Source: Eledone cirrhosa
Taxonomy: Eukaryota
Length of the DNA: 64,000 nucleotides
Reading direction: 5' to 3'
NCBI GenBank assembly: GCA_964016885.1
Contig: OZ024749.1
Coordinates: 3,348,001 to 3,412,000 of the forward strand
Shown: positions 1 to 64,000 of the stretch, piece after piece
Position numbering within the stretch: the stretch's first letter is position 1
How the letters are laid out: each line of letters begins with the position of its first letter
Notes under the pieces: generated by a model
What the model saw: only the letters and a program-made list of their open reading frames with translations
Database searches by the model: none
Told to the model about the DNA's origin: nothing
Translations under genes and position numbers: made by a program

Positions 1-476
1 TGGTATTGTGTATTAGGTTTTGCCTACCACAATGTTCAATTTGTCAAGCTATTTAAACGTATGTTTAAATAGGGACATCCGCTTATCGAGTGCTTTGCCA
101 ACTCATTCATATTGTAGCTCGAATTTGCTTGCTCACAGCCACAGATTCGATTTTACTAAGCCTCCACTTATATATATATATATATGTGTGTGTGGGTGTG
201 TGTGTGCTTGTGTGTGTGTAAGTATTTACCGATACGGTCAAACATACCGTTTTTTTTGTCGATTAACCGCCTCTAATGATGCTGGAGTCGCATACATGGC
301 ATCCACAGGAGACTTTAAGACTATCATTTATGAAATATACGTGATATGTCGATAATAATATACACGAAAATTCATCGCTTCCGCCCAATATATATACTCT
401 GTATGCACATCGAGTCTTCATATTGGTACCACCACCGCCAATAGTAATTCACTGATTCACACACACCCACACACAC

Positions 477-521
<45 letters not shown>

Positions 522-538
522 AGAACCCTGTTCTATAT

Positions 539-583
<45 letters not shown>

Positions 584-927
584 GTTATCCCCGGATGAAA
601 TGTGGCAGTACATATATACACTGATGAATGTATGTCATTATATGTCCATATATCGCTTGCATAATGTGTCTGTGTCTATTGCCATTTTTCACATGAAAAT
701 TAAGAACACTAAACGCTAATTTCATCCACCTGAAATGTTATCGAATATTATATTTTAAACACTACTTTTCGCCCACCATGTTACAAAGGAAGACAAAAAA
801 TGCTCAAGCTATGAATCTATTGTTTGCATAAAATATTGAATATATCTGCCATATATAAGTACATAAAGTCGATATTTTATGTTGTTGTTTTTCTGTGTAC
901 TCAAGTGCTTCTTTTTACAGCTAATAG

Positions 928-1228
928 TTGTTTCTACTATTGGCACAAGGCCAGCAATTATCCAGTATATTAGTGGTACTTTATTTTATCGACCCCGTAA
1001 GGATGAAAGGCAAAGTTAACCTCGGCGGGATTTGAACTTATGGTTTCTTATATATGCACAAGACCAGCAATTTTGGGGCAGGGGAAAGTCGATTAAATCG
1101 GCCCCACTACGTTATTTTATCGATCCGGTAAGCATGAAAGGCAACGTTAAACACGGCGGGATTTGAACTCAGAATTCTCAGCCGCGAAGCATATCCGACG
1201 CTCTACTGATACTGCCAATCCACCGCAC
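928..1228 (-). mobile_element. Tandem pair of tRNA-derived SINEs (Meta/Sauria-like core)
   Basis: The plus-strand motif ggtactttattttatcgaccccgtaaggatgaaaggcaaagttaacctcggcgggatttgaact is the reverse complement of a B-box (gagttcaaatccc) followed by the core gcctttcatcctt..ggggtcgataaaataaagtacc. The pair is flanked by the direct repeat acagctaatag (917-927, 1234-1244). Confidence 0.85.
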
Positions 1229-2046
1229 TTTTCACAGCTAATAGGAAATGTAGTAATATGTACATTAGATTTGTAAGTTTGATACTATACAGTATTCCTA
1301 CCTTGAATATGTATCTTAAATATAGACTGTGTGATTTTAACTGCTATAGGATAATTAGAAATATATTTCTGTCCTATGCTAAGTTATTAACTAATTATTT
1401 TTGGATATATAAATAGCTCAATTAAATAGATACTCCCACATATAATAAAATAGCAGACAAATATATTAAGTAGTTTGTTTCAATGAGATGGATGATGGCA
1501 AGCCCTCCTAAATACGTTTATAAGTTACGTCATAAACAATACAATGATGGTTTGGATAATGCATCTACCTACACTCGGTTTTAGTAATATCCCTATAAAC
1601 ACAGTTATCATCCTTGGAAATACAGCTAATTCCACATCAAAGCACATAATTCCTTCTTGAAAAAATAGAATGAAAACCATATATAGAATGGTGAAAAACT
1701 GACACATATTTGATCAATCGCTTATTAAATTTTCAATTGTATTCCAATATCAATAGAGTAAATATTGCTTTCCATCTTTTTGTTTTAGATATAATGAAGC
1801 TTAAAGGAAATGGATGTAATACCATTCTTTATAAGGGTGTAATTTATAGCAGATATAGAGATGCTTGTGATCATATAGCTACTCTCACACGAGCACACTT
1901 TCTTTCTAGATATTTTTACACCAATACGTCAACAGTAAGATCAGCGTTCAATGTGCGATATTTTAGTGGGGGTATTTTACATTATTGATTAACGTAAAAA
2001 CAACAATAAGAAAGACCCCTAGGTATATATTTGATATTTAGCGATA

Positions 2047-2345
2047 TTCTTCTTCTTCTTCTGCTTCTTCTTCTTCTACTTCTTCTTCTTCTTCTCACTC
2101 GTCAAACACTTCTTCCAGCGGGTGCCGTGAATAGCAACCGTTTCAAACTGATCCGACCAGATCCACGAGCGAGACCAGAAAAGCTCATGGATGTAATCCA
2201 AACATCTTGCTCCAGGTCTATCGCTGGATCTCCTGTCGGTTGGTTTCGTCCGTAAAATCTGTCCAGCAATTCTTTCCTTAAACATTCTAGCCACATGCAC
2301 ATATTATCGAAGCTGTGATCTCACGATTCAGAGAAGTAGCCGATA
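2047..2345 (-). mobile_element. RTE-clade LINE 3' end with (GAA)n tail
   Basis: ORF 2076-2300 reads HVARM..ERIAGQILRTKP..RR...RP..R.LD, the typical RTE C-terminal GHVxRM/GRPxxxW region, and ends in a GAA repeat. Confidence 0.75.
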
Positions 2346-4314
2346 TTCCTGGCGTAACAATCTGACCCCCAAGATACGCATACTATATCTCGTAAGTTAC
2401 TCCAAAGACCCTTAACAGAAACCCCATTTCTTCCGCTTGCCTTGGCTATGATATTCTTTCGGTTCTTATTCATGATTCATGATCATAGGTAAGAATTGGC
2501 ACAAATACCAACTAATCTGTAATTATGTAATTTATTTAATGTATTCTTTGTTTATATCCGGTGTAGAATAGGTACAATGTACCACGGACTGTCGTATGTT
2601 GCGAGCCAAATGCAGTGCACCAGAACGAGTCTCCAACCGTATAGTATTGCTTTTGACAGACATCATGATGTGCATGATGGCTTTTATGAGGTCCGCAAAT
2701 TTGATCACAGTTATTACAGGCAGATATGACATTAAAATGCCTGAGGCTATATTCCTTCATCTTAATCATTGCTGGTTGAGGTTTCATTTAGTGTTTCCCA
2801 GAATTCAGAATCTTAATTTTTACGTTCACTTACGGACGCTCATTCTTTTGAAATGCCTTGCCCAATTCTACATTAAGTAAGTTTGTTAAATTAACCATAG
2901 AATGTATTCCCTTGTTGTTGTTCGTGGATAACATTTGTTGGTTTATGGTCTTTCCCCGTTACTCCAACTGAAATGTGGTCATGAGAAGAAACTTGAAACC
3001 GAAAGTAATAGCGAAATATAGGAAAACCCATCACACAATAGTGGATTAGCGATGGTTATGTTGATTGAATACAAACACAGACTCCGTTGTCAATAGTCAT
3101 TTCTATTAATGATATGCCTTACACAAAGTAACGAGATATCAACACAGAGAAGAATATATATCACACAATAAGCACATACGAAATATATTATTACAGAACG
3201 TTTGCCATCGAGAAAACAATTGAGGTGTTAAAAAGGAATAGTAATACGAAGTGGCAAGACATGACAAAAGGTCGTATAGAATGTATTGTTCTGTTCCACC
3301 TCCTCTCCCTCTCTCTCGCCCTCTCTCTCGCTCTCCTTCTCTCTCTTTCTTTCTCTCCTCCTCCCCTCTCTCTCTGTCTCGTACAAACTTTCTTTCTCTC
3401 CTCCTCTCTTTCTGTCTCGTACAAACTGTATTTTTTATGCACTTATGCTTTTTATGAGGCCAACATCACTTCCTCCCTACAATTCTTCTTCTTCTTTTTT
3501 TTCTTCTACCACCCCCCCTCCTCCTCCCCCGCGTCTATGATGTTAATATACTTTCATGAGGTTCCGAATATCTTATTTTGCTGAATATATACATCTACAT
3601 TTCGATTCTTTTTTAAGAGATGAGCACACACTTACGAGAACCATAAAGGTTTGCGTGCCAACATAATTTTATGGAATAGAGCTGTTTGATTTCGAGAAAC
3701 ACTGCTGCTAAATTTGAGCATACTGAAGCATACTGAAGTTACCTATGAACGCTATTATAAAGGCAAGAATAATTCAATTAAGTCTGCATTTAAAGAGAAC
3801 GAATTGTTGTTTTACGATGTGAGTCGATGTTTAGTAGAGCAGAAAGCAAATTATACCTACGTTAAAGTTGTTATTAAACCATTGCGATGCACTGCCAAAT
3901 GCTTCGGAAATATATATCTAATGCATGAATCATTTTAGGAAAAGCCTAACGTTAAATACATCACACAAAAGAACAATATATAGAAGCATGTACAACGTAT
4001 TGCCGGATACACATATGTGTCATTCAGCTGAAATACGTCGAGGTAAAATTTACAAGCGTGCGATGAAATAACGACACTCGGTAATTCCAGATTATAGCCT
4101 TGCGAAATAGTCAAATTCGACAATTTCGGGTTATAATATCTATCATATAATATTCATTGCTATGTCACTTAATAAACGAATGCCATTTAATAAATAAACT
4201 CTAGGTAAATATTGTGATATGGCAAATATATAGGGCATGAAAATATTGAATTATGGAAATCCTACATTTACAAATACAAATAAACATTAAATAGCTGTGC
4301 ATGATCTTTGTCAA

Positions 4315-4490
<176 letters not shown>

Positions 4491-4493
4491 AAA

Positions 4494-6403
4494 GTGCATA
4501 CGTGTGCAATCCCGACCAGGTCCGTACACGACAACCTACACCTCATGTGATACATCATACAGAGCGTGGGTAGTAAATCCGGTTTCGGTGGGGCGCTGAT
4601 CAATTTGGATCAGTTTAGGGTCAAACATCGATACTTGGAAGCGGTTCTGAAGGCGGCCGGTTTCGGTCCCGTTTTCAGAGGCTGGATCGAGGCGATGCAC
4701 AGCAGCATCTGCTCGAGGGTCAAGGAGAACGGCTACCTATCGGAGCCATTCGCAAGCACGCGGTCCATTCGACAGGGGTGCCCTCTCTCCTCCATTCTGT
4801 ATATATTGACTCTAGAGCCACTACTGCTGAAATTGGAGCTGCTGCAGGGCATCCTTCTAGAACCGGGACTGCGCAAAGCGGTGTCGGCTTATGCCGACGA
4901 GGTAACGGTAATGGTATCGAGCACCTCGGAAATCGGGGTGATCGGCAACTTATTGAAAACATAGGAATCGCTGACGGGAGCAAAATTAAACCCGGACAAG
5001 TCTGTCGGTTTGCAACTCGATACGTGGAGAGGCAAATCGATGATGTCCGACAGCGTCGTTGGACGCTGGACGGACGGACTGGTGAAATTGCTCGGGGTCT
5101 GGTTCGGTCCAGACCTCCAGGTGGAGAATAACTGGAACGCGGTCACGGCCAAGGTGTTTGGGCTCACCGAGAAGTGGGCAGAGTGTAAACTTTCCTTGAA
5201 AGGTCAAGCGGAGGTGGCGAACAGTTTAATAGCGTCCGTCATCCACTACCGATTGACTGTCGTGCCTTGTCCACGTGAAAACCTCGCCAAAATGGAACGC
5301 ATGCTCTTCCAGTTTCTGTGGAAGAGGCAGGCTCCGCTGGTGAGGAGATCCGTCTGCTGGCAGCACAGTTCCAAGGGAGGGCTGGGAATGCCGTGGCTGA
5401 TGATGCGCGAACATGCGCTGAAGCTGCACTATCTCCAGGTATTCCTCACCAACCCCCAACCGGTATGGGCACCGTTTGTGAGACAGGCTTTCCCACAGCT
5501 CGTCCCGCTGACGGAGCTGCAGTCCTTGGTTAAGAAAAGACCGAAAACGATGGGCGCTTGGCACTCCGACATTCTATAGAGGGATTTTATGTTACAACGG
5601 CGACGACGTGCTTGGAGAGACTCTCGGCGTCGAAGACGATGTGCTTACCAGTCTGTTTGGTAGGACTTTCCGCCCGGGACCTATGGAAAACTTCCAGAGG
5701 CCCCTGGCCTGGCAGTGCTACCAGGAGCTCTACCGGTTCGTGACAAGATCTACAGGCACGGACCTTCCAAGAGAACGTGTCCAAGATGCGCGCAGGACAT
5801 TAAAACAGTCCTGCACGCAATTGTACACTGCCCGGGCGTCACCGACCTGTGAAAATATGCAGAACAACTGCTGTCACGTATGGGACAAATCCAGTTGACT
5901 GCCGAGTCCATAGTAAGGATCAAATCGCCAGCCTCTTTCAAAAACGAAAGTGAGGCAGTTTTCCTTTGTACAGTGGCTATGGTGAAAGAAGGTATATGGT
6001 GGACGAGATTGAGAGGGCTGAGGACAGATGCCTTTCTCTCCGGACAACAATTGATTCCCTTCTTTAAGTATCACTTTAGAAGGAGAATCAGAGGGGAGAG
6101 AGATGCACTGCACCCCTGTAAATTTAGTGAAAGGTGGGTGAATGAAGCGAAAATGGCCCCAGTGATTGGGCCTTCTCTGTTTATAAGCCTGTAGGAAGAA
6201 AGGAGGACTTGCACAACAGGTACCTGGAGTTGAGTGTTGTTCTATCGACGGGGTTTAAACAACCCATTTGTGGCGTTCCCCCTATTGGGGATTTTTATTG
6301 TTTTAATTGTTTGTTTTATATTTTTTTTCCACTATTGTATGTAACATTCCCATGTCTTTGTATTGTCTCATTTTCTTTGCGCCCTTGTGGCAAATAAAGA
6401 AAT
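4494..6403 (+). mobile_element. 5'-truncated, frameshifted Tx1/L1-clade LINE (RT and C-terminal part of ORF2, 3' UTR)
   Basis: Motifs IRQGCPLS, AYADEV, LGVWFG and KGGLG. It ends in gcaaataaagaaat next to (TA)n and carries several stops and frameshifts. Confidence 0.9.
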
Positions 6404-6410
6404 GTATCTA

Positions 6411-6453
<43 letters not shown>

Positions 6454-6834
6454 CTATCAAAGCTAATCCAAAGCAGGAGATGTTGATGTGAATCACTGTT
6501 GCTTATCAAGATAGCATCATGTCCTTTTCTTTAAAAAAAACTATGCAGGCTTCAAGCCTGCATCTATAGAGTTTATATTTCAAGTAATTGGATATGCAAT
6601 GGTTGTGTGAATTACTTTTTTCTCTTGTTTATTTCGCATCTCAAGAGTTAGCGATTCTGATTTTCACACATCAAAATAATCCCACCCAAATCATTTATTC
6701 CAAATAATTACTATACATATGGGGACTCTTTTACAGGTAATATATATATATAAACATACACACACACACACACACACAATCACACACGCACATATATATA
6801 TATATATATTTGTTTGTGAGTGAATGTATACCTT

Positions 6835-6866
<32 letters not shown>

Positions 6867-9090
6867 CTAGCAGAAGTACCCGGCGTTGCCCGGGTTAAGT
6901 CGACCTTTGGTCTGTTAGAATGTGTGAAAGTTACTTCCCGCGCATCACAGGTTCAAAACTTCGAACTTCAATGAAAAAAAATAGATTAGTAGACGCAGGT
7001 GTGTAATTTATTAATTGTAGTTACACAGTATATCGTTGAAATTGTTCTCTGCACGACTGACGGAAGTCAAAATCGCTTGATATTGAATGTTCAGTTAATT
7101 TAAAGCTCACATGTGCAGAAGAAGAATTAAAAGGGCCTGTATCTTAACCGCGGCATAATGGCGAGTCTTTTGTGACAGTTTTCAAGAATATCGGACGTTC
7201 CTGTAAACAGTTTTCCCATGTGTAACTTTGCCCTGTTTTTTTGCGCAAAGTCCAGCCCCGCTTCAGTTTTATTGATTTTTTACATCAATGCGTGATCTCT
7301 GAATTAGATTTGAGTAGCTAAAAACCTGTCCCGGTAAATTTGCTATAGGTGAAAAAAAGTTGATCAAAATTGTATCTAGGGTTATTGCCCTTTGCAACAG
7401 CCTCAACGTGTCTTCAAGTATGGTTTGTTAATTTGCTGTGGAACTAAATCTACTTCGTCAAATCAGACCGAGGAATCAATGTTTCCATTTCTCTTTCTAG
7501 CTAGTGTACCCGGATACACACGGATTTATAAGGCGCTGGATTTAAATAAATGAAGAACAAACGTTTCCTTTTGTGCTCCTATCTGTGATATTGGTATTTT
7601 GAAAAAATAGTCCACAAACATCCATGGAGCATGTGTAACGCAAGTATCAGGTTATGAGAAAAGGGTTTTCGATTCTCCATACATAAGATACAAAAAAATT
7701 TCACGCAAATAAAACGGGATTTTAAGGCACTGCCCAATTCATAGCTGAAAGGTAAGAATCAAGCGGAATAATGTTTTGCGACATTGTCTAATGTACAACC
7801 GTACAAAAGCAAAGGATATAGCCATTGACATCTAGGTAGACCAAAGAATTTGGTGGTGTTGTATATCACAGGATTGTTTCCCAAAGTGAAGTTAGGTGAT
7901 TGTAGTCGGTGTTGTATAAAAAAGTAAAAGCATACGGAAGATTGAACCCTTACGAATTAAGTGAAAATCACGTTGATATTCCTATCGGGGCAAAATGTGC
8001 CGAAAAACCTGACGGATTGTTGTGTCAATATTGAAATCGTAGAAATTGCGAATCCCGACCTATAAGATATAATGGCTAGGCCTTGGAGGTGAAGGGGAAG
8101 AATGGTATACTTGTTTTGCTGAACATTTTGACCATTAATTTAAATAGACATGCGGTTTGGTTGTTTATGACCTAGAATGAGGGCCGGTTAAACGCGCCAG
8201 AAAAATAAGCCATGCTGATGATGTTTAGGGGCGTCGCAGGGAATAGATGAGGAGTTGTGAGTCAATTGTGAGGACAGTGGATGGCATGTTGATAGCTTTA
8301 GAAGACTCAATGCTACACAGGATGCTTCTCGGCCAAAATGTGTGCACGTGTGCGAAATTAATTGCAAATACGCTCATAACATTTAGTCGTAAGCAGAACA
8401 AAAAATGCTATTAGAGGTGGGCTAATAATGAAGACACAAACCCTGGTGAACTTACGTTTAAACACCCGAAAAGTTACTCACTTCCTGTGCAAAAGACTGT
8501 AACAGTAGTATTATAAATTAAATAATTTTTTAGAACCTTTTGTTTAAAAAAGGAAAACATTGGATACGGACGTAACATTTTTTACAACTTTGTATGTGTA
8601 CAATACAACTTGGTCAACGTATTATTTAGTAATTTTTTTTTTCAAAAAGCATGATTATTTAAAACTGTTTGAAAATTTACTCACAGCTTTTAGCATCACA
8701 AAAGACACCATTAAATTTGGTTCCATTTTCAGATAGGGATAATACTGTATTTCCACTTGAATAAGCTGGAATATGAAAAGATAAACTCTTTAATCGTCGG
8801 TAGTTTACTCAGACAGCTGGCCGTCCAATCAATAACGCACGTCCTTATATGGGCATATCAAATTTATTTTTATTGCGCCAGATGTAAACTAAGAGTTCTT
8901 GTGTTCGAATTCACATAACATTTCATTGGAATAGAAAAACATTCTGTCATAGGGCCCGATTATCGATTTTTCGAAATATATGCGCCATATAACGACATTA
9001 TCAGTTTCCTTTTGATTCTTCCTTCCTTTCACTTTCATATGTCTGTCGTAAATCCCTATTCTTTCCACTATATTAATATACATGTGTAGA
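6867..9090 (-). mobile_element. Probable non-autonomous Helitron-like element (3' end well supported, 5' end uncertain)
   Basis: The minus strand ends ...acccgggcaacgccgggt-acttctg-CTAG|T: a GC hairpin (6878-6895) 7 nt from the CTAG, inserted in (TA)n. A possible A|TC start lies near 9090. No Rep/helicase ORF. Confidence 0.55.
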
Positions 9091-9197
9091 TTCAAATTTT
9101 TATTATATTTGGTATTCTTCTCATATTATATCAGGGTATTTTCACTCTCAGAGGTTTTAAACCTCGCCTTTCATTTCTGTCAAATTTTCTATCAAAA

Positions 9198-9229
9198 TAT
9201 TTTTTCCATTCCATATTCTGAGTAAGTCC

Positions 9230-9319
<90 letters not shown>

Positions 9320-9351
9320 GGACTTACTCAGAATATGGAATGGAAAAAATA
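9198..9351. repeat. About 40-bp inverted repeat bracketing a pure (TA)n
   Basis: ttttttccattccatattctgagtaagtccaatatta ... taatattggacttactcagaatatggaatggaaaaaa. Confidence 0.9.
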
Positions 9352-14927
<5,576 letters not shown>

Positions 14928-14928
14928 A

Positions 14929-15920
14929 ATTAAGTTAAAAATGTACATCCACATATGTATACTGAAATACTAGTATGCATATGAATACACACACGTATAC
15001 ATATGTAGATGTACCGAGTTTTTCACTGGTCACTTTACTGTGAGTTTCCAGCTATTCTGTATGTAAACACACAGACAAACCGGTTTTTAGAGTCATACTG
15101 GTTTTTGAGGAAACACCTTTCCTCTATTCTCCAGAAAGCAAGACAAGGAATATTGAACTAGTTTCGATGTTGTTACATCTCATCAGCAATATTTACCTAT
15201 CTTCCGGCCTCTCTAGAGAATCGTAAAAGCACATATCGTTATATGCTTTTTCTATGAAAATTAGTAGTGGGCAGACTAATTTGCATAGAGCGTGAGTACG
15301 TACCGGTTCAACGGAGACGATAAAAACAAATAACGAAACGAAATTAAATTTCGTTTCGTTTGTAACTCACTTTTGTATGACTGACGCTTAAACAATTAAG
15401 TTAAAAATGTACATCCACATATGTATACTGAAATACTAGTATGCATATGAATACACACACGTATACATATGTAGATGTACCGAGTTTTTCACTGGTCACT
15501 TTACTGTGCGTGTCCAGCTATTCTGTATGTAAACACACAGACAAACCGGTTTTTAGAATCATACTGGTTTTTGAGGAAACACCTTTCCTCTATTCTCCAG
15601 AAAGCCAGACAAGGAATATTGAACTAGTTTCGATGTTGTTACATCTCATGAGAATAGAGGAAAGGTGTTTCCTAAAAAACCAGTATGACTCTAAAAACCG
15701 GTTTGTCTATGTGTTTACATACAGAATAGCTGGACACTCACAGTAAAGTGACCAGTGAAAAACTCAGTACATCTACATATGTATACGTGTGTGTATTCAT
15801 ATGCATACTAGTATTTCAGTATACATATGTGGATGTACATTTTTAACTTAATTGTTTAAGCGTCAGTCATACAAAAGTGAGTTACAAACGAAACGAAATT
15901 TAATTTCGTTTCGTTATTTG

Positions 15921-15922
<2 letters not shown>
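14929..15922 (-). mobile_element. Non-coding hammerhead-bearing retrozyme/Penelope pLTR-like insertion: about 1.5 tandem 466-bp units plus a ~270-bp inverted copy
   Basis: taagttaaaaatgtacatcc recurs at 14931 and 15397. The inverted copy spans 15650-15922. (TA)n lies on both sides. Confidence 0.85.
15149..15193 (-). ncRNA. Minimal type I hammerhead ribozyme
   Basis: Minus strand: AAUAUUG CUGAUGA GAUGU-AACA-ACAUC GAAA CUA GUU CAAUAUU. It has a 7-bp stem I, a 5-bp stem II and a palindromic stem III (ACUAGU). Confidence 0.9.
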
Positions 15923-17460
<1,538 letters not shown>

Positions 17461-19120
17461 ATAACTTTGAATAACTTTGAAATGTTTTGGCCAGTATTGG
17501 CCCAGGCCATGTCTAACTTAATAGCACCACCTGGCGAAGTCTTTCAATTCAGGATTTGGGCACCATGGCCCATTCGAGAAGAGAATTACTGTTTGCGGAG
17601 ACATATCCGGGTGTGGGTGGTTTGTCCGGGATTACTTGGAGGAATTTGTCCAAAGACTTCTTGAATTTTGTGTGGTCAGTCTCTGTTTTGACGTGTCCTG
17701 GTGTGATGTTGAAGAGAGCAGGGCCGATTGAGGTGAAATAATTGTGCCGTATTGTTGTTATGAGTTGCGATTTAGATTTTTGAATGGGACGGATAGCACG
17801 GGGCCCAAGCCTTGGGTGTATCTTGAAGGCGATGCCAACATCATTTGGGCAGTGATGATGGAACATTTTCCACATCATGCAGATAATATAACGCTCACGG
17901 CGACGTTGGAGTGAGTAAAGTTTCAGGTTTTCCAATCGACCCCAGTAGTCAAGGTCTGACATGCCATCTATCTTTTTCGTGATTGCCCTTTGAGGAGCTT
18001 CAAGTTTCATGATACTTTGTTTCGTGTGGGGAGACCACAGTGGACAACAGTATTCAAGGTGTGGTCGGGCGAAAGTAGAGAAGAGAAGGATAATGGTGCG
18101 GGAATCTCTCGACTGGAAGGTTCTGAGGATCCAGGAACACATTCTGCGGGCCATGTCAACTTTGCTGCTTATATGCGTGGTCCAGCTTATGTTGCTGTCC
18201 ACGGTTACTCCCAAGTCTCTGATGTTGTTAGATGCCACGAGAGTTTCCCCGGAGGGAAGGGAGTACGGGAGTTTCAGAGCATCCTCTTTTCCAAAGTGGA
18301 TCAGTTCGAATTTGTCTTCGTTCAGTAACATGTTGTTCTTTTCTGCCCATTGGGTAACAGCCAGTAGGTCTGACTGAAGGCTTATCCGGTCATCCACGCC
18401 ATTGATGACCTTTTGGAGCTTGGAATCATCAGCGAAAATTTTAATGTTGCTGTGTTTGATGATGTCAGTGATGTCATTAATATAGATGATGAAGAGAAGT
18501 GGGCCCAACACAGTGCCTTGTGGGACTCCACTACTGACTTTGGCTGGGCTTGATTTGACTCCCTCAACTACAACATGTTGGGTTCTGTTTGACAGGAAGC
18601 TCTTGATCCACTGCAGCAGCTTTCCAGTGACACCAATATTGGACAGTCTTTCTCAGTAGAATGTTATGATCAACCCTGTCAAAGGCCTTGCTGAAATCAA
18701 GGTAGATAACATCAGTGTTGGAACCCTCTCCCAAGGCTCTCAAAATGTCATCAAAGTGATGCAGTAGTTGCGTCAGGCAATCCCTTCCATTACGGAATCC
18801 ATGCTGGTTGGAGTTCAGCATATTGTTACTCTCAAGGAAGTGGGTCATTCGCGATCTCACCACTCGCTCAAATACCTTAATGATATGAGAGGTGAGTGAG
18901 ATTGGACGGTAATTCACGGCAAGGGATTTGTTTCCCTTTTTGAAAACTGGGACAACAGACTGGGATAGAAGGTTTTCTGGCACATATCCAGCATCCAGTG
19001 AGTTCCGCCACAGATTGGCAAGAGGAGAAGCAAGTTGGTGTTGACACGCCTTCAAGACACAAGCAGGGAACCTATCGGGACCTACTGCTGAATTATGCTT
19101 GATTTCCTTTATTGCCGATA
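17461..19120 (-). mobile_element. 5'-truncated CR1-like LINE, RT domain with one frameshift near 18650
   Basis: Motifs NYRPISLTS, QHGFR, YLDFSKAFDRV, GVPQGTVLGPLLF, FADD and RPHLEY..W. The 3' tail is a 10-bp repeat (ttcaaagtta)2 abutting (TA)n. Confidence 0.92.
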
Positions 19121-19179
19121 CATACATATATATATATACATACATATATATATATACATACATATATATATATACATAC

Positions 19180-19242
<63 letters not shown>

Positions 19243-19478
19243 GAAACACACAGATACATGCGGACACACACATATATACATGAATGCATCCGCACCCAAC
19301 TGTGAGTTAAGGGTGCCAACTTCACCGATGTTGCTCAATGAATGACTGGGACAGACCAATTCAGTTTGAACTAGACTGAACCAGTATCAGAGTTAAAAAT
19401 ACATTATGAAGAGAGAAGAAACATTTAGATATAATTAGTAATAAAATGTATCATACCTAAACTGTTCCTAAATTCCTC

Positions 19479-19556
<78 letters not shown>

Positions 19557-19606
19557 ATCTATGTATCTATCTATTTATCTATCTATATCTATCTTTCTAT
19601 CTATCT

Positions 19607-38201: not shown

Positions 38202-38737
38202 CAGGCCTGCCAAACTCTAGAAACCCATACGGGAAGTGCCAAAGAAATTAGTGCCCCAAAACGTGGAGAAATGAGGCAAAATGAAGAGATTTTACATAAT
38301 TGTTTCTAATTTGTGCACAAGGCCAGCAATTAACCAGTGTATTACTGGTACTTTATTTTATCGACCCCGTAAGGATGAAAGGCAAAGTTACCCTTGGCGG
38401 GATTTGAACTCAGAATGGAAAGGGCCGACCCTCCACCAATAATTGTTTGTACTTTAGGCACAAGGCCAGCAATTACCCAGTACATTACTGGTACTTTATT
38501 TTATCGACCCCGTAAGGATGAAAGGCAAAGTCAACCTCGGCGGGATTTGAACTCAGATCGTAAAGGGACGTAACTATGCTGGAAAGCATGGCGTCCGACC
38601 CTCTACCGATACTGCCAATCCACCGACCCTCTACCAATAATGAAAGCGATTCTCATCTTCACAATATAAGACATCTCTTCCCCATCCCAAAGTGGGTGGG
38701 AGATGTCCAAGTTGGACGGGGAGTGTTGACAGTTCTG
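38202..38737. mobile_element. MITE family, copy 3, interrupted by two tandem SINEs (38300-38636, minus strand)
   Basis: The MITE sequence ttttacataat|gaaagc is split by the SINE dimer, with ataat duplicated. Confidence 0.8.
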
Positions 38738-40442
38738 TATATATAAAGGTATATATATTTGAAATTTAGATATATAAAATGTATACCTATATATGTACAA
38801 TATAATTCTTCATCATGACTCTGCATCTTTTTAAGCCGTTTTTAAAGAGCCCTTCATATCTGTCTATTTATATAATCCAAATGAAATCTCCATCCAAGAA
38901 CAACGTATGGGCGTCCAGTAGATTAATAATTTGAACGATGTTCTCATTAAATTAGCGTGCTAGGTGTGGATGTCTCTTCCACAATCATGTGTACCTTAAA
39001 CTTGATTCTGAAGTGGAATTAGCTAACACAATGTGACACATGCACAGTTTTGAATAACTGTTCTCTTCAACGTTGTTTTGTTTGCAACGATCTGAGAATA
39101 TAGTTAATAAAAAAAGTATCTTCAGTAGACCGAACACTGCATGTCATGATTTAGAACTGATATTGTTAACCATTTGTCTATTCTTGCTTCCATGAATGTA
39201 TGAATAATTTACATGTTGTTCTCTTCTGTGTTAATAACTAAACGTATCTCAGCCATAAAGTGAACAATATCCATATACCGCAGTTATATTAATAGATACG
39301 GATATTATTCATCTCTCAATATCCTTTTCTGAAGAATCTAAATTTCGAGTTATTTTAGGAAGCTCAATTCAGAAACCTGTCTCAGGGTTTGATTTAGAAA
39401 CAATTTGTCTTGTTGTTATTGGTAATGTTGCTGCTGTTGTTGTTTAGCTGCAGGTCAGCCTTAATCGTGAAGACTTATGTACAAAGATAGAGTGAATCTA
39501 TAATGTTATTTTCTTAAAATTTCACCATGTAATAAAATCCAATATAAATGTTCATATGTGGAGAATATTTTGAAATAGAATGTGATAAATAGCTCTATCT
39601 ATTTTAGGCACGTTAATATCAATAATAGACGAAGTATTTTCATTGTTTGAAAGACGTTTGTGAGATATATATCCATAAAAATAAACAATAGAATCAATAA
39701 AAGCAAAATTTTAAAATATACGTACAACATTGTGAAATCAAACTTCATAGGTTGTTTTTTGTTGGTATTGTTGAATCTCCCAAGATCGTTAGTGATTGAC
39801 CTGACACGTGTTATATTTAGGATTTCACTATCTGGTCTATCCTTCTAATTTTAGCTATAATATATGCAATCTGGTTACTACTACCTACTTGCCTGTCGAC
39901 TCCCTAAATTGATGGATTCTAGCTGCCTCGTAATTGATTTGCGTTCTTGTGGGTCTGCAGGAACTGTTTTGGCTATGCCTTTGGGTAAACCTGAGATGTC
40001 ATTGGTATCAGGCTGTATGGGCACATGATATTTCCGAGGAAATATTACTTGCTTAGATAACCTTAGATAGTAAAGTGACTGCTAGTCTTTCCCAACAATA
40101 ACCTTGGCTAAGACCACACTGGTTTTCAGAGTTTTCTTTCCATGTGCCTATCCATGACCTTATGTTAAATACAAGGGCTTCGGATGTCTTTTGCGTATAT
40201 ATATATTCCATGTATTTTGAAATATTTAAAACTCCTTTTGTATATATTATATCACAATCCTGTTTATATAATTAAATATTTGAACAGAACAACACGAACG
40301 GTAACCCCCATATCTTAAAACGTTCTAATGAACAGGAGAATGTGTTATTGTTAAAGTATATCTCATTATCATTAGTAATAATAATATTACTAATAATAAT
40401 ATTAACAATAATTTGTTTATCATTAATAATTTGTTTATAGGC

Positions 40443-41590
40443 CACTAGGGCCTACATATATGGGATAACACAAAAGGACAGGAGTAATGGGGGTTTACAA
40501 TCAAATCTAGTAAACAATATAAAAAGAATAACAACAAATCAATATAATTATGACAATACGAACTCCCCAATACAGAGGCAGAGATAACCACACAAGGGTG
40601 ACTGAGGTAACCCACCAATCCTGAACCACACGACTCATCGAAGGCACCCGGGAAATGTACCGCTTTCGTCCTCAAATCAACCAACCTGCAGGTGCATGCT
40701 CATCAGATTTAGCCCATTCACGTGGACCATCCTCGCCACATTCACCCACGTTTTATCAAATGTACTGCAGGGCGCCACTTCTGTTTCTACCTAAACCTTA
40801 CTTTCGAAGTGATACTTGAAAAAGTTGATCACTGATTGGCCGAAGAAAAAAAGTGTCTGTCTTCAATCCTTTCAACCTGGTCCAGCACAAAACCTCTTTC
40901 GCAACCAGACAGAGGAAAATTGCTGCCCTTCCCGGCTAAGAAAAGGGAGCTGGTGATCTTCATTTTAGACACGGTTGATAGCCAGATTCGTCCAACACCT
41001 AACAACAGCTGTTCGATATAACTCCACAAATCAGTGATGCACGGACAATGGGAGGGATTACTGAATGTTATCCATATTTGGTTGTCACCCTTGCCCACCT
41101 CTAATCCTCTATTGAACTCGAGCGTAGAAGTTTCCCAGCATGCGTATAAGGTGCCGCTTCCGTCTCCTGCTAATAGTAAAGGGCGAGACTTTTTCAGAAA
41201 GGCTTCCAGGAGCTTAAAGAAATCCGGCCCTCCATCCCCGGTTGGGGTGTAAATGGCCAACACACTAAAGGCACCACATTTGCTGCTACTCACGTCCACG
41301 ACCACCAACTTAATATACGGGTCTACGAATATAGATTTTACCTCGATATCTAGGCCTTTCCTAAACAACACAGCCACCCCACCTCACATCACCGACCGAA
41401 TATGGGATACGATGATCTAAGAGTCGTCGATAATTGGGGTAAGCGCGTGTGTGTCGGAAATCCTGGTCTCGCTGATGACAGTCACATCCATATCTAGTGA
41501 CCTGAGCTCATTCAGCAAGTGATCCGGATTTCAGGACGCCACCTAGCCACGAACATTTAAACATCCTACTCTTAATATGGCCATTTTGGC
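40443..41590 (-). mobile_element. Internally deleted Tx1-like LINE (APE start fused to the ORF2 C-terminus and 3' UTR)
   Basis: MAILRVGCLNVRG starts at 41584. ORF 40829-41377 joins the APE motifs (AVLFRKG, LLLAGD) to HCPCITDLW. Confidence 0.8.
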
Positions 41591-41597
41591 AGACTAA

Positions 41598-41960
41598 TAA
41601 TAATTGTTTCTATTTTTCGCACAAGGCCAGCAATTTCCCCAGTACATTACTGATGCTTTAGTTTATCGACCCTGTAAGGATGAATGGCAAAGCTAACCTG
41701 GGCGAGATTTGAACTTAGAACGTAAAAGGCCATAACTCTATGCTACAAAGCATACCGATACTGCCCATCCATCGCCATAATAATAATAATAATAGTAATA
41801 CTAATAATAATAATGATTTCGAGTATAGGCACAAGGCCAGTAATTTGGGGGAAGGGGAAAATCGATTCAATCGACCCCAGTACATTACTGTTGCTTTATT
41901 TTATCGACCCCGTAAGGATGAAAGGCAAAATTAACCTCGGCGGGATTTGAACGCAGACCA
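41598..41960 (-). mobile_element. Tandem pair of Meta-core SINEs in (TAA)n
   Basis: The core motif occurs twice, separated by an aat repeat. Confidence 0.85.
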
Positions 41961-42007
41961 TAATACTACTACTACTACTACTAATAATAATAATAATAAT
42001 AATAATA

Positions 42008-43610
42008 ATTGGGGGTTTACAATAAGGTCGAGTAAAAGTGCACAATGGCAAGACTAATTTAACAATGAAGATATAAAAAAATATAAAATAAACTATGCAT
42101 AAATATATAATAAAATAAATTCCTCAATAGGGGGTGGAGGACCCAGTGGTGACTAAGATACCCCACTAGTCCTGAACCACCCTGCGCTTCTAGGGCACAC
42201 AGGGAGAGCACCGCTCTCCTCAAGTTAGCTAGCCTATAGGCCCATGGTGAGAGTAGGCCCATTCACACGGGCCATTCTCACCACATTCATCCACCTTTTA
42301 GCAAATTTACTGGGGGGCAGCACTTTTCGCTCCACACTTACCTTCTTTTACAGGTGAAACTTGAAGAAGTTGATGAGGGATTGGCTGAAGAGAAAAGTGT
42401 CTGTCTTCAGTCCTTTCAATCTGGTCCACCATATAACCTCTTTCGCAACGGCAACCAGATAGAGGAACATTTCCTGCTATTCCTGACCAAAGGAAGGTGG
42501 CGGGTCGATCTTCACTATGGACTCAGTCGATAGCCGGATCCGTTTCACACGTGACAGTAGTTGTTCGACATAACTCCACAAGTCAGTAATGCATGGACAA
42601 TCAACCACAAGGGTTGCCATAAAGTGTAACATTAAGGACAGCAGAGTACAATACAGGACGGTACAAATGGGCATTTCTGTGTGTAATTTACAGGCACATA
42701 CTTGCCTCTCTCACTCTGGCCATGCTTGCATCTCTCACCCATCTTTCAACACAATGCTAGGGAGAAAGCACTTACCTCTCTAATCTGATTTACCTTTTCA
42801 AATGAAATTTGAAAAAGTTAATCAGAGCATCACCGAAGAGGTAAGTGCTCATCTTCAGCCCTTTCAAATGCGTCCACCACACTATATCTTTCGCCATGGC
42901 CACCAGGCAGATTAAAACTGCCTGCCCTTCCCGGCTAAAGGAAGACGTTGGGGCAATCCTCACGATGGACTCGCTGATAGCCGGATCCGTCCTACACTCG
43001 ACAGCAGGTGTTCGACATAAACCCATAAGTCAGCAATGCTCGGACACTGGACGATTGCATGCAGGACGGTTTCAACGCCCTGTGCGCATCTCGCACATGC
43101 CCAGCTGACGGCAATTCCATGGCTGTAGTGTTTATCCCGAACTGGCAAAGCTCCTCGGTAGCACTGCCATGGATGTGACTGTCATCAGCGACACCAGGAT
43201 TTCCGACATGCACGCACTTACCCCAATTTATTGGCTACAAGGGCCGATATGGAGGGGACAATACAAAGACACGGAGAGTGGGGGTTTACGATAAGTTCGA
43301 GTAAAAAAGCACAATGGCAAGACTAATTTAACAGTGCAAATATAAAAATATAAAATAAACTATGCATAAATTATAATAAAACAGCCTCGGCCGTCTGGCC
43401 CCAGTGGGGGGCGTAGACGTTCAGTAGTGTAAAGGCACCACCTTCGCTATTGTTCGCGTCCAGAACCACCAAATTACCGTGCCGGTCCCGGAAGATTGAC
43501 CTTACCTCGAGATCCACTCCTTTCCTAAACAGCATTGCTACCCCACGTCTCATTCCAAGCTGGCTAACAGATGCGAAGATCTGATAGTCGTCGAAAATGG
43601 CCATGTTGGC
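42008..43610 (-). mobile_element. Mosaic of Tx1-like LINE fragments (3' ends and APE pieces)
   Basis: Motifs CPCITDLWSYVEQLL, CARC..GVETVLHAIVQCP and GVAMLFRKG..NVYAP. The 3' UTR is duplicated (42010-42118, 43280-43380), and a short plus-strand APE piece lies near 43170-43225. Confidence 0.8.
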
Positions 43611-44785
43611 AAGCTAAAAGAGAGAGAGAAGGTTTACTTACTTCCCGTGGTCTTGTGAAGGTTGGGTGGTTCAACCTCCATGTTGGAGGGGTTTCTCTTT
43701 GGAAACACTTTAAAAATCTCGATATGGGTTTCACGTTCGGAGTTCCCAAGTCCTGAGGAAAGCTCTTTCGAATTTCTTTTTAGGAATCGTGCGATATTCG
43801 CACCAGAAACAAATCTTCTGGCACGCAAAATGTGCTGAATTCAAAGGTCTCCCCCTCTGTTTGAATATCCTCGCTTCATGCTAAGATGACCATCAATTTA
43901 TTGTTGGCCCTTCTGACAAGCATGAGGTATTTTTAGGTTTAGTTGGATTGGTCTTGTTTGTTTTCGTTTCGGTGACTGTGGTGATCATGTCATTGTTGGC
44001 GTTGTTTCGGTATGTCTGTGTGTGTTGTAGGTGTGGTGTCTACCATTTCAGGTGCCTGTGTGTTTAATTGTTCTTGTGTTTGTTTGGGTTGTTTATGGGA
44101 GTGTGGGGGAGAGTGGTGGTGTTATTGGGGGAAGTATTTGAGAATGATAATAATAATTTACCATAATGATAATAGTTATTGTTACGTTGTTGTTTGTCTT
44201 ATGATCATCATTTTTCATTTTATTTTAACGATTATTTCAGTTCCCCAATGTCAACGAGGTATTTTCTTTGCATTGTTATCATTAGTTTTTACGTCTTCAA
44301 AATAACCATTATTATCTTTGTAAACATCTTATAGGTTTCACCCCTCATTGATCTCCTCATAATAATCATTGTTATCTCATATTCTTATACTAAGTAAATA
44401 CAATATCCTGCTAATATGAAAAAGTACATGCGATAAAAGATACATGGGGGGAATATAATTAATATAAAAATAGAAGAATATATAAAAGGAGAAAGGATAA
44501 CATACAATAATTTGATAGAATACATAATCTTTATAATAAATACATGTTTCATATCTCGGCAATACATTTATGAAATTACAGAGCTCGTTTCCTTATCGAT
44601 TTTCAATCGTCTATTGATTCCTTTGTCATTTTTTTCAGCGAAATTCTTTAACCAGTACCGAAAAATCTATTGATTGTCAACGTGACAATTACCTATATAT
44701 TAAGTATATCGAAAGGAGAATAAACACATCAGCACCCACGCACATATATATATACCTTTGAATATAAATACACACACACACACAC

Positions 44786-44855
<70 letters not shown>

Positions 44856-44889
44856 TTCTTTCTAAACTAATTTATTGCTTCCATTTATA

Positions 44890-44933
<44 letters not shown>

Positions 44934-45285
44934 TACAATAGTTGTGTATATACAACAGAAGCTGTTCGAAGTTCACTGACATATGTATCTGAACGCAAGA
45001 TACATTACCAATATACATCTCCACCATCAATCTCTCACTCTATTTTGTCGAGTGCGTGCAAAACCATGTATATTATCTATTCTTCGTTACTTTTCTCAAT
45101 TAAAATAAAATAAATCGTGTCTATCTTGATCTTCATAATATTTAGTCTCACGAGACAGTCTCATGTTGTCGTGCATATATTTCTCATGGATTCTTAGCGG
45201 CAGAAACTTGGGCACGTAAGCGTGAGACTCACACTCATCCTCCGGGCAAGTATACAGTCAACTGCCTTCAATGAGATGCAGATAT

Positions 45286-45478
45286 ATAATTGTTTCTACG
45301 TTAGGTACAAGGCCAGCAATTACCCAGTGCATTTCTGGTACTTTATTTTATCGACCCCGTAAGGATGAAAGGCAAAGTTAACCTTGGCGGGATTTGAACT
45401 CAGAATGGCAAGGGCCGTAACTCTATACGTCAAAGCATGGCGTCCGACCCTCTAGCAATACTGCAAATCCATCGCCCT
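45286..45478 (-). mobile_element. Near full-length Meta-core SINE
   Basis: Tail, core, B box and A-box region are all present. Confidence 0.88.
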
Positions 45479-46313
45479 TGAGAAAGAGAAATAGCAATGG
45501 AATCGATCGCCAGTATTTGACAGGTATTGTATTTACCCCCCCCCCCCCCCCCGATGCCATGGAATTCGACAATATTTCAATCATTCAATCGAACGTTCTA
45601 TAAATGTTGCTATTTCACAAGAAATCAAAAAACCAGGTTGTGTCGATCAGGGTGACATACCATGGGCTATAATGTTCAAAAGTATTCTTACTTCATTTAA
45701 ATCCTCTCGAGCCGGAAATAGAGTAGATTGCCAGATACAAGGGATGCAAAATCGAACCCCAGTATTATAATGCGACGCTAATTATCGATCCGGAAGGGAT
45801 ATTAGAAAATGATGAACACGGTGGTATTTGATCACAGCAAATCTTTCCGTTTGGACGTGCTAACAATTCAGCAATATTGCCGCCTGGATTTACATTGATG
45901 TTAGTTAATTAGTTTATTGAATCGAATCTCACAGATGCTCTACATGTAGCAAAAGTACATCAACTTCTTCAAAAGCGCAACCGCAATTCAATATATATTC
46001 AGTTGGTTTAATTATAGCACTTGTCAAGTAGTCGTCTTTTGAATTACAGAATCAATTTGAAGATGGTAGAAGATCATTTAAGTTACAACGATACTATTTC
46101 TGTCACCAACTTCATATTTAAGTTCAAACATGTTTAAACTTGCACACACACTCAATGTTGAATGTAATTACGAAGGAAGACACGTATACACAATATTTAT
46201 ATATATATCTATATATATATCTATACATATACGTTATTGAAAAAAAAATAACACTTTTCTGTTAATCCATGAGAAAATTCTTTTTTTTTTCTACTTATTT
46301 TCTACTTATTTTC

Positions 46314-46424
<111 letters not shown>

Positions 46425-46431
46425 GTATATA

Positions 46432-46580
46432 TATATAAGGAAAATAAGTATATTTACATAATAATTCAAGGACGTACATCCAAACTGATATGTTATATAT
46501 ATATATATATATATGACATATCAGTTTGGATGTGCGTTCTTCAATTATTATATAACTATTCATATTTTCCTAATATATAT
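46432..46580. repeat. Diverged ~60-bp inverted repeat around (TA)n
   Basis: acgtacatccaaactgatatgt (TA)n acatatcagtttggatgtgcgt. The same arm recurs at 48172-48210. Confidence 0.85.
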
Positions 46581-46665
46581 ATATATAGTGAAAGAGAGAA
46601 GAATTACATGGTCAACAGTACAAAAAGGGTTTTATTTACTGTATTAACAATTGTTTCATTCATTA

Positions 46666-47539
46666 CCAGCAAAATAGAACGATCAGTTTTTCTGTAGGCA
46701 CAAAGTACCTACTAAATTCGGAAATTTCAAACCAATATGATTCGATCCAACAATCCCATAATTCAAGCTGAACCACCCAGAGTCTATTATGATAACTACA
46801 TACCAACCTATTATTAACTGTCAACGGACCAATTCATCACTATCCTATATCTCTTAAACTATAACCTAACTTCTAATGTATTAATTCATCATTTATATAT
46901 TATTTATCATTATATTCTTTCTTCCTACTCGAACCATCTGTCATTTAACCAATACATATGTATATATGTGTATGTATTTAATATTTATTTTCATATTTAT
47001 AATATTCCCACCCTCATCACATCTTTATACTTACACACCACTATAACTTTAACCACCACCATCCTCTAATTAGATTACCTATAACGATAATTTATTATCC
47101 CATATGTACACACACACACACATATATATATATATGTCTCTCTTTATTTTTTATTTTTTTTTATCTTGTTCTCTCTCTCTCTCTTCCTCTCTCTCTCTCC
47201 GTAACCCAACGGCTTATTTAAAAATATCCAAAACTAATTTACATAATAGTATAAATAAAGTTATAACCCCACTATCCGGGAGCTTCCAACAGTAATGGTT
47301 GCATTCATTAAGGGTATGTCAATATTCATTTATAAAACTACTCTATATTATATTTTATCTGATGAAAGCACACCATAATTTAACTTGGTGCCCTTGAAAT
47401 ATGTATAATGAAATAAATATGGTTTTATAAATATAGTTTCCATTTGTTAATATCGTATTTTTACTCCAATTATTTGTTGAGTACTTTATATCAGTTATAA
47501 AAATATTTGCTTGTTGTATCCCAACAATTTAAACAGAAC

Positions 47540-47545
<6 letters not shown>
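46666..47545 (+). mobile_element. Penelope-like (Naiad-type) 3' fragment: end of GIY-YIG ORF, 3' UTR and hammerhead pLTR
   Basis: [12 protein letters not shown] matches the end of ORF 49999-50529. Region 47311-47545 is homologous to 63351-63585. Confidence 0.8.
47351..47415 (+). ncRNA. Type I hammerhead ribozyme (AUA triplet)
   Basis: UAUUUUAU CUGAUGA AAGcaCACCA-loop-UGGUGccCUU GAAA UAUGU AUA AUGAAAUA. Confidence 0.75.
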
Positions 47546-47586
<41 letters not shown>

Positions 47587-49362
47587 TGAAAGATTGAAGA
47601 ATAACATCGCCGACTGTACAAAAAGGGTTTTATTTCAGGTATTAACAATTGTTTCATTGATCAGGTGAGTCTAAATAGATAATCCAAGCGGATTTACATT
47701 GAGAAAGAGATCATCGTCAGAAGTCGTTTCTCTCTCGGAGAATATAACATTCCCGAGTTCAAATTACAAACTGGCGCCATAGAAAACTGCCTCAAAATGA
47801 GAGTAAATGAATGATGAAACAATTTTGTCTAGAACCCTGTGCAAAGACAGAGAGCAAGGTGGGCAAGTCAATTCCGTGCTGCTAAAAAATAGCAGCCGTT
47901 CAAACGACCAAAGGTATCTCTACCATTGGGGAGAATAATATTAAAGGTATGTGTTCCTACATGTAATTAATACACATCGGGACACAAGTGTAGTCCAACC
48001 GTATGCCAGTGTGGTTCAATGGCAAGTTAATAAATTAACAAGCCAGAACATATAAAATCAAGAGAGTGCAAACACAGAAAATATCTTAAAAAATATAAAT
48101 TCCAAAAAATTCGCCGTACTTACTATATGTGCCCTTACCGCAGATTCAGATCCCATATATATATATATATATCATATCAGTTTGGATGTGCGTCACTGTA
48201 TTATTATATAGATATACCGTACCGCACTCAATCTCGTACGACAATACGACGGGGTTCAATTGACGCTTAAAATAGCACCCCAAACCATCTAAACCTCCTC
48301 CACAAAGACGAAGCGTTTAATACTTTCAGATCTCAATGAAAGGATAACCTAAATTTATAAATTATCTACCCAGGCAATTATGTATATGTTTTTTTATCTC
48401 TCATAAAATGTTTCACTGTAAAAACATTTTTATTCGTGTTTCGCTGATCACAAAAAATGTCAAACTGTAGCAGCAAATCATCAAATCTCAAAGCAATTTA
48501 TGATTCTTTTTTCATAGTAATGGGATCCTTTTATGCATACATCGTTATATATATGTCGTCTCCTATAATATATTCAATTTATATATAATGATTGAAATTC
48601 ATCAACCCCGATTGTGTGAAAATGTAACTTTAGAGACCAGAATAGTGATACAATGTCTTTATCACACTTTTACAGGTTTAATCGTACGATATTATAATAT
48701 ATGGTATATACAGTCAGTTATAACAAGATTCTGCTGATCAAATTACTGAAATGAAGAAAAGTAAACCATTGCAACGATGAAGGAAATCCATCAAACGACT
48801 GACGTCTCTCATAAGATACACAATATAACATGAATGTTTACGCGGAAATCTCAAACATTTACACTATAATGTAGTGATTTGGTAATTCCATTGGCTAAAC
48901 AACAGCAACAGTACATCGGGTTCGTTAAAAGCAAGGAAAGAGCCATCATATGCACGAGGAATCACTTATGATACATATTAAAATTTCCATTTCAGTTGGC
49001 CGCAAAAACAATATATGCAAGAAATGTGAACGGAGAAGCGAAGCAAATATTTGATATTTTCTATTGATTATTTATATAAATTCAACATTTGTCTCTAGAA
49101 AATATTTTCGATATTTCGTTGTAGAATGTTACCAGTGACTTATTGGAATTGTATATAAAACATCCCAGCTGTTATTGCACATGCTTGCCTAATGTGATTT
49201 TAACGAATTAATTCTTTAGCCCTATGTCTCTACATGACCTCATATATTTAAAGTTCCAATGATTTATGTACAAGCGTACTAGACGGTAAATATGAAATTA
49301 TGCACACTCACGTCATCTCACAAAGACATGCAAATCAGTATTTCTATCGCTCCCCCCCCCAC

Positions 49363-49393
<31 letters not shown>

Positions 49394-49413
49394 CATACAT
49401 ATATACATATATA

Positions 49414-49444
<31 letters not shown>

Positions 49445-49948
49445 GTAAGAATATTTTCGAAACAGCGAGTGGGTTTGAAATTATTAGAAATGTAAGCTAT
49501 CGCCGTATTTTGACTAAAGAAATTAAAGAAATTATTTAGCCTGATAATGGGGATAAGAACCCGCGGAGAAATGGAAAAAGATGAGTATTGACGTGCATGG
49601 GAGTCGAACCCACATCTTTGTGTATCCGGACCACTGTGCTACCATTTACTTCAACACATCACTCGTCTTTTTCCATTCAAATTAGAAGCTATAAACTTAG
49701 CGACTGTAAGGTCAAGTAAGAATATTTTCGAAACAGCGAGTGGGTTTGAAATTATTAGAAATGTAAGTTATCGCCACATTTTGAACAAAAGAAATTAAAG
49801 AAATTATTTAGCCTGAAATTATTTCGACTCCCATGCACGTCAATACTCATCTTTTTCCATTTCTCCGAGGGTTCTTAACCCCACTAACAGGCTAAATAAT
49901 TTCTTTAATTTCTTTAGTCAAAATATGGCGATAACTTACATTTCTAAT

Positions 49949-49950
<2 letters not shown>
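49445..49950 (-). mobile_element. 271-bp tRNA-containing unit: about 1.4 tandem copies plus an inverted partial copy, in (TA)n
   Basis: gtaagaatattttcgaaacagcgag occurs at 49445 and 49716. The inverted copy spans 49824-49950. Confidence 0.85.
49589..49660 (-). ncRNA. tRNA-like cloverleaf (pseudo-tRNA, identity unclear)
   Basis: 72 nt. Acceptor stem GAUGUGU/GCACGUC, T arm GUGGG-UUCGACU-CCCAU, D-loop-like AAUGGUAGCAC. The D and anticodon stems are imperfect. A T5 run lies downstream. Confidence 0.75.
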
Positions 49951-49997
<47 letters not shown>

Positions 49998-49998
49998 T

Positions 49999-50529
49999 AT
50001 GCATCAACACGCATCACAACAAAACATGAATAGGCGTAAATCACAACCCATCCACATCTTACAAATCTGCAACGACGAACCTGCACAAAATAAAACCTCA
50101 AATTGTAATTGCCACCTACCTGATAAGTGCCCACTAGGGAATAGATGCCTGGATTCGAGTATGGTATACCTGTGTACTGTAAATTCAGGCAACTCTACTT
50201 GGCACTACATAGGTTCCACGACTGGGGAGTTCAATAAAAAGTGGTACGTCCATAGACACTCCATGAAGAACCGTAGACTGGAGAACTCTACGACGCTCGC
50301 CAATAAAATCTGGCAGCTTAAGGACAAATACCTAAAATATAAGATTAGCTGCTCAAAATTATCGGTAGCAAGAGACTACAGCAAGGGAATGTCCCACTGC
50401 GTGCTTTGTAATTTAGAACTACTACATATTTTAAGGTACAGTGGGATGCTGCTTAACAGCAAAATAGAAAGATCAATTTTCTGTAGGCATAAAAAAGCTA
50501 CTAGATTCACAAACTTGAAACCATCATGA
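49999..50529 (+). pseudogene. GIY-YIG endonuclease domain of a 5'-truncated Penelope-like element (Naiad-type)
   Basis: CNC...CPLGNRCL..MVY...YIGST...H..S...TTLA..IW...C.LC..E...LLNSK.E...CRHK. Confidence 0.85.
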
Positions 50530-51322
50530 TTTGAACCAGTAACCGCAACATTAGAACTGACACCTAAATTTTAACATATAGAATTAACACCATCGCACTG
50601 CTATTAGCTGTCGAACGGCCAACTGGTCTCTAGATCATAAATCTCTGAACATTTCTTTCACCCTCTCTCCCTGAAACAGCATCAACCCCATTAAGATAGA
50701 ACAATCAGCAAAACATTTACAACAAGCGTCTATCAAACGTCCCGTCATTCCTAGCCCATAAATCTCACACATGTATTCACCAATTAATCTCTAATTGATT
50801 GTATTTTCCTTTTATATGCCACTACATCTGGCCGTCTACACGTATCTATGTACATCTCGAATCTGGTTTCACATGTTAGCACTAAACCCACCCACGAATC
50901 CTTATAAGAACACTTACTCAAAAGCTACTACTAACATACGATGTACTGACACGCTCTCACATATTTCTTTCTTTATATTTTCCATTCTCTCATTTCCTTA
51001 TTTTTTAATGTACTCTATCTTATCTTTTTACTTTTTACATCTGTAACTTCTCTACATATTTACCATATATGTTTTATTATTGATATTATTATTTTGATTA
51101 TACACTATTTTTCTATATAACTCTTGCCTCGAGTGAATTATTTTCATATCGACGTACTCTGATGTGTTGACCAGAGGTAAATAATGTATTGGAGATCGAG
51201 TGACGAAACCTCAAGCGATTAGCGAACTCTAGACTCACCTGATAAAAGAAACAACTGTCAGTACATTAAATAAAGCCCCTTATTGTACAGCCAACCATGT
51301 TACTCTTCATTATTTAACTATA
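50530..51322 (+). mobile_element. 3' UTR/pLTR of the Penelope-like element, with a decayed long-stem-II hammerhead (51154-51264)
   Basis: GUACU CUGAUGu ... GAAA CAACU GUC AGUAC, then aataaa. Inverted homologues of this end lie at 46587-46660 and 47585-47675. Confidence 0.7.
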
Positions 51323-51324
51323 CA

Positions 51325-51442
51325 TGAGTTCAAATCCCGTCGAGGTTAACTTTGCCTATCATCCTTATGGGGTTGATAAAATAAAGTACCAGTAATCTAC
51401 TGGTAATTTGCTGGCCTTGTGCCAAATGTAGAAACAATTATT
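51325..51442 (+). mobile_element. 5'-truncated Meta-core SINE
   Basis: gagttcaaatccc...aagtaccag...tagaaacaatta. Confidence 0.85.
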
Positions 51443-51451
51443 TAACTATAC

Positions 51452-51485
<34 letters not shown>

Positions 51486-51560
51486 TTATATATATATATA
51501 TATATGTATGTATATATATATATATATATATGTGTATATATATGTGTATATATATCTATA

Positions 51561-51599
<39 letters not shown>

Positions 51600-51640
51600 C
51601 CATATATATATATATATATATCCATATATGTGTATATATA

Positions 51641-51705
<65 letters not shown>

Positions 51706-51707
51706 CC

Positions 51708-51739
<32 letters not shown>

Positions 51740-51763
51740 CCATATATATATATATATATATAT

Positions 51764-51834
<71 letters not shown>

Positions 51835-51855
51835 TATTCATACACACACACACAT
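51443..51855. repeat. (TA)n array with periodic tcc interruptions
   Basis: Read directly. Confidence 0.95.
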
Positions 51856-51857
51856 AC

Positions 51858-53620
51858 AGTGAAAGAGAGAATGAACATTAACACATATAAGCTATACAGT
51901 AGGGTTTATTCCAAACATTAACATATGTTTCATTTGCTAGTATGTAATCGAATGCGTCTTAAAATCACTCTCTGCAATGTTGTGGAATTCGATTTTAAAT
52001 GCTTCTCATACCAGGAAAATTATCAAAATCCTGATTTTGTATCTGGTGATACAAGGTATTTATATCGAGGTATACAAACATTAGGATGTAAAACAACAAG
52101 ATGAAAAACAAATGAAATAGAATAAGATAAAATATAATAAATAATATAAACGTAGGGATTTATATGTCAGGTTAGTAATAAAGATAGTGGAGTATGATGT
52201 TAAAAGTGAAGAATAATGATAATAATTGTTTCTACTTTTGGTACAAGGCCAGCAAATACTCTGTGTATTACTGGTACTTTATTTTATCGACCATGTAAGG
52301 ATGAAAAGCAAAGTCAACCTCGGTGGGATTTGAACTCAGACCGTAAAAGGCCGTAACTTTATTTCCCAAAGCATCGCCTCCGTCCCTCAATTGGCACCGC
52401 ACTTATATACTAATAATAATTGTTTCTACTTTCGGCACAAGGCCAGCAATTATACAGTACATTACTGGTACTTTATTTTATCGACCCCGTATGGATGAAA
52501 GGCAAAGTTAACCTCGGCGGGATTTGAACTCAGATCGTAAACGGACGTAACTCTATGCTAGAAAGCACGTCCGACCCTCTACCGATACTGCCAATTCACC
52601 GCCCTTATGTACTAATAATAATAACAACAATAAATTCCTGATACCACGTATGAGGATAAGAGAATTGAAGACTGTTATGTATTGAGATATGATTCGTAGT
52701 TAATGTAGATGTGTCCTTACATTGTCAGCTTCTCTTGCATTGGATTGGTTAAGAGTTCGTTCCTTGCATATGATTGGTTAATAGTACGTCCTTTGATGTC
52801 GTTTGAGGGTAGATTTAGGTGTTTAAGTATTTTGCTTATTTTGTGTTTAATTGCCTTATTGCAGTTAGTGGTAGACACATGGCTATATTTGCAAGGTGAG
52901 GTATGAATGATCTGTAATGTGGTGTAATTTTATGGTTATAAGAAAGATGATTAAAATGTCTATTGGTGCCAAGTTTTCAGATGTTATAAGTATGGGAAAT
53001 TATGTGTTAAAAACCTAAATCTACCCTCAAACGACATCAAAGGACGTATATTAACCAATCAAATGCAAGGAACGAACTCTTAAACAAACAGATGCAAGGT
53101 AAGCTGACAATCTAAGGAGCCACCCACATTAAATACGAATTCTATCTCGATACACAACTCTATTCAATTCTCTTATCCTCACATATGGTATCAGTCCAAA
53201 TCCCGCCGAGGTTAACTTTGCCTTTCATTCTTACAGGGTCGAAAAAATAAAGTACCAGTAATACACTGGGGGGAATTGCTGGCCTTGTGCCAAAAGTAGA
53301 AACAATTATTATTATCATTCTTCACTTTTACCATCATACTCCATTATCTTTACTACCACCCGGACATATAAAACCCTACGTTTATATTATTTATTTTAAT
53401 TTATTCTATTTTATTTTGTTTCTCATCTTGTTGTTTTACATCTTAATGTCTCTATAACTCAATATAAATACCTTATATCACCAGATCGAAAGTCAGTGTG
53501 TTGATAATTTACTTGGTATGAGTGAATTTCACAATAACATTGCTGATAGCGACTTTAAAACGCATCCTATCATTTAGCCAATGAAACATATGTCAATCCT
53601 TGTTAATCTTCATTCTTTCA
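51858..53620. repeat. Large diverged inverted duplication (51858-52826 / 53007-53620), Penelope pLTR-like, containing SINEs
   Basis: For example, ctttgatgtcgtttgagggtagatttagg pairs with cctaaatctaccctcaaacgacatcaaag. SINEs lie at 52225-52603 (-) and 53196-53310 (+). Confidence 0.85.
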
Positions 53621-54016
53621 TTATTAATACTCCAGGAACTGCTTACCAGGCAGATGTCCGAAATTGATCATCCGTACGCCACAACTAAGGAGACATCTTA
53701 TTGAGTCAACCAACGCCACACGTTCAAATCCTTCACGTTACATAATACTTGTAACCTTTACTGGGATTACCTTCAATGATACTTCGTTTACTTCGATACT
53801 ATATTCTTTCCCTCCTAGCCTTTTAATTGAGAAAAGGCCTTGGGCACACCGCTGATCGCTTATAGATGTCATATATTTAAGCGCCTAAATATCTTCATCT
53901 CGATTCTTACAGCTGATGAAGGATTCGTTTCTTCGTTTCTTTTCTTCCCTTGTTTCCTCCATACTACGATCTTAAACCTCGTTTATAGTAACCACACAAC
54001 TCCTTTCGTTTCTTAT

Positions 54017-54110
<94 letters not shown>

Positions 54111-54115
<5 letters not shown>

Positions 54116-54230
54116 AACAAGTAAGACCCCTGGGGTCTTACTTGTTCCTATTACCCACTCTACTACCCTAAGTATTGAGTACTTTCGTGCGTTATGGTCC
54201 ACGTGGTTCCTTACCACATTTCCTTCGCTA
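54111..54230 (+). mobile_element. Short (TA)n-inserted element with a perfect 41-bp 5' hairpin (23895 family)
   Basis: ataggaacaagtaagacccc-t-ggggtcttacttgttcctat. Confidence 0.85.
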
Positions 54231-54691
54231 TATATATATATATATATATGCACGCTCATTCACAGACAATCATTCGCCCAGTTTACCCACCAGCTTACAT
54301 AATTTCTCAAATGTATTATAGCAGTAATAGTTGTCTTTTCTATTAATTCATGAAGTTAATCAGAATGACATTTAAACAATTTGCAACATAAAAGTCATTA
54401 CGTTTGCTCTTACGAACGATCTTATTTAGAGTAACAGGACTTATTAAGATTCATTTCTTATTTTTCCTATTAGTATACAATATATATTTATATTCAGTTT
54501 GTTTAGCTCAACTTATCATATCACTGATTTTAGACGATTAATTTCTTTTGTGATTCTTTTCATTATAATTTGGTTTGATTAACAAAGAAACATTAATATC
54601 GCCTTAATTAGTCGTCATTAAGAAAATGGTTTTTTTACGATGCTTTTACATTTTATCATTACTTGCTACCTTAAAGATATTACCATTACCT

Positions 54692-55578
<887 letters not shown>

Positions 55579-56167
55579 GGCTTTCTCCTCATAGACCTGT
55601 ATGCATATGAACACACCCACACTCACATATTTATGTATATATATGTGGGGAAAGTGTCTTTAATTACAATGAACTATTCTGTATGCGTGATCATATTTCA
55701 TATTCTCCCATTAATTGCTTAATTATGCACATTTATCTAAAGGCATCTTTAAACATTATCAAGTCAGGTGAGAGGAAAAATACAATATTTGCAAAAAGCA
55801 TGAAATATAAAAATAGCTATTATTTCGTAAAAATAAAAGCAAAAATAATAATCTGAAACACCAAATGTTAGATGTATTTCTTGAACATTAGCCAAAAAAT
55901 AAATCTACATCAATTATATGCGTAATTAATTACTGGAATATATTAATTAAACACAAAGCATTATTCTTCAATCTGATCCTAGCTTTCCTGGTATGTGAGA
56001 ATAATTGGTTCAAATTCCTCGTATATCTGTTCTTATATATAACAATATTTATGCATAGCAGAATGTCACTGACGCTGGGCTATGAATGTGGCCAAAGGCA
56101 GGCTTTTATAGAAGATTAGAGAAACACAAATCAAACATTAATTTTATAAACAACAATAATATATATT

Positions 56168-56348
56168 CAGATCTGTCAACTTTCCCGTCCGACGGGGAGA
56201 TTTAAAATATCCTTTGGTGTGGGTGAGCGATGACATCTCATGTGAAAATGGGGTAGCTTTCATTATGTAAAATCTCCCCATTTTGCCTGTTTTCTCCCTG
56301 TTTTGGGGAACGTTTCATGTTTGGATTTTTACAGTATTGGTATGTTCT
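56168..56348. mobile_element. MITE family, copy 4 (opposite orientation)
   Basis: cagatctgtcaac...agctttcattatgtaaaatctcccca...ttggtatgttctg. Confidence 0.65.
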
Positions 56349-57012
56349 GGTAAACTTGATTGATTTTGAAAATGCATTAATCCTATAATTCTCATTATAT
56401 TTGCAACCTGTCAACCATTATATTTTTTTGTATCTTTAAACATCACTGCGGCAGAGAAACACTGGGTTTAATTAATGAATGGCATTCTCTAAGGATGAAC
56501 ATATCCCTGCCGCAACTTTACAACACCCACCTCCGCCACCACTTCTAACAGCCCACAAAGCTGGCTTCAAGCGTGATTCGACGATAATCTGCTATTGCTA
56601 TAACACCAAATTAGCAGTCTCTGCTGGTATCGGTCCACTATTTTATATTTTATATCTTCTATAGTTTTTACCATCTCCTCCCTTCTATTCTATGCTTGGA
56701 TTCAACGTAATCCTGTTAAATAAATCTGCAAATAACACCTGATGAGTCATAATCCCATGATAGAGCTGGTCTGTCAACATGTGTGTAGGGATTTCGTGCA
56801 ATTAAAATTCTAAAGTAAATATTTCAGACCTGCCTGCTGTTGTTGTTTTAATGAATCTGTTTACTCCGTCCCTACACCAACCACTGGATACCACATCTTG
56901 GATGGATGATTTACATAGCGTTGAGTGGTTTAAATCATTTGTTGCATCTTCGTTTACCAGCCTGAACCCCTGGACCTACCCGTTGGTAAACAGCCTAAAA
57001 TAAATGGTATAT

Positions 57013-57055
<43 letters not shown>

Positions 57056-57062
57056 TATGCAT

Positions 57063-57101
<39 letters not shown>

Positions 57102-57122
57102 ATATATATATGTTTATATAGA

Positions 57123-57285
57123 TAAATTTCTTTATTAGCCACAAGGGCACAAAAGAAGGGGACAAATACAAATGAGGAGTTTGCATACAGGTATATGAAA
57201 ATAAAACTATTAATACAATAACAAATAACAATTAAAATCCCCAATAGTTCCTCAGTGAAATAACAACCCAACCAGGAACTGAGCA
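57123..57285 (-). mobile_element. Tx1-like LINE 3' UTR fragment
   Basis: atttctttattagccacaagggc is the reverse complement of the 6380-6403 end. Confidence 0.75.
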
Positions 57286-57352
57286 TATCAGAGTATTGAC
57301 AAAATTATACACCTCAACAACATATGTACTTGTCTATACCACACTAATTCAG

Positions 57353-57407
57353 ACTGCCTGAAGAGCTCACATCCAAAGATGCCTATCACCGAAATATAGA
57401 TAGCAGT
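57353..57407 (+). ncRNA. Partly decayed type I hammerhead ribozyme
   Basis: ACUGC CUGAAGA g...cauc-caaa-gaug...c GAAA UAUAG AUA GCAGU. Stem II is imperfect. Confidence 0.55.
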
Positions 57408-57634
57408 AATAAACGAAGCTAAATTTTAAACATTTGACTTATTTATTTTGCTTTATTTTATATATATATGCGAAAGTATGAAAGTACTTGTTCAATTAAC
57501 AGTTATCATTTATTATTCTACCATACTATTTCATTATAATATCATTATAATTTTAATGATATTATATAAAACGAGTAAATCAGGCTAAGTTAGAATTTAT
57601 TTTATTAATATAATCTCCTATACACACACACGCA

Positions 57635-57682
<48 letters not shown>

Positions 57683-57801
57683 CATATATGTATATACATT
57701 TATATTATATATATATACAATATATATGTATATATATTTATACAAATATATATATATATATATAGGACATACATATATATAAGACATTTATGTATATATA
57801 T

Positions 57802-58672
57802 ATAACTTTGAATAACTTTGAAATGTTTTGGCCAGTATTGGCCCAGACCATGTCTAACTTAATAGCACCACCTGGCGAAGTCTTTCAATTCAGGATTTGG
57901 GCACCATGGCCCATTCGAGAAGAGAATTACTGTTTGCGGAGACATATCCGGGTGTGGGTGGTTTGTCCGGGATTACTTGGAGGAATTTGTCCAAAGACTT
58001 CTTGAATTTTGTGTGGTTAGTTTCTGTTTTGACGTGTCCTGGTGTGATGTTGAAGAGAGCAGGGCCGATTGAGGTGAAATAATTGTGCCGTATTGTTGTT
58101 ATGAGTTGCGATTTAGATTTTTGAATGGGACGGATAGCACGGGGCCCAAGCCTTGGGTGTATCTTGAAGGCGATGCCAACATCATTTGGGCAGTGATGAT
58201 GGAACATTTTCCACATCATGCAGATAATATAACGCTCACGGCGACGTTGGAGTGAGTAAAGTTTCAGGTTTTCTAATCGACCCCAGTAGTCAAGGTCTGA
58301 CATGCCATCTATCTTTTTCGTGATTGCCCTTTGAGGAGCTTCAAGTTTCATGATACTTTGTTTCGTGTGGGGAGACCACAGTGGACAACAGTATTCAAGG
58401 TGTGGTCGGGCAAAAGTAGAGAAGAGAAGGATAATGGTGCGGGAATCTCTCGACTGGAAGGTTCTGAGGATCCAGGAACACATTCTGCGGGCCATGTCAA
58501 CTTTGCTGCTTATATGCGTGGTCCAGCTTATGTTGCTGTCCACGGTTACTCCCAAGTCTCTGATGTTGTTAGATGCCACGAGAGTTTCCCCGGAGGGAAG
58601 GGAGTACGGGAGTTTCAGAGCATCCTCTTTTCCAAAGTGGATCAGTTCGAATTTGTCTTCGTTCAGTAACAT
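57802..58672 (-). mobile_element. 5'-truncated CR1-like LINE (third copy)
   Basis: ORF 57890-58672 differs by about one residue from the matching part of 17549-18511, and it has the same 3' junction in (TA)n. Confidence 0.93.
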
Positions 58673-58689
58673 ATATATATGATATATAT

Positions 58690-58737
<48 letters not shown>

Positions 58738-58813
58738 CATATATATATATATATATATATATAGGACATACATATATATAATACATTTATGTATATATAT
58801 ATATGATATATAT

Positions 58814-58942
<129 letters not shown>

Positions 58943-59360
58943 CATATAAATATATATGTATATATATATAATAACTAGAGGTTGATTAACATATAAAAAT
59001 ACATGAATAATTACAGGAGATAATTCAAGCCTGCGTGTAACCGCGCATTGCAAGTTTAGGCAATATTTACCTTTAAAAGTGATTAACATTCCTTGTATAT
59101 ATCCCATTAAAGAAATATATTTCACCAATTAATTAGATGGTAAGTCACGGAAGTGGATATTATTGGATTGTCAACAAGGACTTGATAATAAATCCAGCTA
59201 TTCGAGCTTACAGGGCGAGATCAAATCTTCAACTATCCGTTACCACGTGTTGCGTCCACACAAGATAGCGGTTTCATATATATATATATATACTACGTAT
59301 ATGTATGTGTGTGTGTGTGTGTATATACATATCATATATATATATATTCGACATATATAT

Positions 59361-60317
59361 ACTAGACATGAAAAATGCGCAAGCTCAAAAGTGCCACAGA
59401 ATGTTATAATAAACCTTCAAAAGTGTGGGACTAGAGTTGTTGCTAAAAAATATTGTAATCATTATATATCGTACATTCTGTGGCATCCTTTATAAAAATA
59501 GCTTAAACCAACGAAGCCTTTATTTTTACGCTATTTCACTTAGTTAATTCTTAGAGTGTAACATATAAAAATATGATTTACAACTATAAAATAAATTAAT
59601 TAATATAATAACAGAGCTGCGGAGCTGAAATTTAGGAAATAATGGAGTATCGGATCCTGAGTTGGAGCCAGTCAATTTTTAGCCGACTCCGCAGCCCTGT
59701 ATAATACATTTCATATTAAAGTTATTAATAAACCTATTTTACACTGCATGCAAATTACCATGAGATGTTGATATTAGATATAAGATACAGCGCAATATCT
59801 ACAGCTGTAAAAGTACGAAAGCGAAGTAATAATAAGTGGCTTAAGGTAATTCAAATATGAAAGTTTGCAGTGATAACAATTTGATAATGCAATACGATTG
59901 TTAATATTATAGTTCTATGAAAATGTAACAATAGATAACTAAATTATTTTACTATTAGTATATTTAAGAAATTATCATTATAGATTTGATCGTTCATATA
60001 AGCATCATATTAATTTTCAACACAATTATTTTGTTACTATGAGTATATGATAATAATATTACGTAATTATTTATAGCTGTTATTACATTAAACATAGATG
60101 TATTTATTTTTATATGTTACACTCTAAGAATTAACTAAGTGAAATAGCGTAAAAATAAAGGCTTCGTTGGTTTAAGCTATTTTTATAAAGGATGCCACAG
60201 AATGTACGATATATAATGATTACAATATTTTTTAGCAACAACTCTAGTCCCACACTTTTGAAGGTTTATTATAACATTCTGTGGCACTTTTGAGCTTGCG
60301 CATTTTTCATGTCTAGT
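59361..60317. mobile_element. Foldback element with 213-bp inverted arms
   Basis: 59361-59573 and 60105-60317 are reverse complements with no mismatch seen by eye. The interior is non-coding. Confidence 0.85.
59612..59699. mobile_element. Small hAT-like MITE
   Basis: TIR cagagctgcggag/ctccgcagccctg, with a near-perfect 8-bp TSD tataataa/tataatac. Confidence 0.75.
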
Positions 60318-60867
60318 TTAATATTTTTTTAAGGCAACGCTTGTAATAACTCTAGTTAAACAGGATATATATTAATAATAAATTATCGTTGTAATGTAAT
60401 TAGATTATGTAATTGTTATTATAAATTATCTTATAAATATTAGTGTAAGATGTATAAAAATATTTTCAGACTTTTAATATAAACAACTACAAAAAGCAAT
60501 CAATATTAAATCAATATATTATACATAATAGAAGACATAAAATAAACAATACAAATACAAAATATTTACATACAATTGCAATTATCAGTGTATATACATT
60601 TTCTTTATATTCCCTGAGCAAATTAATAAGATTTGTTTTTATTGTACATAATTTGATGACTTGTTGGTGTGTATTAAAAGATAGCAACAATTTGTGATTA
60701 AATTGTTATCTTAAGCAACTCACTTTTTAATAGTTGTTGGCTGAGCGAAATTGTAAAAGCCTATGAGCAAATATAAAAAAAAATACACAAACAACATTTC
60801 CTTGTGTTATTACAACATTAGATAAAATAATTGAGCAATGTCGTTATATTTTGCTCTTATTGCACAT

Positions 60868-61040
60868 TAATAGTGTTTCTATTTTTCGGCACAAATCCAT
60901 TACGGCAGTCCATTACTGGTACTTTATTTTATCGAATTAGTAAGTATGAAAGTCGAAGTTAACCTCGGCAGGATTTGAACTTAGAATGCAAAGGACCATA
61001 ACAATACTGCAAAGCATGGTGTCTGACGCTCTACCAATAC
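60868..61040 (-). mobile_element. Meta-core SINE (further fragment at 61970-62020)
   Basis: Core motif and B box. Confidence 0.8.
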
Positions 61041-61540
61041 TTGTGTTGAGCTGGTCATTAATTTATGGTGGTCGTGCGTGGAGTAGAGCAATCGCTAGTT
61101 GAAATATTATGAACAAAATATTTTTATTTGCCGAAGAACATATTTTCAATACTGTTTGTGAATGTGACGAAGGAAATACATTCTGATATGGAACAGTGTA
61201 CAAAGTGTGTCTGTGAATAACATAATGTTACCTCATGTTGTTGTCAAGACATAATGGATTTCGTATATCCAGTTAGAAGATGAAACCTAGCCATCTCGGA
61301 TTAGTTATATTTCATGCCATGTGTAAACGTGTTTGAGGATAGCAAAATATGCGTGTTTCTTGTCTGGAAACTTTCTGCTAAACAAATTTGTTTCAGTATA
61401 TATTTAATATAATATTAATATATTTTGTAATATTATTAACTAATTATTATAATTAGCGCTTCAGGCTTTGTCTATATACTGAAACAAATTTGTAAGTCAT
61501 TACCTAATTAAACTCTTTGCTTGAAATTTTATCATTCTTC

Positions 61541-61603
<63 letters not shown>

Positions 61604-62677
61604 TTTATCTAGTCCTTCGCTCAAGATTAATCTATAAGTTCAGATGTCTGCTTTCGTTTAAGTAAATATTACAGTAAGATTTTTAATATAAACAACTACA
61701 AAAAACAATTAATATTAAAACGAAAAAATTATCAATGATAAAAGAAGCGGATGCAACTTTTTTTTTTATAAAGTTATATTCCTGTTTCTTTGAAGAACAT
61801 TTCATTTTTGTTCTATTGTAGGCGAAATAATGCAATGGTTTAATAGGGAAGATATAACTTACCAATTATGTCTCTAACCGTGTAACGCTTTTTAAGTAGA
61901 TAACTACAATTGAAAATACTAAAGAAATGGAACCAACAATTCAATTTGAAAGTCGTCTACTTATAGTGACAGTGTATTACTGGTACTTTATTTTATCGAC
62001 CCCGTAACGATGAAATGCAAATGCTTAAAATTTAAATTGCCTTAATTCTATCGTCTGCTGTTTCATTAAAGGGAGATTCTCGTCTGTATTTAATTCTATC
62101 GTCTACTGTTCCACTAAACAGATATACCTCCACTATCGTCTCGATTTATACATTTTAACTTATAACTTATACACATTTGATTTGAAATATTTTATCTAGT
62201 CCCCCCTCTCAATATTATGATGATTTCTTTCGAATGAAACAGTTCTAGTCCTGTAGAAGCCATTTATATATATAATTGAACTGAGTTAAAAATTCACAAT
62301 ATTTATAATTAAATAAGCTCATATATATATGTGTGTATTTATCTGTTTATTGTATTATATATAATGTGTGTATATACAGGATGTCCCCCAAAAATATATA
62401 CACACTTCAACAGCATTCTAATAACTATTGCCTGTACAGGTAATCAAAGTGTCAATCGAATGTTAGTTTCGTGTTTTAACAGTACAAATTTACAATACAC
62501 ACATAACACACATAAAACCAGTGTATATACATACATGAGTGTGTATAAACATACATGAATGTGTATATACAATATATATGTATATATATATAGACACATA
62601 TATTCACGGTGCAACGGAACATTAAAATATAGATGCGGGAGGGGGGGGGGTGTATATATAGGGGCGCTGGGGATAAA

Positions 62678-62942
62678 GGAGTGTAAAGCGTGTGTAATTG
62701 ATATATTGAAGGAGAGGAGCGTGCAGCGATAGAGTAACAAATATATAGAGAGGGGGAGAGATGGTATTGAAGGGGAGGAGTGCAAAGCGAAAGAGTAAGA
62801 GAGATATATATAAAGACGGAACAGATAGAGAGAAACAGGCGTAAGTAACAGTGGAAGAGATATATAGAGAGGGGGAAATGTGTTATTGAAGGGGAGGAGT
62901 GTAAAGCGAAAGCGTAAGATATATATAGAGAGAGGGGGAATA
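62678..62942. repeat. Degenerate purine-rich ~60-bp minisatellite
   Basis: Recurring tattgaaggggaggagtg.aaagcgaaag.gtaa and tatatagagaggggg. Confidence 0.7.
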
Positions 62943-62943
62943 G

Positions 62944-62974
<31 letters not shown>

Positions 62975-63140
62975 ACACTTACTCTGATTGGTTGAAAATT
63001 AGCCAATGACATACGATCACCACCACCACGGCTATCCCCGAAAAATTTATGAAGAAGCTAGGCATATATGTTAGAACACGAAAAGTGAACATTCTGTTGT
63101 TTCACACTTTTCGTGTTCTAACAGATATATATATATATGT

Positions 63141-63582
63141 ATATACGATATTAACAAATGGAAACTATATTTATAAAACCATATTTATTTTATTATACAT
63201 ATTTCAAGGATACCATGTTAAATTATGTTATGCCTTCATCAGACAAAATACACTATATACCAGTTTTATAAATAGACATTGACGTACCCTTTCAAAATGC
63301 AACCGTTACTTTTGGAAGACATCTTACAAAAGTAACGTTTGCATTTTGAAAGGGTACGTCAATGTCTATTTATAAAACTGGTATATATTGTATTTTGTCT
63401 GATGAAGGCATACCATAATTTAACATGGTATCCTTGAAATATGTATAATAAAATAAATATGGTTTAATAAATATAGTTTCCATTTGTCAATATCGTATAT
63501 TTACTCCAAATACTTGTCGAGTGCTTTATATCAGTTATAAAAATATTTGCTTGTTGTATCCCAACAATTTAAATAGAACTTT

Positions 63583-63585
<3 letters not shown>
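63141..63585 (+). mobile_element. Penelope pLTR-like insertion forming a 360-bp near-perfect palindrome
   Basis: Arms 63141-63319 and 63322-63500, with (TA)n on both sides. Confidence 0.88.
63391..63455 (+). ncRNA. Type I hammerhead ribozyme (mirror copy at 63186-63250, minus strand)
   Basis: UAUUUUGU CUGAUGA AGGcAUACCA-loop-UGGUAUcCUU GAAA UAUGU AUA AUAAAAUA. Confidence 0.8.
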
Positions 63586-63660
<75 letters not shown>

Positions 63661-63661
63661 C

Positions 63662-63720
<59 letters not shown>

Positions 63721-63721
63721 C

Positions 63722-63786
<65 letters not shown>

Positions 63787-63792
63787 TTTATA

Positions 63793-63850
<58 letters not shown>

Positions 63851-64000
63851 GGGGTGGGGTGTATGTGTAATCAAACGGTGTATCTCTTAACTTGAAATGC
63901 TTATGGGTTACTTCTATTTGTATGTGCAGAACCTACAAAATATTACATCATGGAATTTATTTCGAACATTTGCTTGAAGGTATATATTATGCAAGTTTCT

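Follow-up and report, generated by a model that had tools for sequence, protein, structure and literature searches.

How did a short non-coding repeat with a self-cleaving RNA motif come to lie, partly in tandem and partly inverted, inside a long (TA)n tract? The question is raised by positions 14929-15927 of the window, a 64,000-nt stretch of the Eledone cirrhosa genome to which all coordinates refer unless a locus is named. Based on its sequence, we read this element as a two-armed insertion of a 466-nt hammerhead repeat, probably placed in (TA)n by an autonomous Penelope-like element (PLE) through its endonuclease and reverse transcriptase (RT); we give this a probability of about 0.85. The parts of the element are the following.

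9231-14928, no strand assigned: (TA)n-rich target microsatellite, left flank
14929-15649, minus strand: left arm of 1.55 units, bounded on the outside by site B, the proximal fixed start (monomer position ~465/1)
14929-15394, minus strand: complete non-coding monomer of 466 nt, highly self-paired
14943-15014, minus strand: long hairpin, immediately 5' (in the RNA) of start site B
15320-15394, minus strand: internal copy of the "tail" segment between both fixed starts, with a 13-bp hairpin at 15332-15360
15395-15649, minus strand: partial second monomer, its hammerhead cut off within CUGAUGA where the arms meet
15650-15927, plus strand: right (inverted) arm of 0.6 unit, bounded on the outside by site A, the distal fixed start (monomer position ~392-397)
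15928-17463, no strand assigned: (TA)n-rich target microsatellite, right flank

The TA array at 9231-17463 surrounds the element, and the RNA strand with the hammerhead is the minus strand. Alignment of 14929-15394 with 15395-15649 gave 4 mismatches in 255 nt (pairs 15043/15509, 15046/15512, 15092/15558 and 15140/15606), which bears out the 466-bp tandem period proposed in the first-pass annotation. The proposed switch to an inverted copy at 15649/15650 and the (TA)n flanks were likewise confirmed by alignment. The inverted arm consists of monomer positions 203 to 1 (15650-15852), followed by positions 466 to 392 (15853-15927), the tail of this arm; it contains no hammerhead. Only a few bases had been said to differ between the copies, and the 203-to-1 part too has just 4 mismatches. 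The last ~5 nt of the inverted arm are ambiguous with the TA flank, so the earlier end call at 15922 was fair. The arms of the window copy differ at 10 of 451 positions, and it is therefore not among the youngest copies. No ORF of at least 120 aa was found within the element, except for TA-run frames overlapping its edges. The monomer is predicted to fold with -159 kcal/mol (z -11 versus shuffles). The outer end of the left arm would be the first base of one cDNA. Elsewhere in the window, two near-identical young LINE-type RT fragments were observed at 17549-19334 (minus strand; Pfam RVT_1) and 57890-58732 (minus strand).

The ribozyme motif was then compared with the known hammerhead types.

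15149-15193, minus strand: type I hammerhead of the canonical metazoan form, from alignment, fold and Rfam match; cleavage predicted

Stem I is formed by 15193-15187 paired with 15155-15149 and extends to about 15133-15204. The core comprises CUGAUGA at 15186-15180, a 4-bp stem II, GAA and a 2-bp stem III with a palindromic loop. The predicted cut follows GUU, between 15156 and 15155, and the stems also form in the circular fold of the 466-nt monomer. In Rfam, Hammerhead_HH9 matched 15133-15204 with 36.2 bits (E 9.9e-8); the gathering score of 52 was not reached, although every core position is present in the window copy. The complete minus-strand hammerhead reported at first pass was thus recovered by alignment, fold and Rfam. 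The match came as Hammerhead_HH9 below its gathering score; the listing omits one lower-scoring clan match and gives no separate score for Hammerhead_1, the model that had been suggested. The canonical metazoan type I hammerhead, which acts as a dimer, has a helix I of ~6 bp, a helix II of 4 bp and a palindromic helix III of 1-2 bp; the min-HHR of PLEs has a long helix II of 7-8 bp, a short helix I and no helix III (PMC4209133). The window motif, with a helix I of 7 bp plus extension, a helix II of 4 bp and a helix III of 2 bp, is not a min-HHR. Of its earlier description as a minimal type I hammerhead with palindromic stem III, type and palindrome hold, whereas "minimal" has to be replaced by the canonical form. 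Matches of the window to miRNA and sraA models in Rfam were rejected as low-complexity or hairpin noise.

The second copy does break inside the catalytic core at 15649, as had been noted, but any meaning of this break was lost in the comparison with other loci. Inner junctions between arms are variable and fall anywhere in the unit. Of 59 inner ends, a single one is 5 nt or less away from the cut site, against an expectation of 1.6 (10 of 69 arms, which end near a unit boundary, were set aside). Therefore, the break is ascribed to chance. A run-off pile-up of ends at the predicted cut site was not seen among these 59 inner ends, and 127 pieces cross the site with only one single-base gap.

In the 3.0-Gb genome, the hammerhead pattern of the family gave 9,255 exact matches versus 0 in the control, and a looser pattern gave 7,740 versus 0 in the reversed control. 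Since the controls were empty for both patterns, the motif is not a product of chance. At 466 nt per hammerhead, the family amounts to ~4 Mb of repeat. Its subfamilies are 89 to 100% identical to the window unit, and the youngest is essentially undiverged, so that the family can be called young as proposed, while the window copy itself cannot. In 43 mapped loci, sampled out of several thousand, units run head to tail at 466-470 nt and no ORF was found between the ends (0/43). This agrees with the first-pass view of a non-coding, non-autonomous unit and goes against its caveat that genomic copies might always be attached to an RT ORF. The family thus shows the sequence features of a non-LTR retrozyme: a type I hammerhead in each unit, a short non-coding tandem unit dispersed in many copies, and neither LTR-retrotransposon features nor an RT ORF of its own in the mapped loci. 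The ORF with RT and GIY-YIG endonuclease that defines an autonomous PLE is absent from it. The hammerhead core was invariant in 36 monomers, a result that is partly circular because about half of them were chosen by the hammerhead pattern. One stem II pair was U-A in 21 monomers and A-U in 15, and 7 of 144 predicted pairs showed double changes. Counted together, this sequence comparison speaks in favour of selection acting on the retrozyme RNA structure. The cleavage triplet is GUU in 27 of the 36 aligned monomers; GUU is a weaker hammerhead triplet than GUC. Identical substitutions were seen in single copies at 9/38 loci for monomer position 118 and at 5/38 loci for position 212 (window 15046 and 15140), which suggests hot spots of mutation or RT error. 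The unit was also found at low depth in sequence runs of three other organisms (X4-X6), as would be given by relatives, diet or contamination.

The window contains a copy of a second family.

29491-29996, plus strand: member of another retrozyme family with a unit of ~434 nt, older than the first and homologous to it in colinear order; its hammerhead core is at 29750-29780

Homology of the two families was evident from a global alignment score of 168 (shuffle maximum 4). The fixed ends of the second family are 51 nt apart, 228 and 279 nt downstream of the cut, and the window copy ends at the proximal one. A first look gave 3,480 candidates in the genome. Both families contain an octamer (window 15279-15286, ATGCAAAT on the RNA strand), which we take to be a POU-factor site. 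It is lost in the youngest, most active subfamily, and is therefore not required.

The most telling feature of the insertions lies in their ends. The 43 loci of the 466-nt family comprised 20 ranked by similarity and 23 taken by position on one contig (C1). Retrozyme insertions consisted of two facing arms whose outer ends lie at two fixed sites ~70-75 nt apart, in this family about 228 and 300 nt downstream of the predicted cut. Among the 31 of 43 loci that could be classed as two-armed (both arms at least 45 nt, both ends visible), 27 had one end at site A and one at site B, none had A+A or B+B, and 4 had one unclassed end. Four seemingly one-armed loci (L037, L038, L116 and L127) were found to hold a tiny second arm of the expected type. 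The 27 of 31 A+B loci show the layout of PLE insertions, with an inverted, 5'-truncated arm and a tail at one end only. Target-site duplications, which overlap both ends, were readable at three of 49 loci scanned (L011, 14 nt; L014, 15 nt; L176, 15-17 nt), most others lying in TA runs where they are unreadable; the combination of an AT-rich or (TA)n target with a target-site duplication is again that of PLE insertions. The rule of one start of each kind is new here for retrozymes. Among the papers listed by literature searches on retrozymes, hammerheads and Penelope in octopus and cephalopods, and on inverted, tailed and target-primed retrozymes, none described the family or such a rule; an entry may exist in Repbase, Dfam, subscription journals or supplements, which lay outside this search.

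An inverted arm might also arise without second priming, by fold-back self-priming of one strand, as proposed for rotifer PLEs from palindromic junctions (PMC3846280). The two arms usually share one haplotype, and at two loci the central overlap between them is long (L007, 109 nt; L124, 32 nt), both in favour of this model. Most central overlaps are only 0-9 nt, however, and in the short insertions L021, L012 and L030 neither arm is contained in the other. We consider fold-back very unlikely as the source of the inverted arm.

The priming of each arm from its own DNA end is supported by the autonomous PLEs of the same genome. Intact ORFs of 808, 775 and about 1204 aa were found, in many near-identical copies. 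All three families insert in (TA)n, and their two-armed loci have one fixed 3' end per arm (775-aa family 7/7, 808-aa family 9/9, 1204-aa family 8/8, with one ambiguous). Their tails measure 68-69 nt (775 aa), ~175 nt (808 aa) and 45/60 nt (1204 aa). Pfam recognized RT and GIY-YIG in the 775-aa ORF only and gave no match for the 808- and 1204-aa ORFs, which are called PLE from motifs and layout. By motif criteria taken from PMC8557442, the 808-aa ORF carries RWK/DKT motifs of the Hydra type, and the 775- and 1204-aa ORFs have the CX4CxxC linker of the Neptune/Nematis type. The 775-aa family (L152:1353-4816) has a separate upstream ORF of 409 aa, and a regular expression search gave no canonical hammerhead in it. 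In the window, a decayed 3' PLE fragment related to the 808-aa family begins at a TA run (~49999-51300, plus strand); it comprises the endonuclease end and the terminal repeat, in which a degenerate motif resembling a hammerhead lies near 51158. In vitro, both strands are nicked and extended by a PLE protein, which favours AT-rich DNA and begins reverse transcription at two internal RNA sites whose spacing equals the genomic tail (PMC11167929). Because the three PLE families match the retrozyme layout and because of these in vitro starts, we infer from the insertion anatomy a PLE-driven priming at both ends.

[quoted passage not shown] In the proposed sequence of events, the PLE protein would nick both target strands in a staggered manner. 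Each DNA 3' end would then anneal by 1-4 nt to the RNA and prime its own cDNA, one at site A and the other at site B, and both cDNAs would be joined wherever each stops. Two further steps are less firm. Tandem transcripts may be cut by dimeric hammerheads, with the monomers ligated into circles, and the arms may be rolling-circle copies of such a monomer circle.

The nature of the RNA template was approached through the arrays. In young insertions the number of near-identical units reaches about 35, and arms pass the predicted cut site seamlessly for up to 22 or more units. An array of 7+13 units was identical throughout, an array of 17.5+9 units differed in the outermost unit and the tail only, and an array of 22+13 units had 3 single substitutions. 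Such uniform long young arms suit the rolling-circle copying of a monomer circle that was proposed in PMC7229834. Haplotype switches in register within one arm were found at L182:1580-2046 and L117:2495-2931. Both intervals include the cut site, a hint in the sequence of jumps between cleaved RNAs, although a four-gamete scan revealed no recombination hotspot there. From this sequence evidence, we lean slightly towards a circular RNA template for the arms.

The same twin-primed PLE insertion could have used an uncleaved linear multimer as template, with a slow or dispensable hammerhead and no circle. Unprocessed RNA was the main PLE substrate in vitro and the ribozyme was dispensable for insertion (PMC11167929), and 8 of 9 retrozyme dimers did not cleave (bioRxiv 10.64898/2026.07.22.740005). 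In the present data, the lack of a pile-up of arm ends at the cut site, the frequent GUU triplet and the long homogeneous source arrays of the youngest haplotype point the same way. At L121, three A>G changes are fixed in all units of the 20-unit array. This haplotype was rejected as locus-private proof of rolling-circle copying, as it gave 70 matches at 7 loci, one of them with a longer arm; a linear multimer could therefore have served as template. A further 11 loci have variants in both arms that are private within the 38-locus sample only. Against a linear template, any new haplotype has to go through a single-unit stage before it can occupy both arms of insertions of 20-35 units. Preservation of stem II by double change and the switches at L182 and L117 also count against it, and circular RNAs were shown for related retrozymes in mussel, coral and axolotl (PMC7229834). 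A linear multimer is thus a serious possibility, but one that we would not bet on. Two other candidate signals were discarded. An editing-like A>G pattern showed no overall excess (5/17 locus-fixed and 14/68 shared alleles, versus 15 T>C), and a monomer-length joint in contigs of run X5 was not accepted as RNA evidence, as tandem DNA is also expected to give this joint.

Long arrays with patterned or higher-order variants (L111/L112 and L174, with a period of about six units in L174) might be taken for satellite DNA spread at the DNA level, and assembly is difficult for inverted repeats in TA runs, so that the window locus might be a fold-back artefact of assembly. Against this, the arms of the window copy have diverged as given above, the same two ends recur on many contigs, and target duplications exist. 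In addition, contigs of an independent run end loose and TA-rich at 15320 and 15389, which are the two fixed sites. Satellite spread or an artefact is extremely improbable, and DNA-level spread is refuted as the origin of the dispersed copies. The patterned variants do indicate that arrays may also lengthen at the DNA level after insertion.

Direct contact between the two kinds of element was seen at 4 of 108 PLE loci (L166, L190, L193 and L255), where a retrozyme arm is fused to a PLE arm with no TA between. L193 combines a PLE distal end with a proximal end from a retrozyme of the second family; L255 is the reverse, with a different PLE family. Both keep the rule of one A and one B across two elements, and they are not fold-back copies, since each joins arms of two different elements. 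L190 and L166 join two distal-type ends and fall outside the rule. L166 is the only fusion that involves the 466-nt family: almost exactly three units run straight into a 1204-aa PLE, and the parts are of similar age. The fusions span two PLE families, and a count of 3/50 versus 0/58 (p=0.096) was obtained before L255 counted against it. Neighbourhood did not single out a partner either. The first result of 10/40 versus 0/40 (p=0.001) fell to 12/50 versus 8/58 with a fairer search, and the retrozyme excess near the 1204-aa family is not relied on because it was not robust to this change. At L191:4887-5947, a retrozyme lies within a terminal repeat of a PLE of the 1204-aa family, and the target duplication there is ~12 nt.

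The monomer might itself be the solo terminal repeat (pLTR) of a further autonomous PLE family. PLE terminal repeats bear hammerheads and tails, and of 57 retrozyme families in Xenopus, 24 are similar to repeats already known, almost always PLE termini (bioRxiv 10.64898/2026.07.22.740005). When the 466-nt monomer was aligned, locally and globally, with the terminal repeat of each of the three PLE families, scores stayed within the shuffle range, except for scores driven by TA/CA-rich stretches. The claim that a Penelope-like RT is the mobilizer is therefore carried by the insertion layout, which the three intact families match, and not by shared terminal sequence, which these families do not provide. 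The comparison covered three families, and the genome contains other hammerhead motifs; a wider hammerhead pattern revealed no new family among the first 100 of 212 matches (control 56). Hammerhead-like motifs unrelated to the 466-nt family were observed at L134, L135, L146, L147, L149 and L157, and some recur at independent loci. The solo repeat is opposed by the absence of ORFs from the mapped loci and by the head-to-tail units, and at L166, the sole ORF fusion of the family, the PLE has its own, unrelated terminal repeat. We regard this origin as very unlikely.

Taken together, the sequence data are compatible with twin-primed rolling-circle reverse transcription, in which a pair of PLE enzymes would use two fixed starts on a circle, one per DNA end, and occasionally take an arm from PLE RNA. 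This complete scheme is put forward tentatively, as its chances fall a little short of even. If true, it would document directly, at the genome level, that circles of animal retrozymes template PLE transposition, and the PLE "tail" would reflect an obligate rule of one start per end. As a catalogue entry alone the 466-nt family is ordinary, one more retrozyme family. Its value lies in a signature of the mechanism, the use of both starts once per insertion as in three autonomous families, together with the fused arms. Since the start sites are defined and intact candidate enzymes are encoded in the same genome, partner, starts and template (circular or linear) are within reach of the in vitro TPRT assay already published.

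That PLEs mobilize animal retrozymes is a proposal dating from 2020, for which the arguments are still those of co-occurrence and phylogeny, and retrozymes as non-autonomous PLE derivatives are already in print (PMC7229834; bioRxiv 10.64898/2026.07.22.740005). Li, Clavereau & Pollet 2026 (bioRxiv 10.64898/2026.07.22.740005) reach the same conclusion on the mobilizer, and their unit range of 51-972 bp includes 466. They argue from co-occurrence and pLTR phylogeny, mostly of vertebrates, and state that the mechanism is open. We argue from insertion anatomy and fused arms, and pLTR homology was not found for the three PLE families compared. The metazoan non-LTR retrozymes of PMC7229834 resemble the present family in their non-coding tandem monomer, canonical type I hammerhead, low GC, thousands of copies, arrays from dimers to long multimers, highly self-paired RNA and coexistence with PLEs. 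The 466-nt unit exceeds their range of 170-400 nt (mussel units are 350-390 bp). A two-armed, two-start layout is not described in the main text of that paper, where "inverted" has 0 occurrences. For its coral, mussel and axolotl retrozymes circular RNA was shown, whereas a circle of the 466-nt family is putative. With the PLE insertions of PMC8557442, PMC3846280 and PMC11167929, the family shares the tandem plus inverted, 5'-truncated copy, the tail at one end, (TA)n targeting, target duplications and two internal RT starts. It differs from them in having no ORF, a tail of 70-75 nt compared with 30-40 in those insertions, both arms able to be long multimers, and a hammerhead of the canonical form where that of PLEs is minimal.

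Follow-up and report, generated by a model that had tools for sequence, protein, structure and literature searches.

SINEs are passengers of LINEs, and TRIMp3 elements are passengers of LTR elements. A similar role beside PLEs has been proposed for the animal non-LTR retrozymes, which according to the available text are non-coding, low-GC tandem units of 150–450 nt defined by a type I hammerhead (PMC7229834; bioRxiv 10.64898/2026.07.22.740005). As far as that text extends, no tRNA domain is described for retrozyme units, and "tRNA" occurs 0 times in preprint 10.64898/2026.07.22.740005; it is also absent from the supplement of PMC8557442. Endonuclease-bearing PLEs themselves are reported, in the sections available, to insert into (TA)n targets as partial tandems with an inverted 5'-truncated arm (PMC8557442), and in vitro to use two internal RT starts with a 30–40-nt tail (PMC11167929). 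tRNA-related parts are described for other elements, again in the text accessible: tRNA-derived SINEs carry a tRNA head with A and B boxes (PMC5786205; PMC10886601), and the schistosome elements Sm-alpha and Sj-alpha are tandem SINE-like units whose Pol III-type part is related to tRNA-Gln and which are cut by a hammerhead (PMC6765202; PMC2770079). Cassandra and Helenus, which are TRIMp3 and thus LTR elements with PBS, PPT and 4–5-bp TSDs, keep a small-RNA promoter inside the terminal repeat, and Cassandra RNA initiates in one repeat and terminates in the following one, which makes it terminally redundant (PMC10886601).

The 271-nt unit of Eledone cirrhosa described here resembles retrozymes in being a non-coding, low-GC tandem unit, but it has no hammerhead and contains a tRNA-like domain. 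Like endonuclease-bearing PLEs it shows (TA)n targets, partial tandems, an inverted arm and two RT starts; unlike them it has neither ORF nor hammerhead, and its sequence did not match the single PLE end with which it was compared. It shares the tRNA-like part and the tandem unit with Sm-alpha and Sj-alpha, for which the available text describes neither a clamp nor a PLE footprint. With Cassandra and Helenus it shares a repeat with a putative small-RNA promoter, but its ends are PLE-type in (TA)n, and LTRs, short TSDs, PBS and PPT, the last two judged by eye, were not seen. Copies that end at tRNA +1 resemble plain SINEs; in contrast to SINEs, the element has an internal RT start, a carried leader, tandem and head-to-head arms, and preserved cloverleaf stems with a clamp. 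By analogy, and within the text accessible, Cassandra can be regarded as its LTR analogue and Sm-alpha as its closest tandem precedent. On balance, we favor the view that it is a non-coding, PLE-mobilized family whose RNA starts at the tRNA-like domain and whose ends are held by the clamp helix.

The window analyzed is a stretch of 64,000 nt (contig OZ024749.1), and the unit, r1–r271, is numbered on its minus strand (r1 = window 49715, r271 = 49445). The features relevant to the layout are the following.

14929–15922, minus strand: 466-nt family that carries a hammerhead and has the same geometry, taken as control
49395–49444, no strand: (TA)n target, left side
49445–49715, minus strand: full 271-nt unit, r271 to r1, of the main arm; RNA 3' side at 49445
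49445–49479, minus strand: 35-nt "tail" between the two inferred RT start sites, r236 and r271/r4 (arm-start counts, and PMC11167929 as available)
49716–49816, minus strand: partial upstream unit, r172–r271; tandem junction seamless
49823–49951, plus strand: inverted second arm, r108–r236, beginning at the inner reverse-transcription site
49953–50000, no strand: (TA)n target, right side
50002–50529, plus strand: separate 5'-truncated PLE, outside the element, whose C-terminal GIY-YIG-type endonuclease runs to a stop

Repeat analysis of this copy gave a direct repeat with period 271. The main arm (49445–49816) measures 371 nt, or 1.37 units, the inverted arm (49823–49951) 129 nt, and both abut (TA)n. 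The first-pass annotation had described just this, about 1.4 tandem copies of a 271-bp unit plus an inverted partial copy in (TA)n, and was also right that the geometry is that of 14929–15922, where the 466-nt hammerhead family has an equal layout. A variant at r121 is common to both arms. Compared with the family, the copy has damage in its D and anticodon arms, and judging from its sequence it is probably a dead end, being too short to act as a source and carrying two A-box changes.

Far from being single-copy, the unit is a young repeat family. Its 3' 25-mer has 1,290 exact matches in the genome and the 25-mer at tRNA +1 has 420, while 35 long segments from the best-scoring loci diverge from the majority by 2.0%. 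A DNA search of the 3.0-Gb genome with the unit returned 2,408 candidates, of which 40 were scored. For counts we used a position-based sample, the 90 loci around the first 100 listed matches on contig C1; after removal of two duplicates and of a copy that lacked a normal end, 87 insertions with 155 arms remained. At G000:C1:402660991-402661049 the match listing has two head-to-head matches to the +1 25-mer only 9 nt apart, so that both arms would end just upstream of +1. A second family came out of a D-arm motif search (1,488 candidates), alongside tRNA-Gln genes. This sister family lies 7.4% from its majority (29 copies), has 203 identities in 317 columns with the young family and, by its sequences, is the older of the two; it keeps the leader, cloverleaf, clamp and ends of the young family. 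Locus L249 combines a young-family body with a sister-family leader and T-loop, and is possibly an intermediate subfamily.

The footprint of the insertions is that of a PLE. Arms start at r270–r7 (87 of 155), r225–238 (48) or r213–220 (12), and two arms stand head-to-head in 68 of the 87 insertions; (TA)3 lies within 14 nt of 79 of 88 primary ends. The copies thus show two start sites 30–40 nt apart, partial tandems with an inverted 5'-truncated arm, and a (TA)n target. Around 30 arms carry r1–r4 beyond r271, indicating that the template continued past the start site, and 18% of variants are common to the segments of one insertion, compared to 2.6% between insertions (118/119 loci), which argues that both arms and the tandem units derive from one source. 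It is very likely that a PLE RT/endonuclease makes these insertions, and the tandem ends, inverted ends and TA targeting anticipated by the first-pass annotation are all present among the 87 C1 insertions. Its remark that SINE-type organization, with a tRNA head and a tail, is missing also holds for the genomic copies. Sixteen of the 87 insertions run past r51. Of the 25 that reach +1, only 9 end there as a simple-tailed monomer beginning at the tRNA would, and the other 16 run on into leader and tandem.

For the adjoining endonuclease, the data bear out neither its first assignment nor a significance of its position. The frame at 50002–50529 is the end of an RT-EN ORF; in loci L051 and L053 it has RT motifs upstream and a stop following it. 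Naiad, the type to which it had been assigned, is defined in the available text by an endonuclease N-terminal to the RT (PMC8557442), and the label was dropped; Pfam gave no match for this frame, and the cysteine linker in its sequence makes Neptune a candidate reading. The unit is present in 1 of 30 endonuclease loci (the one described here) and an endonuclease in 2 of 30 element loci. Unit and neighbor have no common sequence, their adjacency is private to this locus, and the fragment is a chance neighbor through the shared (TA)n target. Comparison of the unit with the neighboring PLE end detected no similarity (719 of 1,000 shuffles score as high), nor was an end sequence shared with the unit found in the neighbor family or in six other, mostly truncated, PLE fragments. 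A TAC-TTT-AA-like motif was seen by eye at the inner start of three families; a single alignment test of it was not significant. The neighbor itself extends over 50002–51320 as a truncated PLE that has a 3' UTR and, near 51240, a minimal hammerhead-like motif in degenerate form. The protein search returned 56,704 candidates, and at least four other endonuclease types, 31–40% identical, occur in the flanks fetched.

As first reported, there is no CUGAnGA/GAAA core: the CUGAnGA motif is absent from both strands of the unit. Rfam, at E up to 10, found no known ribozyme on a dimer copy, and our own hammerhead descriptor found none in the unit; both detected the control hammerhead. Our HDV descriptor, which has no positive control, was also negative. 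The 271-nt unit therefore does not carry the type I hammerhead found in each unit of a non-LTR retrozyme. The control family of 466 nt, found at window 14929–15922 and at G000:C1:5738100-5752670, has 3,509 exact 28-mer matches, arrays of about 30 units and a 72-nt offset between its two start sites. Its arms have a median length of 499 nt, compared to 132 nt in the tRNA-bearing family. Its cut site was crossed 45 times (39 arms) without a single stop, and stops at r229–249 gave p 0.08. Another short repeat with a CUGAUGA...GAAA motif occurs at window 47359, 63242 and 63399 and is common in the fetched flanks.

The middle of the unit is occupied by a tRNA-like domain, with these features.

49689–49695, minus strand: TATA-like element, 29–35 nt upstream of tRNA +1
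49661–49677, minus strand: clamp arm r39–r55, upstream in the DNA and predicted 3' end of the RNA; includes G52
49664, minus strand: G52, candidate start site inside that clamp arm
49589–49660, minus strand: tRNA-like cloverleaf r56–r127 (Rfam tRNA match; damaged in the window copy)
49642–49653, minus strand: A box, intact in the family majority, two changes in the window copy
49601–49609, minus strand: B box/T-loop with A58 (49604)
49591–49605, minus strand: r111–125, family hot spot of 5' truncation (breakpoint counts)
49570–49586, minus strand: clamp arm r130–r146, holding T5 at 49575–49579, the sole T run of at least 4 in the unit

The 72-nt cloverleaf had been proposed at exactly the positions of the Rfam tRNA match, which is on the minus strand. 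The window copy scores 19.1 bits, under the cut-off of 29, and family copy L011 scores 33.3 bits. A functional tRNA gene was ruled out: the majority has C33 and U37 and thus a non-canonical anticodon loop, the loop differs between the young and sister families, and ARAGORN calls no tRNA within the 64-kb window. A relationship to tRNA-Gln is indicated by the D arm only, where tRNA-Gln genes and the sister family have an 18-nt motif in common; along all 72 nt there are 35–43 identities to tRNA-Gln, no closer than to other tRNA-like matches. A tRNA-Arg origin was abandoned after a pattern search gave nothing. At L237-L242 (G000:C1:168.2 Mb) a tRNA-Gln cluster contains repeated Gln-like genes whose anticodon, CUA, would read amber codons. 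A dispersed repeat at L171-L180 (e.g. G000:C5:99222941-99223013) carries a near-perfect tRNA about 305 bp inside (Rfam 53–72 bits, drifting anticodon), and its leader and trailer are partly complementary. It begins with TC and a hairpin, a start that we take to be Helentron-like, and as a different, non-tandem element it was rejected as a second family of the present kind.

The inverted repeat said to extend the acceptor stem by 17 bp exists, with 16 of 17 positions of 49661–49677 and 49570–49586 paired, although a 3-nt bulge sets it off from that stem. Such pairing arose in 2 of 20,000 trials with shuffled flanks, and for the unit permuted at tRNA +1 a clamp pairing probability of 0.93 was predicted. 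This folding, which treats the RNA as unmodified, supports the clamp and T stem and not the D and anticodon arms. The TATA 33 nt before +1 and the downstream T5, here placed within the 3' clamp arm, were also correctly noted. Together with the A and B boxes of the majority, the TATA at about -30 and the single T run of at least 4 would support transcription by Pol III.

The 5' breakpoints of the 87 insertions can be read as a map of RT stops, in which the background amounts to 0.0034 stops per nt. Positions +1 and +73 were predicted beforehand, and window widths were chosen after viewing the data. At r52–60, 10 of 33 arms stop (12-fold over background, p 3e-8; 9 of 25 at one arm per insertion), eight of the ten at r55–60 and two at r52. 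An RNA end explains this stop better than structure, since the pairing partners would already have been copied by then. Of the two RNA ends expected at +1 and +73, only the former is thus supported by the breakpoints. At the RNase Z site (+73, r126–131) 4 of 110 arms stop (p 0.18, not enriched) and no tRNA-only junction was found, which does not support RNase Z-type processing there. Indels at the predicted join, r44–62, were also not enriched (2 in 1,382 nt).

The strongest hot spot, r111–125, stops 63 of 106 arms (17-fold), and r137–146 stops 10 of 120 (2.6-fold). In later turns, where the counts include score-selected loci, 9 of 26 arms stop at clamp entry compared to 11 of 120 in the first turn, and 3 of 17 stop at the T arm; these differing stops suggest two template forms. 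According to the available text, T-loops of the GUUCRA type receive m1A58, which stalls RT (PMC6076376). The edge expected from a clean m1A58 stop is r113, whereas the observed edge is at r117, and A58 was free of misincorporation in 61 of 62 cases; folding of the T-loop is therefore as likely a cause as m1A58. Two copies skip the T arm exactly.

The sister family offers a natural comparison for these stops, its ends having been read by eye in 44 insertions that are older and partly overlap score-selected loci. There the r111–125 stop affects 3 of 35 arms versus 63 of 106 in the young family (p 5e-8), and all 22 T-loops read have no A58. Palindromes alone were rejected as the cause of the hot spot, because these palindromes also occur in the sister family, where the hot spot is missing. 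The r52–60 stop is retained (5 of 15, 6-fold, p 0.001). Across 18 rows 88% of clamp cells are paired, compared to 25–55% in slid controls, and covariation over these rows was not above shuffles. The outer clamp pair is A-U in 9 copies, U-A in 8 and mismatched in 1, a swap that, as judged from the aligned copies, is one compensatory event in one lineage. On contig C28, the piece from G52 to the T run forms a 92-nt satellite in three arrays within sister-family insertions, at G000:C28:105.81 Mb, 106.96-106.97 Mb and 113.14 Mb (L339, L341, L363-L367), of about 41, over 100 (by span) and about 6 copies. The arrays have different flanks and one common junction, which connects the T run with G52 and so brings together the points predicted as the ends of the RNA. 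This junction has a single origin; both ends lie in the clamp, and hairpin slippage is a possible source. The same junction was looked for in the young family, and none was found.

We propose that the element borrows a PLE RT/endonuclease, which would copy its RNA into (TA)n. The template RNA quite probably begins at r52–60, at or just before the tRNA, and with some caution it is reasonable to think that Pol III would initiate at that start. A source copy of at least about 1.3 units would allow RNA to read through the first T5 and to end at or near the tRNA or T5 of the next unit; 3 of the 87 insertions, roughly 3%, are long enough. This would place r1–55 on the RNA 3' side, behind the internal RT start. 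Whether r39–55 then pairs back on r130–146, bringing the 3' end beside the 5' end, we consider an even call. Trimming and ligation, or a template jump, would then let RT run on seamlessly and rebuild tandems without a ribozyme, and in the A58-bearing family a folded or m1A58-modified T-loop would stall RT. The tRNA, set mid-unit in the DNA and on that account contrasted with SINEs, would thus probably be the 5' head of the RNA, with the 3' end formed by the "upstream" clamp arm, as in a circularly permuted, PLE-mobilized SINE-like element.

RNase P cleavage at a tRNA-like fold is known for mascRNA. The fold could accordingly be a processing signal, with RNase P cutting host read-through tandem transcripts at +1 and the clamp closing 271-nt monomers. 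Since most start-site stops fall at r55–60, such trimming fits them as well as initiation does. The sister family is awkward for Pol III, because it amplified with a degenerate, non-canonical B box and three T runs of at least 4 (one in the young family), and the four stem differences between the tRNA parts of the two families are one-sided with pairing kept, which also suits a processing signal. Yet the two r52 ends and the G52 junction fall inside the leader, a paired leader would be expected to hinder RNase P, and the young family has intact boxes and a TATA at -30 and has lost T runs. We consider this account unlikely.

The other alternatives are weaker still. In one, a SINE-like element acquired a PLE-type end and uses linear templates, its tandems stemming from rare long sources or DNA duplication and its clamp masking the tRNA or terminator. 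In its favor, just 16 of the 155 arms extend over a full unit, compared to 20 of 39 in the hammerhead family, some long arrays carry subsets of shared variants, and the 92-nt satellite has spread locally, within a single contig. However, arrays should then become shorter with every generation, whereas arms as long as 752 and 824 nt are present, tandem junctions are seamless and the lineage includes copies of two ages, at 7.4% and 2% divergence from the majority, so that we hold it to be improbable. The equal geometry of the hammerhead family, and Sm-alpha with its Gln-type tRNA part and hammerhead in the text available, would also be compatible with an ordinary retrozyme having a Pol III promoter and a self-cleaving ribozyme of unknown class; with the searches negative where the control hammerhead was recognized, this is very improbable. 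Beyond the preferred reading of a PLE-mobilized family with a tRNA-like start and clamped ends, we entertain, more tentatively, that these are ribozyme-free retrozymes, tRNA mimics that would use Pol III, host tRNA enzymes and the clamp to obtain a circular or pseudo-circular PLE template. Their copies would be a fossil map of RT stops, recording where the RNA begins and a block that depends on A58, possibly in the form of m1A58, and that the sister family escaped by loss of A58.

No ribozyme-free, tRNA-headed PLE passenger was found in the literature searched; Repbase, Dfam, subscription papers, the retrozyme-preprint supplements and the O. vulgaris library (PMC13282606) lie outside that scope, and the family may be listed there under a different name. 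Families of this kind have probably been catalogued as tRNA pseudogenes or as unclassified SINEs. If true, PLEs too would have their passenger, one of the Pol III/tRNA type, and a third slot would be filled beside SINEs with LINEs and TRIMp3 with LTR elements. It also bears on how PLE-type elements regenerate tandem repeats and on the role of their hammerhead, and a ribozyme-free unit of 271 nt with mapped stops and a natural A58-less variant would make both questions testable in the published in vitro PLE assay.
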